Shown: piece after piece, positions 1 to 64,000 of the stretch
Layout of the letters: every line of letters begins with the position of its first letter
How positions within the stretch are numbered: the first letter of the stretch is position 1
DNA from: Lepidodermella squamata
Lineage: Eukaryota; Animalia; Gastrotricha
Length of the DNA stretch: 64,000 bases
Direction: 5' to 3'
Assembly (NCBI GenBank): GCA_047495785.1
Contig: JBLDXI010000003.1
Location: forward strand, 1,674,001 to 1,738,000
Notes under the pieces: model-generated
Databases searched by the model: none
The model's input: only the letters and a program-made list of their open reading frames with translations
Told to the model about the DNA's origin: nothing
Made by a program: the position numbers and the translations under genes

Positions 1-885
1 TAATTTTGTTTGAAAAATCGAGGAATATATGAAAAATCGAAAAATTGTTGAAAAGATGAACAAGATAGAATTCCATCTTGATACTATTTGTCCAATTTCA
101 GTTGAAGAATTGAACTGTGCAGGTAATAATTGCGTAGTTAAAGCTTCGCTACTTGCAATACTTCGCTCCGAGATGTTCAAAGGTAGTTGAATTTGAATAT
201 AATGCCAGTTTTTAATATTTTAGCTGCTTATATTTATCTATTATCGATTTTGTTTACTTTCGATGAGATTTTCAGTAGTATCATTAGAACCCATTTCGTT
301 ATATTGTCTTTATGAGACAGAAGTTTCTGAGCTATTCATTATTTTAGATTTTCTGGAATATTTCATAATTAATTTTTTGAATAATCAATTTCGTCTAAAT
401 AACCGCCAATATAGAGGTTCCAGCACTGAAGTCAAGGGGATTTGACTTTTTCCTATTATGTGGGATTTTTTATTTTTTTAGCGATACTGAGGCCCCTAAG
501 GCTACGGATTTTTATTTGATTTTCCTTCTTCCGGGTACTTCAATAAGTGAGACAATGTTGATTGCTGGCTGCCCAGACTTCCGATATTGAAAAAATCACT
601 GATTTGTAAAATCGATACTTGAAATCGATATCGGCTGAGGAGAAATCGATAATGAGCGAAATATCAGTTGTTATCAGTTGGGCATGAAAATAATTTGAAT
701 AGAGCCTAGCCATATTTTGCAAAAATCTCTTGCTGGTTTTAGCTTGGCCCATCCTAATTTTCAATTTCTAGATATATTCGAAATTTCATTTTCAATTATC
801 TTTTAGTGGATCCGTGATTGTTCTGATTGGCTCTATCTTGCGAATGGGCTCTTATCATTTGTTTGTTTTTTGTCCGTTTTCTCAG

Positions 886-3800
886 GTCAAAAGCCGAATA
901 TCACCGAGGGTCTGGGTAAAACCGGGGTCAAGGACCAAATGGAGGACGCTGATTGGCTGCAACTCGCCATCAACCTGCAAAACCGTCTCGGCCGGCGCGA
1001 AGCCGAGCGCCGCGCCGCCGACGGCAAGCAACCGGCCTTCAACGTGTGCATCAACGACGGCGGCTACGAGGTCGGCCGCAATTACGTGCTGATGGCCCGC
1101 GTCGAGGGCCGCCCCGCCCCGGTGGTCACGTGGTACCGTAACGACGAGGCGTTGCATGACGGCTATCGCGTCGCCACGTTTTCGTCGACAGAATCTGGCC
1201 ACGCTTGGCTGACCCTGCTCATGGCGAAGCCGCATGATGCTGCTGTGTATAAATGCGTGGCTAGGAATGCGTTTGGTATCGCCCGTTGCCGTAGTCGGGT
1301 GTCGGAGGGTGACGTGCCCGGGGCGCCGGGTCGTCCCGTTATCAGTGACATCTCGTCGACGGAGGCTTTCGTGCTCTGGGATGCGCCGAAAGAGACTGGA
1401 AATATCGGCAGCCGATACTATAAGGTAAAAAGCTTTAACAGAAATCTCTTGAAAAAACTGAATTTTTAAGGATTTATTTGTTAAGAAATTTGTTAAATTC
1501 ATTAAAATCAAATTTAATAAAAATATCAAACTTTTTTGAAATTAAATTTTGGAGTTATTAAAAATTGAAAAATTAGATTTCAATTAAATCTGAAATTTGT
1601 TGAAATATTTCGAAATTTTTTCATTGGACTCAGATTTTTCAATTTTGTTCGCAAACTAAGAAGTATAAAAGCTTCTTTCAGCTTTAGCTAATGCTTGGGA
1701 AAATGTTTGCTGAATTTCCCAAACATTTTGCTTAAAATTACATATACTTAAGTAGCGTTTGGAATTGTTGGAATTGTTAGGCCCGATTGCTTATTTATAA
1801 AAACTTTGAGGAAAAATGGAAAATTATGAGTAACGTCACTCATCTTTCGTCTTCAATTTCTCTCCACGATTCGAAATTCCCTCAAAAAAACCCGGAAAAC
1901 CCGATGGTAACTTTTTCGGTCATTTTCGGTATTTATTCACTTGAACTAACTTATCCGGATTTTTTCATATTTCTGTTGGAAATATTCATACTATTCTGTT
2001 TTCCGGACTTGGAATGCAGAGTATTTTTACACCTTTTTCAGTTTAACACCAATTTATTATCATTTTCATTTTATTTCAGGTCGATTATCGCGCTGAAACC
2101 GCTGAAAAGTGGACATGCGCCGGCTACACAATCGACGAAGCTGCGTACGTGACCGGCCTGCGCCCCAACACCATCTACCGGTTCCGCGTGTCGTGCGGCA
2201 ACCGCCTCAGCCTCGGCAACTACAGCTACGGCTCGATCGAGGTGCGAACCAAAGAAACCGGCTCGTTCTCAAGCGACAACGACGAGCGGTCAATCATCGC
2301 CTCGTCACGCCAATTCTCTTGCCCGCCCATCGCCATATCGCTGCAGAAGGGCCGCCAATTCTTCCTCGAATACTCATCAGTCACAAATGTCACGTCAACC
2401 CCAGATTTCTTCAACATTGTCGACCCAACAGTTAAACGGCCGCTGGAAATCGCCCAGGGCACGGATACTATGCAACTTGTCTCGAATGAGTTCAAAATCG
2501 GCGACAGCCTTAAGCGCCAAGTTGGCGTGTCGATGAGCCACGTGACTGAGGTGAAAACCGGGCGCAAATTCGTGCTGAAAACCGCCTCGAAAACATCAGC
2601 GGCTGGGTTGAAATTAGCCCGCCAGCTCGAGGTCCTACGCGATTTAGAGTCAAACCGCATCGAGTTAATCCGAGCGGCCTTCGAAACGCCGGAAGAGCTA
2701 TCGACAATCAGCCTGCCCGTTAACCCAGATCTGGACATTGTGCAACATTTGTGTTTTAAGAACAAATATTCAGAGAACGATGTGGCGACCGTTGTTAGGC
2801 AGCTGCTCGATGCGCTGCACTACCTGCACAAACGCCGCGTTGTTCACAGCAATTTGAACCCGCGCTGCGTGCTCGTCGACGATGTGCTGTCGCTCAAGGT
2901 TCGCCTGTGCGGCTTCGACCACGCGTGTTTGATTGACGTTGGCGCGAGCGAGGCGGTGCGGGCGCCGTTTTCCGATGACGATTCGGATGTTGATGTGCAG
3001 TTTGTTGCGCCTGAGCTGCTGGGCGCCGGCAAGGAGGCGGCTGTTTCGTACCAGACAGATGCGTGGTCGCTGGCGGCTCTCACCTTCGTGCTGTGAGTTT
3101 AATTAAATATAACCGGATTTTTTTTATCGGCTAAATTAAACTGGGGGAAATTAATTATTAAGGCGGATCGAAACGTCTAGCAATTCAGTGCAATTTCTTT
3201 GCCAAAATTAAAAAAATCAATGTCAGAAACTATTTTTTACTGGGCAGAATTACGCAACTGCAAGTTGATTTTTAGAGATATTTTGTATTTTTTTTCCTAA
3301 ATTTTATCATTCTGAACCTTTCTCCGCGATTTTATTTCGAAGGAATCCCGAAAAATAGTTCGGTAGTTTTTATTTTACCTGAATTACTTCAATTTTTTCA
3401 AAAAAATTTTAAAATATTTAATTTATCTTAATTCTAAAAATAACTGAAAAATGAATTGAAGAGATGAAATTTTTTTCGAATATTCGAATAAAAGAAATTT
3501 TGAGTCGGATTACTCAGGTGCTATTCGCGATTTCTTTTAGAAAAAAATCATTCATTTTTGATTATTTGGTGAAATTGAAGATTTCGTAAAATTACAAAAT
3601 TGATTTTGGTGGTCAATTTTCTAAAATTTGGAACGAATAATCACCAAGAAAAGAACCATTAAGCAATTCCTATGTTTTTCCTTTAATTTTTCCCATGGGC
3701 ACATTTTTGAGGTTGAGTCAGATTTGAAATATTTTTTGAACAATTTTTTGAGTTTCCAAATTGTTGGAAAAAATTATTTATTTGTTATTGGTAAAAGCTG

Positions 3801-4405
3801 TTGATAGAATTCTCCATCGATTATCCGCGATTTCACCGAACGATTCCGAAGGAAACCCGGAAAACCCGACTGTTAATTGTTCGGTAATTATCGGTTCGAA
3901 AACTTAAATTTTGAAACTCAAAAATGATCATTTCTAAAAATTCGACTCAACTTCAAAAATTTGGCACCATAAGTTATCCGCGATTTCACCGAAAAATGCC
4001 GAAGAGAACCCGAATGTAAATTATTCGGTAATTTTCGGGATTTAACCTGGTATGAACGAATTTCATGCCATATGAAAATCTTTCTTGAATAGAATTGATG
4101 AAAAAGAAAAATATGTTATTTTTATTTTCAGATTGAGCGGTGATGCTCCGTTCAGTACCGGCAGTGATACGAAGAACAAGATTCGCGAGGCTGAATGGCG
4201 GTCGGAAGATTTGTACGAAAACACGACTAAACCAGCGTTCAAGTACCTCGTTCAAACCCTGAAAGCAGCGCCGCTGCACCGTCTCACCGCCGAGGAGGCG
4301 CAGGAACACAGGTGGCTGGCGCTGACCGAGGAAGCGTCCACAACCCGCCAAGCCGTTTCTTTCTCGACTGCCAAACTTCGAAGCTACAACAATGCCCGAA
4401 AATGA
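886..4405 (+). CDS. 3' portion of an obscurin/UNC-89/SPEG-like giant muscle protein (Ig - FN3 - C-terminal pseudokinase); 5' part lies outside the window
   Basis: Exons 886-1424, 2080-3092, 4132-4405 join in frame at GT-AG sites. I-set Ig (VEGRPAPVVTWYRN...DAAVYKCVARNAFG), FN3 (PGAPGRP...WDAP...GLRPNTIYRFRV), then a kinase fold (FVLK, HSNLNP, LCGFD, FVAPE, DAWSL, RLTAEEAQEHRW). An Ig-FN3-kinase C-terminus is typical of UNC-89/obscurin. Confidence 0.8.
1860..4040. repeat. Dispersed ~60-70 bp imperfect hairpin-like repeat in obscurin introns (copies at ~1860-1930, ~3320-3370, ~3820-3895, ~3973-4040)
   Basis: Shared core tc(t/a)ccgcgatt...ccgaa...acccg(g)aa...ttcggt(a/c)att(a/t)tcgg, with ccga/tcgg self-complementarity, in each copy. 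Confidence 0.5.
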
Positions 4406-4922
4406 GAGAATAAACTCTGTATTCGTTATTTATTACAAGAATTTTCCCTGAATTTTATAATCATTTTTTTACCTGGCGCGTGAATTTTTATGCGTGTTTA
4501 AAATTTATCCTCGACGACGAAAAAAATGGGTCAAAAATCGTACCTCTTGCCCGTTCAAATTGAAGGAAAACTCTGGCTATCGATCACAATTTTCTTCCTT
4601 TCTATACTATAATAGCTGCCTTAAATCGAAATCTCTGTATAAAAATGGGTGCATATTTGAATAATAATTTAAAATACTCGTATGATCTGTGAATATTGAT
4701 GTATTAATCTGATATACGCTCTATACTGCTGGTGTTGAAGGTCGGAAAACTTGCTGACAAGTAAAAAGTTGCTTACCTGGGGTGAAATAATTCTCGAAGA
4801 TTGACAGCGTGCGGGAATGTGGCGGAAACGGGAATTTTTTGTTATGACTACAACGCTTGGAGATGCGGCGACACGGATATTCGAAGGCTGAGAAATCGGG
4901 TAAAAGCGCATCATTTAGCATA

Positions 4923-7900
4923 ATGATGATTTCGCTATGTTTCGCATTACTGCTTTTGGACACGTGTTGCTTGCAGCTGGCTGGCGGTGGGAAAACGTTC
5001 TACAGGCTGCCTGGTCAGAAGCCGATAGCAGCAATTCAGGGCGATGCTTTGGCTAACTATCTATTATCCTCGTAAGCTCGAAATGATGAGCAAATTCAAA
5101 GCCATGCGCTAATGTCAAAGGGTCAAAGGGTTCGATTATTGGGGCGGTTTCGCGACGGAAATAAAATGTAAAATTGTTTCTAGCGAAAGGATATAGGGTT
5201 GTCGTGCGATGTTTACAACTTAAGATTAGCGATTGAAAATAGCCGAAAAGCTCGAAATTTGGGGTTGGGTAGCCTCATTTCGGGGGTGGCTAGATAAACC
5301 CTTATATCTGATAGAAAAAGTTTGAATTTTATTTTGGCCGTAAAACTGCCTCAAAAGTGTCGTACAATTGCGTAACGCGGTGACATTTTAAGGCGTGCTA
5401 CCAGTGACGTTAACAATTAACCGGATGCTATCGCTTACAAACCATTTTCTGCTACGGCTCAATTTGTACTTGCATAAGGTTCAGGTTTGGGTATTTTAGG
5501 TCATGGGGACTTTAGGGGAATGGTTAGCTGTTAGCGTTAGGACTACGGTTAGTCTTAGATCTTATTTCAGGGCTGGTTCTAGGGTTGCCATTTGTGAAAC
5601 TTGATCTTTTGGGTTGAAGTTTAAGGCACGGTTAGCCAGAGGCGTAACCAGCCTCTCACGGTTGGAGGGCCTGGGTCATATTTTCAGGGTGCGCTTAAGG
5701 ATCCAAGAGCTATCAGCTATCAGCTATCAGTATCAGGCTATATTTACGGTTCGGTTGAAGTTGAAGTTGAAAGATTATAAGCGAATGCAGCAGCTGGGTT
5801 CGGCATAACATAAGAATAGATTGGAGTTGTTGCTCATTAAAACGGAAGAAATGGCGTAAATCTCTATGAGAAAAATACTATATAAACTTCCAAAATCACT
5901 CCGTGTAACTTTAGGTCTTTGCTGAACACTGAAAATCACTGTGCATCGGCCTGCGTTACTACTCAGGGCTGCAATGCTGCGTATTACAGAAAATCGGACA
6001 GCACGTGTTATCTGTACTCGGTATCGGTGTCAATGAATCAACTGACCACAGGAGCTGCAGCATCTCAGGACATCACGTTCGACCTTGCTTCAAATGTGAA
6101 ATCAGGCGGTAGTAATGGCGGCCGAGAGAAAGCAATGGCACAGGCTAAAAGAGCGACCAAAGCCTTACTGGACGCTATCAATAAACGTAATTTAAGTCAT
6201 GCTAGGTATTACCAAGCTATACACGCTATTTAAGCCTGCCAAAATGCGCAACCACTCGGGATGCGAGCGCATCCTGGTACTGGCGATCTATGGGACATTT
6301 ATTCGCTCGCCATCCGAAATGACCAACTGATCAGCGGCGCTAATCCCCAGACGGCTCCTCATATTAAAACAAGCTTTGGGCGACTTAACCTGAACTCAGA
6401 ATACTGGAGTGGAACACTTGTCTACTACGCTGGGCAAAGCACGAACTACCCTCTATCTTACTATCAAGTAAAACTATTCATTTATCGATGATCAAAACAG
6501 TCATTGTTTTAACCGCACAATAAGGTTTCGTTCGACACTTTTGTGTGGCTGCACCGTATAGACTTGAAGCCAATGGGATGGACGTTCACATCTTCGCTTG
6601 CGTACAGCCTAGACGGAAACACATGGCTGGATTACTTGTCACCCGCTGGGAGTGTTCAAATTTTAAATCATACTTTGGTGTATAACAGCCAGGCAACCGT
6701 GAGCCTTACACTTTGGAAACCGCTGCTAACTCATCATATCCGCATTCAACCACGTACGTGGATTAGCACTAATTATGGCTTGCAAATCGAGTTTATTGGT
6801 TGCCAAGCATCATGTCGTGGTAAGCTTCATACTGTATAGGGTTTTCATTGTGCCTGGTTCATCGGTTTACTATTTAAAATCGGAAGGATTTTTGTATATT
6901 TCAAGTCTTTAAATTTTTGACAGATTCAAATTTCGATTAAGGGGGGAAGGGTTGCGAGTTGCGAATGTTCAGCAAAACAAGTAGTATTCCAATCTTTGAG
7001 ACTGCATTTTTCCACAGAGCCCCTCGGAATTGAAGCTATGGAGTTAGATTCTTCCCAATTCTCTCAGTCCTCTTCAAGCAATTGTAACCGCACCGCTAAG
7101 TACGCGAACCTTAACAATCCTTGGCACGGTTGGATTGGGGGAAGCCTCGACTTGGCAGAATGGATTCAAGCCGATTTTCAGAAAAATCACATTGTGAGAT
7201 ATATTCTCATTTTGACCTCTAATCTAAGCCTTATTTTAGATCACTGGAGTTTCTACAATGCTCGCCAGGCCAAACCCAGCCGGCCTTCTAGGGGCCACTC
7301 AATTCACCTTGGCCTATTGCAGTGATCCGGATTGTGACGGTGCAAATTTTCAGGACGTCCGAAGCCTCGGATCATCCTCAGCACAGGTTGGAAAGTGCAT
7401 AAATTCTTAGCAATTCCACCCATTGAATTCTAGGTGTTTTCGAGCGCTAATTCTGGAGATGGCTATACGACCAGCTTTTTCGACTATCCAATCATCGCGC
7501 GGATGATACGCTTGATTATCTGGCAGTATTCTACTATGCCGGGAATTAGGTGGGAGATTCTTGGCTGCCGAGGTTCATTTCTTCGAACAATTGAACTGTC
7601 CTCTAAGGTCTCCCATTTTAGAAGTTCCAAATATTATCTTCAAAGCTCCTGATTTGGCTCTTTCGAAGCCCGCGATTTCGTCAACAGGTACTGGATTCAG
7701 CAGAATATCCGCGGTGGAATCGGGCAAGTTAACGGACCAACCTCATCGTGACAATCAAGGTCGGCTGCGCTCTTGCATCCGCGTTGATCCTGTTCCAAAT
7801 AACCAATCGTATGTTTCTATCGACCTTGGGAACATCCAAGCGATGACAGATTTGGCGATAACGCCGCCAAGACTTTACTCCGCCCTTGAGCCTGTCGGTT

Positions 7901-10900
7901 TGTGGCTTTTGGACGCGATGACAATGGTGAACGATCTAAGCGGGCAGGGTGCCGATGGCTTAGTTTCGCCGTGGGTGGAGCTGGTTGCCGGGCCATTTGG
8001 TAAACCGAAAACTGCCTTCAGATTCCCGTCTACAGTCGAAACAGCGGCTGTTCTCATACCGAAATCAGCACCGACTGCTATATCCCATTTCCCGAGTACT
8101 GATTACTCGATTTTCATGTGGGCGTATGTCGCAAATGGTTCGTGGAATGGTGGTTATGCTCACTTGCTTCAGTTCAATGTTGACGACGCTGTGGGGTAAA
8201 AAATTACGGAAGCAGAAGGCGTTAGTAACTTATTGGTTTAATATTAGGTTGTATGTCATTTCCGTGATGCCTCTAGCCAACACATCTCAATACTACGTGA
8301 AGTTGCTCAAGTCAGTAGCTCAAGGTCAATCAAGCGCTCCTTTAGAGGTAAACCGGTGGTACTTTATCGGGGTCGTGTTTGATCGAATTCGAGGTAAAAC
8401 CTGTAATAAAGATCTCTCAAAATTAACTTGATTTTATCAGCGAATTACTTCATTTTGGTCAATAACGTCATTGTTGGCGTGTGGGACCTTCCAGCAAGCT
8501 TCAGCAGTACGATCTGGTCGGATTCATCGATTACTCTCGGGTTTTACACAGCTGGCACTATCCGAAACCAGGAAACACGTATCTCCTGCGTCCAAATTTA
8601 CAATCGATATCTCACACGCAAAGAAATGGATGACGCTATGCTATGCCCATGGCAAAGTAGGAACAGAATAATGTTGCCATTTTTCTTGAATGTATTTTCC
8701 CCACAGCGCCAACTCCTTTGGTATTTTGGCCTTTGGATGGTAAATATGGCCTTAACGACTACATGGGATCATCTGCGATGGGTGCGTCAAAAGGTAGTGG
8801 TGCTTCGATTGGCACATTTCTCACTGGAGCCGCGAATGCTAAATACTCACTCGGAGCTATGACTTTCAATGGGGCCAGCAACGCATTCATGTTCCATGCT
8901 AATTCAAACGGAGAACTTACTTCGCCATACGCTATCACGATTAGCTTTTATGTGATGTGCCAATCTCAAGCAACAACTCAATCAGTTCTCGGGTACCTCC
9001 ACCCTACGGCGTCACCGCCAACCTACTCTCTGGGGGTGACTTGTAAAGATGGTCTATTCAACTTTACGGTGACTTGTCGAAATATGGCTTACACCGGCAT
9101 TTTCTCGGCTAATATGACGTCTAGAATCATGACAATGCAGAGGCTGAGGCATATGGCTATTACATACCACTACGCAACTGGGCAGTTTGCTGTTTACCAC
9201 GAAGCTAATCTTGCAATGTTGAGACAGCTCCCTCAGGGCTGTGAACTTGAGACTTCAGGGCAGTTCAGAGTCGGAGCTTTGCCATCTCCGGCAACATTGA
9301 CTTTAAACGATCGAGTCGCTTGCGTTCAGATATACAACCAAGCCCTGTCAAGCAGAGAAATACAGCAGGTTTCCCGGTGCCCCATCTACGGTGTTAGACC
9401 TGTGATGACGTGGACGACTGATTTCATCTTTCGCTGGGCACAATTATTCACGGACGAGCCTCTTGCATCCGCTGCAGATCAGGTTGCCTATACATCCAAC
9501 TTTTGGTTTGGCTTGTCGCCTTCGCCTCCTCAGCATGCACACAACTTTTCTGCTATATCGTACGTGAACTCTAAAGCAACGATAACTCAGACAATTCAAA
9601 TGCTGAGGACGGGTGCGTTCACAGTTATGCAATGGATGATGCTCAATGCCGCCCCAGCATCCACAGCCGCCGTATTCGCGACTAAAACAACCGCTGGAGT
9701 GGCTCACATCAAACTTACTATATCTCCAGCCCGAATTTTGTAAGTTCTCTCTGTTGGCTTTCAGCTAACTTTGATGGGAGTCTTGGATTTAGAGTAGGGC
9801 AATTGCAGTGTCCTGGTGGTAGTACCTACCAGGTACAATGGACTACTGCGATTGTTACAGGGTCCTGGAATCATTTCGCAATGGCTTATGACAACGTAAC
9901 TGCGACCCTTCAACTTTTCGTTAATGGCCAAACCGTGAATGCAACAACCGGAGCGAGTTGTGCTGATCTATCCTCAACAATCGGCTACCGATTAGGGGGC
10001 GATGATTACGCTGGAGGCACGGCGCCATCTGCCCTATTCAGCTGTATCTACGTCTACAACTCTTCTTTGACCAGCCATGCTATTCAGCATGTAATGAGTG
10101 GCTGCCCGAGTAAAATCGAAAGTATAGCCTTCTTAATTGTTATTTATGTGATCTCGAATCCTTGATTCCTCTTAGTTTCCCCGAGCTCATGCGAGTATCA
10201 CCTTATGCACATGGATGATTGGACACTAGTGGCGATGGACAGTCCAACAAGTTGCGGGCAAATGTCAACGGTAGACAGCCCATCTTGTGAGAAATGCAAT
10301 TCTATATTATATGCTGATAACAAAGTCGTTTTATTCAGGTTTTTGGCGCTCTCTCACCTCATCAGGAGGTTTTATTAGTATTGCTTTCAACCATGACTTT
10401 GAAATAAGAGCCGTCTTGACCTCCGGCAGCCCAGTAGCCGATGAATGGGTTACGTCATACAAGCTTAAATTTTTCTCTAGTCCTAATCTTGCGTCAACTA
10501 TGACTGATAACACCTACCGCGTGAAGGATGTCAATGGAAACGAAATGGTGATTTTTAGCCTAGATTCCGCCCACTCTAGCCTAATTCTCATAATCGTAGG
10601 TTTTCATCGGAAATTATGACAGAGATTCTGTTATTGAGAACCGACTGCCGTATGCGGCCAGAGGTCGCTACGCAGTTATCGACGTAATTACAAGCAACAA
10701 TTGGCCCGCTATGCGAATAGGATTCAAAGGTTGCAAAGGTTAGTCCGAAAAAATCACGCAACACTTTGACCGCATCATTTTTTCATAGCTCGTACTTGCA
10801 ATCGGCGTTTGATTCCCTCTAAAGTTGGCTTCGATGTGATATCAGTCAGCAATTATGACGTCGATTGCGACTCATTCGCATCAAGCTTGATCGAAGCTGG

Positions 10901-12742
10901 TGGCATTTGGTCTTATTCAATTACAAGCCCTTATGAGTCTATAAATGAAATTTTCTGGCAAGTTTCGTTCGGCTATCTGGTCAAAGTTACAAGACTACAA
11001 ATGCGGGGCAGCAATAACGTTTGCTCAAAACCTGGGTGGATATCACGATTTCGCCTTGGCTACAGCTTTGACAACAATCAATGGCTCATGCATAAAGGCG
11101 AGGACGGGTTTGTGCAAGATTTCGCGGCCAACACGGATAGCACAACCATTGTTGAGGTGCCACTTCAAATAAACCCGTTGATAGGCCGCTTCATGCGAAT
11201 TTATCCTACCGCCTATGCTAACGGTAACATCGCAATGGCGACTCGAATCTTTGGCTGTACTATTGAAGATATGGACTCAGCTTTTCCTGCTATTGATATA
11301 ACTCTCGGCAACAATTCCGTGAATAGTATAGCTACAGCCTTGTCGAATCCCAAAATCGCTGGGACTATAACTCAAGGCGAAATCATGGATCGGAAACCTA
11401 TAAGGTTGACAGTTAACCCTTACGCAAAGCCTGGTCGCTACCTCTCAATTTTATCGGCATTTAAAAACGTTGGCTTTGACATTTGCCAGGTCGAAGCTTT
11501 TAGCAGCCCTTGTAAGTCATTTGACCTTTGATGAGCCCCTACCAATATCAATCTAATCAATGTTGTAGCTTCGAATCTCGCTCTCAACCGGAAGGTCATC
11601 CTATCACCTTATTCGCATGCATCCGCTGAAATGTCGAAGCACAGGGCAACAGATGGGGTCACCGCTGCTCTCGAAACCGCGTCTACTGGTTTGTTTGGTG
11701 TCCTTATATCCTTATATTCCTGATTAAACCTTTCAGGTCAAGTTTGTACAATCGGCTCCGCAGGTGTTCCCCCTCTAGAGTTGCCTACTAGCGATTTTCA
11801 CGACGTTACACCTGCTGGGGCTGTTAGAACTACACCGCCGTCATCTTGCACAGGATCAGTTATTCAATGGGAAATTATAATGAGAACAGTGGCCGCTTCA
11901 AGACGTCGTTCAATGGGCAACATAACGACTGTTCCCGGCAATTGCTACCTGCAAAACTATCAAAACTTGAGCGCAACGTCAGCACGACTCAAATCTAGCC
12001 TTAACTTACCTATCTACCCATTCAGTGACAATCTAAGACGCAGATATTTGTAAGTCATTTGTTAGCAATGACTTGAAAGGTCAAGCTTGTCGTTTTCCTA
12101 GTGAATTCACATCGGGCACGGCAATGAATGTGGCCACCGGTGATATTCCCGGTTTCTATCCAGGCGCTGCAAATATCTTGTATTGCGGTATTAGCTACAT
12201 AGGAGGCGCAAATGGCTGGAATCCTTTGGTCTCAACCTCTGGTCCCTTGCCGTGGGAACTTCCTATGTCGATTGAAACCTCGATAGGAACAGTCGTCGAT
12301 CTTAGTTCCAACGCATCCGTTGCATCGAGGTATCGCTATCAACTTGCAAGAGGATACGTCATTGGTAAAGAAATAGATTAAAGCTCCGTAGAATCAACTG
12401 GTTAATGGCTTTGATTTTTCAGATCCCACCGCAGAATTGTGGATAGCAGTAGATTTGTATTTCGCGAGTGTTGTCTCTCGTGTTCTGGTCTACATCGCAG
12501 CGGATCGTTACGGTTATAGTCTGAGGAACACTGAACTGAGGGTCGGAATGTCTCTTTCAAGTATCGAATCCTCCAGCCAACTGTGCGATGTTGTGTTGCC
12601 TCTGAAGGAACTCGACTATCGATACGCTAGCCGACCCCATGAACTATTCTGTCTACAGCCTGCATATGGCCGTTACGTGATCTTAAGGCGCAGAACGCCT
12701 GGACTACTCCCTATCGCGGAAATACTAGTATACTCATTGTGA
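4923..12742 (+). CDS. Large secreted multidomain lectin-like protein: signal peptide, PAN/apple, several F5/8 type C (discoidin), several LamG/pentraxin-like and two F-type-lectin-like domains
   Basis: Signal peptide MMISLCFALLLLDTCC; PAN motif CASACVTTQGCNAAYYRKSDSTCYLY; discoidin motifs (YSLDGNTW...IRIQPRTW...GLQIEFIGC; EWIQADF; EWVTSYKL; RFMRIYP...RIFGC); LamG-like motifs (FWPLDG, WNHFAMAYD, VQIYNQALS); F-type lectin-like motifs (LALSKPA, WIAVDL, GRYVIL). About 20 exons, first 4923-5071, last ending at TGA 12742. Confidence 0.8.
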
Positions 12743-13092
12743 ATAACTAAAAAATGATTCGCATTCAGATCTCTCTCTATTAGTATCAATTATTCTATTC
12801 TATCATACTATATACTATGCCATCAATTAGACGGTGTGAAGTGTGAATAAATAATATGAGTTGAATCTTGATGCATCAATTGTCTTGTTGTTTTTAGGTG
12901 GCTTCATTTTTTTGTAGCATTTCGGTGCATTTGCATTTTTTGTCACCAACACCAAGAGCAAACAAAAAACGCGCATCTTTTTCACTGACATGCTCTTGGC
13001 ACGTTCAAGAGTGATGCTGGGGTTAACAGCCTCTCGTTAGCCACGTCATATATTGATGCGTATATGTGTAGCTGTGAATTAGCTGCCATGTG

Positions 13093-13713
13093 ATGATATT
13101 CTATCGCTGGAAGCTTTGGATATCCGATCACCTGATCCCTTTAGCGTGTTTAGCCATAGTAATTATCAGCCCAATAGCAGCTCAAACGCAATCGGCGAGT
13201 TCTACTACTATCACTACTCCTCTAAGAAATCGCTACATCGATAATGCCGGTATGTTGAGAGTTTCGAAAAAAGGGATTCCGGCTATCTAATGTATTTGCT
13301 TAGTTACCTTGCTCACATGCTACGAAGGAGCAGTTTCGACAAGGTTGAATAATTACTCAAGCTTGGTCAGACCTCCAGGGAATTGCACAATCGGACGGCG
13401 AGGATTTTGCTTTGTGAGTGCAGAAGTATTCACTGATTTCATATAAAAATTACTTATATAATTTTAGCGATATAATGGAGATGGTTTGATTTTTTACGGC
13501 TGTCGCGATCGATGTCAGCCTGATTTCTACCAGTTCTGCTGTTATCGCGATCTATGCAACTATTACAACTCAAATGATACGTTGATTTTCGGATATGGAA
13601 TCGTTGCAAGCAACTCAGCTGCTGAGTTTCTACCAAATTTAGATGCTCTATTGATATTGGCGATAATTCCTATTTCTCTACTGCTAAATCGATCTAAAAC
13701 GAAAAAGATGTGA
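13093..13713 (+). CDS. Ly6/uPAR (three-finger, LU-domain) protein 1, likely GPI-anchored
   Basis: Exons 13093-13249, 13304-13413, 13468-13713: hydrophobic N-terminal segment, LTCYEG...NCTIGRRGFCF-RY...YGCRDRCQPDFYQFCCYRDLCN (8 Cys, terminal CCxxDxCN), hydrophobic C-terminal tail. Confidence 0.8.
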
Positions 13714-14147
13714 TGATTGGAGAAGCAAGAAATCTTAAACATCCGGTTGCTACCTCATCTCGTCTGTTTATAACTGCTGAATTTAGAAAAATTCTGACAA
13801 TTTGCTTGAGAAATTGAGAATAAAGACTCTCTTGTGAATAACTGTCTTTTGAGTTTCTGCAGGGTACCTTGTTGCCGTAAATGGGCAAGCGAGACTGGGC
13901 TTTTGCTTCGAGTAGCTCTTCAATAAGGCACAATAAAACCAATATTTCAATACAAGCTGCGCCTCAAGTTTGTGTAAACTTCAATTAAAATGCACAATTG
14001 CCACTTCACGTCGGGGATAAGTGTCGTAGCTTAGAAGGCGCGAGTGCAAAATGAATTAGAGCTGTAAGAACAAGATTATTTTCTTCGCATTACACCTCAT
14101 TCCTCAACTGTGAATGCTATGATAAAATCAGGCAAGTCTCACGCGAG

Positions 14148-14782
14148 ATGTTGGTTATGAGAGAGGTGCGGACGTCATTTCGCCGGCACTGCTTTCAAAC
14201 CTGGTTGACACTCATCTTCCCGTCAGTTGGCGCTTACTTAGCATCATCGATTTCGGAGTCCAAATCTCCTTTCATTGATAACGCAGGTATGAGAAAAGCC
14301 TTTTTCGGTTCCATGCACTGATTTTCTGGTTCCTATAGCTTCTTTATTATCTTGCCACATGGATATGGTTGAAATCCGTCAAAATTACACGAATGGACAA
14401 CCTCGAAGTAATTGCACCATAGGGAGGAAAGGTTTCTGTTTCGTAAGTTTGATGAGCTGGAACTACTCTCCATTTTCAACTGTCTTTTCAGCGTTATAGC
14501 ATCGAAAATCTAATTTATTACGGCTGTCGCGATGAATGCAAGCCAAGCATGTATCAGTACTGCTGTATTCGGGACTACTGCAATTTCTACTACAATAAAG
14601 TGTTGTTCAACGACTGTCCCTCGCCGATAATTAACTCCCCTAGTGCAATGAACTTCTCAGCCGCAATCATTTTGATATCAACTCCCTGTTTTAGGTCGTC
14701 TGGTGCTATTTTCATTATTAAATTAGTCGTGCTTCTACTTTTATTGCTGTTTATGAATAATAAATTTTACCAAAAGGAGTGA
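14148..14782 (+). CDS. Ly6/uPAR (three-finger) protein 2, tandem paralogue of the previous gene
   Basis: Exons 14148-14286, 14339-14442, 14492-14782 with the same intron positions; LSCHMD...NCTIGRKGFCF-RY...YGCRDECKPSMYQYCCIRDYCN; hydrophobic C-terminus. Confidence 0.8.
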
Positions 14783-14933
14783 TTATGCGTGGCTCACAGT
14801 GCGTATTTTGATTGTTACAGCTCCCTCGGGGAACTACAAAAAGTTAGAAATCATGCAACAACATGAGTGCTGTGCTTGATCAGTGAAAGTTAAACGATAT
14901 TTAAAAGAGGGCATAAAATCATCTTTCATCCTA

Positions 14934-17900
14934 ATGGCTAGCCGGCGGCCTTCGGTTAGCAGCGAGCAACAACCAGGTAGCTCTCGCCGATCATCAGGAA
15001 CAGATCCAAATTCAGGTTCGAGAAGACCATCAGCCTCCGATGACTCGCCAGTGCGCGGCCCTGGAAAATTGCAAAGGCGAACTTCTAGTACTGAGGGCCG
15101 TGAAGGTAGGCGAGCATCCGTTCTCGATTCGCTACCCGCTAGTATGGCCGAAAGAACCCGACGAAGGCAGAGCATTTTCCAAAGAGCACCAATTGTCCTT
15201 ACAGAGGAGGAAATGGCAGAAATGGCTGAGAAAATCGAGGAGGAAAGGCGTGGCTTAAATGTTACAATGCCAAGTACAGCTGAGGAAACGACTGGTAAGG
15301 AAGATGAGGACGCTTTCGAGTCGGAACCTGCTCCAAAAGCGCGACAAAGGCGGCCCACTTTCATGGGTCAATTACCTAGCGACGCTTCGATGGGGGTTCT
15401 ACAGCGGAGGACCGGTCTCTTACCAGCAGCAACTTTGATGGATGCAGCAGCTGTGATGAAAACGAAAAGGCGGGGTTCAAGACGGGCGTCTGGAAAATCA
15501 GTGGGGAGGACTAGTCGGTTATCTTCGGTTTCATCGTCTGGTAGCAACGCAACTGCTCAGGAAACTGGGTCAATCGCCGGAAGCACTACCTCGACTGATC
15601 GCCAGTCGATACCCGGCGCTGCGGCAGCTGCAGCTGGTTTGATGAGGAGACGTCCTGCTCCCGCCTCAGCGGCAATGGCTGCGTCTATGCTACATACAAG
15701 AGCTGCACCTCAGTCCGCGGCTATGGCTGCTTCGATGCTTCATACGAGAAGGGCGCCTGAGTCAGCTGCAATGGCCGCCTCGTTTTTACATCCTCGCACG
15801 TCCTCCACTCCAGAATCCGCCTCACTGGCAGCTTCGCTGTTCACGAGGAAAACATCAAACCAAGGCCCAGTTGTACCATCGATGGCATATCTATTCATGG
15901 CAAGGCAAACTCTTCTTTCCCTAGCAAAGAATAGTGAATGGGCTCAGGTCGAAATGGCACTGAAGAACATGGCCAAGAATGACGACAGGCTGAACCAGGC
16001 TGATCCTGAAACTGGGGAGACCCCGCTAATGCTGGCATGCCGAGATAACAAGTTGGTAGTAATCGAGCGGCTCTTAGAACTCGGGGCTCAAGTTAACTTA
16101 AAAGCACAGGTAACAATTATACTTTTATCGAATACCAGAAGAAAACTTGAATCAAATACAGGATCGACGAACTGCCCTGCATTACGCTGCTCAGTATTGC
16201 CATGACGACGTTGTGAAGGTTTTGCTGGCTAAAAAGGCTGATCCAAATGTTTTTGGAGGGGTTAGGAGCGCCATTTTGCCGAAGTTCTTAAATTAAATAG
16301 TATTTTCATAGTTTCTAAACCAACTACCGCTTCACATGGTACTATCGAGACGTCACGGGGTTCATGTTACTGGGTTGACTTTACTTCGTGCCACAGCCAG
16401 AGATGCCCGGCTCCAAAAAGATGGTTTCGGTTATCTTCCAATCAGCTATGCTGTTCAATCCGGGTATTTCGGGATATTTCGAGAATGTCTAGTCTTTTTC
16501 CAGCAAGAACAGTTGAAATGGCGCCACGATACTACAGGCGACTATCTGGTCCATATCGCAGCCCAGCAGCGCAATCTAACAATCATGAACTACCTAGCCT
16601 CAGAATGCAACGCTGACTTGAATGTACAGAACAATGATGGTCAAACCCCTTTGCACATTCTAACAACACTTGGGGACGAAATGATGGTGCGAATGATGCA
16701 GTCCTTCAAGGCGGATGCAAATTTAATGGATGTGAACGAACAAACACCGGTATGCAAATTACTTTAGCTTGGACTTAGTAACTAATCTTCCAAATCTATA
16801 GATTCATATTGCAGCCGAACTTGGCCATACAACTATAGTTGAACTGCTGGTCGAGCGTTTCAGAGCGAAAGTGCATCTTAGGACAAAAGACGGATCAACA
16901 CTGATGCACCGAGCTGCTGAGAAAGGTTATGTTGACACAGTTGAAGCCTTCATTCGCCGGGGGGTTGCGCTCCATATGCCGAACAAGCAAGCTTTTCTGG
17001 CTCTGCATATCGCGGCTGAAAAGGGCCATAACGATGTGGTCAAATTGCTAGTCAAAAAAGGATCCCCTGTCGATGCTAGGTCACGTGAGGGCTACACAGC
17101 TCTTCATTTGGCTGTCATTCACTGCCATCCAGATGTCATTCAAGTAAGGATGAAACCAAAATTACTGAAAATTACAAGCATTGTTTGAAATTTTCCAGGT
17201 TCTCTTGGGATTCGGAGCTAAGGTAGATCTGCTAGGAGGAGCTGCTCAGGAGGCTCCATTGCACATCGCAGCCCGATTACCGGACGGTTTCGGATGTGCC
17301 GAGATGCTGCTAAAAAGTGGAGCGAATTGCAACAAAGTGAATGGCGAAAACGGCGAGACGCCTCTCCACATCGCAGCTCGCCATGGCCATCTCGATGTCA
17401 CAAACATGATATTGAGCGAAAACGGTGATCCTAAGTTGAAGTCGAAATTCGGCGAGACAGTTCTCCACGTTGCGGTCCGGTCTTGCCATTTAGATGTGGC
17501 GATTTCATTGCTCGATTTCATGAAGCGGACCTATTCCCAGGAAGCAGCAACTGCGTATATTAATGCACTTAATAACGAGGGTGAAACAGCCTTTCACCTC
17601 GGCGCCGTCCTAGAAGGTTATCAGGCTCATTACCCAGGCGAAGAGGTCGATATAATAAAACTCCTACTGGGTAAAACTCTAGGAAAAGTCTAGCTGTATC
17701 GTAATATTTCCCTATTTTTCAGAAAATGGCGCCGATCCTTTGTTGACGACTCGTCAAACTGTTGAAAATTCGTTGCACTATTGCGCAACATCTGGCAATC
17801 CAGCTATTTTTTCCGTCATCGTCGACCAGCTGGGTAATAACTTTCATACGATTTGCAACCGGCAAAACAAGATCGGCAGATCAGCGTTGATGGTCGCTTG

Positions 17901-20900
17901 TGAACAGGGCCACGCTGAGATCGTTGAAATCCTCCTCAAAAACAACGCAAGAGTTGATGTGTTTGATGAGGTTAGTTATATATAATGAATGATGAATGAT
18001 GATTTCAGTTGTGCCTAATTTTAGCAAGGCAAAGCTGCCCTTCACCTTGCCGCTGAAAATGGCCATACTGAGTGTTGCGAGGTTCTGTTAAAGCATCGAG
18101 CCTTTGTAAACGTGAAATCCAGGCTCGGCTTCACTCCTCTCCACTTCGCCGCCCAGAATGGCTATACCAACCTTGTCAAACTCTTGATCGAAAAGTATCA
18201 TGCTACAGTCGGGGCCTTATCACTTGATAAGAAGACCCCTCTCCATTTAGCCTCAGGTATACTCTAGAAATCTGGCAAATGCCCGTCCCGATGCCTAATT
18301 TTTCAATTCTAGAGTATGGCCGTAAGGAAGTTTGCCAGTTGTTGATGAATTTGCGTGGTAATCCAACTGCTACCGATGAGTTGGGCCACAAGCCTGTTCA
18401 TCTAGCTGCCCAAAATGACCACAGCAGTGTGATGAAGTTGTATATTAAAAGCACACCGGATTTAGTGACATCGGTCAACAAGGTATGAGACAGTTCGAAT
18501 TTTCAGCTGTTGATTAATGCGAAGCCAACATTATGTAGAACGGCATGACATGTGCTCACATTGCGGCTAATAAGGGATCACTGAGCGTGATTAAGGAGCT
18601 GATGAAGTTCAACAAAAACTTGGTTGTAGCTGCAAGGGTAAGTGGTGCCGCGAACAACACCCTGAACGATTCGCTGCCAATTCATTTGGCTGTGAGCGGG
18701 GGATACTCTGATGTCGTACGCGAGCTAATCGACGCTGGAACCTCGGCAACCGCGGAAAATTATGAAGGAATGAATGCTATTCATCTGGTTAGCTCTTGCT
18801 TCATTATGTTTATTGACTATGAATTTTAGTTTGGAAATTTAGGCAGCAAAGGAAGGTAACGTGGAGGTGCTCCAAGGAATCCCTTCGAAGCTAAGCCTGA
18901 AGATTCTCAGTCAAAAAGTAAGTTAAGATTAGAAATTTTGGAGTTAGAGCCCTGCCTTATATTACGCAGAATGGACTTTCACCAATCCATGTTGCTGCTT
19001 TCTATGGCAACGCTGAATTCGTTCGGGAAATCCTTCAATATGTTGACGCAAATATCAAGTCCCAAGCTCCTCTGAGTGCCAACACTGTATCAGACCCCAT
19101 TCTACGAAATTTGATTAACAGTGATGTAATATTTGACTGCTTTAATTCAATGTTTCCACCTATTTGATTTTCAGAATGGCTTGACCTGTTTACACCTTGC
19201 ATCGTTCAGTGGCCATGCCAATGTTGTAAGACAGCTGTTGAACGTAGCCGGTGTGGAATTCGATCTTCCAACGGCTCAATTAGGCCGTTATCCAGTGCAT
19301 TGGGCCTGTTACAATGGTATTTCAATTTGTTAATGTTTTACTTGAGTTTCACTTGGCAATGCTCCTTAGGTCATTTGCCTGTTGTCAGCATCCTCATGTC
19401 TCGGTCCTCTGGGCTGCTCAGCGTCTCGGATAACCGCGGTCGCATGCCCGTAAATTCAGTCTTTCAACGTTTTTCTAACCTTATTTTGTTACAATGAATT
19501 TACAGTTGCATCTTGCGGCTGACAACGGTCATATCGAAATGGTTGCAACATTGCTTGGACAAGGTGCTGAAATCAATGCCCGTGACCAAGATCGATGGAC
19601 AGCGCTTCACTACGCAACTCGGGGTGGCTACCTACCTTTAGTGCGGCTTCTGATCGAAGCAGGTGCAACGCCAACTTTGAAGACTAAGGAAGACCAAACC
19701 GCCCTGATGCTAGCCACTAGTGGTGGCCACATCGATGTCTACAGATATCTGGTTGAGAAGGACCATGACACTGAAGAGTTGATGGAGGAGAGCCCTTTCC
19801 TTATGAACCTAATGCTGTGTTCGAAAAGCAACAATAACAAATCGATAGACGAATTCGTCGACAATTCAAAGGCGCCGCTTTACACAGCAGCTCGCCTGGC
19901 TCGTTTGTATCGTGATTTGGCCTTCAAAGAGAAGGAGCGGGCGAAAGATCTGAATGATTGCGGGCGCTATCTCGAACACACTGCGACTGAATTGCTAGGC
20001 ATCGCAGCAACTGCTGCCCCGCCCTCTGCCATTCTACGCTCAGTTGACAGTAAGGCTGTCCAGTTCTTGGACATGCTTTTGGAAGATAATTTGAAAGATG
20101 TAATCGAACATGCTGTTGTACAGCGGTACCTAAGTGACGTTTGGGCTGGTTCACTCAGCAAATGGACTGGCAGAAAATTGATTTTGCTATTCCTTGGCTT
20201 CTACTTCTTCCCACCACTTTGGGCGTACTATTCGATGCCGCTATCAAGATATCACTACCACTACCATATTCCAATAATCAAGTTTATGGCTCTTCTTGTT
20301 TCCCATTTTCACTTAATTACGCTGCTGACCATCATAGCAGCTCTACCTTTGCATCCAATAGTGTATAGGACGGATTTTCGGCCGTATTGGTACGAATATG
20401 TGTTACTAGCTTGGGTTTCGGGTATGCTGGTCTCGGAGTTGACGAACCAAGGCTCGCGCTCTGGTCTTAGCCTTCTGCGACCTGTCATCGTAATATTCTC
20501 AGTTGCAGCTTCAATTTGTCAAGGAGCAGCCATTATTCATGAGTAAGATAAAACCCATTATTCAATTAGTCTTTGGGTAACAGTTTTTTAGGGAGGTGTT
20601 TATGAACCATCCATACGCCGTAACCATCATGTGGGTCCGTAACTTCATGCTGTCACTCTCTCTTTTCGCGGCTATAATTCTCACGCTTGGTGAGTCAATT
20701 TCAAAACAATTGTCTCCTTTACTATATTTTGATTTCAGATTTCCTTTTGATTCATCACCTTTTCGGCGAATTTGGTATCATTATAAGCGCCGTGTTCAAA
20801 GACCTAGTCACTTTTCTGGTTGTCGTCATGATTTTCGTCTTCGCATTTTCTTTCCAGCTTTGTTGCGTTTATTCGCCTGTTCAAGGCAGCCGATATGTAG

Positions 20901-23265
20901 CTCTTGAAGAAGCGAAAATTGCTGCACGGTCGGAGGCAGCAACTACAACGGCAGCAGTAACTCCAAACCTAACGACTCCTCAGAGCTTTGAAACGAGTGG
21001 ATCTGGAGAATTCCCCACTGAAGTGTCACTGGAAATCCTTGATTTTGAAATTTCAACGACAAAACATCATTCGACCCATTCTTTTACTACGCTGCCAAAT
21101 TGGAGCCACTTGGATTACAGTTCGAATGGGACCTTTGAAGTTTCGCACAAAAATTCGACAACTCGAAGCACGGCCTTGAACACAACTACAAGCTCTATTC
21201 CGAGAAATGGCACAACCAAATCAAACCTTTCCAGAGGAGTTTTTACTACCTTTCGGCCAACCCCGAGCTTCAACTTGAGCAGTACTGTCAGCAGGAGGAA
21301 CAATACTTCGGGAACTACAGTAAAACCTCTTGGTTTGATAGCATCAACCCGGGCTGTTACTACCTTACCAACGCTATCAGCTGGAAACCGAACTACTGTA
21401 AAATACACTGCTACTGGTACTACAGTGAGACCTCTGGGATTGATGGCATCTACTCTTGTTGTCCCGAATTCAGTCGTACCAACGCAGTCGACCTCGCAAG
21501 CTAAAAGCTCGACTATTCCATTCACGACAACTGCTGCAACAGCTAATGTAACAGTGGCTAAGAGGCTTAATGGAACAACACTGGTCCCCGGGAATTTTTC
21601 TAGCCTTACAACATCGACGCCTATCAACAGAACAACAGCTTCGGTTCGATACAACGCAACTGCAGCCATGATTACTAAACTTCCTAATTCAACGAATGCA
21701 ATTAAGGTTTCTAATGGGACCACTGTGGTACCGAGTTTCAACTATTCTACCCCGAGATTGAATATGACAACCCCGAACCCTAGGTTCATCAATGCTACAA
21801 CTTCCGCAGTTAATCGGACCATGTTAAACTCTACCACGACCAAAGCGAACTATACAACTGGCAGGAGTAATACTACGACATCCCCCTTTCAAGCGAACGC
21901 TACGAAAATTAACTCTACTACGGTCAAACCGCCCAACTCAAACACTACGATGACTGCTAACTCGACTCGAACGTCAATAACTCCGCAAAGGAACAATCAA
22001 ACTTACTCTGTGAATGCTACGAATTCGCCTGCTGTAAATGCATCTAGAATTGGCAACAGACCTAAGCGTGTTAAAAGCGCGCCGCAGAAGTGCAAATTGC
22101 CCAATCGGGATGGCTCGAAGCACGGGAAGAACGCATCTACCCTTGAGGAAGAAATCGCTAAGAAACAGGTAGAAGTAAGCGAAGAAGACAGTGAAGTTAC
22201 CGTCCAAAATAACAAGTAAGTGCCAAGTTATCGTAGATTACATGGCTTGAAATTGTTCCTTTGATAGGGATCCTTTCATTCTCATTTTCATTTTCAATGC
22301 GCTGTATTTTGGTTTGTTCGGCATGATCACTCTGGATACGTTGCCCGTTGTGAAAGATGGTCCGTGGTGGGCTCATTATCTCATCGAGATGTATGGTTTA
22401 CTCGAACTAAATAAAAGCTAAATTTTAGCTTTTTATTATTCTAGCTACCTTGGTATTTACTTGATGGTTACATGTAAGATTTAGAGTTAAACATCTCTCA
22501 TTTAACGGTTTTTCTTCCTAATAGCCATTGTTCTTGTCCCGCTGTTAATTGCCATGTTGACTGAGACTTACATAAGAATTCATTTGCGATCTGAGATCGA
22601 ATGGAAATTCGGCCGAGCGAAACTCATCCGCTCTATGGTTAAAATGTAAGTGGTGCCACAAGTATAGTTTCCTCCTTAATTTTGATCATTTCAGCTCCCC
22701 TACGCCTCCACCCCTTAATTTGTTTGTGCGACCTTACGCCTACATCATGGCTCTGAAAAATCACGGCTGGGACATGTTTACCATCTACGCAAATTATTAC
22801 CTTGATATGGATGAGCGGGAAGGTGCGAACGACGCTATTGACGGCCGATCTACTACCGCAGGTTCCCGTGGCGCGAAATCTACACCAAAACGTACTGGTG
22901 CTGCAAAATCAGCCCTTCAAGGCCTTTACAGACGACTGCTACTGACTCGTCTTGCTAATTGCATACCCTTTCTGGCTAGCCGTCGTGACGCGCTTGGAAT
23001 AACCTTGGCTACCCCAGCTGCCGCTGGCCAGGCTCCTCGTGTTGTTGCTGCTGATGAAGGGCCGCAGAGAATCGAGGAAGTTTGTGATTGGAAACTTGTA
23101 GTCAAAAGATACCGCTCTGGAACCACATCTGATACACTACTACTAGAGTCGAACCGTGACGATGTACCAGATATTCCTGACTTCGTAGTTGAGAACCACG
23201 GCAAATCTGATGGAGGTGGAGGATTCTCCCACATTGGGCCGTCTATTCTAGGAGTTGCATCGTAG
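14934..23265 (+). CDS. nompC: TRPN/NompC-family mechanosensitive TRP channel (long ankyrin array, 6 TM, TRP box), divergent
   Basis: Well over 20 ankyrin repeats (GETPLMLAC, GQTPLHI, GETPLHIAARHGH, etc.); linker KEKERAKDL...VVQRYLSDVWAG; S4-S5 DFLLIHHLFGEFGIII...KDL (NompC DFLSFHHLFGPWAIII..KDL); pore LYFGLFG; S6/TRP box LLIAMLTETYIRIHLRSEIEWKFGRAKLIR and PPPLNL. Many short GT-AG introns and a 29-nt micro-exon at 22445-22473. Confidence 0.9.
15657..15848 (+). repeat. Four ~48-bp (16-aa) coding tandem repeats in the TRPN N-terminus
   Basis: APASAAMAASMLHTRA / APQSAAMAASMLHTRR / APESAAMAASFLHPRT / (S)TPESASLAASLFTR. Confidence 0.8.
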
Positions 23266-23685
23266 TTGAACAAGTTTCTCGTAAAATTTGAAGCTCACTC
23301 GCTGAATTGGTTATATTTTCATTAATTCACTATAACGCTTTTGCTTGACAAATAATCGCAGCTAGGAGCCTCGTAAATAAAAAACCATGTGTTGTTGGGT
23401 CGCAGCCCACTCAGTGTGTACATGCTTGTCATCAGTTTTGTATCCATGAAAGATTTTTCCGTGTAAGCAAGGCAAAATCTGGTATGTAAATTTAAGCTAA
23501 ATAACCCGAAAACTTGTACCGCGTAGATTTTCAAAGCTCCATCTCACTTTTTTGTTGACTGGTGAAAACATCATGCGACGGTCGCCAAAAAACCGCCAGG
23601 ATTAATTACCATATTTTCCGGCTGCCATGCCGTTTTTTATCACTCGCCGGTACAGTTTTATTTTTCCTCTGGGAATTTCTGTTTC

Positions 23686-25309
23686 ATGCGGTCTAGAACA
23701 GTTTCAGAGAAAAATTCAGTGTCCATTAATGGGACCGAAGAATTTTTCGCGATCGACTCCTCACTGCCTAAAATTAGCACCGACAGTTTGCCAGCTCCAG
23801 CTAATGGAAGCACTACGCCACTTGTAACTCCAGCTATCAGCGAGCCGAGTGTTGCCAAAAAGTCTAATTTACGACCGCTACGAAGCCCTGGACCACAAAG
23901 AACTCGCCGTTGGACTGAAAGCAATGGTGTACAAAATAATAATTCGCTGAAACGACAGCCTTACAACAATAAACCGGATATTGCAGAAGAAGATGAGCTT
24001 TTTCTCAGAATTGATGATGATCTAAGCCTGAATGGAACCCGACGACCATTGTCTACAACGAGCTCTGCGCCGTTGGAGTCACCGAAGGAATGCATACTAC
24101 CAATCTCTGAACTGCCGCTTGAACACAAGCATAACAGACAGCGGCTAGTTTCAAAAGATGGGTCGGTGAACGTTCAAATCGGGGATTCGTCCAAGAAAAA
24201 AGAACTATCCATGTAAGATGTCCAACTCCCGTTAAATCATCTTAACGCAACCTCATGTTTCAGGGATTTCTTTGACCTGTACACGACAATGCTAGAGCTG
24301 AAGTGGAGCCATTTGTTACTAATGATTTGCGTGAGCCTGATTTTCAGCTGGGCCTTCTTTGCCTTGTGTTGGTACGTAATCATAACTTATCGAGGCGACT
24401 TAGGTTATCTAAGCCGACCTGCCGGCAATGAAACAAACCCAGAGGAGCCTTACATGCCCTGTGTGGTGGGTGTCGACTCTTACACGACAGCATTTCTTTA
24501 CACCTTGGAAGCTCAGACTACCATTGGATTCGGTAGCAGGCATCCAACTGACCGCTGCATTGAATCAATTTTCCTGCTTATTATACAAACAGTGCTCGTA
24601 AGGTTCACCGCTTACCATTTGTAGAACTTCTTTTTGTAACATTAGTCCAGGCTGTCTGCCAAATGGGAACTGTTGGAGCACTTATGGCTGGCAAATTCAT
24701 CAAACCGAATAGAAGGAAGCATGCTTTGAAACTCTCAAAGTATGCTTGCATCGATACCCCTCAGTTCCAAGTCGGCTCTGAATTGGTTATTCGAATGTAT
24801 GATTTGAGACAAAAATCGCGAATAATTGTTCAAAACGTATGGGGCGTCTTAGTACGGCGTGGTGTCAATCCGAAAACTGGTGCTCCAAGTAAGCTTTTTC
24901 TATTTAAGAATCAGTTTGGCTTTCAAATTTTCGCTTAGCGCTGAAATCTTGTGAGGTTTCATTCAAACCAAATTATGGAATGGGAGCTGGTAATATTTTG
25001 CTTACGGTTTTTCCTGTAACTTTGGTTCATGAGATCGATGCGACTAGCCCGTTCTTGGGGATGTCACCACGAGATTTGATGCTTGGAGGTTCTGCCTCGT
25101 CTTTTGAGCTTATTGTAGCGGTTGATGGTATGATGGAATGCAATGGCTTGGCTTTTCGCAAGCTCTCAAGCTATCTCCCAGACGAAATAAAGTTGGCTCA
25201 CTCCTTCGAAGAAATTCATGGTTCGTTACACGGCAACCGTTTTTCAGTAGACTTCAACAAGTTGGAATCAGTTGTTTCGCTCCCCGTGAAATTTTCCAGG
25301 CAAACGTGA
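23686..25309 (+). CDS. Inward-rectifier potassium channel (Kir family), divergent, GFG filter
   Basis: Exons ~23686-24212, 24264-24597, 24651-24888, 24939-25309. RLVSKDGSVNV, DLYTTMLELKW, M1, PCV...AFLYTLEAQTTIGFGSRHPTDRC, KPNRR, VHEIDATSP, FELIVAVDG, SSYLPDEI, VDFNK are canonical Kir motifs. Confidence 0.9.
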
Positions 25310-26402
25310 GGCCTCCTTCGCTTCAATTGGTTGACATGCAGCTGCTGAATTCCATACTGATAAGACTGCGCTTCATTGAATTTAATTCCCCAAGTTCATT
25401 TCTAAACAAATAAACAAGGCATAGATTCGATAGGTGCCGCTGAATAACAACTCTAACAGAGAACAGATGTGTAACAGAAATGTTCGCCATGTTAACAATT
25501 TCGCGAGACCACGAAAATGTTTCGAGATTGGCAGCTAATACCCCAACGTTATATTAGCGTATACAGGATTTAACTTCAGTATAGGGTTCTAACAATTACG
25601 ACGTTGCATGATGACGCCGTGTAAGCGACAAACAACGGCGTTGTCGAGTGAGTTATCATCAACCCTATGGCAGAGGTCACAGCAAATATTCAGAAGCTTT
25701 AAAGCGGGCCAAGAAGGTGGTTTGACAGATAGCACTAAGAGCGCGGTTTAAGAAACATCAAGCCAGTCGCCAACCTGAAACCCAAAAGACAGGAAGACAA
25801 AAAAATCAGAAAGATGCGAGCCTCCAGGTGCTAGAAAACATGCAGATAGAGAAGCCCGTATTTCATTGGGCTTTCATGTTAATAACTTTATTTCATTTTT
25901 TTAACAATAATTTTCAGCAAAAGTGTTTTGACCTTGAAGTCTGCGATTCAAACCATGTGGCGCGCACTTTTACCTGCGGAGCAAGCGCGCGTTGGATTGA
26001 TGCTTCAAATCTTGCTTTCATGGCTGTTGCGATGGGTTTTGGATTCAAGGCTCAATTGCTATATTTTATGCATAGGATAGCAGTTGACTCATCAACATGC
26101 TTAGTGGCGTCTAGGATTCCACCCTTTCAACTTAGAAAGGTAAAGTTGAAGTGGATCAGAAGCCGACCGATCTTTGTCCGTAGAGAGAGAGGGATGAATT
26201 CCATTTCAACCCGCCTCTAATTCGGGATTTGGGCCCAACTCATTAAAATGTTCTATTTTTATTCTATGTTTTATCCATGTTAGCACATTCCATGCCTTTC
26301 ACCGTCTAGCCGCTGCTTCTTACCGCCTAAAATCTCTATTCCATTCTAATAATGACGAATCAGTCTCTCATCGTATTATTTTAGTTGTTTTTACTGCTAG
26401 AC

Positions 26403-28616
26403 ATGTCAAGTTCACGTGCGAGTAAAGTCACCATAGACGGAGATATTTTTTCGGTAGAGTTTAAATTCCTAACATTCGCACTTCTGAAGTTTTTCCCCGG
26501 TTTATAGTCTGTCACCTGCCCTGTTTGTCTCGGACTTTTCTCATCACCGGTCGTTCTGCCCAACTGCGGTCATACGTTATGCGCATCTTGCGCTGCAAAA
26601 GTATCTAAATCTTCAATTATCGACAACGAAGATGATATAGAAATCGAAGTGTGTGAGACTTTATCATGTCCGGAATGCCGGTGTGAGCATGTTTTACCGC
26701 CGAATGGCTCCAAAGGTAGGAATCCTATGGCGGTTCCCTTTTAAGCATTAATTTATGATGCGCGATAACACAGGTCTTCCAGTAAACTATGTTGCTAAGC
26801 AAGCAGTTTGCTCTCTTGAAGAGACTGTTAATTTCAACAAAGCGCACGGTGTTGGTGAATCATGTCCACACTACAGTTTTCTCACGAAGTCGGCAGAATT
26901 GTGTCGACATTGCAGTCAGCGATTCTGCTCCGCTTGCTTAGTCGGCCACATCGAACGGCTGAAGATTGAATCTCAATGGACTACGAAAAACGTTAGCTAT
27001 TGCAGCTTACACTACCTGTTACCGCTGGTTTAGTTTCAGAGACGGATGAATGCTTTGAGTGAAGTAGCATCGAATGATCAAGATATTGTGACAGCGCAAG
27101 TTGAAAAGCTGAAATTGGCCATTAAGCAAGAAGCGATGGCGTTGCTTGAGGACCTGAGCAAAGTTGTCATGGAAAAGCAAGCTGAGTTACTTGCCGAAGC
27201 CGAGCAATACGGGCAAAAGCAACTTCTAGCCTTGCAGCAAAGTTCACAGAAGTGCTCAGAACATGAGGTTCAGACGTTTTTAGCTCGTGCAGCAAGCTTA
27301 AATGCAGAGTCATCGCTGTTCTGCTCCTTGGACGAAGTCGTAGAAGTATACGAACAAAGTTTGTCTCTCGACCATGAAGTGAGCTTAAGTCATATCATTC
27401 CGAAGTGAGGCTAAGGTCTATTTTGTAGCTTTCAATCCTGGAGCAAGCTAAATTCCATTCGGAACTGCCGACCAAAGCGGTTTTCCACGTTGATGTTTCG
27501 AAAAAGGAATGCACGGCCAAATTAGTCAAAGGTCAGTCAAGAATCCTGGAAATCGAAGTACAAAGTGACTTCAAGACTGAACATTCTGGCATCCATGAAG
27601 CCGCAGCGAATGGAGATGTCAAGTTTTTCAAAGAAATATTTGAAAATTCGGATATTTCAAAATCAACGAAAAGCTTTTTAGTCTCGAATTTTGGCGAAAA
27701 GCCGATTCTCATCGAAGCGGTCATGTCAGGTTCCCTGGAGCTGGTGAAATACCTTGTTGAAAAAGTTGGAATTGATCTGCATGCGGTTTTGGAGCGAAGT
27801 GAACCCGGCTCGCTGGACCGGAAAGGAAATGCCCTCCACTACGCCGCTTTCTTTGGCCATCTCGATATCATGAGATATCTAATTGAGAAAGACTCATCTC
27901 TACTCAATTCGAGCGATGATACCGGGGCCAAAGTTCTTCACTGGGCCGCTTTTGGCGGTCACGTCCATGTTTTGGAGTATTTAATCGAAGATCTCGATTG
28001 CGGGTTAAATTTGAAACGAGTGGCCGATGAAAATTCTCCACTTTTCGAAGCAGCTCGAGGCGGTCATCTTCAAGCTGTGAAATACTTGATGAGCAAAGGA
28101 TCTTACGTTGAAGAGGCCAGGTCGAAAATTGGGACAGTGTTGAACGCGGCCGTTCTAGGTGGAAATCCTGACGTGATTCGAGAACTTTATGTCCGAGATC
28201 CCATGTTATTTCTCGATCTGTATGATTCACCACTCTGCGACGCAGTCCGATGGGGCCACCTTAAAGCTGCGCAATGTCTCATCGAAGAGTGCAATTTGGA
28301 CGTGAATTCGAGAAATTTCATGGATAACACGCCGGTTATGATGCTCGAGTCGAATAATCTAGCCATTGTGAAGATGCTGGTTGAAGATTTCGGCGCAAAT
28401 TTAAGTCTGAAGAATTGTCACGGTTTCACCGTTTTGCATCTAGCAGCCGAGGATGATCGACTGGAAATTCTTGAATATTTGATTAATAAATCGCCTCATT
28501 TGCTCAATTTTACGAATAAGTATGGCGATACAGCCCTGCAAATGGCTTTGGACAATGAAGAATTCGAAGCAGCGAAATTAATCATCTCAAAAATGCAATC
28601 GCTGAACTCAGCATGA
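26403..28616 (+). CDS. TRIM-like E3 ligase with C-terminal ankyrin repeats, copy 1 (RING-HC, B-box-like, coiled coil, ANK)
   Basis: Exons ~26403-26453, 26508-~26715, ~26773-26991, ~27033-27378, ~27429-28616. RING CPVC...CGHTLCASC...CPEC; B-box-like CPH...CRHCSQRFCSACLVGH; heptad-rich helix; about 9 ankyrin repeats (NALHYAAFFGH, VLHWAAFGGH, PLFEAARGGH...). Confidence 0.8.
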
Positions 28617-28849
28617 AAATGTGAAAAATTTCGCAAAACACGAAGAACTTAGTTTTTCAAGATTTATTTCATAAATCGCTTTTTGATATTAAATATAAAT
28701 TGGTTAATCGACTTGGCTCTAATTAATTTCATCCATTCACATTTTAATTGCCCCCCGCGGCAATTTTTCATTTTTTCAATTGATAATTTTTTCTTTCGGC
28801 TAGATTGTTGATTTTACCAAATCTTTTTATACCCTGAAATCTGAGAAAA

Positions 28850-31800
28850 ATGTCGCGAAAACGCTCTCGACCTGACGGAATTGAGGCTGATAGCGAGTTG
28901 ATGAAGGCCTTCTCGTGCCCTGTCTGTCTTGGCCTGTACAAAAAGCCGAAAATTCTACCCACCTGTGGCCATTCAATGTGCCTGAGCTGCCTTCAAGCCC
29001 TCGTTAAGTCATCCAGCTCCACCCTGAATTGCCCCGAATGCCGGACTGCGAACTATCTCGGTTCAGGCGGAGTCGCCGCTCTGAAGACCAATTTTTCAGT
29101 TCAAACTGCGACTGATTTGTTTGCTGAGCGTAAGAAAAGCCGCATGGGGAGTGATTTGCCGGACAAAGGCTGTCCTCATCGCGATTTGGTGACGAAAACC
29201 ACGATCACGTGCGAGCACTGCAGCGGCCGCTTTTGCAACGCATGCATTCTCGGTCACATGGAAAAGCTGAAAATGGAAGCCAACTGGATTCTGGCAAATG
29301 TAATTTTTTATCAACTTTTTCTCATTAGCACAAACCTTCTGAAATATCCTGGAAAATATAGTAATTGAGCCCCCGAGTCTGCCTAATCATCTTGAAGAAT
29401 TACTCAAATTTTGGACCTCGTGAGATTTTTTTCCACTTTCAAGATCAATGAACGAGGAGTCGAACAATATCAATAAGAGGTTGATAGTCGTCAGGGTTGC
29501 AGAGAAAATGGGTTTCGACGCTTACGAGCGAAAAAGCTAATATTAAAAAATGCACGCTTAAAATCTTGCGTTTTTATTGCATCAGTTAATGATCCACACC
29601 ACACCCAATAAATTCTGATTTTTTAGGGTAATCTGTGGTGAAGAAACTTGCTAGATATTCAAAAAGTTTGTTGGGATCAAGCTAATGTCCTTACGATAAG
29701 CTGAATTAATGACACTATTCAGGGCAACTCTGAACTCTGGGGCTTTCCGTGTTTTAAGGAGGATGGGAGCATCCTAGAGGTCTGAAATTCGAAAATTTAA
29801 AAACTGAGTAAGGACATCTAAGAATTAAGAATCGTCCAAATTCGAGTGAACACACTTTTTGCGATTTGCTGGAAAATACAGAAAATTCGTCAAATCCCAC
29901 TTTTCCCTTGTTACCGGTCAATTATGAGCATGAGTATTCTGAGGAGCATGTAAAATTTCTGGACAAATTTTTCAAATTTGTTGGATCGGGGTGCCTCCAA
30001 TGTTTGGCACAAATATGTAGAGATTCGCTGCTTCGAGATATTTATTGGCTTGTGATGAACTGCACGATTTTGGAATTTTTCATCAAAATATTTGCTGATT
30101 GATTTCAGTTCGATTTATTGGAACGCCTCCATAGTTCATACTGCCCTCGTGCTTGAAAATTGGCAACAGGCCGGGGGAACCCATCCCATACCATATAGAG
30201 AAACATTGCTTAACCGGTGAAGTCACAAATTACTGTTATTTTACTTTATTCCATTGGTATTACTAGTTTTTAGAACACGCCTCTCAGATAATTGACGGAT
30301 CAGATCCAGATAGTTGGGTACAACAGCCATTTTCTCCATAGATATGCGAATCTTTGTGAAGCGGCTGTCAAGCGAGACGGACTTTCCCCCAAATGGCGAC
30401 AGAATAACGTTTTCAATTAGTCGTTGTTTGCCTTTTCTAAGTCTGAAAGGTCTCTCCATGAATTCGCCGCAATGTTTCTGTTTTCGTCGCATAGGTAAAC
30501 CTTTCTTCGTTCCTACAGAATGTCATCATATCATAGTAGTTGTTGTCTGCTGATATAGAAATGAAATGATTTGAATCATTGAATCGCTCTAAAATATTGA
30601 GTGTAAACCATCCAACCTAAACGGAGGATGACACATTCTTCGAATTTTATTTTCCCAAAAGTAAAATGTCCTCAAAACCGATCGTCGCTCGCGCGTGACC
30701 GAAAAACCTCTCCACGATCTGCGTAGAACTTGAGATTGAGACATGAGGCGAAGCATGGTTGCGCCCCAGGATTGCATTTGTAATATCACTCGCTCCATCT
30801 GCCATCACCGCACGGGGTTGTAGCGAGGCTTGACGTTTTTGAGTGCAATAAACATAGCCTCGTAAGCTCGCTGATCCTCACCCTTTGAGACGCAGAAAAA
30901 TCCGATCGCCGTCGCCGCCAGAAACTATCACCGATAGCATTCGATGGCACGAATCCTTTGTTTTCGGCAGTCTTATCGATGAGTCAAGTCAGCTCGCGAC
31001 GGCTGTTTGCCTGTGAAAACAACGAAAATTTATTGGAAAAATCAGACAGAGAACGAAAAGCAACAGTCCTCGAAGTTAGTATTTGATGAAGTAGCTCAGG
31101 CGGCCCTGCGATATCGAGAATCCGTCTTCGATCTTGAATTTGTCCTATACGACATCTACTAATATATGAGAACTAAAATGGCGCTGGCGTTTTTTCTCAG
31201 AAAGAAACTAACAAATTATGGCCTTCCAAATTCCAAATTATTGGCTCGAGGGTCCTATTAGGAAAAATTATAACATTATTGTGGAAGCGCCGAGTAGGCA
31301 GGATGTGTGGCGTTATCGCCGATCGGCCGAACCGAATAGTAGTGTTTTTGAGCATCAATCAGTGCGATGTTATAGATATTCAAGGCGCCTTCGCCCCCGG
31401 CCTCTCGTCCTTGATGGACGCAGTGGTGTTTGTGGACCACAACTTCAGTCCGGTAAAGCATCGCGTAAGAGTTCCGCCAATTTCTGCCTGTCAGATAGTT
31501 CGTAATAGATAAACCTTAGTTAGCTGGTGCTTGAAACCTTTGTTTCTCGGGCGAGTTTCCTAAATTTTTCATGCATTGTCATCTCAATGCTAAATGGGAG
31601 TCACATTTTATTCAACATCAAATTTCGATATGTTAATTTGTGCGATCCATACTCATTAAAGCACTTGATGATGACCAGTCTGAGAAAATAACAGAAAATT
31701 CGGGCGAAGAATGTAATTAATTGTTGTTGAACCCGTTCATAAAATTATAGAAAATTGAGCTAGCTGTAATTTTGCAAAGTTACGGACAAGTATTTGATTT

Positions 31801-34800
31801 TTGGCCAAAAAATTGAATTTTTAAATAGTTGTCCGAATAATTTTGCGATTCTCATTTTTGCAAAGACAATGATTGAAATGAGTGAAATTAAGCTTCAAGG
31901 ATGAGCCGCCTCACTAAATAGCTTCACTGATTAGCCGCATGTGCTCCCTGTCCGGCCGGGTATTGCCAATGTCGATGGAGATTTTCAGCTCGCACCCTGG
32001 GCATGTGTCATCCCAACGAAGAGTCCCAACGAAAAAAAGAGTTTGATGATAGAAGAAGTAATTTGATGTGGAAAAAGTAAATTTGATGTTAAAAGAAATA
32101 TTGTTCCTAAAATTGAATAAAAAAGGAAAAAATAAAACCATTATATTGGTCTAAAATTTTCCCTTTTCGCTTTGAGAAAGGATACCGAAGGATAACACAT
32201 TAATCGAAATTTATTCCCTAACAAATTTTCCGATTGAAATTAGAAAATGTAGAGCAATAAATAAAAGTTTCTTATCATTCCGTTTTTGCAGTTATTTTCA
32301 TTTTTTTTTGTTTTAGCTTGCTAAACGTGCTGAAAATGTGTCGCAAAAATCGGAACCTAATCTTGGCGCATGCGAGAAAGCTGTAGTCGAAAATATCCAA
32401 GCAACCAAATCGCGAATCAACGAAGTCTTTGAAACTATCACTCAGCGCTTCAATCAAGCCATCAGTGCCCGGAAAGATGAACTGCTGAAAGAAGCTGATC
32501 ACTTCTCGGAGCAGCAAACTGCGAGAATCAAAGAAATTTCGACAGAAATCAGCGGCGTGGATGTGTCGAAGTTGAAGGACGACGTTCATCGCATCAACAT
32601 GGCTTCACTTCTCTACCTGCCGGTTGAAGATGTCGTTGAAATTCATGCTAAAATCGCGAAAATCGATGTGGCAATTTCGGAATTTGAAGCCATCATGGCC
32701 GGCGAGTTGCTGCAGAAGTTGGACTGCCAGGCTGATTTGAGCAAGCTCGATCAAGTTCTCCCGCAAATTTCGTCAGCGTGCAATACCGTGGAATCCAAGT
32801 CGTCGTTAAAGGTATATTTTTCAATGGTTGGGCGATTATAAAAAACGCTCTGCATGCCTCTAATATTTCGGATGTAAGCCTAAAACTGGTTGGTTATTTT
32901 ATAGCCAGAGAAATACTGGGCTCATGAGAATGAGTATTAAATTATTTAGAACTTAACAACACGAATAAAAATCCAGAGAAATTGGGTCCAACTGGGTAGA
33001 ATACTGATACCTAGTGGGTGAGTCACCGGTAGACAGTACCGGGGTTTCGTCACGTGATTTCAAATTGTTGCCATACCAGATAAATCGTGGCCCACTTATC
33101 AGAGGACAAGAGAGTCTCCGCTCGTTCAAACATCTCCAGAATCAGGATTAAACTCTTGATTAAGTTGAAATATTGATCTTCCACATACTCGCTCGCAAAT
33201 TCCTGTAATTCCGCTCGATTCTTATAAGTCGTGACCGCATATTTTAGACAGATAAATAAGCTTGCCCTGAAGCAGTTGAGGCAGTTATACCGGACAAAAT
33301 CAATTATGCATCAAACAATCTTCGCATCAGGTCGACTCCGTAATCAGCCGGGAAACGTTCCTTACATTGCTCAACAACGCCTGGAAGTAAAATAATTCGA
33401 AATTCGTATAAATATCAGGTGTTTCTCGATGTAAAATCGAAAACTATTCCTCCATTTTCCTTCGAATTTCCTAAATCGATAATCGATAATCACCGATACG
33501 CAAAATCGATATTTGATTTCGATCGAATAGCCATATTACAAGGTAATAGTTGAAGTTGAGTTATTAGATTTCGTGAGATCCGATCTGAGAAATCATCCTC
33601 AGCCATTCGACGCCGTTTCCTTGTACCCATGGGTGGAATTAGTGCAGACGCTTCATTGTTTCGGAGCGGCATTTCAAGCTATTTTCTTTCGGATTCAGTT
33701 CATCGGAGAGAAATAGTCAAAATTTAGCATAGTTGTGTAGTTGCACGTTTCCTGTTTGGGTGATTAAGTTTTGAAAGGGTTGTTGACGAGTGCAATCTGG
33801 GGCCGTTCTGGACATGATGCCTACAAACACAGCATAGAGGCCTGCAGTGGCTCGTCCTATCCCGACTTGTAGTCCAGTAGGGTCGAGTGTGCCTCCATAA
33901 CAATTTGGCAGTGGCTCGTCCTATCCCGACTTGTAGTCCAGTAGGGTCGAGTGTGCCCACATAACAATTTGGGAAAAATTCGCAATGATGACGGACACTT
34001 AACAGGAATCCTCCGCTTCAATTTCAAACGGTCCAAAGATGACGATGTTGATGAGTTTGTCGTATGTGACCCCAAGGGTTCTTGCGGCTCGTAAAAAACT
34101 TGAAACCGTTCCCAGACCCGTGAATTTTGTGTGTCGAAGGCTTCTGTAGAGTAGATATTCATTAGCGCCGGTTTCATTCGTCCCAATTCCGGCATGGATT
34201 CTGGCGTAATTCTTGTAGCTCTTGCCGATCGTTACAGCGTCGACATTGGCAAAGTTTGGTGAGAAATTGACGACCTTCTTGTACACCTTCTCCTTTTCGG
34301 CGCTCGTAAGGCAGGGAAAATACTGGTCGACACGTGAAAAATCTATTCACAGATGAAAAGGGAAGATCAGTAAAACTTTGAATCATTGGACGAATAATGA
34401 AGCTATTTAATGAAAATAGTTTTGGCGATATTTGGGCCCTCCTGTCCTATATAAAAGGCCCAGTGCAGCTTTCCATGGAAAATTGATTGCCATTGACGGC
34501 GTTAGACGCAACATTTTCCAATAGGAAATATTGAAATTTCGAATTTTCTCTTTTTTTAGCTGGCATCCGAAATGGATCGTTTCCACAAAGCCGTGAAAAG
34601 CGGTAATTTGGCCGCCGTGAAGTCCACCTACGAAAACCCAACAATGCCGCCTGGCTGCAAGAAGTTCATCACCGAGCACAAGGACGACAACAACCAGGGC
34701 CGAAATGCGTTGATGCAGGCCGCTAAAGCTGGTTCTTTAGACCTCGTCCGCTACCTCATCGAAGAACAACGCGCCGATCCGAAAGTTGAGAATAAGCCGA

Positions 34801-35696
34801 ACAACAACACAGTTCGAGCTATGGCGGTTCATTTCGCGATTGAAAACGGCCATTTGGACGTTGTCAAGTACTTTTTGGAGAAGTGTCCGGAACTGGGTCA
34901 AATTTCGGACGATGAGGGTGGCTCTCTGCTTCACTGGGCTGCCTACAGTGGCCATGTTGAAATCATGCGGTATTTGATCGACGAAAAGCAGGCGAAAGTC
35001 GATGCCACAGACAAATTTGGCCAAACCCCCCTCAGCCAGGCTGTTCGAGGTAGTTCGAAAAATCTCGAGGCAGTCACATTTTTGGTGGAAAAAGGCGCGA
35101 AGTGTGATATTTTGACGTTGAAGCGCGAGAATCTATTCCATTTAGCTGCTAAAGTTTCCGGGGCAAATGCTGACATCGTGCGTTTTCTCCACTCGAAAAT
35201 TCCGAATCTAGCGAATGTTGAAGATGAAAATAAAAACACCGCCTTAAATTACGCGATTTTGGAGAAAAATCGGGAAATTTGCGAATTTTTCATCGAAGAG
35301 TGTAAAACGCCGCTGGATCGTGGTTCAAGTGATCAATCACCGATTTTCCTCGCAGTTTCGAGCCCGGCTAATCTAGAAATCGTGAAAATGCTGGTTGAAC
35401 GTGGCGCCTCGTTGAAAACGGTCGATTCGAACGGAAATACGGCTCTTCACGTCGCCGCGCTGAACGGCTGTCAAGAAATCGCTGAATTTTTAATTGGGAA
35501 AGAGGCGAGTTTGGTGGAAACGAAGAATAAAGACAGTGATACGGCGCTGGTTGCCGCGTTGTTGAACTACCAACTGGAAATGGTCAAGTTCCTCGAATCG
35601 AAAGGTGCTAAGAAGGTTTCGCTGAAAAATCGTCTCAAGAAAATTACGACTTACGGCTACAGTGCTAGTTACGAAGAACCAGAAGATTCGGATTAA
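28850..35696 (+). CDS. TRIM-like E3 ligase with C-terminal ankyrin repeats, copy 2
   Basis: Phase-0 exons 28850-29299 (RING CPVC..CGHSMCLSC..CPEC; B-box-like CPH..CEHCSGRFCNACILGH), 32317-32811 (coiled coil) and 34560-35696 (about 10 ankyrin repeats) join in frame at GT-AG sites; architecture matches copy 1. Confidence 0.75.
30240..31510 (-). mobile_element. Decayed Mutator-like (MULE) transposase remnant in intron 1 of TRIM-ANK copy 2
   Basis: Minus strand ~30910-30770 reads AIGFFCVSKGEDQRAYEAMFIALK...(frameshift) VMADGASDITNAI, resembling the MULE DDE core (PIGxxxxxxExxxxYxxxF...MADxAxAITNA); stops and frameshifts; boundaries uncertain. Confidence 0.6.
33040..33860 (-). mobile_element. Decayed hAT-family DNA transposon remnant in intron 2 of TRIM-ANK copy 2
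   Basis: Minus-strand fragments in the expected order: BED-finger-like CCVCRHH...SSTTLSKLNH, then LLSNVRNVSRLI, then LIKSLILILEMFERAETLLSSDKWATIYLVW (hAT consensus LxxILxPFxxATxxLSxxxxxTIxxV); interrupted by stops. Confidence 0.6.
33844..33971. repeat. Near-perfect 2 x 64 bp tandem duplication
   Basis: gcagtggctcgtcctatcccgacttgtagtccagtagggtcgagtgtgcc(tc/ca)cataacaatttg at 33844 and 33908. Confidence 0.95.
34448..34458 (+). promoter_or_regulatory. Candidate TATA box upstream of the ankyrin exon of TRIM-ANK copy 2
   Basis: TATATAAAAGG, ~120 nt upstream of the in-frame ATG at 34572. Confidence 0.35.
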
Positions 35697-36333
35697 ACGA
35701 ATTTGTTTCTGTATTCGGATGTAAAATTGATCAAAATGAGCATGCCTCGACTTTTGGCCACTGACAATTTCAGTTACGTTCGTGATTTTTCACATCAAAT
35801 AAAGCAGTTCCAAGATTTTGTTTCACGAAAGCTTTAAGTTATATATTGTTTCTATATTATGAGAAAACAGGATTTAATTTCACGTATTTTTGCTGCTTTG
35901 AAAAGGGTTGGAGTTTCCAGCGGTTTCTATTTCTGGAAAAGCTTTGAATGCCCTCGTTTTGATGAACGATCGGAGTTTCGGATCGGAAACATGAAAATTC
36001 TCGGGATTGTTGCTGAACTCAGATTTTTATATTGAAGCAGAACACAGATATCCGGCCATCAAGCTGGAGAATGGATATCGAAAATACACGAAGATTCAAG
36101 AAAAATCGAATTCCCACTATTTTCGGGTTTTTTTGCCCGAATTTCGAATGTTTGGCGAAAATCCATGAAGTTTGAAATATATTGAATGAAATGTCGAAAA
36201 ATAATACCCGCGAGTCGCTGTGACGCATTTTTTTCGTTAAAGTGTTTTTTCGTTATTGCACTTCAATTTTTCTTCACAATTTCCAACATTTAGGTTTTTT
36301 ACTGAATTCTTTTAACCAGTCTGCCTAATTTAT

Positions 36334-37243
36334 ATGAGTCGTGTTGCGTTTAAGGAAATCGTTAAAAATGGCGAATCCCCTTCAAAAATCGCTGAAAAAA
36401 TCGCCGTGCGAGAACGCCACAGAAGACGGTCAAAATTTGAGCTTGAACAGCGGAAAACGCATATAAATGCCCTACCATGTGAGCTTATCGTTCACATTTT
36501 GTCTAAAGTTTCGCCGTCTTTCGATATTTTCCGGAAAATGACGCTGGTCTGCAAAAGGTGGTACCATATTATCAGAAGTTCGAACTATTTGCTCGAAACC
36601 GCCATTCGGCCTCGAGTGGGCGAAATAGAATGGCATGAATTCACTCGAAATGGCAGAAATGAGTTGATCGAAAAACTGCGACAAGCCCTATTCAGTCATG
36701 CGTTGTTTCGTCGAAGCGGTTGGCGCTATTTAGACCGGCAGATGTACGCCATTGCAGTTGAATTTGATGTGATGAAAATAGGCCATTCTCGAAACGATCT
36801 CGATACATTTATGAAGAAATTTACCGGTTGGGGTGTTCCGTATTGTCAGATCTGGAAACGTGGCGATTTGAAGTCGAAACTCTATGCGATCGATTTGCGC
36901 GAAATTATGCCTTTTCCTGAGGTACGCATGGGTTTAGATCTTGGCCGATTTTTAAAAAAAAAATTTATGATACGAAAAAATTAAAATTAAAATTAAAAAA
37001 TAGATTATAATATTCAAATACCTCCAAATTTTGATTTTTTCTAATTTTTTCTGCTTGCAGGTTTGGGACATTTTGAAACTTGACCTCGTGTTCAGTTCAC
37101 CTGGTTCACCTTTGGGATGGCATTTTCTGTACGAAACATCTGTGAAAACTCAACAGGGTGATCAGACAACGGTGAAAAACATTTTGCTCGTGAACAGCTC
37201 TGAAATGGCCGCCTGGCTCCGATTTCCAAGCTCAGATTGCTAA
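36334..37243 (+). CDS. F-box protein with uncharacterised C-terminal domain
   Basis: Exons 36334-36921, 37061-37243; F-box motif INALPCELIVHILSKVS...FRKMTLVCKRWYHII. Confidence 0.8.
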
Positions 37244-37521
37244 TTTATACTGGCTGCGATTATAATTTATTTGTTATGATTACAACATGATTATATTTTC
37301 GTTCTTGCAATTTCTATTTCTTATTGTTTTGCCTGATATTCGTGATTTTTTTTACCACTTCTTCTTGTTTTTGAGGAAATAAATCGATTTGATCAATTTC
37401 GCTCATCTTTTGCATACGATTACCAGCTAAACAAAACCCAGAATTGGTCCAATCAAAATTATCATCCTTTTTTGAGAAAGAATATTGGTGAATTTTTTTG
37501 TAAATCGCGAGGTTTCAAGTG

Positions 37522-37593
37522 GGCTCAGTAGCTTAGTGGTAGAGCGTCTGTCTCGTAAACAGAAGATCGCGGGTTCAATTCCCGCCTGGGCCT
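37522..37593 (+). tRNA. tRNA-Thr(CGT)
   Basis: GGCTCAG acceptor arm pairing with CTGGGCC, U discriminator, anticodon stem TCTGT/ACAGA with loop CTCGTAA, T loop GGTTCAATTCC. Confidence 0.92.
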
Positions 37594-37672
37594 TGCGATA
37601 TGATTCATTTTGAGCGAAATTTTGAGATTATTTTAAAATTAAAATTAAAAAAAAACGGCAAAATAGTGAGCT

Positions 37673-37742
37673 TCATCGGCCGGGAATCGAACCCGGGCCT
37701 CCCGCGTGGCAGGCGAGAATTCTACCACTGAACCACCGATGC
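37673..37742 (-). tRNA. tRNA-Gly(GCC) with a 1-nt loss at the 3' end of the acceptor stem (possible pseudogene or sequence error)
   Basis: Reverse complement matches the other Gly-GCC copies except that it ends ...CCGATGAAG instead of ...CCGATGCAAG. Confidence 0.8.
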
Positions 37743-38788
37743 CTTGCTTACAGCGTGTAACGTTACATTGGTGTCATACATGCGTGTTAATTATTGTCCT
37801 CATGACGCGTTCTAAGCTCAGTTCACTCGCTTCTTTTCGCTCTCTTCATTTTAGGTTAGCAACAAATGAAAATGCGGCATTTTTCACAACTTTCCATTCA
37901 GATTAAATTAACTTTACTAAACGCTAAAATATTATATTATGTCTGCGCCGATGGCACCTGGAATTCATTGCCCCTTGAAATTGCAAAAGCTTTCCATTGA
38001 GCACTTTCAAACGGCAGCGCTTAAAAACTATACCCTATTTTACTTCGAAAGATGCGATTGATGTTACCCGGGCGCAATCCTAATATAAGAGCGCGCGCAG
38101 TGTCATTCAAATCGGTGAAAAAATAAGCTGAAATGCGAACACGCGCCGGCATCGCAAAAGTGACGCATACTTTCCTCAATAATATATTATTTTTCTCTTC
38201 ACACGTGCATGTGGCCCCGCCTTTCATGATGGCCTGTGTGCTGTGTCACTTCGGAGCACAATTCATAGCGTGCGGTCTGCCATCTTCGTAGCGACATTCC
38301 AGCCTATTTCGAGAGGAAGTTGTCCGACAAAAAAATTTACCGGCTAAGTAAAAAACGCGCGCTTACAGCCACCAAAAACCCTAAAATCAATTGCTACTCA
38401 CGCGACTCACTTCGTGCCCTGGCCCATTTTCTACTGTAAATCTATTTTAGCTGCCAAACAATCTTGGCTCTAACTTACGAAGCTGGAAATTACACTCCCC
38501 TCGGTCCAAAACCATGACTTTATTCCACTTCATGCTGGTGAGAAGTAAAAAAAAAGATGCAATTTTATATTTGTATGGTATGACATGAGTAAAACGTTTA
38601 TATCTGTACGGAGCCGCCCGAGATTTACGAGTCGGAACGAGCCGGAGGCGAGTTGCGATGAGTAAATCGAGTGCGGCGAGTTCAGATATGAACGATTTAC
38701 GAATGTTATACCGTAAAATATCGAATTGTCATAGCGACTCGACATATATTTTTGACGACAATTCTATATTTTCACGATATTTTTAGTG

Positions 38789-40101
38789 ATGTCTATTTAC
38801 AGCCTGGAAAATCGGAAAAATTTATTTTTGGCAATTACGACTGTATTTACTCTCCTGCTCTGCTACTTCCTTTTCAACTATCATGCTATCATTGCTAATG
38901 TGGGATGCAATGTCGTAGTCCAAACGTATGCACCCACGAACCCGCCGGAAACAACTACGGACAAAAACTGGCCTATTCTCGAAACGCAACCATGGGCGAG
39001 TCGACTCGAGCTGCTTCTTTCAACAGCAACTAATGCCGATGCCGACAAGGAGAACAGGGAACTACTACTACCCTCGCTCACCTTATTTTGGCCCATGTCC
39101 CAGCCTCTGAATCTCGCTATGGTCAGTGATAAGGAAGACCCAACTGCCCCGGCGTTTCTAGAAAATATGACAAATGTCATGGACGAACTTCGTCCCGATA
39201 ATGTGACTGTGAGGACGCTGCTGGGCGTGAAAGCCTTCCCGGGTGATGGCTGGCATAAGGCTCAATGGATGAAGCTATGGGCCGACAACTTCACGAAAAA
39301 AGAATTCGTCGGGTATATAGATACGGACACGGTTTTCACGGCTCGGGTCACTCAGCGGGACCTGTTTGTTGATGGGAAACCAATTGTCCGGCCAAGGTAC
39401 GGCAAACCAATACCGGATTGGGAATGGCCCAGGGTTCCGGAAAGAACCTTCTCACTTCTCGGAATGAAGGGCAAGTTTCGTTTCCCACGTAAATTCTGTT
39501 GAAATTGAGATTTGCAGAACCTTTCAGCTGCATGTCGTACTTTCCGATCATTGTCAAAACAGCACATTTAGCGACGGTTCGCGAAACTGTTAGAAAACAT
39601 GCCAAGAAACCTTACTTCGACGCTGTTATGGCGAAGAAAAAGGACTACTCCGAGTACGGTCTGATTTGCACGGTTTTGTGGTACTTCTTCCGCGACGAAT
39701 ACTACTGGGTGATCAATGAGATGGAACTTGGCTGGACTGGGCCAGTACCACCGGGGCAAGTGGCTGATATACAAGAAGCTGGCATTCCACCGGAAATAAT
39801 GAATAGGCAACGGCCAAGGATAGCGCTTCACTGGACTTACTTCCCCGGTCATAACGAGACAGGTGCATTCAAAACGGCGATGCGGAAAGGGTACTGCTAC
39901 TCTCTGACGCATTCTGAGAAGCGCCCTGGCTTCTGCTCGATCTACAACCGTTTCGCTTCTGTAAATGAGAATCAGTTCCAATTCGAGGTTGTTGACTATT
40001 CAAAACGAAAAGGAGCGTATGAATCGCATCTTTTACGCATAGCGGAACTGGAAAGTTTTCCTCACTCGTGGAATAAATTGCAAGTGGATGCTCTGAAATA
40101 A
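38789..40101 (+). CDS. Type II membrane DxD-motif glycosyltransferase-like protein, copy 1
   Basis: Exons 38789-39470 and 39518-40101 (GC-AG intron). Short cytosolic N-terminus, one TM helix, Thr/Pro stem, QWMKLWADNFT..EFVGYIDTDTVFT...DLFVDGKP (DxD after a hydrophobic strand, GT-A-like). Confidence 0.7.
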
Positions 40102-40778
40102 ATCGCATCACTTTTTTTAATAAGCGTAATATTTGTTTTATATGGTGCAAAACGAGCTTAATATCAGATACCGTACCAACAGAGAATAATGTTAGACTCA
40201 AGCCTCAAATAAGCGTCACGGCGGTAAGGGAATTTCAATTGTAGGAACCTCTTTTCTGAACGTTTCTTCGTGAGACCGTAAACTTTGGTCGCTAGGTCGA
40301 GTTTTACAGAGCATAGCTGCTACCAACGGGTTGAAAATCTGATCTTGGCATGTCGCCGCGGCATCAATCACAGTAGTAGTGCACTGTCACAGCAGTTGCG
40401 CTATCGGGTGCGACTGCGAACTGGCCATGTGCGCAGTATTTTCATCCTGTGTCATTAACTATGCAAATTTTTCGTAAAAAAAACAGGAAACAACATTTCC
40501 ATGCAAAAGGTTAGAGGATAAATCTCCCTTTCTTCTTATATTTCTTGTTTTTTTCACATAAATTCCCATAACGATAAAAATCAAACTTTTGTTTGGGAAT
40601 GCATGCGAAAGCTGATGAGTTGTATAGGTGATCCTTATATGCATAACACCCATGATTCTGAAGTTAAATGAACTTGTCGGCACAGCCTAATTAGTCCGAA
40701 GCCACCACTTAATGCCAACTCTTAATGCTAAGCAGTACGTATAGTTATGATGAACTACATATTATGTGCGGTTTAGCA

Positions 40779-42106
40779 ATGCTTATTTTTTACTGCCTGG
40801 AAAATCGGAAAACTTTCATATTGGCAATCTCAACTGTATTAACTCTCCTGCTCTGCTATTTACTTTTCAACTGTCATGCTACCACTTCTAATGAGGAATG
40901 CAACGTTGTAGTCCAAACGAATGCACGCCCGAACCTGCTGGAAACATCCACGGCCAAAAACCAGCGGTTGATTTCTGTCGAATCTCATTCATGGGCGAGT
41001 AATCTCGAGCTGTTTCTGTCAACGGCAACTTCTGCCGATGCTGAGAAGGAGAACAAGGAACAACTACTACCATCGCTTACCCTATTTTGGCCCATGTCCC
41101 AACCTCTGAATCTCGCTATGGTCAGTGATAAGGAGGATCCCACTGCCCCGGCGTTTCTAGAAAATATGAAGAGTTTCACGCATCAGCTTCGTCCCGGTAA
41201 TTTGACTGTTAGGACTTTGTTGGTCGAGAAGGCTTTTCCATACGATGGCTGGCACAAGTCTCAATGGATGAAGCTGTGGGCCGACAACTTCACGCAGTCG
41301 GAATTCGTAGGTTTCATAGATACGGACACGGTTTTTACCGCTCGAGTCACTCAGCGTGACCTATTTGTTGATGGAAAGCCAATCATGAGGCCGAAGTACG
41401 GCAAACCAGTACCTGCTTGGGAATGGGATAAGGTTCCAGAGAGAACCTTCAGACTTCTGGGGATGAAGGGCAAGTTTCGATTTCAAAATTCTTCTTATAT
41501 ATTATATTATAAAATGTTCCAGAACCTTTCAGCTGCATGTCGTTCTTTCCAGTGGTTGTGAAAACAGCTCATTTAGCAACCGTTCGCGAGACTATAAGAA
41601 AAAAGGCTGGGAAAGATTACTTTGACGCAGTAATGGCCAATGAAAGGTACTACTCTGAGTACGGTCTAATGTGCACTGTATTGTGGTACTTCTTTCGCGA
41701 CGAATACTACTGGGTGATCAATGAAATGGAACTAGGCTGGACGGGACCAGTACCCCCAGGGCAAGTGGCTAACCTACAAGAAGCTGGCATTCCACCGGAA
41801 ATAATGAATCGCCAACGGCCGAGTATTGCACTACACTGGACTTACTTCCCAGGTCATAGCGAGATAGATGCATTGAAAACGGCGATGCGGAAAGGGTACT
41901 GTTACTCGCTGACACGTTCCGAAAATCAGCCTGGCTTCTGCTCAATCTACAACCGTTCGGCTTCTGTTAACGAGAATCAGTTCCAATTTGAGATTGTTGA
42001 CTACTCAAAGCGAAACGGAGCGCTCGAGTCGCATCTATTGCGCTTAGAGGAACTGGAAAATTTCCCTCATTCGTGGAATAAATTGCGCGTGGATGATTTA
42101 GAATAA
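40779..42106 (+). CDS. Type II membrane DxD-motif glycosyltransferase-like protein, copy 2
   Basis: Exons 40779-41469 and 41523-42106 (GC-AG intron); highly similar to copy 1 (EFVGFIDTDTVFT). Confidence 0.7.
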
Positions 42107-42412
42107 ATCGCCATGTCTATTATAAATAATTGAAGTAAAATTGATATTGGTATTTCGTGATATCTGATTGGATTTGGCTTCTCGGATCAGTGTACATTTG
42201 ATTTTATATTCATTATTTGGATCTGGACCTTCAGATTATTTTGGTTTCGTTTCGTTCTTTGATTTCGACCTCTATTTCGGATATTTTTGATGTAGTAGCG
42301 GGTGAATCATCGCTTTCATTTGTGCGCAAAATTTGAAAAACGGCGGTAGAAACAAAAAATATCACCATTTTATTCTTTTATCATAAAAATCTTCAATCGA
42401 ACACATGATATC

Positions 42413-45319
42413 TCATCGTCCGGAAATAAGCTTCAACAAAAACGGCGAATCTGCGAAAAAGTACAGCATGAAAGAGGAAAACACGCCGAAACATAGCACC
42501 GCCAGCAGATCAAACCGCCCATTTCGAGTCACTGCATTATCATTATTTTTCACATCATCGCCCTTCTCCACGCCTGGCTTATCGACCCCGTTCGTCACCA
42601 CGTGGTCATGCGACCTGACTTTCGACTCCGATTCGGTGATAACCGTGGCCGGGTTTCCGCCGAGAACCGTCAAAACCCGGCCTCGGACCGAGTGTTTAAT
42701 CGGGGCTTCGGTGATTTCGCACCGCACCATTTTACCGAGCAGACCAGGTGCGTCCGGAATTAGAACTTGGACGTAGTTTTTCGTGTGGCCGACCAGGCAT
42801 TGGCCGTCAAATGACCGCTCGGCGATGAGAACGTCCTCGGTCCTGCCGACCAGGTAGTCGTAGGTGCGGTAACTTCGAAAAACCTCGCTCATTCGTTTTG
42901 TTCGCTCCTTGGCCTGAAGAAGAAATAGAAGAAAAAATAGAAATATAACAAGGAATCAACCAAGGAATCAACATTGCGTCTCAAATGTTTGATCATCGAC
43001 AGAATAAATTACAAATTCCGAATAATTCGAGAAATGGCGACATTGCCAATTCAAGTTCATTGCGAAGTTAGAAATTCCGCTATAAATTTATATTCATATT
43101 ATCAAAGAAATCACGTTTTAGCTCAGCTAAAATATGCCTATTCTAAATTTTTGTGAAATTTCTGAGAAGAAAAATGGTTTTAAAGCGAAGAAAATCCAAT
43201 GAATCGTCTCTGGGCATTGCGATTTTTAATAGGTTAATAAGTCAATCCAGGAAAAATCACCCCTGTTTAAGAACCCGTCGAGAAATCAAAAAAATTTCTT
43301 TCACATCTTATGTTATTGATGAGTTTTAATTCGACTGATGATATTAAGCGATGGAATTGAATAGATTGAGTGAGAAAGATTCAAGATAAAAATTTCGGCT
43401 CAATTCGGGACCCAAACGAAACGAAAACGAAATTGCTTAGGGCGGCTTGTACCGAAACGGATATCCCATTTCGGTTTGTTTCGGCCATCCGAAAATTCGT
43501 TTCATCCCTATAAAAAATTGAATTTACATTGAGTTGTCCAACTTCTGTGGCAATTTGCGTGGCCGTTGGGAATGGGTTATTAATAACGGACGCATAAGAG
43601 TTCCATAACAAAATTGATGAATTTTGTAAGTAAATTTCTATTTTTCTGTTTTTGATTAAAATATTGCGATTTTATATTTGTTTTTTAATAAAAAAGCCAA
43701 AATGTCTTTTTAACAAAAATTCAGCCAATCCTAAATTCAAATTCAAATGCTATAGCTGACCAAGCGAATTTAAATATTTTTCCGAATTCACGTAGCAAAA
43801 TGATATAAACAAGGGTTGCAGGAACTACCAGTCTGTTCATTTTGGATTCAAAAAATTTCCCGAATATTTTTAATATTTTTAATGAAATTTCAACTTACCA
43901 CAGCTTTTTCGACCTGAGGCCAGCGAGCAGCCGGTGTGCCAGGCCGCATGTAGTACTGGTTGATGAAAACCGACGGAAACTGGTACCTCTCAATCAGCGC
44001 CAAACTGGCCTGAAAATCCTCATCAGACTCGGTCGGAAACGCGCAGATAAAATCAGTCGCAATCGACATTTCCGGCAGCCGCGCCTTCAAAAACTCAACA
44101 ATCCGCCCGAAATCGTCGACATTATACTCCCGCTTCATATCCCGCAGTACAAAATCACTGCCAGATTGAACAGGAATGTGTAGAAATGCGTACACCCGAG
44201 GATGGGCCAAAATTTTCGCGATATCTTCGAGATATTCATAAATATAAGGCGGATTAGTCATGCCAATTCGCATGCGGCAATGCTCCGGGATAACCTCAAC
44301 CAGCTGGTATAGCAACTGGGGTAGCGTTACCCCGATATCTTTCCCATAAGCCCCGGTGTCTTCTGAAGTCAGCCACAACTCAACCACCCCCTGAGAAAAC
44401 GCTTCCTTCGCCCTGGCTACTATTTCCTCGGGCCGATACGACGCCAAATCGCCGCGGGCTCGTTTCGTTTTGCAATACGTGCAGTGGTTAAGGCAGCCCG
44501 AATTGATTGAAATAATTTCAACTAAAGGATTTCGTCGAATTTTCGGCAGCGACAAATCAGGCCCGGCTCGATTCGATCGATTTTCGTTTTTGCGATGGCT
44601 CGGCGCGCCTAGCAACCGAACAGTCGAGCCTTTAACCGTCTCCTCAACGACCTCGGCAACTCGTTCGATTTGATGCGTGCCAACGATGGAAATTCCGTCG
44701 AGGTAATTCGCGCCCGGCTCGGCCTGAGGCACGCAGCCGGCTGCGACGACTCGCTTGCCTTTTTTCCCCGCTTCGATCACGTCGTTCATGAAATGGTGTT
44801 CGGCCGGGGTTTTTACCGTGCAGCTATTTAGCAGCCAAACGTCGGCGGATTCTCGGTCTTCGGTGATTTGGAATCCGGCTTTTGACAGTATACCGGCCAT
44901 AAATTCGCTGTCTGATGTGTTGTGAGAACAGCCCCAGGTTCGGCTGTAAACTTTGAATTTTTCTGAAAAAATGCAAGTCGAATTTTAATAAATCAATATC
45001 TATCAATATTTGCGAAATGGAGGTTTCACCACTAAATTTTCCAATTCGTTCGGCAACATTTTTTTCGAGAAAAAATTGAGGCAATTTAGTGCTTGAAGCC
45101 TATCAAAATTTTAATAAATTTACCTGGAATATATGAGTCGCATGTGGAGTCCATTTCTTCGGTTTTTACTACCGTGTTGTCAATAAGTTTTTTACGCGGC
45201 TTCCTTGGGTGCAGCACGACGCTACCATGAGGTCTTTGCCGTTCTTCATCTTCATTCTCTTTGTTGAAAATATCTTCGATATCAGGTATCGGTTCTGAGA
45301 TACACTTTTCCGAAGGCAT
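42413..45319 (-). CDS. CDKAL1: Threonylcarbamoyladenosine tRNA methylthiotransferase (CDKAL1, radical SAM)
   Basis: Exons 45319-45124, 44962-43899, 42913-42413. [29 protein letters not shown] (UPF0004 Cys), [12 protein letters not shown] radical-SAM triad, [13 protein letters not shown] domain ([12 protein letters not shown]) and a C-terminal TM helix. Confidence 0.95.
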
Positions 45320-46379
45320 GGTAATTTAAAACCACTAAAATATATTAAAAATAATTTTCAAACGATTTTACGGTAATACAGTACTAAAATAACAGAACAT
45401 GCTCGAAACAGCTCCAAAATCGAATCGAACCTACTAATTGCCTTTAACTAATCAAGTTTTTCTCAAACCATAATCTAATCCTTGTGGAGATTAAAACTTG
45501 AAAACAGGTTCCCGAGATTCATCTCGAATCAAATAAGGATTGTTTCGCTCCAAAACTCTGCAAAAACTAGCATAATTGTTATATTCTCGACAGAGCAAAA
45601 AAAAACATTTTTCCCCATATATTTTTCCAATTGTCTCCGCAGCGCCGCTTTTAGAAAGGGATTTAGCGACCTAAAACCACCACTATGAACTCAAATAATA
45701 ATGCCGATTGGCATCTACTCAAGTTTGAAGAATCGACTCTGATAGGCATAGCTTCAATCAAATACCTACTCTCATTGGAAATTATGCTTTCCTTTAGAAA
45801 CTAATCCTCAGCATTCGCGGAAGCTTGAGATCCGAACCTAATCAGCTATGAGCCAGCCCAGTCAACTCCGCAGAAAACCGGTTTGCCGACTCGCCCACGA
45901 GCGGTCAATGATCAAGGCCAACATCAACAGTCACCCGAATGATCTTGCAGACGGCATCCATTTCAACTGTGTAAATAGAACCCATTTAGTCGCCACTGTC
46001 GCTAACGAAATTTCTTCTATTTTTGTACTCGGCATAAAATTAATATTCCTCTTATTCGCGAGCTATTAAACGTCAAACTAGTTAAATGTAATCACTGCAA
46101 TTTGCGTGTCAAAGGCCGCGCCTATGGCCACAAAGATGAGTCGTGCTGTGTATGGAAATAATCATCGTGTCTCAAAGGCAATGTTATAGTTTGTATATAA
46201 CACAGTATACCAATAAAAGGTTTTCTCTCTCTTCTGGCACGTCAACGCGAGCCAACGCCGACGGCCGTCGCCGTTTCGGCAGCCACCATGGCTACGCACG
46301 CAGCAAGAAACGACTCAATGTAACGGAAGAACAAAACAGCCTCGACTACCTCGATCTAAACATGTTCATCAGTGTAGCA

Positions 46380-46850
46380 AATTTTTTAGCAAAATTGCGG
46401 GATTACTGGACACCTATGTCTTGATTAGTTCGTTGTCCAAATCTCTTCAATCGGTCCGCACAACTGCTGACGAGAAACGCCTCGCTGTTCTTGGCTGTCT
46501 AAAATCGCTTCGTTCAACCTCGAATATGCACAATTCGAGGAGAATTCGAATGTGGTCGTTGGGCAAGGCAGAAAGCGGACGGTTTTGAGAATTGCCGACG
46601 AACGTCACCGTTTCCTTGTGGCCAGTCTATCGCCCATCGAATCGGTGATCGAGTCGTTCTGCTCAACATTTGGTTCGGTTGCTGACTCTCTGCGTCCTAT
46701 GAGCTTCGATGCCATGGACTCGGAGATGATGATTAGACGCAACGGTACGAATCCGCTGAAAGCCAACGGCATCATCGAAGATGTTCTCGATGAGCATTTT
46801 GGTGGTCGAAACGCACCTAACGCGAACATAGGTCGAACGCACGAACTTTA
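46380..46850 (+). mobile_element. Probable decayed hAT-type transposase C-terminal (dimerisation) region
   Basis: ESVIESFCSTFGSVADSLRPMSFDAMDSEMMIRRNG resembles the hAT dimerisation motif ExxFS...R....L..LM.I..NG; broken frames upstream. Confidence 0.35.
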
Positions 46851-46949
46851 TGGTCGAGAAGTCCGAGTTGGACTGCTAGGATCTCTTTTAATAATATTTC
46901 ATTCGTCGAAACCTCATGGTTTCTTGCTTTCAAAATCTCCGTTTTTTGG

Positions 46950-47520
46950 TTCTAGAACTGTTCAAATAATTGATCATTGACATTGCAAGGGCAAATGGGA
47001 TAGCGCACAAGGCAGAGGGCAAGTTCTTGTTACTACAAATTTTGGATAAAACTTTAGCGGAAAACCGCTTGGATGGGATAAAGCTCGTGATGCTCATTTT
47101 CGGGTTGCACTTTTTTCTTTGCTTTTTTTACCATAGCTTTTTTTCCTACCACGTGACTCCGATGCAACAAACTATCAGAAATAAGTTTTTCACAGATATA
47201 AAATAATAAAAAATTCAAAACTGCACGTTTATTTGTATCAATATTTATTATTGGGATTGACATTCAGTTTGACATTTATTTACAAGAAAAGCGGGCTACA
47301 GACATTTTTGCGAAGAAGTCAACGGGGAAGCCCTCTTTTTGATGCAACGCTGAAAAAAAACTTCTACCTCATGTCTCTTGTCTTTTTACGGTCAAGTTGG
47401 TCTAAAGCTCGAACTTTTGCTATTGCTACTTTCTGTCTTTTGTCCTGGGCAATTTTCATTTCAACCTGGATCCAGGTGGCGGGTGGCGAGTGCGTTCCTT
47501 GAAACTTAGCGATCTAAACT
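46950..47520 (-). mobile_element. Probable decayed MULE/FLYWCH-type transposase fragments
   Basis: Minus-strand fragments IAKFQGTHSPPATWIQVEMKIAQ (FLYWCH-tail-like) and LCAIPFA..VNDQLF (MULE LxALxFxP-like), with many stops. Confidence 0.3.
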
Positions 47521-47799
47521 TGGCGATCTGATAAACTCGAATTCAACTCAAATCAATCAACTCTTGATTTGAACTGAAGTCGAATCTGTGATAACAATAT
47601 TGTTCTTATGAATTTTGTGGAAAACTCTTTAACATGACACATTTTCCATCCTTAGCCTTGTTGAGGTCAGCAACGTATCTACCGGGTTATGAATGAGGAC
47701 CTGATTGGTAGGGATGACGGATGACCTATTTAGTAGGAGGGATGCATGGCATTTAAATTAAATTGAGAATCTAAATAGACAGGTCTGATTCCTACACTC

Positions 47800-47819
47800 A
47801 TGACGTCATCAGGAAATGT
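47800..47819 (+). promoter_or_regulatory. Palindromic CRE next to an ETS-like site upstream of SCYL2
   Basis: ATGACGTCAT (perfect CRE palindrome) immediately followed by CAGGAAATG, ~120 nt before the SCYL2 ATG. Confidence 0.45.
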
Positions 47820-47927
47820 GTGCGCGGGTAGAAACTTGCTATTCACCTGGATCCTCTTAATCTTGTTTGTTATAATTCGTTGTTATATTTTTGTGATACA
47901 TTGTTAGATTTGCATTAAAATTTTGGA

Positions 47928-50900
47928 ATGGAAGTATTCGCAAAACTTAAGTCTACTGTTGGACAGTATTTACCGGGCAATCCGCTGTCGAAAGATTACG
48001 ACATTGCGTCGCAACACACCGCTAGCTTTGGCCCTGGTCTGTTTTGGAAGGTTTACCGAGCAACATCGTACGGACCTGCTAAGCAAGAAGCATCCGTGTG
48101 CCTGTTTGAGAAAAAACAGCTCGATCAATTCAGCTCAAAGGCAGATAGAGAATACATCCTCGATGTCATTCGGAAAGGAGTTCAACAACTCACCAAATTG
48201 AGGCATCCAAGAATTCTAGCTGTTTACCATGCCTTGGAAGAAACGACCTCTGCCATGGCTTTCGCCACTGAGCCTATTTTATGCTCACTCGCGAATAAAG
48301 TCAGATACCCGAATGACCAAACCATCCCTGACGAGGCTGTGGAATTCATGTTGAAAAGCCCTCTACACGAAATTGATATTAAATTTGGCTTCGTACAGAT
48401 CTGCGAGGCTCTTTCTTTCCTGCATAATGACGCGAAGATGGTTCATGGCAATATTTGCCCTGAAAATATAGTTTTAACAATGGCGGGCGATTGGAAACTC
48501 GCCGGATTTGATTTCGCCCTACCTGCGAACCATGCTTCGGCCGGAGTTGGCGCGCTATCTTGGCCTCGTTTCAACTGGCAAAATAACATACCGGCTGTTG
48601 CTCAGCCTAATTTAGGCTATTTTGCTCCGGAAAATCATCGCAATTCAGGCTACGCCGTCACACCAGCCGCTGATATGTTTTCAATCGGCTGTTTATTCCA
48701 CACAGTTAATAACGGAGGCCGACCGATGTTAGACCCGCAAGATCGGTCTCAAAGCGGATTATCGAAGTGGGAAGACTGGGTCGAATCTGTTGTTAAAAAC
48801 GCAAGATGGGATCGTTCGCTCAAAGTCCCAAGTGAAGCCGTTCGGCACGTGCAAATGTTGCTCAGTTACGACCCGGCCGTCCGGCCTGATGCCGATCAAA
48901 CGATAAAATTACCGTTTTTTCAAGACGTCGCCGTTCAAACACTACAGTATTTAGACACTCTAGTCCAACGTGATTTAATTCAACGGTCACAGTTTTTCCG
49001 CGGCCTGCCGAAAGTTGTCGAAAAACTGCCGAAACACATTAATGTCTCGCGTGTATTGCCTCCGCTTTTTCGCGAATTTTCAAACCCGGACATGGTCCCG
49101 TTCCTACTGCCGCCGATTTTAACAATAGCCGAGCTATGCACACAGGAGGAGTATATTAAATCGGTATTTCCCGGCCTTAGTCCGGCTTTTAAAATGGTTC
49201 AACCGGTTCAAACTCCGTTAATTTTACTTCAACATATGAATTTATTACTGTCGAAAACACCGCCTAATGACGTGAAAAATTACGTGTTACCCATGGCCTA
49301 CGTCGCGTTAGAAACTGGTAATGAAACAGTACAAGAGTTGTGTTTGAATACGTTACCTACCGTTTCGGCTCTCATTGATTACGGCACGTTGAAAGCGGCC
49401 ATCATTCCGAGGATCAAGAAATTGGCGCTTGAAACTGGGCAAGTTTCGGTGAAAGTCAAGTGTATGGTGTGTATGGCGAAGCTTCTCGAGTGTATGGATA
49501 AATGGTTCGTCCTCGATCACATTCTGCCCTTCCTGCCTCAAGTGAAATCGTCTGAACCTGCAGTTATCATGACAATTCTAGGTGTGTTTATGTGTTTCTT
49601 CTGAAATAACTTTTCTCTCGAAATGACTGCCTAATGTTTGGCAAGTCATTTATGATTTAAGGAAGGGCCCATTTTTATTTACGTTTTTAGATCGATTTGT
49701 TGAGACATTCGAATTGAAAAATGAATTAAATTGAAGAAAATATTTTTCTGGACCTCCGAATCTGCTATATCGCTATTGGTTGTACACAAAATTGCTTGGA
49801 TATTCGAAAAAATCTCCGAAAAATGATGCTAGGCCCCCGCGAATCGAACCCGAGTAATGGAGGATTTTTGTTTTATTCAAGAAATTTCATGCCAAACTGC
49901 TGGAAAATCTACCCAATTTCGTGATGCAGCAATTTTTAGTCCAGTCAGTAGCAATATTGTGGATTTGGTGGTCCCACTGAGAATAACAAATTTAATCTGG
50001 AAAACGGCTTATAATCTATTTCTTCAGAAAAATTGTTAAATCTCGCCGGAAAATTAATTGGCGAAATATTAAACGAAAATTGAACGAACTGTTAAAAGAA
50101 AAATTAATTCCTTCAAAATTCATACTCTCCGATTTCCGCTGAATTTTCCCCATCTATCAGCTTTTCAAAATTTGCTCAGAACATCTTTTTTATCGGATTT
50201 TACCCGTGAATCTAAATTGCGCTATGTGGAATTATAATAATTATTTTGCTACTGTCTATTGCCTTAAGAACTTCCGGCGTTTTGACACATTCCTTTTTCA
50301 TAAAATTCCTCATCAAGTGCAAAAGCGGGAGACAAAAAATCAATCCAGATAAAATAATAACAATTTTTTATTTTTGCCATTTTCTGCACCAGTTTTGCAT
50401 AACAAAACAAAAAAATAATCATGGTTAAATTTTGTTGTTTTATTTCGCTCAGGAATTTACAAAGTGGCTCTGACTGATCGAAAGCTAGGAATAACAAAAG
50501 AAGCCCTGGTCGCGCATTGTCTTCCATTTTTGTTCCACCTGTCGCTGGAAACGACGATAAACCTCGAACAGTTCGAAGCGCTCATGGCCCTCGTGCGGCA
50601 AATGATCGAACAAGTCGAGCAGGAGCAGCGGACAAAACTGCAACAACTGGCGCTGCTACGCGATCAACACGCCACGCTGACGAATTCGATGAACGATGAA
50701 ATCGCGCAGAAATCGACCGCATTTTCCGCAAATAACTCACCCATCCCGGGCGGGATGAGGCCATCAGCCTCGAGTAACAACATCACAACCGGCCATTTAC
50801 TGCCCAACATCGCTAGTTCTTCGTCAAGTGGAGATTTAGATTTGAGCTCAAAAATGACACTTGAGGAGAAAGAACGGCTGGCTAATGTGCAAAAGCAGCA

Positions 50901-51381
50901 GAATAGGATGAAAAATGAGCCGATCCCAACGCCGGTTCAGGTTCAAAATTCGGCCAGTAGGCCGCAAAGTGCTCAAAATAACAATAACAGAAATCAAACG
51001 CTATCGCCGTCGCCGATGGGAAATCAGCCGATGCGTATGAATAAGCCGAAGGATTTAACGTCCACCTTGATCGAGCGAGAATTGGCGCAAATTGCCGTGC
51101 AAATGCCGCCGCCGCCGCAGCAACCAGCAGCGGCGAATAATTACGGTAATTTTGCGGCGAATTCAACACCGCCGGCGTGGCAAAATTCAGGCATGACGAA
51201 TTCGAACTCGTTTGGGTCGTTCAATTCGGCTTTCCCGGTTCCGCCCTCGAACAGCAGTATAAGGCCGATGGGGTTGAATTCGACTTTCCCGTCAAATTTC
51301 CCATCGCCGCCCGCTTCTTCTAATCAACAGCAGCAAACGCAACAAAAAGGGAACAAAGATCTCTTAGATTTGCTTGGCTGA
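47928..51381 (+). CDS. SCYL2: SCY1-like protein 2 (CVAK104) pseudokinase with HEAT repeats
   Basis: Exons 47928-49581 and 50453-51381. LPGNPLSKDY, GPGLFWKVY, QQLTKLRHPRIL, AFATEP, HGNICPENI, WKLAGFDF, SQFFRGLPKV, EPAVIMTILGIY; low-complexity C-terminus ending DLLDLLG. Confidence 0.92.
49821..49854 (-). pseudogene. Degenerate 3' fragment of tRNA-Thr inside the SCYL2 intron
   Basis: aaatgatgctaggcccccgcgaatcgaacccgag aligns with the minus-strand Thr copy (atcgctaggcccaggcgggaattgaacccgcg, 60378-60409), including the B-box and 3' trailer. Confidence 0.4.
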
Positions 51382-51966
51382 TTTTCCCTCATTAAAATAA
51401 TGTGCTTTATTTATTTATTAATGCGACGAAATAAAATAATAATAATGATTTATGAAACATAATAACATTCGTGCAATACTTGGTGATATGATGTGTCTGC
51501 AATTTGTGGAAAGCAACTGAAGGATTTATTGTTATTATAAATTATAAAATGAACGATTGGACAGAGTTTTACAATAAAAAATGAAATGAAGTGCGAAGAG
51601 TTTTTATTCCCAGTTTTGAATTGTCGATATCGAAATATTCAGGCATTTTTGAGCGATGCAATATCCCTAAAAATAGGCAATATTAAAAAATTTGAGTTCT
51701 ACACAATTTGCGTTACGAAAACAACGACATAAGAGCAAAAAAGCGACAAAAGAGCAAATTTAATAATTTACCTAATTATTTTTACTGCAACGACAGTAAA
51801 GCAGAATAAATGCGCGGCAAGAAAAATGCGGAAAAATGAAAATGAAAATTGAAAATCGCGTTAAAATTAAATATCGAATTTGCTCTTCGTTTTGCTGAAA
51901 ATTGTTTTTTCATGTAATTTTGTTTGCGCAAATAGCTTAGAAAATGAGCGAATTTCAATATTGTGA

Positions 51967-52224
51967 TTAAAAACTCACGTAGTAGCATTTGCAAGATTCG
52001 CAGCCATCGGCTTTTTTCCGACAAGCAGATGGAAAGCAGCGGTTTCCATTGCGGCAGTTTTTGCACTCAGCCCGTGGGATACAGAGGTCTGAGCTGACAG
52101 TTCCGCTTAGCGGCAACGGATCGTTGGCCAGGCCGATAATTTTGAGGAGGCAAGCATCCGAAAATAAATTAAGAAAAATCCAGAAGAAAATGAAGGTGTA
52201 GCTGCATTTGCGAATGAAATTCAT
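51967..52224 (-). CDS. Small secreted cysteine-rich peptide (antistasin-like C-terminal signature)
   Basis: ATG at 52224: MNFIRKCSYTFIFFWIFLNLFSDA (signal-like), then ...LCIPRAECKNCRNGNRCFPSACRKKADGCESCKCYY; it either ends VSF* at 51967 or splices TAC|gtgagt to ttgcag|TAA at 51784-51782. Confidence 0.6.
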   Translation of the reverse strand: MNFIRKCSYTFIFFWIFLNLFSDACLLKIIGLANDPLPLSGTVSSDLCIPRAECKNCRNGNRCFPSACRKKADGCESCKCYYVSF

Positions 52225-52514
52225 CGTCCAAGGCCCGAAAATTTGGCTATATAAAAAGTGTCGTGGTTTGCAGGAGGCCAAAACACTGGAACTGAAACGT
52301 CATGTTTATTTTAGCACGTCGCGAGTGATACTTCTCACCCAAGCGCTTCGAACTGACCAAGTCCGAGTAAATAATATATAACCGGTGTATGTCCGTTACG
52401 GATGGTGGGCATTCAATCGCAACGGAGTGTAACTTCGGACCATAATTGCCCGAGTTCCAACTTTGTACTTTCATTGTGCCAAAACCGCGAAATTGAAGAT
52501 CAACATATAATTTA

Positions 52515-53839
52515 TTATTTCAAAGCTTCTACTTGCAATTTATTCCAAGAATGCGGGCAACCTTCGAGTTCCGCTTGGCGCAATAGGTGCGACTCGTAAG
52601 CTCCTGGTCGTTTTGAATAATCAGTGGTCTCAAACTGGAACTGATACTCATTCACTGAATCAAACCGGCTGTAATTTGCGCAAAAATCAGGCTTCTTTTC
52701 AACACGAGTTAGGGAGTAGCAATATCCCTTCCGCATCACATTTTTGAATGCATCTTTCTCTTTAAGACGCGGGAAGTAAGTCCAGTGAAATGCGACACTC
52801 GGCCGTTGGCGATTCATTATTTCCGGCGGGATACCAGCTTCTTGAGGTGAAGCGACCTGTCCAGCTGGTATTGGACCTTTCCAGCCAAGTTCGGCCTCGC
52901 CAATCACCCAGTAGTACTCATCGCGGAAAAAATTCCACAGAACTGTACACATCAAGCTGTACTCGGAGTATTTCAATTCACCTGCCATTGCTGCGTCAAA
53001 ATACGTCTTCCCATTTGCTTTCCTGATTGTCTCTCGAACAGTGGCTAAATGCTTCGTTTTAATCACAACCGGAAAGTAAGACATGCAGTTGAAAGTTTCT
53101 GCAAAAGAAAAAATTATCGTTTGCACAGGAAAAGTTAATATTTACCTTTGATCCCGAGTAATTTGTAATTTTCAGCCGGAATATTCGCCCATTCGGTCCA
53201 TATGTCGGTTGCTGGCTTGCCGTACTTTGGCCTAACAATCGGTTTGCCATCAACAAACAGGTCACGCTGAGCGATTCGTGCTGTGAAAACCGTGTCCGTG
53301 TCCATGAAGCCGACAAATTCTGCTTTCGTAAAATTATCGGCCCACAGCTTCATCCATTGAGCCCTGTGCCAGCCATCTTTAGGGAAGGCCTTCTCGTTCA
53401 GCATCTTCCTTATGGTCACATTTTCGGGGCGAAACTGCCGCGTTAGATTTGCGAGGTCGTCAAGAAACGCCGTAGCCTTCGGGTCTTCCCAATCGCCGAC
53501 TATGACCAGATTCAGAGGTTGAGACATGGGCCAGAAGAGAGTAAGCGAGGGCATTAGCAATTCCTTGTTCTCCATCTTAGATTCGGCATCTGTTGGCGTA
53601 GACAGGTACAGCTCGAGATTGCTCGCCCATAGCTGAGTTTCGTCGCACATGGGATTTGAGGAAATTCTAGGATTCAAGATTTGTGCTAGGTAGGTTGGTA
53701 TGCTGATGTTGGAACCTTCGATTCCGATTATATTGTACCCGCTTTCATGGCGCGAGCAAGAGTAGAGCAGTAGAAGCAAGGTGATTGATAAGCCGAGAAG
53801 TATAAAAGCTTTTCGGTTTCCTGAGCAGCGAGCTTGCAT
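52515..53839 (-). CDS. Type II membrane DxD-motif glycosyltransferase-like protein, copy 3 (inverted)
   Basis: Exons 53839-53146 and 53098-52515; canonical GT-AG intron at the same position as in copies 1 and 2; EFVGFMDTDTVFT. Confidence 0.7.
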
Positions 53840-54514
53840 TGCTTGAAAATCGTAATTTCTAACAGATTCGAAATAAAGATTTGTAATTTTGCTCATTAAT
53901 TGAGTGTACAGTTTTCTTTAATTAAAATTCCAAATACTTCCTGTGCGATCTGGCGGTAAAAAATAGCGCTAATAGGTGATGGATATATTCTCGAGAATGA
54001 TTTCAGTACGTAATCATCGTCAGCACGAATGAAATTGCGATTCGTGTGATTTTATTTTAGCAGAGAAAGCAACAAACATAGATGAGAAATTGAAGCTATC
54101 CCGATCTTCACTTGTTATTTACAAAATGAGCACGCGACCTTAAGACCTCATTAAATAGCGATAATAAATTGTTTTGTTTAATCAGTCGCGAATTTCGGAA
54201 CAATAAATACGAATTATTCCTCGTAATTTTTGACGGAAGACAATTATCTTCAATGAACCCAGGTCATCATCGCTGGTTATTTTCCCAACTTTTGATCTGG
54301 ACAATTTGTCGCCACCCTAGTAACTGCGTCATCGGGAAATGTCATCATTTTCCTTTTATAATTCATAGTGTCGGGGCCCGAGTCCAAATTCGGCCCGTAC
54401 GCGCTCCGGCCGGCCCGTACGCATTTGGAGAGGCCCTTTTTGTGCACTTAAATTTATAATGCACTCATTACCTAGGTTAACAATAGCACGTTGCTGACGG
54501 CCAAGGTAAGCACG

Positions 54515-54585
54515 GCATCGGTGGTTCAGTGGTAGAATTCTCGCCTGCCACGCGGGAGGCCCGGGTTCGATTCCCGGCCGATGCA
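54515..54585 (+). tRNA. tRNA-Gly(GCC)
   Basis: GCATCGGTGGTTCAGTGGTAGAATTCTCGCCTGCCACGCGGGAGGCCCGGGTTCGATTCCCGGCCGATGCA followed by a T-run terminator. Confidence 0.95.
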
Positions 54586-54866
54586 AGCTCACTGTTTTTT
54601 CCCGGGGGTTTTTTCAATTTTTTTTTATTTGCGTGATGAATCATAAAACAAGCACGTTTTTTTCGTCAATATTGAAAACGGAACTCAATGTACACACACA
54701 TACACACAATATTGCATCATATTACACGGGCGAATGAATGTGCGGCACGAAGTGGAGTAGAATACCTATCAGCCGGCACCTTATCAGGCGGTTTGCCAGA
54801 AAACAAAACTCGAGGGCTGCTCTAACTTGGTATCAATTCCCATTTTACAACCGGGAACATTGAAAA

Positions 54867-59713
<4,847 letters not shown>

Positions 59714-60230
59714 TTTGCATCATAATGGGATAGATGAGCATCATTTTCTCGCTAAAATGCTGTCAACGATGCAACAGATTTGTGCTCATCTCAACTATCG
59801 TGCTGTCTAACTTTCAGGCAAAGCAGTCCGTAGATTTTTCGAAGGCGATTGTACGCAAATAAACTGAGAGACAATGACTTAATCCGGAGCCTTTGACTTC
59901 AATTATATCATTATATTCAATATTATATTACGGTTCAATATTATGGTGGGTGGTATGCTCTCCCGCTTTGCTCCACAAGCTACCGTGTTGCAAGTTTCAA
60001 TGTAAACCTATGAGCAACAATAGCTTGTATGCACCGTATGCACAGCCGTTAGCCGGTGGTTATCCGTTGGTGTAGTAACAGCTCACCTCTGGCCGCGACG
60101 GTGGAAAGCCGCATATTTATGCTCACGATATGCGTTGTATGGCAACTATGCCGCTTAAATTAGGACGTCAAGCTATTAAGCAGGGAACGTACTAGCTATA
60201 AGCTCAGTTGCTGAGTTAAACATAAGCAAG

Positions 60231-60301
60231 GCATCGGTGGTTCAGTGGTAGAATTCTCGCCTGCCACGCGGGAGGCCCGGGTTCGATTCCCGGCCGATGC
60301 A
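60231..60301 (+). tRNA. tRNA-Gly(GCC)
   Basis: Identical to the 54515 copy. Confidence 0.95.
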
Positions 60302-60383
60302 AGCTCATTATTTTGCCGCTGTTTTTTTTAGATTTTCATTAAAATAATCATCAGCCTTCACTGAAAAAATCAATCATATCGCT

Positions 60384-60455
60384 AGGCCCAGGCGGGAATT
60401 GAACCCGCGATCTTCTGTTTACGAGACAGACGCTCTACCACTAAGCTACTGAGCC
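60384..60455 (-). tRNA. tRNA-Thr(CGT)
   Basis: Reverse complement identical to the 37522 copy. Confidence 0.92.
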
Positions 60456-60658
60456 TGTTCATTTCGAGCCTTGAAGTCACAAACTATCTCCGATCCACTG
60501 TGGTGGGTTAGGAATATCCTAAGTATTTTATTAAGGCCGGGTATCAGGTACAATTCAACTATAAGAATTCAATTGGTATTTTAAGGTTATCAATTTCCAA
60601 AGGGGAAGGGGAAAGTGTTATGAAAGTGTTAGGATAGCTCCAAAAGCGTCGCAATGGT

Positions 60659-61454
60659 TTAGTCAACATTGACACCCCAGGTACTCTGGTCCTGGCAATC
60701 AACACGGCGAGCATCCAGATCGTCGTGATTTTTCTTCAACCAGCTCAACTTGGCAGCGTTGGCTTTCTTGCAAAAAACAGCCGGATCGCCTTGATACTCA
60801 ACACCGAATACAGCCTTATTCTGCTTGATGAACGTGCTGCTGTAGCCATCACATTCCTTGAAGAAATAGCACTGCTCGTTAAGAGCCCAATCGAAACTAT
60901 CGACAAGAGCAGCCAGTTGGCTGACATCGTTCTTCAGACCAATGCTTAGGCCGAGAGCATGGGCTTCAGCCGCGATCCATTTGTTGAACTTCAGCTGATC
61001 GTTGGCCGTCGTCGCAAATCCTGTAGCCTTGCCGAAGGTGAATGAGTCCATGTTGTCCGGTTCAACGGCGTCGCATTTCTTGCTCTTCGCCAGTTGCAGA
61101 CGCCAACAGGGGAGCTTTCAACGCTTCACTACGGACGTCGAACCACTTCTCCCCCTGCCAACCATCCATAGCCTTGCCAATGACTGCCGAAGAAAAGTTG
61201 CCCTTATCCGGACGCCAGTTTTCCCAAGTTCCGGCTGAGAAATAGCAAACGACAATACGGCCATCTCGGTGTAACTTGTCGACGACAGATTGGTCCGAGT
61301 CGAACAGATCGATGTCATACATGGCGACGTTGTAGGATGTGTCGATTTTTCCAGTCAGCTGCCATTGCCAGGTTGTCAAAGGCGCTGGTTTCCAAATCGC
61401 AGCCCGAGCAGCGTAACCCAAAGTCAAAACTAGGAGGGCTGATAATCTGTGCAT
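60659..61454 (-). pseudogene. GH114 endo-alpha-1,4-polygalactosaminidase-like, copy A, frameshifted near 61106
   Basis: Signal peptide, WQWQL, YDIDLFD, CYFSAGTWENWRPD in one frame; WRLQLAKSKKCDAVEPDNMD, GLKNDV, NEQC, VFGVEY in another; CTG-T-TGG versus the paralogue's CTG-AAA-TGG at the break. Confidence 0.8.
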
Positions 61455-61950
61455 TTTTTGGTAAATGACTGTTCCCTAATTCGCGACTTATATCAGCTCT
61501 GAGTTGTTTACATAACATTGTATAAACAAACATTTAGATTTGGTGATCGGGTTAAGCCAGATTATTTTCGCACTCAATGAAACACTGATTAGCTGATTTT
61601 AGTAATTGCCAACATAACTCTAGGATGACGGCGCAATATGTTCCAATACGTGCAAATTCTCAGGGAATAACTGGATGCTGCCTTTCGACTTTCCACTCAT
61701 TAGGGCAATCAGAGTTAGGTATATGCAAAGTGGCCACACCGAAAGCGGAAGATTAGCCGTCATTCTGTTTTCGGACAAAACTGTAAACTGGGATGTGGGA
61801 AACTTTCAGCCGTAATTTGTCCATCCATTGTGTGACTACTTTCAACATGGAATTCTTAAAACATATTTACCTGCAAGTGCATCTTCACCTTAATGCTTTT
61901 ATTTACCAGCTTGGATAACATAGAATCATAATTTTTTACGATCGAAGTTT

Positions 61951-62751
61951 TTATCCAACGCTCGTCGTCCATGTCTTACTGCTCTCTTGACAGTCGACGC
62001 GGCGCTGATCGAGATTCAGATTCTTTTTCATCCAACTCATTTTCATGGAATTCATTTTCGGGCAGAACGACGACGGACTGCCCTTGTATTCAACCCCAAA
62101 AACAGCCTTATTAGCCGCTATGAACGTATTTGTGTACCTGCCACATTCGTTATACTGATTGCATTGCTCGCTCAAGGCCCAATCGAAATCATTGACGAGC
62201 GACGAGAGTTGGTCCAAGTCGTTCTTCAGGCCTACGCTCAGCCCGTAGCTATGTGCCGTAGTTGCCAGCCATTTGTTGAAATTCAGCTGATCCGCTGCTG
62301 TTACTGGGAAACCAGGGTTTGCATCGTAGGAATCTACGTTATCTGGCTCAACGCCGTCACATTTTTTCCGGGTTGCGAGCTCAAGTCGCCATTTCAGAGC
62401 TCGTTTTACAGCTTCACTTCGAACATCTAGCCACCTCTCTCCTGGCCATTCATCGAGGCTATTGCCGATACTGGCTGAGGTGAAGTTATTTTTGTCCGGA
62501 CGCCAGTTTTCATGTGTTCCGGCTGAGAAGTAGCAGATGACGATACGGCCATCGCGATGCAACTTGTCGATAACAGATTGAGGCGCATCGAACAGGTCGA
62601 TGTCGTACATGGCCACGTTGTAGGACGTGTTGATTGTGCCTGTCAGCTGCCATTGCCATGTCGTAAGAGGCTTCGGCTGCCAAATAGCAGTGCTCGCGCC
62701 GAAAACTAGGAAAGTCAAGTAAAAAATGTAGCGTATCATTTCAGCTGGCAT
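61951..62751 (-). CDS. Secreted GH114 endo-alpha-1,4-polygalactosaminidase-like glycoside hydrolase, copy B (intact, intronless)
   Basis: Signal peptide; WQWQL, YDIDLFD, ICYFSAG, WRPD, WPGERWLDVRS, CDGVEPDNVD, GLKND, EQC, VFGVEY are hallmark GH114 (PF03537, Ega3-like) motifs. Confidence 0.9.
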   Translation of the reverse strand: MPAEMIRYIFYLTFLVFGASTAIWQPKPLTTWQWQLTGTINTSYNVAMYDIDLFDAPQSVIDKLHRDGRIVICYFSAGTHENWRPDKNNFTSASIGNSLDEWPGERWLDVRSEAVKRALKWRLELATRKKCDGVEPDNVDSYDANPGFPVTAADQLNFNKWLATTAHSYGLSVGLKNDLDQLSSLVNDFDWALSEQCNQYNECGRYTNTFIAANKAVFGVEYKGSPSSFCPKMNSMKMSWMKKNLNLDQRRVDCQESSKTWTTSVG

Positions 62752-63008
62752 AAAAAAAGCCGAATAACGCCGCTATTTACCTGGTTTTTAGTCGTGTTCA
62801 TAACATCCGAGGGTTTGTTTAACTAGCACTGCTAAGTAAATAAACGTTATATCTGAGGGTGGAAACAGAGAATGATGAGTATTGCTATTGTTTCAGCCAA
62901 GGATTACGCATTTTGACTCGGTTGTTTCCAGGGTTAAATTTGGCAAAATATCTTTCCTCGGGTGATACGGGGAAACCGAGAAGCAGAGTATCGAATCGAA
63001 TTATGTCA

Positions 63009-63080
63009 GGCTCAGTAGCTTAGTGGTAGAGCGTCTGTCTCGTAAACAGAAGATCGCGGGTTCAATTCCCGCCTGGGCCT
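63009..63080 (+). tRNA. tRNA-Thr(CGT)
   Basis: Identical to the 37522 copy. Confidence 0.92.
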
Positions 63081-63159
63081 AGCGATGAATCATTTTTTAG
63101 CGAAAGTTGAACATTATCTTAATGAAAATTAAAAATAAATACGGGCAAAATAATGAGCT

Positions 63160-63230
63160 TGCATCGGCCGGGAATCGAACCCGGGCCTCCCGCGTGGCAG
63201 GCGAGAATTCTACCACTGAACCACCGATGC
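63160..63230 (-). tRNA. tRNA-Gly(GCC)
   Basis: Reverse complement identical to the 54515 and 60231 copies. Confidence 0.95.
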
Positions 63231-64000
63231 CTTGCTGGAGTCCTTACCTTAGTAGCGGTCTATTTCGCTAACATGTTAGTTACCTGAAGTTAGTTGCCTG
63301 AGTGCAACGACCTCAGTCATAGGGCAACACGGTAATACGTGCGCGCGCGTGTGGCAGCGATGTAGTTATGTTTCCTTCATTTTATACTGGCCCCTCTTTG
63401 CGAGCAGGCCGTATTGTTGCTTGGATTTACTGTTTATTGTATTAGCATTCATTTCATGCGGACTACTTAGGTTAAGGTTAGCAATTTTAGCAAGAAGCTC
63501 AATAAAAATGCATCTCTTAACTTCTGCTATCTGCCATCCTTACCTCGGCACTGCAGTCCTATAAGCATCCCGAACAATCAAATTGAGTCGGAACCCGCAT
63601 GATTAGGCTCACGGAATCGAAAAACTGGCCTCATCCCTTTTGGGGTTTCGTCACTAATAAAGTTAAAATTAGCATGAAATTTATTAATCTTGAACTGCTC
63701 GCGCAATCTGATTGGAATCAGAGTTGCTAGTTAAGTGTGAAGTATGCCAGTATGCTGCATCAACTCAGTAAAAAATGATCTCCTCTACTTTTTGAACGCT
63801 CAATTTGCATAGCTGACTTGGGTTCGAAAGTCGAAAGAGCAGTATTAAAGCTCTGATTTCGTTAGTTGTCGGGGATCATCGGCATCCCATATATGAAATG
63901 GCGATTACTGACAGCAGCTAATCACTCAAGGACGTATATCAGTGTTTCCATTGAGTGCGAAAGTAATACTGCTCAACCCGAACAGCGACCTAATATTTAC

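Follow-up and report, generated by a model that had tools for sequence, protein, structure and literature searches.

What does an open, Thr/Ser/Asn-rich tract of 446 codons represent between S5 and the pore helix of a NompC-type channel gene? NompC, the textbook example of a channel whose gating runs through an ankyrin tether inside the cell, has an almost bare outer face. The tract is found within the window analysed here (the whole stretch of 64,000 nucleotides of Lepidodermella squamata DNA), where the gene that carries it was modelled as follows:

14883-23265, + strand: TRPN (NompC-type) channel gene model, from a hand and DP splice model with 0 in-frame stops, collinear by tblastn with its relatives
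15990-19780, + strand: ankyrin-repeat array, model residues ~375-1399 (Pfam Ank matches and an iterated profile count)
19506-20542, + strand: exon with the last ankyrin repeats, the linker helices and S1-S4, by alignment to NompC
20592-20689, + strand: small exon with a hydrophobic segment (EEVFMNHPYAVTIMWVRNFMLSLSLFAAIILTL) directly 5' of the S4-S5 linker and S5, placed by frame and splice sites and matching RNFMLSFVLLSSILLI of the relatives
20739-20878, + strand: 5' part of exon 16, coding for the S4-S5 linker and S5 (DFLLIHHLFGEFG...FSFQLCCVYSP), whose equivalent in a relative aligns to NompC 1422-1465
20879-22215, + strand: the Thr/Ser/Asn-rich turret tract of 446 aa, with 33 sequons and without a TM-like segment, predicted to be disordered
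22268-22390, + strand: exon of the pore helix and filter (DPFILIFIFNALYFGLFGMITLD...WWAHYLIEI), by the frame and splice model and tblastn to relatives
22445-22473, + strand: 29-nt microexon with the start of S6 (YLGIYLMVT; YFGVWMVIAA at the same position in relatives), between introns of 54 and 51 bp
22525-22645, + strand: exon of S6 and the TRP box (IVLVPLLIAMLTETYIRIHLRSEIEWKFGRAKLIRSMVK), by tblastn and the splice model
22695-23265, + strand: cytoplasmic C-terminal tail and stop codon, by the splice model

The model comprises 20 exons and 19 introns, all 19 of the latter 49-56 bp long, and has 2461 codons counted from where the open frame begins; its first ATG is codon 18, and the true 5' end of the gene is uncertain. 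The best solved match of the whole predicted protein is NompC (PDB 5vkq, E 2.5e-133), the exon at 19506-20542 reaching 320 bits against residues 1047-1378 of 5vkq, while TRPA1 is matched via the ankyrin repeats only; a TRPN relative (P0007) matches NompC at 2.2e-52 vs TRPC5 at 6.4e-17. After splicing, the model holds HHLFG, S5, LYFGLFG, the S6 motif LLIAML and IEWKFGRAKLIR, corresponding to a six-TM channel with pore helix, FG filter and TRP box. The iterated profile detected 26 ankyrin repeats (model residues 378-1399), an inexact number, and two gaps in the array (439-517 and 810-910) fit about three degenerate repeats, which leaves room for ~29; the NompC array has 29. By the NompC match, the long ankyrin array and the TRP box, the gene is identified as a TRPN/NompC-type channel gene, as the preliminary description had claimed.

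The tract belongs to an open reading frame at 20687-22219 (+), within which the exon limits are 20739-22215. Read in the S5 frame, with codons from 20741, the exon encodes FLLIHHLFGEFG...FAFSFQLCCVYSP followed by 446 residues ending in ...VTVQNNK, and an intron of 52 bp (22216-22267, donor CAA|GTAAGT) joins it in frame to K-DPFILIFIFNALYFGLFGM. There are 0 stops in this frame and 9-54 in the other five, and 3000 dinucleotide shuffles of the tract gave a mean of 21.4 stops with a minimum of 8. No frame-compatible splice pair excising the whole tract was found, nor any donor near S5 scoring at least 5 and compatible in frame with the acceptor. A donor directly after S5 (TAT|GTAGCT at 20897) is in phase 0 and was rejected because the acceptor at 22267 is in phase 2, and those at 22169 and 22175 were discarded on the same ground of phase. 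Exon 16 contains a lone short intron-like element, a weak one whose removal would cause a frameshift. At 21823 there is a donor that is compatible in frame but weak (score 5.6); its use could create an intron of 445 bp and drop the last 131 residues. An ORF of 208 aa on the minus strand (21115-21741) was also set aside: it mirrors the ACN/AAY-rich sense frame and has no splice-site link, and the other minus-strand frames have 9-54 stops.

Read data were available from a sequencing run without an RNA label, in which introns are covered like exons and which thus behaves as genomic DNA. In the contigs of this run, which may be the assembly's own source, tract depth equals flank depth, and the contigs tile the tract and both junctions; an assembly artefact was therefore judged unlikely. 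In the same run, the heterozygous SNPs of the flanking exons are synonymous in 27 of 27 cases (14/14 at 19506-20542, 4/4 at 22525-22645 and 9/9 at 22695-23265), a pattern which points to strong purifying selection on these exons. The tract itself has three synonymous and three conservative SNPs, 0 indels and 0 stops, and the sole SNP falling in sequons (T>S at 21305) leaves both overlapping sequons intact. As the only run found is of DNA, it is from the sequence that the whole tract exon is inferred to be retained in the mRNA.

Within the tract, four further features can be distinguished:

21300-21462, + strand: old internal duplication of 58 nt (21300-21357 and 21405-21462; 105 nt apart, 74% identical), coding for GTTVKPLGLIAST and GTTVRPLGLMAST
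22058-22069, + strand: RPKR, a furin-type R-X-K/R-R motif at tract residues 394-397, 8 residues upstream of the Cys
22091-22093, + strand: the sole Cys of the turret (QKCKLP), tract residue 405
22135-22215, + strand: acidic end of the turret (LEEEIAKKQVEVSEEDSEVTVQNNK), adjoining the pore helix, with a similar tail in the orthologue

The composition of the 446 residues is dominated by Thr (87), Ser (56), Asn (43) and Pro (28), with S+T at 32% and P at 6.3%, and the main signal is that of N-glycan sequons. There are 33 N-x-S/T sequons (25 NxT and 8 NxS, vs a T:S ratio of 87:56), a number never reached in 2000 composition-preserving shuffles (12.8 +/- 2.9, maximum 23), and their density is 7.4 per 100 aa vs 0-0.57 in the cytoplasmic parts, including an N-terminal tail with 22% Ser/Thr. 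The highest 19-residue hydropathy is 1.13, compared with at least 1.6 for TM segments. A single-sequence AlphaFold (AF2) model gives the S5 helix a pLDDT of 74-91 and, from residue 64 on, values below 50 without secondary structure, which for a model of this kind is weak evidence of disorder. No Pfam family was found on the tract and no tandem array by TRF. Low-complexity expansions, it may be said here, can be nearly neutral.

Much of what had been proposed for the tract holds: the preliminary description had placed an N-glycosylatable insertion of ~440 aa with ~30 sequons in the loop leading from S5 to the pore helix, encoded by a single open exon with the limits given above, and its GTTV(K/R)PLGL(I/M)AST repeat has its source in the 58-nt duplication. 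The term "mucin-like" applies to composition only, because the architecture of P/T/S-rich tandem repeats that defines mucin domains is absent and the one duplication is diverged. As for the furin-type site proposed near the tract end, the motif is there, but its presence is within chance (~0.13 occurrences expected from composition, by our own arithmetic) and it is missing from the probable orthologue. The roles suggested in the same description, a channel tethered on both sides or a pore cap regulated by proteolysis, are speculative.

Turret length sets this gene apart within a graded series. The spacing from HHLFG to the pore motif is 499 residues here vs 77 in NompC; four other TRPNs have spacings of 65-75, metagenomic paralogues of 131-178 and a probable orthologue one of 221. 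The NompC turret has ~27 aa (1466-1492 of 5vkq), in agreement with the earlier estimate of a few tens of residues, and in canonical TRPNs, NompC and the four others included, a turret of 15-27 aa with 0 sequons and 0 Cys is typical, though not defining, vs 446 aa here. The probable orthologue (L008+L009; P0011) has, in the same exon and the same splice phase, an open turret of 168 aa carrying 7 sequons, shares the GEFG motif of the S4-S5 linker and is 73% identical over the part of exon 16 that codes for this linker and S5; five paralogue-type genes (metagenome loci L003 g1-g3, L006 and P0014) have turrets of 77-125 aa with 2-4 sequons. The insertion, initially treated as unique, is instead the extreme of a clade-wide turret expansion, and the longest turret among those compared. 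A sequon excess at P<0.05 is present in 6 of the 7 long turrets, and every one of them has exactly one Cys, with a Pro 2 or 3 residues later. In all six related turrets the Cys has basic clusters beside it, and three of these turrets contain RxKR (RTKR, RRKR and RRKR), at positions relative to the Cys that vary between paralogues.

Beyond its first residues the tract is not conserved with the orthologue, the likeness being found in the N-terminal ~10-45 residues and in the acidic C-terminal tail, which in the orthologue terminates in RNNK at the same phase-2 donor; the central 280 or so residues are new. An exhaustive HMMER search among 1.84 billion protein representatives found no match to the middle of the tract, the S5+tract exon matching in S5 only, apart from P0011. 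A word search with this exon gave 0 significant matches in a saturated list of 8000 scored candidates (270-861 aa), one with the C-terminal exon gave no match, and a metagenome locus scan with the exon yielded 240 pattern matches, 0 of them confirmed. In a literature search TRPN/NompC was not linked with rotifers, and the titles it listed on TRP pore turrets concerned mainly TRPV1 and TRPML1, not TRPN.

Taken together, the tract is probably a translated, extracellular, disordered and N-glycosylated expansion of a clade-specific turret. This reading is supported by the open in-phase frame with its canonical donor, the failure to find an in-frame excision and the sequon excess, and further by the lack of hydrophobic segments, the purifying selection on the gene and the graded turret lengths in relatives. 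The tract would form an intrinsically disordered loop of 446 residues whose place between S5 and the pore helix should put it outside the cell. The sequon excess fits an extracellular N-glycosylated loop and shows selection for glycosylation rather than for any particular function. We infer that the sequons are actually used, and glycosylation could then be dense, with up to 33 glycans per subunit and 132 per tetramer. The tract is likely to have originated by an expansion of low-complexity sequence, specific to this lineage, in a turret that was long in the animal clade beforehand; that older turret would have had ~80-170 aa, a single conserved Cys, additional sequons and basic motifs near the Cys. 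The loop is best pictured as a passive glycan canopy above the outer pore mouth, in preference to a specific tether or a folded domain. As a shield it may be steric, hydrating or resistant to proteases, and it might touch the extracellular coat.

Among the alternatives, a nearly neutral runaway expansion in a permissive loop, glycosylated only to pass ER quality control and without added function, has perhaps a one-in-four claim. The middle of the tract, with no conservation in the orthologue, no homologue among the protein representatives searched and a predicted lack of order, would agree with it, as would the SNPs, half of which change a residue in the tract vs none of 27 in the flanks. Against it, long, sequon-rich, single-Cys turrets have been kept across at least 7 genes of the clade, the sequon excess is strong and biased towards NxT, and the one amino-acid change within sequons preserves both of those it touches.

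Cleavage is somewhat less likely still. A furin-type convertase might cut RPKR|V in the secretory pathway, and this cut could serve to mature the channel or to regulate it, in the way known from furin and ENaC, an idea that we regard as unlikely; what would result, and is equally doubtful, is a free-ended glycosylated S5 stalk of 397 residues and a pore-helix stub of 49 residues with the Cys and the acidic tail. The site would lie in a predicted disordered luminal loop, just ahead of the conserved Cys, and the RxKR motifs in half of the related turrets, together with the basic clusters round the Cys in all, would be in keeping with processing. The single motif, by contrast, lies within chance expectation, the probable orthologue lacks it and its distance from the Cys shifts among paralogues.

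An extracellular tether, in which four glycosylated loops bind the coat or a ciliary sheath and make a dual tether with the ankyrin spring, is improbable. It is suggested only by where the tract lies and how large it is, and by the single conserved Cys, which might form a disulfide to a partner or to a neighbouring subunit, whereas neither Pfam nor AF2 reveals a folded binding domain, the expanded part has no conserved sequence, and the tract, its two ends being fixed to one and the same subunit, would become a stalk only on cleavage and is otherwise a loop. Just as small a chance is given to the broader proposal that the giant turret has a working role outside the cell, either as a furin-cut, coat-coupled stalk or as a pore cap in which the conserved Cys links neighbouring subunits by disulfides, adding gating or regulation from outside to the ankyrin spring. 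Least probable of all is the absence of most or all of the tract from the mature protein, whether because it is spliced out as an intron or exitron of unusual length or because the gene is decaying; the weak donor at 21823 may be cited for this, but against it stand a frame open where 21 stops are expected, a sequon excess that would be meaningless in an intron, introns uniformly of 49-56 bp, the want of a frame-compatible donor near S5, the open turret of the orthologue in the same exon and phase, and the strong purifying selection on the flanking exons.

If the tract is indeed a glycosylated turret, a TRPN clade with turrets of 80-450 residues would indicate that the S5-pore linker tolerates, and perhaps exploits, a very large extracellular addition. 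The natural series of turret lengths (15, ~100, ~170 and 446) could be used to probe the effect of a canopy on conductance, on toxin and ion access, on trafficking and on mechanical gating. Even a merely tolerated expansion would still be an example of selection keeping sequons in a fast-evolving disordered loop.

Compared with known systems, the predicted channel resembles Drosophila NompC (TRPN1, 5vkq) in its long ankyrin array, linker helices, S1-S6 and TRP box EWKFG, all in the same order, with LVPLLIAML in S6 where NompC has LIQLLIAMM; it differs in an additional N-terminal tail of 353 aa rich in Ser, Arg and Ala and in an S5-to-pore-helix loop about 16 times longer (446 vs ~27 residues), and to our knowledge no glycan canopy has been described on NompC. 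With the TRPN paralogues of the clade and the probable orthologue it shares the family, the insertion site, the one Cys followed by Pro, the extra sequons and the basic motifs near the Cys, whereas their turrets have 77-168 aa and 2-7 sequons vs 446 aa and 33 here. In K2P channels, the M1-P1 linker forms a cap above the pore, a folded helical hairpin of ~60 aa with a single Cys per subunit and an interchain disulfide. The tract is likewise an extracellular linker between an outer helix and the pore helix, above the pore and with a single Cys, but it is long and is predicted to be disordered and glycosylated, and in its case the disulfide is conjecture. The TRPML/TRPP (polycystin-mucolipin) channels carry a folded, glycosylated luminal domain of ~200 aa with a conserved sequence, which also crowns a TRP tetramer with a large glycosylated extracellular part, but in the S1-S2 position. 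Finally, ENaC, in which paired conserved furin sites in an extracellular loop release an inhibitory peptide, offers a precedent for a furin-regulated extracellular loop, in another superfamily and with conserved sites in place of the one unconserved RPKR of this turret.

The gene carrying the tract was modelled as a spliced transcript from tblastn with relatives, enumeration of splice sites and a small dynamic-programming check, with the following coordinates for the gene, its features and its neighbours.

14883-23265, + strand: TRPN gene model, 20 exons, 2461 codons without a stop
22058-22069, + strand: RPKR, a furin-type motif, tract residues 394-397
22091-22093, + strand: the sole turret Cys, tract residue 405
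22445-22473, + strand: 29-nt microexon at the start of S6, flanked by introns of 54 and 51 bp
23686-25309, + strand: inward-rectifier K+ channel gene (Pfam IRK and IRK_C), starting ~420 bp downstream of where TRPN ends
5919-12742: large multi-exon gene upstream of TRPN, with Laminin_G_3 and F5/8 type C (discoidin) domains
870-3096: Ig I-set and protein kinase gene, farther upstream

Exon 19506-20542 matches Drosophila NompC (structure 5vkq) with an E of 2.5e-133 over residues 1047-1378, the aligned part running from the final ankyrin repeats through the linker and across S1-S4; TRPA1 matches the gene through the ankyrin repeats only. Iterated profile searching detects 26 ankyrin repeats (model residues 378-1399), with two gaps that could hold ~3 more, NompC having 29, and S6 with the TRP box reads IVLVPLLIAMLTETYIRIHLRSEIEWKFGRAKLIR. 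The match to NompC, which is the best among solved structures, the ankyrin array and the S6/TRP box together show the gene to be a TRPN, as the preliminary description had proposed.

Between S5 and the pore helix of this gene lies a translated-looking, selectively maintained open exon, without a membrane segment and with N-x-S/T sequons in strong excess. Within the + strand ORF at 20687-22219, codons in the S5 frame from 20741 give FLLIHHLFGEFGIIISAVFKDLVTFLVVVMIFVFAFSFQLCCVYSP, followed by a 446-residue tract ending in EEDSEVTVQNNK and composed of 87 Thr, 56 Ser, 43 Asn, 28 Pro, 46 Arg+Lys, 20 Asp+Glu and 1 Cys; the last 25 residues, adjoining the pore helix, are acidic, and the middle is net basic. 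The earlier claims of a ~440-aa insertion in one open exon, with about 30 sequons, internal repeats and RPKR near its end (of 446 residues), hold on measurement. There are 33 sequons, above every residue shuffle (12.8 +/- 2.9, maximum 23 in 2000 trials), with NxT:NxS at 25:8 although Thr:Ser is 87:56, and the GTTV(K/R)PLGL(I/M)AST repeat is a 58-nt duplication (21300-21357 and 21405-21462, 74% identical); no tandem array was found in the tract.

The tract frame runs on unbroken from S5 upstream and has 0 stops, compared with 9-54 in the other five frames and a mean of 21.4 (minimum 8) in 3000 dinucleotide-preserving shuffles. A 208-aa Val-rich antisense ORF inside the tract (21115-21741, - strand) most likely just mirrors the sense codons, which are rich in ACN and AAY. 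The exon closes with a donor close to consensus, CAA|GTAAGT, at 22216, and a 52-bp intron after 22215 joins the tract in phase to K-DPFILIFIFNALYFGLFGMITLD, that is, the pore helix and filter. The alternative that the tract is itself a spliced-out intron fares poorly, splice-site enumeration having given no frame-compatible removal of the whole tract: such an intron would measure 1.3 kb, ~25x any intron of the gene, all 19 of which (16110-22694) fall in the very narrow class of 49-56 bp. With position weight matrices built on 15 introns of this gene, no donor scoring >=5 near S5 is in frame with the acceptor at 22267; for the sole frame-compatible donor, at 21823 (score 5.6), the intron would have to be 445 bp long, and 315 tract residues would remain. 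The only short intron-like element in the exon (21548-21603) has a length that is not a multiple of three and a combined score of 11.2, against >=13.4 for real introns.

Polymorphism gives a measure of constraint. A search for sequencing runs found no RNA run and one other; placed on the window, it covers introns like exons, so the run is DNA, and heterozygous bubbles are present. Among the variants listed, synonymous changes make up 14/14 in the S1-S4 exon and 13/13 in the exons for S6, the TRP box and the C-terminus, and 7 are intronic; 8 more variants exist beyond those listed and placed. Because the flanking-exon variants are all synonymous, the gene is under strong purifying selection. 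Constraint on the tract is looser, yet not absent: its listed variants are 3 synonymous changes and 3 conservative replacements (R>K, T>S, T>S), with no indel or stop seen among them; the T>S at 21305 lies within overlapping NNTS sequons, both of which are kept, and the other two replacements fall outside sequons.

As to topology, the maximum 19-residue hydropathy of the tract is 1.13, compared with 1.6-2.7 for membrane segments, and therefore no added membrane helix alters the topology of the channel; by homology, the S5-to-pore-helix linker is extracellular. Sequon density per 100 residues is 7.4 in the tract and 0-0.57 in cytoplasmic parts, and the 353-residue N-terminal tail, a control with 22% Ser/Thr, has 2 sequons, the chance level. 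AlphaFold2, run on the single sequence, is confident for the S4-S5/S5 helix only, with residues 64-489 at pLDDT <50 and without secondary structure, which agrees, as weak evidence, with a disordered tract.

Used as a word-search query, the part of exon 19506-20542 that codes the linker and S1-S4 (query residues 95-350) brought up exon-sized ORFs of 56-69% identity on metagenome contigs bearing compact tandem TRPN genes. One contig (L003, 1-21251, sample ERZ27333047) holds at least 3 complete TRPN genes head to tail in ~20 kb, with single-Cys turrets of 77-116 aa each, and its organism also has the probable orthologue of the window gene, on overlapping contigs L008, with a 69%-identical S1-S4 exon, and L009. 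The orthologue (P0011, on L009, from an exhaustive HMMER search, E 1.4e-18) has the GEFG motif in common with the window gene and is 73% identical over 55 aligned residues of the S4-S5 linker, S5 and first turret residues; its turret of 168 aa has 7 sequons and one Cys, and its tail, likewise acidic, ends in RNNK at a phase-2 donor, as in the window gene, followed by DPMLLVDIFVTLYFALFGM.

Spacing from HHLFG to the pore motif, and turret length; the spacing also counts S5 and some pore-helix residues; turret lengths are approximate
NompC: spacing 77 residues, turret about 27 aa
Four canonical TRPNs (P0007-P0010): spacing 65-75, turret 15-25 aa, no sequon, no Cys
Metagenomic paralogues (L003 g1-g3, L006): spacing 131-178, turret 77-125 aa
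Probable orthologue: spacing 221, turret 168 aa
Window gene: spacing 499, turret 446 aa

The turret of the window gene is therefore the extreme of a graded, clade-wide expansion, with ~280 residues gained after the split from the orthologue's lineage. Sequons exceed shuffles at P<0.05 in 6/7 turrets, and each long turret examined has one Cys, with a Pro two or three residues after it and flanking basic residues. Past residue ~48 (query position 94) the tract has no match among 1.84 billion protein representatives (HMMER), and neither word search nor a metagenome DNA scan with the tract exon found a relative.

Probably extracellular, disordered and glycosylated, the tract would carry glycans adding roughly 60 kDa per subunit, at about 2 kDa per glycan, and, being anchored at both ends in one and the same subunit, it would arch as a looped canopy above the outer vestibule. 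No test supports a specific role as a tether, a cap linked by disulfides via the single Cys, or furin cleavage at RPKR; one RPKR against about 0.13 expected is within chance, and the motif is absent from the orthologue.

The solved TRPN, TRPC, TRPV and TRPM structures matched have short linkers; the TRP pore turret literature found concerns mainly TRPV1 and TRPML1, not TRPN, and no paper linking TRPN/NompC with rotifers was found in the literature searched. Ahead of the first ankyrin repeat (14934-15990) lies a 353-residue Ser/Arg/Ala-rich extension, probably disordered, with a threefold (S/Q/E)SAAMAAS(M/F)LH(T/P)R repeat and numerous motifs of the RRxS type, the 5' start of the model being provisional; NompC is without such a tail. 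The microexon is supported by the relatives, whose YFGVWMVIAA stands in the place of YLGIYLMVTS of the window gene at the start of S6, residues that are split in the window gene and coded without such a split in the relatives. Farther along (22525-22560, + strand) S6 reads IVLVPLLIAML, and LIPLLIAML in all metagenomic relatives, so that a Pro, which may hold the gate helix in a kinked shape, takes the place of the conserved Asn/Gln of canonical TRPNs (VLINLLIAMM) and NompC (LIQLLIAMM).

What the first reader, a model, noticed from the sequence alone, without database searches (positions are those of the whole stretch)
60231..63230. Microbial-type GH114 hydrolase pair enclosed by inverted tRNA-pair repeats
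Seen: Gly(+)Thr(-) [GH114-A, GH114-B] Thr(+)Gly(-), a 3.0-kb unit with ~220-bp inverted terminal repeats made of tRNA genes. Both enzymes are intronless, whereas the other well-supported protein genes in the window are spliced; both have signal peptides and keep the EPDN Asp and EQC Glu. Known: GH114 (e.g. Aspergillus Ega3) is mainly bacterial and fungal and cleaves alpha-1,4-galactosamine polymers such as fungal galactosaminogalactan and Pseudomonas Pel. Inference: a horizontally acquired anti-biofilm, antifungal or digestive module in an animal, held in a tRNA-bounded, potentially invertible cassette reminiscent of tRNA-anchored genomic islands.
Basis: partly seen in the sequence, partly recalled or inferred. 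Interest (0 to 1): 0.75.

Follow-up and report, generated by a model that had tools for sequence, protein, structure and literature searches.

The report
Bacterial-type GH114 genes in gastrotrich genome
A small invertebrate (probably the gastrotrich Lepidodermella squamata) carries a six-gene family of secreted, bacterial-type enzymes that cut galactosamine slime polymers of microbes, but the tRNA genes around two of them are ordinary host tRNA genes copied along in an old local duplication, not the ends of a mobile or invertible cassette.

Summary
Three corrections apply. GH114-A carries a 2-bp deletion that puts its catalytic motifs out of frame. The unit is not self-contained. It is the centre of a larger, old palindrome: ABCC(+), tRNA pair, GH114-A(-), then GH114-B(-) and a tRNA pair, then GH114-C(+), tRNA pair, ABCC'(-). 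Its arms are 77-80% identical. The Gly/Thr pair is a host tRNA unit with at least 10 full copies, in both orientations, over about 180 kb of this contig. The three other GH114 paralogues have no tRNA gene in the 10-18 kb scanned around them.

The horizontal-transfer idea holds up. GH114-B is Ega3-like in sequence, fold and catalytic Asp/Glu. Its nearest relatives are bacterial at 55-63% identity, and nothing closer exists among 1.84 billion cluster representatives. In the tree the genes sit inside a bacterial cluster, apart from a protist clade. They lie 0.5-1.5 kb from intron-bearing animal genes on a 4.6-Mb contig. The A/C pair shows dN/dS of about 0.1 at dS of about 1.

The most likely role is secreted digestive or anti-biofilm polygalactosaminidases. 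Expression and activity were not tested. This is a new member of a known kind.

The parts
54940..59713 (+). ABCC/MRP-type ABC transporter gene with short GT-AG introns. It forms the left arm of the old inverted duplication. Its partner ABCC' lies beyond the window at window-equivalent 65898-74565 on the minus strand.
   Evidence: Pfam hits TMD0_ABC, ABC_membrane and ABC_tran. Two 51-nt introns are visible in the sequence. The arms are 77-78% identical at the nucleotide level. Three further ABCC copies and one fragment lie on contig C3.
60231..60301 (+). tRNA-Gly(GCC), the first gene of pair 1. It is a host nuclear tRNA gene followed by a T-run.
   Evidence: ARAGORN. The terminator-like T-run is seen. 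Copies 100% identical over the tRNA lie on contigs C24, C19 and C3.
60383..60456 (-). tRNA-Thr(CGU), the second gene of pair 1, convergent with the tRNA-Gly across an 81-bp spacer.
   Evidence: ARAGORN. The four aligned pair copies share only the two tRNAs and the spacer.
60659..61454 (-). GH114-A. It has a signal peptide and a GH114 domain but is frameshifted by a 2-bp deletion at 61106/61107, so the protein as encoded stops after 130 aa. It is the mirror copy of the intact GH114-C.
   Evidence: Two 130-aa ORFs each hit half of PF03537. The deletion is seen against B, C and D. A is 81% identical to C in protein, with dN/dS 0.097 and dS 1.04.
61455..61630 (-). Upstream region of GH114-A, conserved with the upstream region of GH114-C. 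This is the inner end of the left palindrome arm.
   Evidence: Inverted repeats I3 and I4. The blastn match 60652-61589 to 63938-64884 is 79.5% identical.
61951..62751 (-). GH114-B, an intact, intronless gene for a 266-aa secreted Ega3-like endo-alpha-1,4-polygalactosaminidase. It lies in the centre of the palindrome.
   Evidence: PF03537 at 282 bits. Ega3 (6oj1) matches at E 8e-61. The AlphaFold2 model has pLDDT 93 and its best PDB match is Ega3 at TM 0.83/0.88. Asp of EPDN and Glu of SEQC align with Ega3 Asp189 and Glu247.
63008..63081 (+). tRNA-Thr(CGU) of pair 2, the central pair.
   Evidence: ARAGORN. It is 100% complementary to 60378-60457.
63160..63230 (-). tRNA-Gly(GCC) of pair 2.
   Evidence: ARAGORN. 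Pair 2 is 93% identical to pair 1 (inverted) and to pair 3 (direct).
63880..64000 (+). Start of the right palindrome arm, which is the upstream region of GH114-C. The gene itself is L008:5080-5877, window-equivalent 64080-64877 on the plus strand, just beyond the window. It is followed by tRNA pair 3, a tRNA-Gln and ABCC' on the minus strand.

Best explanation
The stretch is part of a six-member family (A-F) of intronless genes for secreted GH114 endo-alpha-1,4-polygalactosaminidases. An ancestor of this animal took the family up from bacteria long ago, and it then multiplied by local duplication. The animal is probably the gastrotrich Lepidodermella squamata.

Four copies (B, C, D, E) are intact and keep the catalytic Asp and Glu. 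A has a young 2-bp frameshift. F has lost both catalytic residues.

Three copies sit in one cluster that arose by an old inverted duplication of a block [ABCC transporter, Gly/Thr tRNA pair, GH114]. GH114-B and one more tRNA pair lie at the centre of that palindrome. The tRNA pairs are ordinary host Pol III genes that are locally amplified along about 180 kb. They were copied along as passengers and do not bound a mobile or invertible element.

Inferred, not shown: the enzymes are secreted into the gut or pharynx, or onto the body surface. There they cut partly deacetylated alpha-1,4-GalN/GalNAc exopolysaccharides, meaning bacterial Pel-type matrix and fungal galactosaminogalactan. This would help a biofilm- and bacteria-grazing animal to loosen and digest its food.
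For: Family, fold and active site:
- PF03537 at 282 bits and Ega3 at E 8e-61.
- The model has pLDDT 93 and matches Ega3 at TM 0.83/0.88 and rmsd 1.9.
- The Ega3 nucleophile Asp189 and acid/base Glu247 (PMC12054363) align with the D of EPDN and the E of (N/S)EQC in A-E.
- Six cysteines are conserved, with a hydrophobic N-terminal leader.

Foreign origin:
- The best 120 hits of B and of E are at 50-63% identity, and every hit that carries an organism name is bacterial: Chloroflexota and Myxococcota among the named proteins, with Thermodesulfobacteriota, Acidobacteriota and Pseudomonadota added by the named bacterial genomes.
- No representative among 1.84 billion is above 62% identical.
- The solved fungal enzymes are more distant, at 43% and 27%.
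- In the careful ML tree A-D form one clade (100/97) inside a 61-row cluster in which all 23 named genome loci are bacterial. That cluster also holds two long-branch eukaryote rows, Plasmodiophora and Dinochytrium. It is separate from the Diplonema/Hondaea/Abeoforma clade.
- One member of the nearest group sits among TonB/ExbB genes.

Residence in the host:
- The genes lie on a 4.56-Mb contig about 0.95 kb from a spliced ABCC gene.
- There are six copies at three loci on two contigs.
- Neighbours include a kinase, ankyrin, F-box, IIGP-like GTPases and a retroelement.
- The duplication that includes ABCC has arms only 77-80% identical, so GH114 was already in the genome long ago.
- A-C dN/dS is 0.10 and B-D is 0.16.
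- GC3 is 0.53-0.66, against a bacterial median of 0.71 and 0.48 for the host ABCC exon.

tRNA pairs as passengers.
Against: The backbone of the tree is unresolved, so no donor lineage can be named. An unsampled eukaryote as intermediate donor is not excluded. The weakly attached neighbour P0163 lies on a contig with a classical tyrosine-phosphatase gene.

It is not settled whether A-D and E-F came in once or twice. E+F has only 97/41 support, and the AU test does not reject a single clade (p = 0.23).

Absence from other animals rests on public data in which gastrotrichs are almost unsampled, and most of the 150 best representatives carry no name.

No transcript evidence was obtained. The exact proteins are not in the 15-billion collection.

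Substrate and site of action are inferred from homology alone. The species identity rests on matching assembly statistics and on an earlier unverified note.
Confidence: 0.72

Rival explanations
1. The 3-kb segment is a discrete cassette bounded by inverted tRNA-pair repeats. It was acquired as a unit, is able to invert or move by recombination between the repeats, and is analogous to tRNA-anchored genomic islands.
For: Inverted arms of 233 nt at 93% identity really do flank A and B. Repeats of that size can in principle support inversion by homologous recombination. The spacer within the pair copies is better conserved than the surrounding duplicated DNA, which could reflect gene conversion.
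Against: The tRNAs are host multi-copy genes, with at least 10 full pair copies in both orientations over 180 kb. The pairs lie inside the arms of a larger ABCC-containing palindrome rather than at its breakpoints. A third GH114 gene and a third pair lie directly outside the 'cassette'. One ABCC+pair unit has no GH114. Paralogues D, E and F have no tRNA gene in the 10-18 kb scanned. The scanned neighbouring ORFs include no integrase or recombinase. Homology stops at the tRNA gene edges, with no att-like partial tRNA repeats. The assembly holds no second allele in the other orientation.
Confidence: 0.06
2. Contamination or assembly chimera. The GH114 genes are bacterial DNA joined to an animal contig, for example by chimeric reads from the multiple-displacement amplification used for this assembly.
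For: The published L. squamata assembly was made from MDA-amplified DNA, and 370 non-metazoan contigs had to be removed from it (PMC11660948). MDA is known to create inverted chimeric reads (abstract of PMC13265396).
Against: There are six diverged paralogues at three loci on two multi-megabase contigs. The palindrome arms differ by 20-23% and include the spliced ABCC gene, so the palindrome is evolutionary and not an amplification artefact. No bacterial genes are adjacent. No bacterial protein is more than 63% identical. AATAAA motifs lie downstream of both stop codons.
Confidence: 0.03
3. Not a transfer from bacteria. GH114 is an old eukaryotic gene inherited vertically and lost in most animals, or it was acquired from another eukaryote such as a fungus or protist.
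For: GH114 domains occur in scattered eukaryotes: Plasmodiophora, Diplonema, Hondaea, the holozoan Abeoforma and a chytrid. The tree backbone is weak. One neighbour in the tree, P0163, is on a contig with a eukaryote-typical PTP gene. The paralogues are as far from one another (52-66%) as from bacteria, which shows great age.
Against: The named eukaryotic sequences are 35-45% identical, against 55-63% for bacteria. Diplonema, Hondaea and Abeoforma form a separate, strongly supported clade (100/99) away from the gastrotrich genes. The genes have no introns. No animal homologue appeared among the best hits of two searches of 5.8 billion proteins. Fungal Ega3 and FsGH114 are more distant than the bacterial proteins.
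Confidence: 0.12
4. Same origin, different use. The enzymes serve defence or housekeeping rather than feeding. They would clear fungal or bacterial biofilm from the cuticle and eggs, act against parasitic fungi, or remodel the animal's own secreted adhesive or mucus.
For: Ega3 and its relatives disrupt Aspergillus and Pseudomonas biofilms (PMC12054363; titles and abstracts). The C19 copies lie beside IIGP-like immune-type GTPase genes. The catalytically dead paralogue F could act as a glycan-binding sensor.
Against: Nothing here separates defence from digestion, and there are no expression data. No GalN polymer is known to me in gastrotrich secretions; that rests on my own knowledge and was not tested.
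Confidence: 0.25

Closest known systems
Aspergillus fumigatus Ega3 (CAZy GH114; PDB 6oj1/6ojb), a retaining endo-alpha-1,4-galactosaminidase
   Same: It shares the Pfam family and the (beta/alpha)8 barrel, at TM 0.83/0.88 and 43% identity over 248 aligned columns. The Asp nucleophile and Glu acid/base are in the same motifs. Both are secreted or extracellular.
   Different: Ega3 belongs to the fungal galactosaminogalactan gene cluster. The genes here are in an animal, are closer to bacterial GH114 (55-63%) than to Ega3, are not accompanied by GAG-synthesis genes in the stretches examined, and form a six-copy family. Activity has not been tested.
Bacterial stand-alone GH114 'endo alpha-1,4 polygalactosaminidase' proteins of Chloroflexota, Myxococcota, Thermodesulfobacteriota and Acidobacteriota
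   Same: These are the nearest sequences, at 55-63% identity over the whole domain. They share the six cysteines and the same single-domain secreted architecture.
   Different: The gastrotrich genes have eukaryotic-style signal peptides, lower GC3, AATAAA motifs downstream and animal neighbours. No bacterial sequence is close enough to name a donor.
Horizontally acquired glycoside hydrolases of microscopic invertebrates, such as plant-cell-wall enzymes of nematodes and the many foreign CAZymes of bdelloid rotifers
   Same: The pattern is the same: an intronless, secreted, microbial-type hydrolase that is integrated among host genes, expanded by duplication and under purifying selection (PMC4632278 was seen by title and abstract only).
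   Different: I found no report of GH114 in an animal among the 113 papers that mention GH114 or PF03537 and the 41 that mention polygalactosaminidase. The presumed substrate is microbial matrix polysaccharide, not plant cell wall.
tRNA-anchored genomic islands and integrative elements of bacteria
   Same: The only shared feature is that tRNA genes lie on both sides of foreign-derived genes.
   Different: Such islands have an integrase and direct repeats made from the 3' part of one bacterial tRNA gene. Here complete host tRNA gene pairs stand in inverted orientation, no integrase is seen, and the pairs are abundant elsewhere without GH114.

Membership tests
CAZy GH114 / Pfam PF03537 (endo-alpha-1,4-polygalactosaminidase) | Sequence match to the family model above the curated cut-off, over the full domain | tested here: met
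   B scores 282 bits against a cut-off of 27, over profile positions 1-229 of 231. The two halves of A score 114 and 112 bits. Six loci in the genome are over the cut-off.
CAZy GH114 / Pfam PF03537 (endo-alpha-1,4-polygalactosaminidase) | (beta/alpha)8 TIM-barrel fold like Ega3 | tested here: met
   The AlphaFold2 model of B has pLDDT 93 and pTM 0.88. Foldseek ranks 6oj1 first at E 6e-28, TM 0.83/0.88 and rmsd 1.9, followed by FsGH114, GH191 and PelA.
CAZy GH114 / Pfam PF03537 (endo-alpha-1,4-polygalactosaminidase) | Catalytic Asp nucleophile and Glu acid/base (Ega3 Asp189 and Glu247) | tested here: met
   Both residues are aligned and conserved in A-E. In A they lie after the frameshift. The feature is not met in F, where the Asp position is Tyr and the Glu position is Asp.
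CAZy GH114 / Pfam PF03537 (endo-alpha-1,4-polygalactosaminidase) | Hydrolysis of alpha-1,4-linked GalN/GalNAc polymers | not testable with these tools
   This needs recombinant enzyme and substrate.
Horizontally transferred gene resident in an animal genome | Nested among non-animal sequences in a phylogeny | tested here: met
   The careful IQ-TREE run has 79 rows. A-D (100/97) and E+F lie within a 61-row cluster in which all 23 named genome loci are bacterial; it also holds the long-branch Plasmodiophora and Dinochytrium rows. The cluster is apart from the Diplonema/Hondaea/Abeoforma clade. The backbone is weak and the root is not inferred.
Horizontally transferred gene resident in an animal genome | Physical linkage to bona fide host genes, so not contamination | tested here: met
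   The genes share a 4.56-Mb contig with spliced ABCC genes on both sides. The old palindrome includes both ABCC and GH114.
Horizontally transferred gene resident in an animal genome | Absence from other animals | tested here: inconclusive
   No animal protein appears among the best hits of three searches, and nothing is above 63% identity. Most hits are unnamed, only the top 120-150 are visible, and gastrotrichs are barely sampled.
Horizontally transferred gene resident in an animal genome | Evidence of function in the host, meaning selection or expression | tested here: inconclusive
   Purifying selection is shown among the paralogues, with dN/dS 0.10-0.22. Expression could not be tested.
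tRNA-anchored genomic island or invertible cassette | Integrase or recombinase gene, and repeats derived from the target tRNA at the element's ends | tested here: not met
   Pfam scans of the large neighbouring ORFs find no integrase or recombinase. The repeats are whole host tRNA gene pairs, and homology ends at the gene edges.
tRNA-anchored genomic island or invertible cassette | The association of cargo with the flanking tRNAs is specific and repeated | tested here: not met
   There are at least 10 pair copies, most without GH114. Three of the six GH114 genes have no tRNA gene in the 10-18 kb scanned. The local association traces back to a single duplicated ABCC-pair-GH114 block.
tRNA-anchored genomic island or invertible cassette | Orientation or presence polymorphism | not testable with these tools
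   Only one haplotype of the region is in the assembly.

The most novel reading that the evidence does not exclude
This would be the first animal GH114 family. A gastrotrich domesticated a bacterial polygalactosaminidase and expanded it into a toolkit for grazing on Pel- or GAG-type biofilm matrix. The toolkit includes a catalytically dead but otherwise intact member (F) that may have become a galactosamine-polymer-binding protein. In addition, the host tRNA pairs scattered through the region may have promoted the repeated local duplications and inversions that built the cluster.
Probability: 0.3. Interest if true: 0.55.

Novelty: new member of a known kind. Interest (0 to 1): 0.42.

Why it matters
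Foreign glycoside hydrolases are a recurring route by which microscopic animals gain new diets. This case adds a family, GH114, whose known substrates are the cationic matrix polysaccharides of bacterial (Pel) and fungal (GAG) biofilms. I found no published animal example of it. If the enzymes are active, they would show that a biofilm grazer can dismantle the matrix itself and need not rely on its microbiota. They would also offer eukaryote-adapted, secreted, disulfide-stabilised biofilm-dispersing enzymes for comparison with Ega3 and PelA. The negative result matters too. tRNA genes on both sides of a foreign gene in a eukaryote need not mean a mobile cassette; here they are passengers of segmental duplication.

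Tried and rejected
- **Exact-sequence look-ups.** I looked up B (two start codons), C, D, E and F in the 15-billion-protein collection and in the contig index. None is on record, so no transcript or relative evidence came from that route.
- **Naming the nearest tree neighbours.** P0127, P0163, P0264 and P0233 are all unnamed metagenome or Logan proteins. The contigs of P0127 and P0264 are too short to type. P0163's contig has a tyrosine-phosphatase gene but no DNA was available.
- **HGT compendium paper.** It has no supplementary text held.
- **Protein atlas.** It only confirmed the family and gave no useful taxonomy.
- **Earlier findings on transcription evidence.** Nothing usable came up.
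- **FastTree of 251 rows.** It put F far from E, which I took as a long-branch effect. The careful mixture-model tree joins E and F weakly.
- **Palindrome as an MDA artefact.** Considered and rejected, because the arms differ by 20-23%.
- **Frameshift in A as a homopolymer sequencing error.** Considered and judged unlikely, because the 2-bp gap is not in a homopolymer or dinucleotide run. It cannot be excluded without reads.
- **Named fungal sequences in the tree.** None could be included apart from one chytrid, because PDB chains are not available as references and I did not type sequences.
Full report
**Observation**

ARAGORN finds seven tRNA genes in the window. The repeat finder and a self-blastn give inverted arms 60225-60457 and 63007-63236, 233 nt long and 92.7% identical. 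The Thr arm is 100% complementary.

Between the arms, on the minus strand, lie an intact 266-aa ORF (GH114-B, 61951-62751) and two abutting 130-aa ORFs (GH114-A, 60659-61051 and 61062-61454). All three hit Pfam PF03537. B covers the whole model at 282 bits, and the two A pieces cover its first and second halves.

Aligning A with its paralogues shows a 2-bp deletion in A at window 61106/61107. It is not in a homopolymer run. A is therefore frameshifted, and its EPDN and NEQC motifs are out of frame with its start codon. The assembly holds no second allele of the region.

The neighbouring ABCC gene has two clear 51-nt GT-AG introns near its 3' end, while the GH114 genes are single ORFs.

**The unit is not self-contained**

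The window is G000:C3:1674001-1738000 of a 121.2-Mb assembly in 151 contigs. A six-frame search of that assembly with PF03537 finds six GH114 genes:
- A and B, in the window.
- C, which starts 80 bp beyond the window's end on the plus strand (L008:5080-5877).
- D, about 180 kb upstream on the same contig (L002:1411-2211).
- E and F, a tandem pair on contig C19 (L004:1423-2202 and L004:2440-3225).

Past C lie a third Thr(+)/Gly(-) pair, a tRNA-Gln, and a second ABCC gene on the minus strand. Self-comparison of the extended region gives these matches:
- ABCC (54940-59703) against ABCC' (65898-74565), inverted, 77-78% identical.
- Pair 1 against pair 3, inverted, 89% identical.
- A with 135 bp of its upstream region (60652-61589) against C (63938-64884), inverted, 79.5% identical.

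The structure is thus an old palindrome: ABCC(+), pair, A(-), then B(-) and a pair, then C(+), pair, ABCC'(-). B and the central tRNA pair lie between the arms.

**The tRNA pairs are host genes and common here**

The 236-bp pair unit has at least 10 full-length copies on C3 between 1.573 and 1.755 Mb, at 79-93% identity. Three are in one orientation and seven in the other. Single Gly or Thr genes 100% identical over the tRNA occur on several other contigs, some in tandem arrays.

Each tRNA is followed by a T-run and has no encoded CCA. An alignment of four pair copies shows that similarity begins a few bases before tRNA-Gly and ends at the edge of tRNA-Thr. A third ABCC copy (C3:1756537-1759518, minus strand) also has a pair at its 3' side (1755146) but no GH114 gene. 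No tRNA gene was found in the 10-18 kb scanned around D or around E/F; the nearest scan edge is about 6.8-7.4 kb from the gene.

Pfam scans of the large ORFs around the three loci show a kinase, ankyrin, F-box, a radical-SAM protein, DUF6492, IIGP-like GTPases, a reverse transcriptase and a CBM_1 protein. They show no integrase or recombinase. The tRNA flanks are therefore passengers of segmental duplication in a tRNA-rich neighbourhood. The comparison with tRNA-anchored islands fails every test I could apply.

**What the genes encode**

GH114-B matches Aspergillus fumigatus Ega3 (6oj1) at E 8e-61. An AlphaFold2 model built on 45 sequences has mean pLDDT 93. Its best PDB match is Ega3 at TM 0.83/0.88, rmsd 1.9 and 43% identity. 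The next matches are Fusarium GH114, the GH191 enzymes and PelA.

The experimentally verified nucleophile and acid/base of Ega3 are Asp189 and Glu247 (PMC12054363). In the printed alignment these are the D of 'DPDN' and the E of 'NEQC', 58 residues apart. They align with the D of EPDN and the E of SEQC in B. A-E keep both residues. F has Tyr and Asp at these positions but keeps an open frame, a leader and all six conserved cysteines.

All copies start with a short hydrophobic leader that ends in a small-x-small motif just before the conserved IW(Q/K)P. In the model this leader is a low-confidence N-terminal helix. No signal-peptide predictor was available, so 'secreted' is an inference.

**Origin**

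Searches of 5.8 billion proteins with B and with E return the same set of hits at 50-63% identity. Every hit that carries an organism name is a bacterial MAG protein called endo alpha-1,4 polygalactosaminidase. A scan of one genome per prokaryotic species gives 296 relatives. The best 80, at 53-62% identity, are in Chloroflexota, Myxococcota (including complete Sorangium genomes), Thermodesulfobacteriota, Acidobacteriota, Pseudomonadota and others.

An exhaustive HMMER search of 1.84 billion cluster representatives finds 4979 relatives but none above 62% identity. The multi-domain hits among them belong to protists and a chytrid: Plasmodiophora, Diplonema, Hondaea, Abeoforma and Dinochytrium. 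They are 35-45% identical.

I built a careful IQ-TREE (LG+C20 PMSF) from 79 domain sequences: the six paralogues, 27 named bacterial loci, 18 eukaryote domain rows from 6 proteins, and 28 rows from unnamed representatives and one unnamed word-search hit. I left out the other 172 rows of the 251-row set to keep the run feasible. The results:
- A-D form one clade with 100/97 support.
- E+F are joined weakly, at 97/41.
- Both groups lie inside a 61-row, poorly resolved cluster in which all 23 named genome loci are bacterial. Two long-branch eukaryote rows, Plasmodiophora and Dinochytrium, also fall in it.
- Diplonema, Hondaea and Abeoforma form a separate clade with 100/99 support.

One member of the group nearest to A-D lies among TonB-receptor and ExbB genes in two MAGs. 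An AU test does not reject all six genes forming one clade (p = 0.23). One entry or two therefore remains open, and no donor can be named.

**Residence and selection**

The palindrome arms, which contain both ABCC and GH114, have diverged by 20-23%. A-C has dS of about 1.0 with dN/dS 0.097, and B-D has dN/dS 0.16. More distant pairs are saturated at synonymous sites. In the tree A and C have equal branch lengths, so A's frameshift is young, or possibly an error.

GC3 of the six genes is 0.53-0.66. That lies between the host ABCC exon (0.48) and the bacterial homologues (median 0.71). AATAAA motifs follow both stop codons. These facts rule out contamination and an amplification artefact. They show long residence under purifying selection.

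**Species**

The assembly size and contig number (121.2 Mb, 151 contigs) fit the published MDA/HiFi assembly of the gastrotrich Lepidodermella squamata (122 Mb, 157 contigs; PMC11660948). I did not verify it independently.

**Function (inferred)**

Known GH114 enzymes are retaining endo-hydrolases of alpha-1,4-linked galactosamine-rich polymers. Relatives of this clan disperse Pel and galactosaminogalactan biofilms (PMC12054363). A secreted family of four intact catalytic copies, in an animal that by my own knowledge feeds on bacteria, biofilm and detritus, most simply serves to loosen and digest microbial matrix. A defensive or surface-cleaning role is equally compatible with the sequence data. 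Expression, localisation and activity are untested.

**Literature and novelty**

Among the 113 papers that mention GH114 or PF03537 and the 41 that mention polygalactosaminidase, I saw none reporting the family in an animal. The HGT compendium's tables were not available. The finding is therefore a new member of a well-known kind: a microbial glycoside hydrolase domesticated by a microscopic invertebrate.

**Limits**

Noticed in passing
L004:2440-3225 (G000:C19, about 2633433-2634218): GH114-F stands in tandem with the intact GH114-E. It has Tyr at the nucleophile Asp position and Asp at the acid/base Glu position. It keeps an open frame, a leader peptide and all six conserved cysteines, so it is a candidate non-catalytic glycan-binding paralogue.
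   Followed up: partly
window 38786-39502 (+), 40725-41561 (+), 53135-53896 (-): Three ORFs hit Pfam DUF6492 at about the gathering score (22-23 bits against 22.9). They may be a second unusual or foreign-type family in the same neighbourhood, near the tRNA pair at 37521-37742 and the solo tRNA-Gly at 54515.
   Followed up: no
L010:1548-2429 (-) (G000:C19, about 2626547-2627428): A 293-aa ORF with two fungal-type cellulose-binding CBM_1 modules (E 2.7e-13) lies about 5 kb upstream of GH114-E. It is another candidate foreign carbohydrate-binding gene.
   Followed up: no
G000:C3 1572749-1755385; window 37521-37742, 54515-54585, 60231-60456, 63008-63230: A convergent tRNA-Gly(GCC)/tRNA-Thr(CGU) gene pair of about 235 bp is amplified at least 10 times in both orientations over about 180 kb. 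Three copies sit at the 3' side of ABCC paralogues. tRNA-Gly also forms regular tandem arrays on C24, C31 and C10, with periods of about 3.4-4.5 kb.
   Followed up: partly
window 54940-59713 and G000:C3 1740621-1743602, 1756537-1759518, 1805792-1808773, 1819908-1820609: A local family of ABCC/MRP transporter genes. The four full copies are 72-77% identical in protein over the 1005-aa exon, and there is one fragment. Two of the copies face each other as the arms of the palindrome around the GH114 cluster.
   Followed up: partly
L012:1509-2594 (-) and 4238-5497 (-), beside GH114-F on C19: Two IIGP-like (interferon-inducible GTPase family) ORFs and a reverse-transcriptase ORF (L012:6314-8464) lie directly downstream of the E/F pair.
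   Followed up: no
proteins P0121, P0124, P0166, P0168, P0221: In protists GH114 occurs as tandem multi-domain proteins: five domains in Plasmodiophora brassicae, three in Diplonema, and two to three in Hondaea and the holozoan Abeoforma. The gastrotrich genes are single-domain. In the tree, the domains of Plasmodiophora, of Diplonema and of Abeoforma each group together; in Hondaea the two domains of one protein (P0166) pair with each other, while the one domain of the second protein (P0221) stands apart from them.
   Followed up: partly
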